From assembly GCA_038127595.1 (NCBI GenBank), contig JAYPIC010000025.1, positions 1-12,619 of the forward strand: a DNA stretch of 12,619 nt, written 5' to 3'. A program made the translations under genes and the position numbers. The DNA is from a bacterium (lineage in GTDB: Bacteria > Fidelibacterota > Marinisomatia > Marinisomatales > UBA1611). The notes beneath the pieces are model-generated. The model saw only the letters and a list, made by a program, of their open reading frames with translations, did no database searches and was not told the origin of the DNA. Shown one piece after another: positions 1 to 12,619 of this stretch (positions within the stretch are counted from its first letter, which is position 1; each line of letters begins with the position of its first letter).

Positions 1-135
1 TAACAAAATGTCATTGTGCGCATCAGCTACAAACGCCTCCATATGAATGTCGTATGTAGATTTTTCACAACTTGAAAACAAAAAGATAGAAGATATTAAT
101 ATAAAGAGAATTGAACTGAATTTAATCCCACTCAA
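1..135 (-). CDS. 5' fragment of a lipoprotein membrane dipeptidase (peptidase M19, amidohydrolase superfamily); runs off the window start
   Basis: Manual translation of the minus strand from TTG at 135 gives MSGIKFSSILFILISSIFLFSSCEKSTYDIHMEAFVADAHNDILL with no stop before the window edge. It has a hydrophobic signal ending in a lipobox-like LFSS-C, then H-x4-VADAHND matching the M19 N-terminal D-x-H-N-D metal motif. An SD-like AGGTGA lies 6 nt upstream (142-147). It overlaps the upstream gene by 14 nt and is not in the ORF track. Confidence 0.75.
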   Translation of the reverse strand, partial: MSGIKFSSILFILISSIFLFSSCEKSTYDIHMEAFVADAHNDILL

Positions 136-469
136 AACCAGTCACCTGATTACTGTATGAATCTATTTCTATAATGTTGTAATCTTGGATTTTATCAACA
201 AAATAATATAAAAATTTTGTAGAATCATTTTCGCTACGCCAAACCGAGTCTGGCAGACCTATATTATCTAAAACAACATTTTCACTTGGCTTATCCCTTA
301 AAAATTCCCATATCTCATAATCTGTCATTAAGCCTAAACTAAACATTGTTTTTTCAACTAGATCAGGTCTACTACTTTTTGTTGGCGGCAGTGAATATAA
401 TTTCGGTGATTTAACTTCCGATGCACATGAAAAGAATAATGATATTAGAGCTAAAATTATAATATGCAC
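122..469 (-). CDS. Small hypothetical lipoprotein, possibly SmpA/OmlA(BamE)-like or BLIP-like fold
   Basis: 115-aa ORF with a GTG start and a hydrophobic N-terminus ending in the lipobox-like LFFS-C. The segment SENVVLDNIGLPDSVW...FLYYF...IIEID...VTGFEW resembles the SmpA/OmlA pattern (S/T-x-x-x-V-x-x-x-hG-x-P-D...YY). Confidence 0.7.
   Translation of the reverse strand: MHIIILALISLFFSCASEVKSPKLYSLPPTKSSRPDLVEKTMFSLGLMTDYEIWEFLRDKPSENVVLDNIGLPDSVWRSENDSTKFLYYFVDKIQDYNIIEIDSYSNQVTGFEWD
142..147 (-). promoter_or_regulatory. Shine-Dalgarno-like AGGTGA for the dipeptidase TTG start at 135
   Basis: Plus-strand tcacct at 142-147 reads AGGTGA on the minus strand, complementary to the 16S rRNA 3' end, with a 6-nt spacer to the TTG. 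Confidence 0.5.
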
Positions 470-562
470 CCTTAAAAATAAGATATATGAATTCCATGAT
501 ACAAGTGAACTAATTTTAATATTTTGTTTTAACTTCTTACCAAGCCAAGCTCAAGTTTTACA
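470..562. promoter_or_regulatory. Divergent promoter region between the lipoprotein gene and the LOG operon
   Basis: 93-bp AT-rich gap between head-to-head start codons (469 minus, 563 plus). Individual -10/-35 boxes could not be assigned. Confidence 0.45.
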
Positions 563-1375
563 ATGGGAAATAAAAAAGAAAAAAATAGATTTTATTTTAA
601 TAAAGAATTTCTTTCCTCCCCCGAAGGGAGATCAGTTAGAATTCTTTCTGAATATTATGGCCCGCTGAAGAATATTAAGGAGAATAAAATTTTTGACACC
701 ATTGTATTTTTTGGTTCTGCAAGAATTAAATCCGAAAAAGAGGCTAAGACAATATTTGATAACATCGGCAGCTCTGCTACCCAACAAGAAATTAATAGAG
801 CTAAAAAAGATGTTGATATGAGCAGGTATTATGAGGATGCTCGCAAACTAGCTAAAAAATTCACAGAATGGAGTAAAGGGCTTAATAGCAAAAAATCTCG
901 CTACATCATAACATCTGGTGGCGGAGGTGGAATAATGGAAGCAGCAAATAGGGGAGCAAAAGAAGCCGATGGAATTTCCTTAGGATTGACTATATCACTT
1001 CCTTTTGAACAAACTAGTAATGAGTACATTACGAACGGGTTAGATCTAAAATTTCATTATTTCTTTATGAGGAAGTTTTGGTTCATTTACTTAGCTAAAG
1101 CATTAGTAGTATGGCCTGGTGGGTTCGGCACGTTAGATGAAGTGATGGAGCTTTTAACATTGATTCAAACTGAAAAAATTAAAAAAAAGTTACCTATCGT
1201 TCTTTATGGGTCTGAATTTTGGAACAATGTAGTTAACTGGGACTACCTAGTTGAATGTGGTACCATCTCACAATCTGACTTAGATCTCTTCCATATTTCA
1301 GATGACATAGATGATGCGTTTCATTTCATTGTGCAGTACATTGAAGATAATAAACTAAAAGGTCCTAATTTTTAA
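563..1375 (+). CDS. LOG family protein (TIGR00730-type nucleoside 5'-monophosphate phosphoribohydrolase, often mis-annotated as lysine decarboxylase)
   Basis: Motifs IVFFGSAR, ITSGGGGGIMEAANRGA, LPFEQ, FHYFFMRK and the diagnostic PGGFGTLDE (PGGxGTxxE). Confidence 0.93.
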   Translation: MGNKKEKNRFYFNKEFLSSPEGRSVRILSEYYGPLKNIKENKIFDTIVFFGSARIKSEKEAKTIFDNIGSSATQQEINRAKKDVDMSRYYEDARKLAKKFTEWSKGLNSKKSRYIITSGGGGGIMEAANRGAKEADGISLGLTISLPFEQTSNEYITNGLDLKFHYFFMRKFWFIYLAKALVVWPGGFGTLDEVMELLTLIQTEKIKKKLPIVLYGSEFWNNVVNWDYLVECGTISQSDLDLFHISDDIDDAFHFIVQYIEDNKLKGPNF

Positions 1376-1376
1376 C

Positions 1377-4300
1377 ATGCGAAAAATTTTAGTCTTAGTT
1401 TTTATACCAATTTTTCTATTCGCCCAACTAAAACCTGTTGAAAATCTTCAAAAAAATGCTCCGAGAGTTTGGACTTTAACTAATGCAATGATCCATACTG
1501 CTCCTGGCGATTTTATCAAAAGCGGGTCTATCGTCATTAGAAATGGCAAAATAGAATCAGTAGGAAGATACATCAAGTCGCCAAAAGATTCTTATGAAAT
1601 AGATATGCAAGGAGCCCATATATATGCAGGTTTTCTTGAAACATGGCTTGAAACAAAATCTTATGATTCAAAATCAAAAAGTAAAAGAAAGCATTGGGAC
1701 TCAAAAGTAAGACCCGATTACAGAGCTGTTGATAATATAGAAGTAAAGGATAAAGCATTAAAAGAGCTTCGAAGCTTAGGATTTACAACAGCTCACATCG
1801 CACCAGATCAAGGTATTTTCAGAGGACAAACAGGTGTAATAAGCTTGTCAGATCAACTGAACTCAATTAATTCCTCAGTTGCACAAGCTATAGATTTTAA
1901 ATACCGGGCCAAAAAAAACAGAGAATACCCTAGATCTTTATTAGGAGTCATTGCTCATATTAGACAGACGTTTTATGACTCTGATTGGTATTTAAAGGCT
2001 CAAGAGATTATACAGGAATATCCATCTGAGAACGAGCCTATATCTTCGAACTCATCTTTAGAAAGTCTTGGCCTGTCTAGAGCCTTAAACAAACCATTTG
2101 TTTTTATTTCATCAAATGAGAACTCTTCATCTAGAGCAATTAATATCGTAAAGGAGTTCAACCTTTCACCTTGGATTTTAGGCAGTGGATATGAATACAG
2201 GGTTCTTGATTATTTTGATGAAGTAAAACCTTTTTTCATCATGCCGATCAACTTTCCAGCAAAGCCAAATGTCACAAAACCAATGAGCGATCTACAATTT
2301 TCTACTAGAGAATTAAAGCATTGGGATATGGCTCCTGACAATTTGCTTTATCTTACAAATTCAGAATTTGACTTTTCAATTACTAGTCATGGCCTCAAGA
2401 AAAAAAATGATTTTCGCAAAAATCTTCAAAGAATTATTGAAAGAGGCTTAAACAAAGATATTGTTTTAGCAGCGCTGACAACCCAACCTGCAGAAATGCT
2501 AGGGTTAGAAAAATCATTCGGGAAAATAGCTAAAGGGTATAATGCAAACTTGGTTGTAGTTGATGGAGATTATTTTGATCATAAATCTAAAGTAGTTAGT
2601 GTTTGGATTGATGGAGAAGAAATATTTATTTCATCAAGAAAAAGCCCATCTTTCTTAGGAAAATGGTCTCTTAAATACAAGGGGACTGCTTATGATTTAG
2701 AAATCAAAGACCTTCTCAAAGGTCAAACCATTGGTACTAGTAATAAAATTTATAGCGGTACAATTAGCTATCAAGGTAGGAAAACTGATTTATACAACAT
2801 AGATATCTATGAATCTTCAATTTCTTTTTCAGTCGATGGCGCTAGCCTCGATCATAAAGGTACATTAACGTTTAACGGAGATTTGACTGACTCACAAATC
2901 ATTGGAAATGGAAAAGGTTTATTTCAAGAATCATCACCTTTCCAAGCAGACAGAAAGAAGAAGGATGTAGAAAAAGATTCTAATTTAGAACCTGCAAGTA
3001 AGTTATCAGTATTTAAACCTGAAGGTGCTTATGGTCTCATAAAAAAACACCCAAAACCTAATGCAGTACTAATTAATGATGCTACACTTTGGACATGCGG
3101 ACCAAAAGGCACTTTAGCTGAATGGGATATATTATTTGTTGATGGAAAAATTGAACAAGTTGCTCCTGACATAACAGTGCCACAAGGAAGTGCAATCTTA
3201 ATAGAAGGAGCAGGAAAACATGTAACGCCGGGCCTAATTGATTGCCATAGCCATTCTGCTGCAAGTAGTATAAATGAAGGCACTCAATATATTACATCCG
3301 AAGTAAGAATGAGTGATGTTTTAGACCCTACAGATATAAATATTTATAGGCAACTAGGCGGCGGGTTAACTACTGCAAATGTTTTACATGGCTCAGCAAA
3401 CCCAATAGGAGGACAAAATGCAGTTATTAAACTTCGCTGGGGCAGCAAGGCAAACCAACTTTTATTTAAAAATGCACCAGAGGGAATAAAGTTTGCTTTA
3501 GGCGAAAATGTAAAACAGGCTAATTGGGGTGGTACAAACCGGTACCCACAAACTCGTATGGGTGTAGAGCAAGTAATGAGGGATGCTTTTAGAGCAGCTC
3601 TTGATTACAAACATGCAAATGATAACTATATGCGCAATGCAAAATATCAAAGAACAAAAATACCCCCTAGGAAAGATCTAGAGCTTGATGCACTTGTTGA
3701 AATACTTGAAGGTGAGAGATTAGTTCATTGTCATTCATATCGTCAAGATGAAATTCTAATGCTCACTCGAGTAGCAGAGGATTTTGGCTTTAAAATAGCA
3801 ACCTTCCAACATGTTCTTGAAGGGTATAAAGTTGCAGATCGGCTCGCTGAACATGGTGCTGGCGCTTCAACTTTTTCTGATTGGTGGCAATACAAATATG
3901 AAGTAATCGATGCAATACCATATAATGGTAGTATGATGGTAAAAAGCAATGTTCTAGTATCATTTAATTCTGATGACGATGAACTTGCGCGAAGATTAAA
4001 TACAGAGGCCGCTAAAGCTATTCAGTATGGTAATCTAGATCCTAACGAAGCTTTAAAGTTGGTAACTATAAATCCAGCAAAACAATTAAAAATTGATAAA
4101 TACGTTGGTTCTTTGGAACCCAAAAAAGATGCTGATTTTGTTATCTGGGATGGTGAACCACTATCTATATATAGTAAAGTTGAAGAAACGTGGATCGATG
4201 GCATTAGATATTATTCCCAGAATGATAATAAGTTACTTGAAGAAAGGGACGCAGAACTAAGGAGCAATATCATTCAAAAAATATTATCGACCAAAGGCCC

Positions 4301-4391
4301 AAGTACCTTTAGTAGTAGCAAGAAAACATCATCAATGCACAATGGTCATAAATGCGACATTTTAGATAATACAGGTGTTTATGATGATTAA
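1377..4391 (+). CDS. Exported double-domain amidohydrolase family protein (degenerate N-terminal barrel, beta-rich linker domain, intact C-terminal metal-dependent barrel)
   Basis: Signal peptide MRKILVLVFIPIFLFA|Q. There are two amidohydrolase repeats, each with the N-terminal beta-sandwich and a C-terminal G(K/S)(I/L)xxxx(N/D)A(N/D) element. Repeat 2 has PGLIDCHSH (DCHSH at 3240-3254), IKFALGEN, HCHSY, FQHVLEG and FNSDD. Repeat 1 has AGFLETWLE in place of the HxH motif. Starts 1 nt after the LOG stop. Confidence 0.9.
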   Translation: MRKILVLVFIPIFLFAQLKPVENLQKNAPRVWTLTNAMIHTAPGDFIKSGSIVIRNGKIESVGRYIKSPKDSYEIDMQGAHIYAGFLETWLETKSYDSKSKSKRKHWDSKVRPDYRAVDNIEVKDKALKELRSLGFTTAHIAPDQGIFRGQTGVISLSDQLNSINSSVAQAIDFKYRAKKNREYPRSLLGVIAHIRQTFYDSDWYLKAQEIIQEYPSENEPISSNSSLESLGLSRALNKPFVFISSNENSSSRAINIVKEFNLSPWILGSGYEYRVLDYFDEVKPFFIMPINFPAKPNVTKPMSDLQFSTRELKHWDMAPDNLLYLTNSEFDFSITSHGLKKKNDFRKNLQRIIERGLNKDIVLAALTTQPAEMLGLEKSFGKIAKGYNANLVVVDGDYFDHKSKVVSVWIDGEEIFISSRKSPSFLGKWSLKYKGTAYDLEIKDLLKGQTIGTSNKIYSGTISYQGRKTDLYNIDIYESSISFSVDGASLDHKGTLTFNGDLTDSQIIGNGKGLFQESSPFQADRKKKDVEKDSNLEPASKLSVFKPEGAYGLIKKHPKPNAVLINDATLWTCGPKGTLAEWDILFVDGKIEQVAPDITVPQGSAILIEGAGKHVTPGLIDCHSHSAASSINEGTQYITSEVRMSDVLDPTDINIYRQLGGGLTTANVLHGSANPIGGQNAVIKLRWGSKANQLLFKNAPEGIKFALGENVKQANWGGTNRYPQTRMGVEQVMRDAFRAALDYKHANDNYMRNAKYQRTKIPPRKDLELDALVEILEGERLVHCHSYRQDEILMLTRVAEDFGFKIATFQHVLEGYKVADRLAEHGAGASTFSDWWQYKYEVIDAIPYNGSMMVKSNVLVSFNSDDDELARRLNTEAAKAIQYGNLDPNEALKLVTINPAKQLKIDKYVGSLEPKKDADFVIWDGEPLSIYSKVEETWIDGIRYYSQNDNKLLEERDAELRSNIIQKILSTKGPSTFSSSKKTSSMHNGHKCDILDNTGVYDD

Positions 4392-5706
4392 AATAATATT
4401 CACCTTATTCCTATTTAGTCTTGGAATTTCAAATGATCAAATTCCCGGGGAAGATCAAAAAAGACCAATTATATTAAAAGGAGGTATTCTACATACAGTG
4501 TCAACAGATATTTTTGAAGGATACGATATACTTTTTTCAAAAGGTAAAATTGTTAGAATAGAGAAAAATATAATGGCGTCTCCAGAAACAGATGTATACG
4601 ATGTCTTTGGTAAACACATAATTCCAGGTTACATCGCGCCAATTACTAGAATCGGATTAGTAGAAATTGGCTTAGTAAAACAGACTAGAGACTTTGCTGA
4701 AAGAGGATCATTCAATCCCAATGTAAAGGCAAATGTAAGCTACAATCCTGATTCTGACCTTATACCTATCACACGTTCAAACGGAGTCTTAGTTGTAAAC
4801 TCCGTTCCTGCAGGAGGTCGCATATCTGGTCAATCATCTGTAATGATGCTTGATGGATGGACATGGGAACAAGCTACATTAAAACATCCATCTGGACTAC
4901 ACATTAACTGGCCCTCAATGAGGATAAATTATGGAGCAAATGTAAAAAAATCTGAAAAACAACAAAAAGAAGAAATTCAAAAGTCAATTAGAGATCTTGA
5001 CCACATGGTCCGTGATGTTAGAGCATACTTTCAACGTATAAAGCAAAGAAGCCGTATCGCAGGCGAAAGACAAAAGTCAGACCTTAGGTTAGAGTCAATG
5101 ATACCATTTGTAGTAGAAAAAAAGAAAATTTTCATTCATGCAGATGAGGCAAGACAGATAAAATCAGCGGTTGAGTGGGCCAAAAAAAATGACCTTAAAA
5201 TTATTATTGTAGGTGGTTCAGATAGTTGGCGACTAACAGATCTATTGGTTAAAAATAACATACCAGTAGTTATTGACCAGGTAGAAAAGATACCTACTCG
5301 CAGATTTGAACCAATCCATTTGCCATACAAGTTACCTTTCTTATTAAAGCAAGCTGGAGTGCAGTTCTGTTTAAATACGATCATTGGTTACCCGCATGAT
5401 GGCAATATACGTAATCTCCCGAATGAGGCTATGCGAGCCGCTGCTTATGGATTGGATAAATCAGAAGCATTACGTTCTATTACTTTAAGCACTGCCGAAA
5501 TTTTAGGAGTTGATGATATGATCGGCTCATTAGATATTGGTAAAGATGCTACATTTTTTATTTCTGAAACACCACCAATGGAAATGAATCCAAAAATTCT
5601 TATGGCATTTATTCAAGGTAAAGAGGTGGATCTCAACAACCATCAAAAAATGCTCTATAAAAAATATCAAGAGAAATATAGAAGACAAGGTCAACTAAAC
5701 CAATAA
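4381..5706 (+). CDS. Exported amidohydrolase-like protein, probable non-catalytic partner subunit
   Basis: Signal peptide (MMIKIIFTLFLFSLGIS) and amidohydrolase fold motifs (ILFSKGKI, GKHIIPGY, IFIHAD, ITLSTAEILG, GSLDIGKDAT). The DxHxH position reads APITR. The start is more likely ATG 4381 or 4384 than GTG 4375, because AGGTG at 4373-4377 looks like the SD. Overlaps the upstream stop codon. Confidence 0.87.
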   Translation: MMIKIIFTLFLFSLGISNDQIPGEDQKRPIILKGGILHTVSTDIFEGYDILFSKGKIVRIEKNIMASPETDVYDVFGKHIIPGYIAPITRIGLVEIGLVKQTRDFAERGSFNPNVKANVSYNPDSDLIPITRSNGVLVVNSVPAGGRISGQSSVMMLDGWTWEQATLKHPSGLHINWPSMRINYGANVKKSEKQQKEEIQKSIRDLDHMVRDVRAYFQRIKQRSRIAGERQKSDLRLESMIPFVVEKKKIFIHADEARQIKSAVEWAKKNDLKIIIVGGSDSWRLTDLLVKNNIPVVIDQVEKIPTRRFEPIHLPYKLPFLLKQAGVQFCLNTIIGYPHDGNIRNLPNEAMRAAAYGLDKSEALRSITLSTAEILGVDDMIGSLDIGKDATFFISETPPMEMNPKILMAFIQGKEVDLNNHQKMLYKKYQEKYRRQGQLNQ

Positions 5707-5730
5707 TAAGCAAATTTCTGCAACGCTTGT

Positions 5731-6999
5731 ATGCCGTCCAACAATATAAATATTAAAAGTATAGCTGTAATTGGAGCAGGGGTTATGGGTGCCCAATTAG
5801 CTGCACTTTTTGCAAACAAAAGCATTAGATCATATTTATACGATATCACAACTGATACTGCTACTTCAGGAAGAGATCGGTTAAAAATAATTAAACCACC
5901 GCCGCTTGAACAACCTGAGAACATTGAACTAATTCAAGCCTGCGGCCTTAATAAAGACATTCATGAAATTAAAAAAGTAGATTGGATAATCGAGGCAGTT
6001 CCAGAAAAAATTGAAATTAAAATTGAAGTATTTAAAAAAATCTCTCCATATATACATAAAAGGGCAATACTATCATCGAACACATCTGGCATTACGTTAA
6101 ATGAACTCATTAAAAACCTACCAGAAAACTTAAAAAGTAGGTTTTTGATTACTCATTTTTTTAATCCACCAAGATATATGAAGCTTTTGGAGATCGTAAA
6201 AAATAAGCAAACATCACTAGAAATTTATAACTCATTAATAAGCTTTTGCAGATCAATATTAAATAAAGGAATAGTGCCAGCTAAAGACAATCCAAATTTC
6301 ATTGGCAATAGAGTTGGAATATTCAGTTTAATGTCCGCAATTAAATTAAGTATCATTAAAAATATTAAAATTGAGGAAGTAGATTTTTTAACAGGGGCTA
6401 TATGCGGAAGACCAAAAAGCGCAACATTTAGAACGGCAGACATCATTGGGTTAGACACACTAGAAAGTGTAGCTATGACCACACATGACAAATCAAAAGA
6501 TGATGAGTCGATTGAGGTGTTTAAACCTCCAAGCATAATAAAAATACTTATAAAGAATAATTACTTAGGACAAAAATCAAAATCAGGTTTTTACAAAAAA
6601 AATGATGATGGGGCAATACAAGTTTTTAATCCTGAAAAAAATGAATATCAGCATGTTCAAAAACTAGATCTTGGAATAAATCAAAACATATTAAATAATG
6701 AGAATATAAATGATAGACTAAATGCCATAATAAACTTGGATAATAAATATGGCGATTTTCTATGGCACTCTATTTCAGACATGCTTTTATACTGTGCAAA
6801 TCGAGTTCCTGAAATAACAAGTGAACCAATCAATATAGATAATGCAATGAAATGGGGTTTTGGCTGGCAATTCGGCCCGTTTGAATTATGGCAAATGCTG
6901 GGTTTAGAAAAGACTGTAAAAAGAATGCAAAAAGATAAAAAAAACATCCCAAATTGGATTAGAGAGAAAGTCCTAAAAAAAGAATTAACATTCTTTTAA
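5731..6999 (+). CDS. 3-hydroxyacyl-CoA dehydrogenase, FadN-type, lacking the C-terminal enoyl-CoA hydratase domain
   Basis: Rossmann motif IAVIGAGVMG, DWIIEAVPE, SSNTSG, catalytic THFFNPPRYMKLLE, and FadN-type KDNPNFIGNR, GRPKSATFRTAD, LGQKSKSGFY and IDNAMKWGFGWQFGPFE. Only 422 aa. Confidence 0.9.
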   Translation: MPSNNINIKSIAVIGAGVMGAQLAALFANKSIRSYLYDITTDTATSGRDRLKIIKPPPLEQPENIELIQACGLNKDIHEIKKVDWIIEAVPEKIEIKIEVFKKISPYIHKRAILSSNTSGITLNELIKNLPENLKSRFLITHFFNPPRYMKLLEIVKNKQTSLEIYNSLISFCRSILNKGIVPAKDNPNFIGNRVGIFSLMSAIKLSIIKNIKIEEVDFLTGAICGRPKSATFRTADIIGLDTLESVAMTTHDKSKDDESIEVFKPPSIIKILIKNNYLGQKSKSGFYKKNDDGAIQVFNPEKNEYQHVQKLDLGINQNILNNENINDRLNAIINLDNKYGDFLWHSISDMLLYCANRVPEITSEPINIDNAMKWGFGWQFGPFELWQMLGLEKTVKRMQKDKKNIPNWIREKVLKKELTFF

Positions 7000-7019
7000 A
7001 AAGATTCAAAAATGCAGAA

Positions 7020-7769
7020 TTATAATCTGGGTATTCTTTTCAAACTACTTTCTCGGAATAATTTAGAATCAACATCCGTATTAATCGATACATAATCAAT
7101 GTAAATTTCTGTTTTATGATTTTTTTGGATGTCTCGGACCAAAATTTTTGAAGCTAGCTCATAACTCTTTACCATTTTATATGAATATATTTTTACTTTT
7201 TTCAATTCATCATTTTTGCCAAATGATTTTTCTTTGAGAATAGTAAGATTTTTTTTTGAAACCCATAAAATATGTTTACTGTAAGCACTTTTCAACTCAG
7301 GCTTTGATATAACATTTAAAACATAACAATCGACACCATTAAATAGTTCATCATTTAAGCGGTCATAATTATTATCAGAGAGCACTCTGCTATTTAAATC
7401 TTCATAGCTCAGATCTGAACCCATGAATGAATCATTCATCCTATTTGAATTTATTCTGCGAATTTTATTAAAGGCAGGCAGCCACATTCGTATTTCATTA
7501 TCTTTGTCTTCATATTCTTTCCTTAGGAAAGATATGCCTCTATCTGCCTTAGGTTCTAAAACCCATATGATCTGATTCTTGCCAATGTTATTTGATTTTG
7601 ATAATAATATATTTTCACGGGATTTATTTTTTGCATTTGTTAGCACCATGGAAATTCTACTAAATACACTTTGTGGCCTTTCCTTATTATCAAGTTTTTG
7701 TGCTATATCAAGACCAGATTGCGAAAAAGAAATCGTTATGCTGCAAAAAAGTGGAACAAACGCCCTCAT
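7020..7769 (-). CDS. LolA-like outer-membrane lipoprotein-sorting family protein (LolA_like/DUF1329-related periplasmic carrier)
   Basis: Signal peptide plus family motifs EPKADRGISFL, MWLPAFNKIRRI, SFMGSDLSYEDL, DCYVL and YSKHILWV. ATGA start/stop overlap with the MMPL gene at 7766-7769. Confidence 0.88.
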   Translation of the reverse strand: MRAFVPLFCSITISFSQSGLDIAQKLDNKERPQSVFSRISMVLTNAKNKSRENILLSKSNNIGKNQIIWVLEPKADRGISFLRKEYEDKDNEIRMWLPAFNKIRRINSNRMNDSFMGSDLSYEDLNSRVLSDNNYDRLNDELFNGVDCYVLNVISKPELKSAYSKHILWVSKKNLTILKEKSFGKNDELKKVKIYSYKMVKSYELASKILVRDIQKNHKTEIYIDYVSINTDVDSKLFRESSLKRIPRL

Positions 7770-10063
7770 AATATTTGTTTTTTTTTCAAAATTTCAGTTA
7801 AAGAAGCTAATAAAGTAAGTGTTCCTATAGAAGTCGCAAGCATTGCAAAAACCATTAATCCCCCAACAAATTGCACAGGTATGAAATTAGAAAAAATTAA
7901 CGCACCAAAAGACATATTTGAAGCTGAGTCGAGTACTATTGGATAACCAACTTCATTGAATGTTTCGGTTGAATTTTTGTCTGATTTATCTTTAGGGCGA
8001 TTAACTTTAAAATAATATATATAGTGGATAGAAAAATCAACTCCCACCCCAATAATAACAGATGACAATAAGGCAGTAACATGACTTAAATAAATTCCGG
8101 AAAATCCCATTAATCCAAAGTTAATTATTATTGCAGAAAGCAATGGGATAATTGAAAGAATACCCCATGCCATACTTTTAAAAAATAAAGAGGTAATAAA
8201 ACAGATACCGAACAAAGAAGCCACTAGGCTTATAATAGAAGATTCTATAACTAAATAAATCAAATCTCTAATAACAACTCCCATTCCTGTGACAGACACT
8301 CTATCAATTATCTCTAAATCATTTACGTGACTCTGAATGTGATCTACAAACGAAATTATTTGGTCAGTGCTCATCACACTGCTTAAAGCTGTAATTAGAC
8401 TAGTATTATAATTATAATCTACTATGGAAGCTAAATCATCGCTATCCCCAGACATAGAATACATGGCAAGTAGATTACTGATTTTATTCCCATTTTGTGG
8501 AATGGTATTAAACTCAGGATTGTTATCCATTAAAGTAAAATGCATTTGCTTAACAGCATCAGCGATAGAATAAGTAGCATTTATAGATGGATTTTCTTTA
8601 AGAGCTTTTTGAAGCTGTTCAATTTCATATAATACGCCAGGATCTTTTACATCACCCTCAACCCGGACACGAAAATCCATAGTGCCTGCCATCTGCTCAT
8701 CAATGAAATCTATGCTTTTTCTAAATTCAGTTCCTTTTTTGAAAAAATTGGCAATATTTACATCCACTTTTACAAACATTAACCCAGAAAAACCAAGCAG
8801 AATGATAATCAGTCCAGTTTTTAATATTTTTAAAGGATTAGATATGATAACTACTCCAATATTTCTTATTGTTTTTTCAAGAATACTTTCCCTTGATATA
8901 GAAATTGACTCAGGATTCCATTTCTTAAATGATATAGCTGCTGGTAAAAAAGTAACACTAAGTATAAAAGCATATAAAATGCCTATACTTAAACATACAC
9001 CATATCCTAGTAACTGGTTTATTGGGGCAAAATAGAGTGCTAGAAATGCAGAAATTGTAGTTACACTGGTTAAAAATATTGGCATTAATAACTTATCAAT
9101 GGAGGCAGATATAGCCTGCCTAGTATCTTTTCCACTCCTCATTTCTTTAAAAAATCTGGTCACAAAATGAACTCCATCTGAATTAGCAATAGTGAGTAAA
9201 ATAATTGGCATGGAAGAGTTTATTATGGTGAAATAAAAATATTTAGATCCTGTATAGTAGGTTATCCAACCCATAACTCCTGCCATCACTATAAGTGACT
9301 GAATTATTATAGAGAATATCAAAAAAACACTAAATACATTTCTAATATTTAGAACAAGTATCCCACACATTAGTCCTAAACCTATAAAAATTAAGGTGGA
9401 AATATCTTTTTTGATCATTGTTGGTACAGACCCGGTAATATACGCTGTCCCACCATAATGGATATCATAATTCATTGATAATAGACTATCGCCTACTTGC
9501 ACTACCCTATTCCTTAATATATCATGAGATACATTGGGTGAAGGTTGAATTATGATATTAAAAAAATCTTCATGTTTACTAACCATTCTATTTTTGATTG
9601 CAGAGTTAGCATTTACATAATTTGCAATATCCTCAGTTGTATGTTCACTTAATTCTCTATTTTTTTGAAGGTCCTCAATCTCAAGAAACCCGTCATTACT
9701 CAAAATTTTAGGAATATTAGAAATACTAGTAACTTTTTCGATTTCTTTAATTTTCTCTAACGCTCTAGTAACATCCCATAATTGGGAAAGCGCTTCTTTA
9801 TTAAAAATGTTTTTTCCCTCTTTTCCAAAAGCAATAAAAATAGATTCTGTACTACCAAATTCATTTTGTACGGCATCCCAAGTCATTTTTGATTCCATTT
9901 TTGTTGGTAGCATTGCCATCATATTATCGTCAACTATAATAAAGCAAAGACCAGAACCAAGGATAAACGTTAAAAAGATGGGGATAAGAATTGATTTCAG
10001 AGGATTGTCTAGGACAATTTTTGAAATCCTAGATTCTTGAGATTTACTACTCTCTGCTATCAC
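7766..10063 (-). CDS. MMPL/RND superfamily exporter (COG1033-type, two-repeat)
   Basis: 765 aa with two repeats of TM + large periplasmic loop + five TM segments. Motifs include TIANSDGVHF, PIFLTSVTTISAF, IGVGVDFSIHY and VGYPIV. GTGA overlap with the ASST stop at 10060-10063. Confidence 0.92.
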   Translation of the reverse strand: MIAESSKSQESRISKIVLDNPLKSILIPIFLTFILGSGLCFIIVDDNMMAMLPTKMESKMTWDAVQNEFGSTESIFIAFGKEGKNIFNKEALSQLWDVTRALEKIKEIEKVTSISNIPKILSNDGFLEIEDLQKNRELSEHTTEDIANYVNANSAIKNRMVSKHEDFFNIIIQPSPNVSHDILRNRVVQVGDSLLSMNYDIHYGGTAYITGSVPTMIKKDISTLIFIGLGLMCGILVLNIRNVFSVFLIFSIIIQSLIVMAGVMGWITYYTGSKYFYFTIINSSMPIILLTIANSDGVHFVTRFFKEMRSGKDTRQAISASIDKLLMPIFLTSVTTISAFLALYFAPINQLLGYGVCLSIGILYAFILSVTFLPAAISFKKWNPESISISRESILEKTIRNIGVVIISNPLKILKTGLIIILLGFSGLMFVKVDVNIANFFKKGTEFRKSIDFIDEQMAGTMDFRVRVEGDVKDPGVLYEIEQLQKALKENPSINATYSIADAVKQMHFTLMDNNPEFNTIPQNGNKISNLLAMYSMSGDSDDLASIVDYNYNTSLITALSSVMSTDQIISFVDHIQSHVNDLEIIDRVSVTGMGVVIRDLIYLVIESSIISLVASLFGICFITSLFFKSMAWGILSIIPLLSAIIINFGLMGFSGIYLSHVTALLSSVIIGVGVDFSIHYIYYFKVNRPKDKSDKNSTETFNEVGYPIVLDSASNMSFGALIFSNFIPVQFVGGLMVFAMLATSIGTLTLLASLTEILKKKQIL

Positions 10064-11535
10064 CGATTATAATTCATTATATTGTAAATGTAAGCCATAA
10101 TATCTTGAAAATTAACTAATGAATCTTCGTTGTAATCTGCTGGTGGTGATTGAGAATAAAACCCGTAATGCATGTCCAAAGCATAAAATAAATCGAATAC
10201 ATCAATTTGGGAGTCAAAATTTATATCCCCAACTGTATAATCTGGGAATGCTGTAGAGTCACCTCCAAAAAATTCAACAGAATACTTTTGTGCTCTTGCA
10301 ATCATAATATTTACACCTGGATATTCATAATCCCATAAAGTATTACCAGCAGAATCGATCTCAAATATCTTGGCATCATCAGCTACAGATATTAATGTGT
10401 TACCATTTTGTAATCTAAAAGCTCCACTTTGAACATTTGAATGAAATCCTCCCGTGTACATCCACTCTATTTGATCTGGTCCGAAAGGGTCTGCACCATT
10501 AATGATATAATTTATACTATCAGTATCAAGAGGTGGCACTATTTCAAAAATAGCTGAGGTTAAATTTCCGTAATTATTATTGTATAATATCAAATTACCT
10601 GCACCTGGATATCCCTCTTTTATCCAGTTGATACCATGCTGACTGTCAAGTCTCTGAGATGAATTAGAACCTCTACCATAAGCTGCAGGATTTCCCCAAC
10701 GGTACAAGAAGTCGCCTCCTTTCCCAGAATTACCACCTGTGTGACCTGATGCTTCTTCTGTTGTTGTACTATGATCAATAATATATATTTCATTTTGGTG
10801 CCTAGAGCTAATTACAATCTGATCAAGTAGTGGATTATAGTCAATCGCATTAATATGCATCCAATCAGCGTTACTTCCACCAGGACCTCCTCCACCTCCC
10901 ACATCACCATAGTTAATATCCATTAACTCTGGATGCTCTGAAACAATGCCATACCCTGGCAAACTCGGATCAGAATCTTGAACCAAATGATCCCATAGGT
11001 GCCACTCCCAAACAATATTAGCACCATTTGGAGGAACTATTTCAAGCTCTAAAATAGCCGTTGACCACATTTCACCTAGAGGATTATTGATAGAAACCCT
11101 ACCCATTGCGTAGGCCTCCGTAGCAGATTTTCTTTCCCATACTATTACTAAAACATTCCCATTCGGAAGTGGCTGGACATCATGATGATGTTGATATGTT
11201 TCGTTAGATATTACGTACTGCCAAATCAGCGTCCCATCCCAAGATATATGAGCAATGCCTCCTCCAACACCGCCAGCACTCATGGTGGGGTTCTCTACTC
11301 TATATGGATATATAATAGAGCTATCCGCAAGAAGATAAGGCATACTAGCTGCACCTCTACTGTGCTCCCAAGTATGGATAACATCCATATTATTATTTAA
11401 TAGATAGCTTGTGCCTCCGGTAGCACCACCAGGCCCACCACCTGTTGGGGAAAACAATGTATAACCATTAAATACTTCAGCGCTTAAAAATGATAATGTA
11501 ATTATCAACTTAATTAAATACCTGAAAATCATCAT
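10060..11535 (-). CDS. Exported aryl-sulfate sulfotransferase (ASST family, beta-propeller) with C-terminal dockerin-like domain
   Basis: Signal peptide MMIFRYLIKLIITLSFLSA|E, making ATG 11535/11532 a more plausible start than TTG 11556. ASST motifs are QHHHDVQPLPNGN, IVWEWHLWDH, DWMHINAIDY, IVISSRH, LYRWGNP, SQH and RLQNGNTLI. There is a duplicated Ca-binding repeat at the C-terminus. Confidence 0.88.
   Translation of the reverse strand: MMIFRYLIKLIITLSFLSAEVFNGYTLFSPTGGGPGGATGGTSYLLNNNMDVIHTWEHSRGAASMPYLLADSSIIYPYRVENPTMSAGGVGGGIAHISWDGTLIWQYVISNETYQHHHDVQPLPNGNVLVIVWERKSATEAYAMGRVSINNPLGEMWSTAILELEIVPPNGANIVWEWHLWDHLVQDSDPSLPGYGIVSEHPELMDINYGDVGGGGGPGGSNADWMHINAIDYNPLLDQIVISSRHQNEIYIIDHSTTTEEASGHTGGNSGKGGDFLYRWGNPAAYGRGSNSSQRLDSQHGINWIKEGYPGAGNLILYNNNYGNLTSAIFEIVPPLDTDSINYIINGADPFGPDQIEWMYTGGFHSNVQSGAFRLQNGNTLISVADDAKIFEIDSAGNTLWDYEYPGVNIMIARAQKYSVEFFGGDSTAFPDYTVGDINFDSQIDVFDLFYALDMHYGFYSQSPPADYNEDSLVNFQDIMAYIYNIMNYNR
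10063..10230 (-). other. Dockerin type I-like domain (duplicated EF-hand-like repeat) at the ASST C-terminus
   Basis: GDINFDSQIDVFD...ADYNEDSLVNFQD gives two D-x-N-x-D-x-x-(I/V)-(D/N)-x-x-D loops, each followed by an amphipathic helix. Confidence 0.8.
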
Positions 11536-11556
11536 ATATATCCAATAACTTCTCAA

Positions 11557-11691
11557 AATAATTTAGGTGAGCATTTAAATACTCATTACATAACTATAGG
11601 CCTCTTAACGATTCAAATAGTTAAGTAAATTATATATATAAGTTAATACAATTATGTTAATCGTTAATTTTCCTAAATTAACATTTCAAAG
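11557..11691. promoter_or_regulatory. Divergent promoter region between the ASST-MMPL-LolA operon and the sulfotransferase
   Basis: Very AT-rich gap between head-to-head genes. It contains several inverted repeats: TTAACGATT 11605-11613 / AATCGTTAA 11659-11667, TTATATATATAA 11630-11641, and GTTAATTT-tcct-AAATTAAC 11663-11682. Confidence 0.55.
11568..11585. promoter_or_regulatory. 18-bp near-perfect palindrome, candidate transcription-factor operator
   Basis: TGAGCATTTAAATACTCA; 8 of 9 symmetric pairs are complementary. It lies about 30 bp upstream of the ASST start in the divergent intergenic region. Confidence 0.55.
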
Positions 11692-12619
11692 ATGAACAGA
11701 AGACTAAAAGCATATAAAATTATTGGTAAGACGTTTGGGGTTTGGCTGTCTACCATTTTTACAGGTTTATTGCTCACTTTGATGAAATTTTTTGTTTCAT
11801 TTTTTTTATTTATGGATAAAATATTTATTAATATTCCAAACAATTCGATCTTTAAAAAACCAATAATAATCGTTGGAAACCCAAGGTCTGGCACCACTTT
11901 TTTGCAAAGATATTTGATCAATAATAGACTAGGCACTGGGTCTCAGCTGTGGCAATTGATTTATCCCTCTATTTTACTACAAAAAATAATAAAATCATTT
12001 TTACCACTGTTAGAAAAAGTAAGCCCTGCCAGACATCATTCAACTGAAGCACATAAAACAAGTCTGACTTCTGTTGAAACTGATGATGTTAGTCTTTTAT
12101 TTAGGCATTTTGATGGCTTTTTTTTATATGGGTTTATTTTTGCTTTTGACGAAAAAGACTTATTTGAATTTTTTGATCCAATGTACAGGGACACAAGCGT
12201 TAGAGATTTTGAATGGTTTGAAAACGTTTGGAAAAACAACTCTTATAAACATAACGCTCCATATGTTGGGAAGCTATTCTCACTAAGCGCGAACCTGCCT
12301 GCATTTCAAAAAAAATTTCCTGATTCAAAAGTACTGTATATGGTTAGAGACCCAATAAACGTGATACCTTCAGGATTAAGCTTAGTTACTGGAGTTCTCG
12401 ACAAAAGATTTGGTTTTTGGAACTTAGACAAAAACGTACAGTCTAGATATATAAAACGACTTTACAATGCACTAGTGACTTTATTAATTCGTTTTCATCA
12501 TGATTGGGTTAGTGACAATATTGATAAATCAAAAGTTTTGATTATTAGGTATGATAAAATGATGTCCAATTTTGAAATAATAATGAATGATATTTTTTCA
12601 TTTATGGATTATGTTCCAT
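11692..12619 (+). CDS. PAPS-dependent sulfotransferase (Sulfotransfer_3-type), 3'-incomplete
   Basis: Manual translation from ATG 11692 is open to the window end (309 codons): MNRRLKAYKIIGKTFGVWLSTIFTGLLLTLMKFFVSFFLFMDKIF...KPIIIVGNPRSGTTFLQRYL...FPDSKVLYMVRDPINVIPS...VLIIRYDKMM. The 5'-PSB loop GNPRSGTT is at 11875-11898 and the 3'-PB R-x7-S motif is at 12346-12372. It is absent from the ORF track because it has no stop in the window. Confidence 0.93.
   Translation, partial: MNRRLKAYKIIGKTFGVWLSTIFTGLLLTLMKFFVSFFLFMDKIFINIPNNSIFKKPIIIVGNPRSGTTFLQRYLINNRLGTGSQLWQLIYPSILLQKIIKSFLPLLEKVSPARHHSTEAHKTSLTSVETDDVSLLFRHFDGFFLYGFIFAFDEKDLFEFFDPMYRDTSVRDFEWFENVWKNNSYKHNAPYVGKLFSLSANLPAFQKKFPDSKVLYMVRDPINVIPSGLSLVTGVLDKRFGFWNLDKNVQSRYIKRLYNALVTLLIRFHHDWVSDNIDKSKVLIIRYDKMMSNFEIIMNDIFSFMDYVP

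Follow-up and report, generated by a model that had tools for sequence, protein, structure and literature searches.

A conserved sulfotransferase and ASST gene cassette of Marinisomatota as a candidate sulfate relay across the cell envelope

Using comparative genomics we identify, at one end of a window of 12,619 nucleotides (the whole stretch of DNA analysed) from a 2.0-Mb, 95.8%-complete Marinisomatota genome, a conserved gene unit that extends past the window and has ASST1 on one side of a divergent control region and a PAPS-dependent sulfotransferase (ST), an exported START protein, an outer-membrane barrel, a ketosynthase (KS), an LRR protein and ASST2 on the other (Table 1). The unit is recognizable by its gene content, synteny and co-occurrence, by the catalytic motifs and predicted folds of its products, and by a palindrome between its divergent genes. 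We tentatively favor, at a little short of even confidence, the view that it relays sulfate from one side of the envelope to the other, much like the relay of caprazamycin biosynthesis, and is lodged inside a general lipid-transporter locus. Two core predictions of this relay fail in about one third of the genomes. For a phylum abundant in the ocean, the cassette thereby offers a candidate donor-making unit together with a candidate way out of the cell, and its enzymes are small and soluble, which suits them to expression and assay.

Table 1. Features of the window and of the DNA downstream of it on the same contig, in window numbering
Feature	Coordinates	Strand	Remarks
LolA-like periplasmic protein (LolA1)	7020-7769	-	249 aa, PF17131 E 5e-44
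MMPL-family RND inner-membrane transporter, putative HAE3 type (MMPL1)	7766-10063	-	765 aa, PF03176 E 3.8e-25
ASST1	10060-11556 (ORF from TTG); 10060-11532 (from conserved Met9)	-	PF05935 E 2.4e-19
Dockerin-like duplicated repeat, ASST1 C-terminus	10072-10236	-	
Imperfect inverted repeat, operator-like	11588-11626		39 bp, between divergent units
PAPS-dependent sulfotransferase (ST)	11692->12619 in window	+	PF13469 E 8e-17
Exported START protein	12731-13342	+	
DUF1302-like barrel	13329-14768	+	in-frame stop 14439-14441
MxnB/CorB-like ketosynthase (KS)	14782-15744	+	
LRR protein	15747-16814	-	
ASST2	16816-18915	-	
Sat-CysC	18896-20569	-	
Second LolA-like protein	20569-21348	-	
Membrane protein			106 aa, listed between second LolA-like and second MMPL
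Second MMPL (MMPL2)	21656-23950	-	

ORF calls and Pfam profiles bear out the four genes that the earlier note had recognized in the window, together with their strands and both 4-nt overlaps on the minus strand, ATGA at 7766-7769 (LolA-like/MMPL) and GTGA at 10060-10063 (MMPL/ASST). At 12620 a scaffold gap of 10 N interrupts the ST gene; two colinear relatives, 94.8% and 96.4% identical over 17-21 kb, bridge it, and the gene ends at contig position 12731. The DNA past 12619, where the note had proposed to look for lipid or polyketide synthesis and PAPS-supply genes, indeed codes for a lipid/polyketide condensing enzyme and for Sat-CysC, the latter being extra to the conserved unit in this genome. 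Within 17 kb lie two of the three ASSTs of the genome, both of its LolA-like genes, one of its two PF13469 genes and two of its three strongly scoring MMPL genes, a grouping of sulfation and transport genes that exceeds chance. Parts of all four window genes are found at 90-99% identity in metatranscriptome contigs from four runs in four studies, a weak hint of expression, since these contigs give neither strand nor co-transcription. A promoter/terminator scan was uninformative (23 promoter-like sites vs 32.2 expected).

Co-occurrence was counted in 331 Marinisomatota genomes: ST is present in 70 and START in 70, with both in 68, and all 47 genomes with KS have ST or START. A close ASST1 relative accompanies ST in 68 of its 70 genomes; ASST1-like genes are seen apart from ST and START in five genomes, which counts against the relay. 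The synteny of ST and ASST expected by the earlier note holds in relatives, the two genes adjoining in 60 of the 70 ST genomes and standing together in all 35 loci that have 8 kb on both sides. Across eight families the cassette core is constant and the flanks are variable. Two metagenome contigs carry the cassette parts on a single strand with short gaps, and locus L195 displays the order Sat-CysC, CysQ, LolA-like, ASST2, LRR, ST, START, barrel, KS, ASST1. KS-ST together with ASSTs is found again in unrelated contigs of 35-67% GC (L164, L172, L182 and L189). Against the relay, neither a close ASST1 relative nor a barrel was found in five outside genomes with ST-KS. Our search of openly accessible main texts found no published description of the cluster.

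ASST1 (residues numbered from the TTG at 11556) probably starts at Met9 (ATG at 11532), which is kept in 30/30 aligned orthologues and leaves a divergent gap to ST of 159 bp (135 bp from TTG). It comprises a signal peptide and a beta-propeller catalytic domain (model pLDDT 85.6), whose closest fold is that of Cpz4 of the caprazamycin cluster (9KF6/9KF4; Z 31.7, rmsd 3.2 over 328, 17% identity), followed by E. coli AssT (Z 25.9), with the next unrelated match at Z 23.1. As an ASST it is predicted to work by PAPS-independent ping-pong transfer through a sulfo-His. A 2026 review gives the ASST active site, in E. coli numbering, as His252, His356, Asn358, Arg374 and His436 (PMC13426309). ASST1 H234/N236/R252 align directly with the H356/N358/R374 motif of AssT from E. 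coli CFT073 (PDB: 3ELQ), and H124/H125 and H307, whose active-site roles we assign by motif order, are invariant in 30/30; ASST2 shares these catalytic motifs. ASST1 differs from AssT in lacking the N-terminal sandwich and adding a dockerin-like tail, and its gene accompanies a candidate donor-making unit whereas that of AssT accompanies DsbL/DsbI. The ST has its 5'-phosphosulfate-binding loop, GNPRSGTT, at 62-69 and a single N-terminal hydrophobic stretch, and its G62, P64, R65, T68, R219 and S227 are invariant in 35/35; R219/S227 we take to be the 3'-phosphate-binding motif. Its only Pfam matches at E 0.01 are PF13469/PF00685, with no match to the Stf0 family, and its closest solved structures are 2Z6V and 2ZQ5. 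ESM Atlas returned sulfotransferase clusters with generic names only, and the matches of a protein homologue search were nearly all close relatives. The barrel is predicted to fold as a beta-barrel (pLDDT 84.8); 9 of 34 barrel rows match DUF1302 (best E 2.6e-8), and a fold search with it gave generic porin/AlgE matches only, at 8-12% identity.

By profile ranking the KS is closest to MxnB (E 1e-78) and CorB (9e-77), ahead of the best FabH (1e-64), and its triad of C106, H247 and N277 (Cys-His-Asn) is invariant. Its best NCBIfam match, PRK07204, falls under the cut-off, as does PF00195 (21.6 bits vs 27). By sequence it is classed as a KAS III and not a type III PKS. It was not found in 25 of the 70 ST genomes, including all of families f11, f13 and f16, and is therefore unlikely to be the obligate maker of a carrier. 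MxnB and CorB (PDB: 4V2P, 4YUC; PMC5506619, PMC4901931), its top two solved relatives, are stand-alone pyrone-forming ketosynthases, but the Marinisomatota loci have no type I PKS to provide chains, and here neither an ACP nor a PKS feeds the KS. A PKS adjoins in one Myxococcota locus (L043).

The control region that the earlier note took ST and ASST to share contains a conserved palindrome, which supports that part of the proposal. This element, newly observed here, has the core TTAAC-N25-GTTAA with inner arms GAC/GTC and is seen in 35 of 72 ASST1/ST intergenic regions against 1.9 expected from shuffles; in this genome it is the sole site above 13 bits. A general promoter motif is contradicted by the lack of enrichment of its half-sites upstream of 657 genes. 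Nor is a TetR site supported, because TetR is in the locus of just 14 of the 35 carriers and the palindrome is absent at 20 MMPL1 loci lying away from the cassette.

The closest parallel is the caprazamycin cluster of Streptomyces sp. MK730-62F2, the relay of which, as described in PMC4257720 and PMC4924298, uses the same three enzyme types: the type III PKS Cpz6, the PAPS sulfotransferase Cpz8 and the ASST Cpz4. Both clusters combine a condensing enzyme, a PAPS sulfotransferase and an ASST, so that the chemistry itself has precedent. Unlike caprazamycin, the cassette lies in a diderm host, has a KAS III that is often missing, two surface-tagged ASSTs, START, an outer-membrane barrel and RND/LolA genes, and its cluster has no antibiotic or acceptor pathway; no acceptor pathway was found on its contig or recurring across 80 Marinisomatota loci. 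We infer the chemical steps, the carrier, the direction of transport and the acceptors along the following lines. The cytoplasmic ST would transfer sulfate from PAPS to a small lipophilic carrier, likely a KS-made alkyl-pyrone or similar lipid. START and the barrel would move the sulfated carrier toward the outside, where the exported ASSTs would hand on its sulfate to acceptors on or beyond the surface. MMPL1/LolA1 would likely provide the inner-membrane step as a shared or borrowed rather than dedicated part. In its fullest form, which we rate somewhat less likely than not, this would be a dedicated, co-regulated Marinisomatota pipeline in which a lipid or pyrone, recycled after use, brings activated sulfate to surface-displayed ASSTs by way of START, the DUF1302 barrel and an HAE3/LolA pump borrowed for the purpose. 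If correct, it would provide a function for DUF1302/LolA-like/HAE3 modules and for bacterial periplasmic START proteins, and extracellular sulfation where PAPS is absent. It would also supply the missing natural donor of exported ASSTs, most of which have unidentified natural substrates and a poorly understood physiological role according to the 2026 review (PMC13426309).

The cassette might instead make a sulfolipid as its end product, with a KS- and ST-made lipid delivered by START, barrel and MMPL/LolA to the outer membrane. This reading, with the lipid as a structural or signalling molecule and the ASSTs doing no more than remodel it or share regulation, is unlikely in our estimate. Mycobacterial sulfolipid-1 is made with an Stf0-family trehalose sulfotransferase, MmpL8 and Pks2/PapA; it resembles the window in pairing a sulfotransferase with an MMPL, but the ST here is PF13469 with no Stf0-family match, no PKS or acyltransferase was found in the cassette locus, and to our knowledge the mycobacterial system has no ASSTs, START or outer-membrane barrel. 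KS-ST is the deepest unit, adjoining in Myxococcota- and Pseudomonadota-labelled genomes without ASST1 or barrel and in 16 of 43 metagenome loci that have no START, barrel or ASST1. START, MMPL and DUF1302 are lipid-handling families. Moreover, the adp (sulfatostatin) cluster of Streptomyces davaonensis, with a type III PKS as lipid condensing enzyme, a PAPS sulfotransferase and a dedicated PAPS cassette, yields sulfated alkylresorcinols as end products; it differs in having no ASSTs, START or outer-membrane barrel in what is available of its description (PMC12135136). However, two surface-tagged ASSTs with intact motifs accompany ST in 34-35 of 35 well-covered loci, where KS is often missing and ASST1 never, and ASST arrays flank KS-ST-CysC in the unrelated contig L189. 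Even less probable is an inward route, in which surface ASSTs place the sulfate of environmental aryl sulfates on the carrier, or release a lipophilic compound, for import by barrel, START and MMPL/LolA, with ST running in reverse or re-sulfating. Against it, on general chemical grounds, PAP is an unfavourable acceptor for sulfate taken from alkyl or sugar sulfates. PAPS synthesis bears on both directions: APS kinase is missing in 14 of 44 ST-positive genomes examined (including one 100% and two 96% complete), none of which has Sat, a result that counts against the relay and for import, and APS kinase is present in 17 of 36 ST-negative genomes. Six of 14 retrieved Sat-CysC genes lie inside surface-polysaccharide clusters, which may drop out of assemblies. 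Import is further favored by beta-oxidation genes bordering the locus in many relatives, and sequence does not fix the direction of DUF1302/HAE3 systems. On the other side, two separate lineages have Sat-CysC as part of the locus itself, with CysQ (PAP phosphatase) in family f17, which fits the forward, PAPS-consuming direction; and PAPS in this 95.8%-complete genome likely serves sulfation, because no PAPS reductase or sulfite reductase was found in it. The characterised relative AmeABCD of Castellaniella defragrans is likewise described as an exporter (PMC6394551).

AmeABCD joins an HAE3 RND, a DUF1302 barrel and a LolA-superfamily protein, and the MMPL1 operon resembles it with an HAE3-like RND, a DUF1302-like barrel and a LolA-like protein, but the LolA counterpart of AmeABCD is of the 451-aa DUF1329 type and its context is monoterpene catabolism rather than sulfation; no AmeC-like (COG4447) gene was found among or next to the MMPL1, LolA1 and barrel genes of our contig. 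MMPL1 (10 hydrophobic segments in a simple scan; best NCBIfam TIGR00921, 181.7 bits, cut-off 351.9) belongs to a general, widespread module of putative HAE3 type that also occurs outside the cassette and is not part of its core. Its orthologues occur in 179 of 331 genomes, 113 of them without ST, and the MMPL1-LolA1-barrel operon is present in 13/13 ST-negative loci retrieved. The claim that MMPL and the LolA-like protein are dedicated parts is thus not supported, also because 13 of the 35 well-covered ST loci have no MMPL1 and ST-linked and ST-free MMPL1 interleave on a quick tree (at least 7 changes forced) instead of forming an ST-linked clade. A real possibility, if the less expected one, is that MMPL1/LolA1 are unrelated to sulfation and that the cassette has TPK/MMPL2 and TetR-MMPL1 as neighbours in position alone, which would be compatible with the relay for the cassette itself. 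Loss of TetR, which in many relatives stands between ASST and MMPL and is missing in this genus, would on this account have made the ASST-MMPL overlap, seen in this genus only (7/49 loci). ST-negative congeners keep the same flanks without the cassette (G176 vs G226, G179 vs G230), and MMPL1 is within 10 kb of ST in just 28 of 50 genomes with both placed, some being split by contig ends. Yet four f17/f18 loci (L119, L121, L122, L195) interleave MMPL/LolA with Sat-CysC, CysQ, ASST2 and LRR on one strand, and the unrelated 67%-GC contig L223 has CysD-CysNC-ST beside LolA-like, DUF1302 and MMPL genes. The cassette itself has no transporter of its own and carries a barrel of the HAE3/LolA-partnering family, a paralogue of the MMPL1-operon barrel (31%, E 2e-59); since no other such barrel, or LolA-like gene outside the locus, was found in this genome, MMPL/LolA appear tied to the cassette here. 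The four-part system of the earlier note hence survives in its genes and ST/ASST synteny, but not in its four-gene boundary, the core being larger.

The tail of ASST1 was read in that note as a dockerin. In the window's own protein the repeat has no Pfam match at E 0.01; however, 27 of 30 orthologues match PF00404, and dockerins are the top PDB matches of the tail alignment. Among the tails of 75 ASST1 proteins 68 have the dockerin-like repeat and 3 are T9SS-type, and this genome encodes SprA along with 61 T9SS tails. Dockerin-like and T9SS-type tails interchange among ASST1 relatives.

ORF calls and the sequence bear out what an earlier note had described in the window, namely the two 4-nt overlaps and four genes on the stated strands: a PAPS-dependent sulfotransferase (ST), an aryl-sulfate sulfotransferase (ASST1), an MMPL exporter (MMPL1) and a LolA-like protein (LolA1). 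They lie on contig C25 (24,484 bases, the window being its first 12,619) of a 2.0-Mb genome (33% GC, 95.8% complete), and a gap of 10 Ns at the window's end, which falls inside the ST gene, is bridged by two colinear relatives. ST retains its PAPS-binding loop, and ASST1 shares its active-site motifs with E. coli AssT and has a hydrophobic, signal-peptide-like N-terminus from a conserved Met9; its dockerin-like tail, under the Pfam threshold in this protein, is detected in 27 of 30 orthologues. The closest match to the predicted structure of ASST1 is Cpz4, from the caprazamycin pathway (Foldseek E 4.6e-15; Z 31.7), followed by AssT (Z 25.9). Elsewhere in the window, a tandem pair of amidohydrolase-family genes (1004 and 443 aa; 1377-5706) follows a LOG-family gene, a flank found mainly in the window's genus, and a 3-hydroxyacyl-CoA dehydrogenase (5731-6999) has 422 aa, its family relatives at the same position being ~780-aa FadB proteins with a hydratase domain, preceded by a thiolase.

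The suggestion to look past 12619 for lipid or polyketide synthesis and PAPS-supply genes proved fruitful, as C25 carries both a ketosynthase (KS) of this type, separate from the genome's housekeeping FabH, and Sat-CysC (see table). The outer-membrane barrel gene has one in-frame stop (C25 14439-14441; L001:5440-5442 in the fetched locus), beyond which the frame continues to a normal barrel end; the gene is unbroken in the closest relative, and the stop may be a real loss or a consensus error.

Features of the locus past the window and of two protein families near ST in other loci (L-numbers, fetched loci)
Feature	Coordinates	Remarks
START-domain protein (START)	C25 12731-13342	downstream of ST; signal-peptide-like start
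Outer-membrane barrel	C25 13329-14768	predicted structure
Stand-alone KS	C25 14782-15744	closest solved relatives pyrone-forming MxnB and CorB
LRR, second ASST (ASST2), Sat-CysC, second LolA-like, second MMPL (MMPL2)	C25 15747-23950	in that order, opposite strand to KS
C-x2-C-x2-PAP family	L046:4828-5775, L153, L154, L155, L162:12587-13516, L164, L210:5724-6671, L223:15962-16972, L229	
~320-aa protein	L213, L220:1678-2640, L222, L223:9021-9983, L225, L226:3971-4936, L228, L229:8997-9986	

To assess how far these genes belong together, each was searched against one set of 331 genomes of the phylum (Marinisomatota), which share kinship and are incomplete, so that the following counts describe a pattern rather than a statistical test. 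ST and START each occur in 70 genomes, 68 of them shared; KS occurs in 47, every one with ST or START (45 with ST), which leaves 25 of the 70 genomes with ST in which no KS was found. ASST1-like proteins were recovered from 92 genomes at E 1e-80; below about E 1e-109, among the matches listed, they come from 75 genomes, including 68 of the 70 with ST, and in 60 genomes they adjoin it. Among 80 fetched ST loci, the 35 with at least 8 kb on each side contained ASST1, START and the barrel throughout, ASST2 in 34, LRR in 30, KS in 23, MMPL1 and LolA1 in 22 and Sat-CysC in five. The cassette is thus real and conserved, with a core of ASST1 divergent from ST-START-barrel plus LRR-ASST2; KS is a frequent member, and MMPL/LolA are loosely associated. 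Several genomes of families f17 and f11 have two or three tandem ASST1-like paralogues adjoining ST (L113, L117, L093).

Aligning 72 ASST1-ST intergenic regions uncovered a 39-bp inverted repeat, whose core is present in 35 of them versus 1.9 in shuffles (other spacings, 2-11), the carriers being mostly families f1 and f5. Genome-wide, no site but the window's copy (11588-11626) exceeds 13 bits, for a matrix that included a near-identical relative's site. The repeat supports a predicted joint regulation of the two divergent units. As a general promoter motif it was ruled out, and it showed no tie to TetR.

The exporter fares differently. The earlier note drew MMPL/LolA into a four-part system, with MMPL coupled to ASST1 by a 4-nt overlap; the pair proved to be a shared module and not a dedicated part of the cassette. 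MMPL1 occurs in 179 of the 331 genomes, 113 of them without ST, and in a quick tree ST-linked and ST-negative sequences interleave, with at least seven changes. The overlap is confined to the window's genus (7 of 49 loci, two of the 49 rows being a repeated genome), while TetR intervenes between ASST and MMPL in 14; it is therefore likely to be recent and is no proof of coupling. An MMPL1-LolA1-barrel operon is present in 13 of 13 ST-negative genomes examined, with TetR upstream in 10; apart from the lack of AmeC, its genes are arranged like those of the HAE3 exporter AmeABCD (PMC6394551). Congeners with and without the cassette have their flanks in common, and the cassette is located between TPK or MMPL2 and TetR-MMPL1. 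That the window's MMPL1/LolA1 have no role in sulfation is a serious possibility, though one we lean against. A link is still plausible, because the cassette barrel, the only such barrel found in the genome, is an old paralogue of the operon's (31%; separate clade, 96% support), both LolA-like genes of the genome sit at this locus, and MMPL/LolA are interleaved with Sat-CysC, CysQ, ASST2 and LRR in other lineages (L119, L121, L122, L195).

Both the LRR protein and ASST2 bear T9SS-type tails, and the genome encodes SprA and 61 T9SS-tail matches. ASST1 tails are dockerin-like in 68 and T9SS-type in three of 75 proteins, those of ASST2 in five and 51 of 58; the swaps thus go both ways, and we infer that the two tail types are surface-targeting tags. 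The dockerin-like repeat is also seen on seven further ORFs of this genome (contigs C12, C17, C20, C79, C88, C2 and C5).

The caprazamycin relay comprises a PKS-made pyrone, Cpz8 and Cpz4 (PMC4257720, PMC4924298). The cassette is proposed to work alike: its ketosynthase/pyrone, ST and ASST would correspond to these parts, with lipid-transport components placed between the cytoplasmic ST and the exported ASSTs. Such an outward sulfate relay across the envelope is our tentative reading, to which we give slightly less than an even chance. The caprazamycin system uses a type III PKS, whereas the cassette has none and encodes no acceptor pathway, so it is not a member of that system. That a sulfolipid is itself the end product seems unlikely to us. 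An inward route is less probable still; neither PAPS reductase nor sulfite reductase was found in the window's genome, nor in three of four relatives tested. One f17 genome has PAPS-reductase-family and sulfite-reductase genes ~10 kb from the cassette (G058:C2:103932-106853).

Counting against the outward relay are the many ST genomes in which KS was not found, the lack of an encoded acceptor pathway, and PAPS supply. In 80 genomes of our choosing, tallied by hand, APS kinase was not found in 14 of 44 with ST, none of the 14 having Sat, and was present in 17 of 36 without ST. Surface-polysaccharide regions are often lost from assemblies, and such genes neighbour Sat-CysC in 6 of 14 fetched unlinked loci (35 of 74 neighbours scanned); the apparent absences may reflect assembly loss there. 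A literature search found no account of this cluster.

Beyond the phylum, genomes with Myxococcota and Pseudomonadota labels have ST orthologues (46-53% identity) beside this same KS, and START is present as well in two cases; neither a close ASST1 nor the barrel was found in five such genomes. A record titled Klebsiella pneumoniae MAG (L040) has ST-KS-START as in Myxococcota-type loci, and its label looks doubtful. From 210 metagenome loci 80 were kept, and the 43 set apart by absence of START, barrel and ASST1, many of them short, contained KS (16), PAPS-synthesis genes (nine), other-type ASSTs (seven) and a LolA-like gene (two, one also with DUF1302 and MMPL). L189 encodes on a single strand two ASSTs, KS, ST, CysC and four further ASSTs. 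Across these loci, then, the KS-ST-PAPS-ASST association recurs with differing ASST subfamilies. Near ST/KS outside Marinisomatota, a ~310-aa lipoprotein-like family with a C-terminal C-x2-C-x2-PAP motif recurs; it was not found in the window's genome and gave no Pfam match at 1e-8 (two members scanned). On high-GC contigs a conserved ~320-aa protein, without Pfam or NCBIfam matches in two members scanned, lies directly upstream of ST, often behind CysNC. Its N-terminal NGDADG motif resembles that of DHH phosphoesterases, and it is possibly a PAP phosphatase in place of CysQ.
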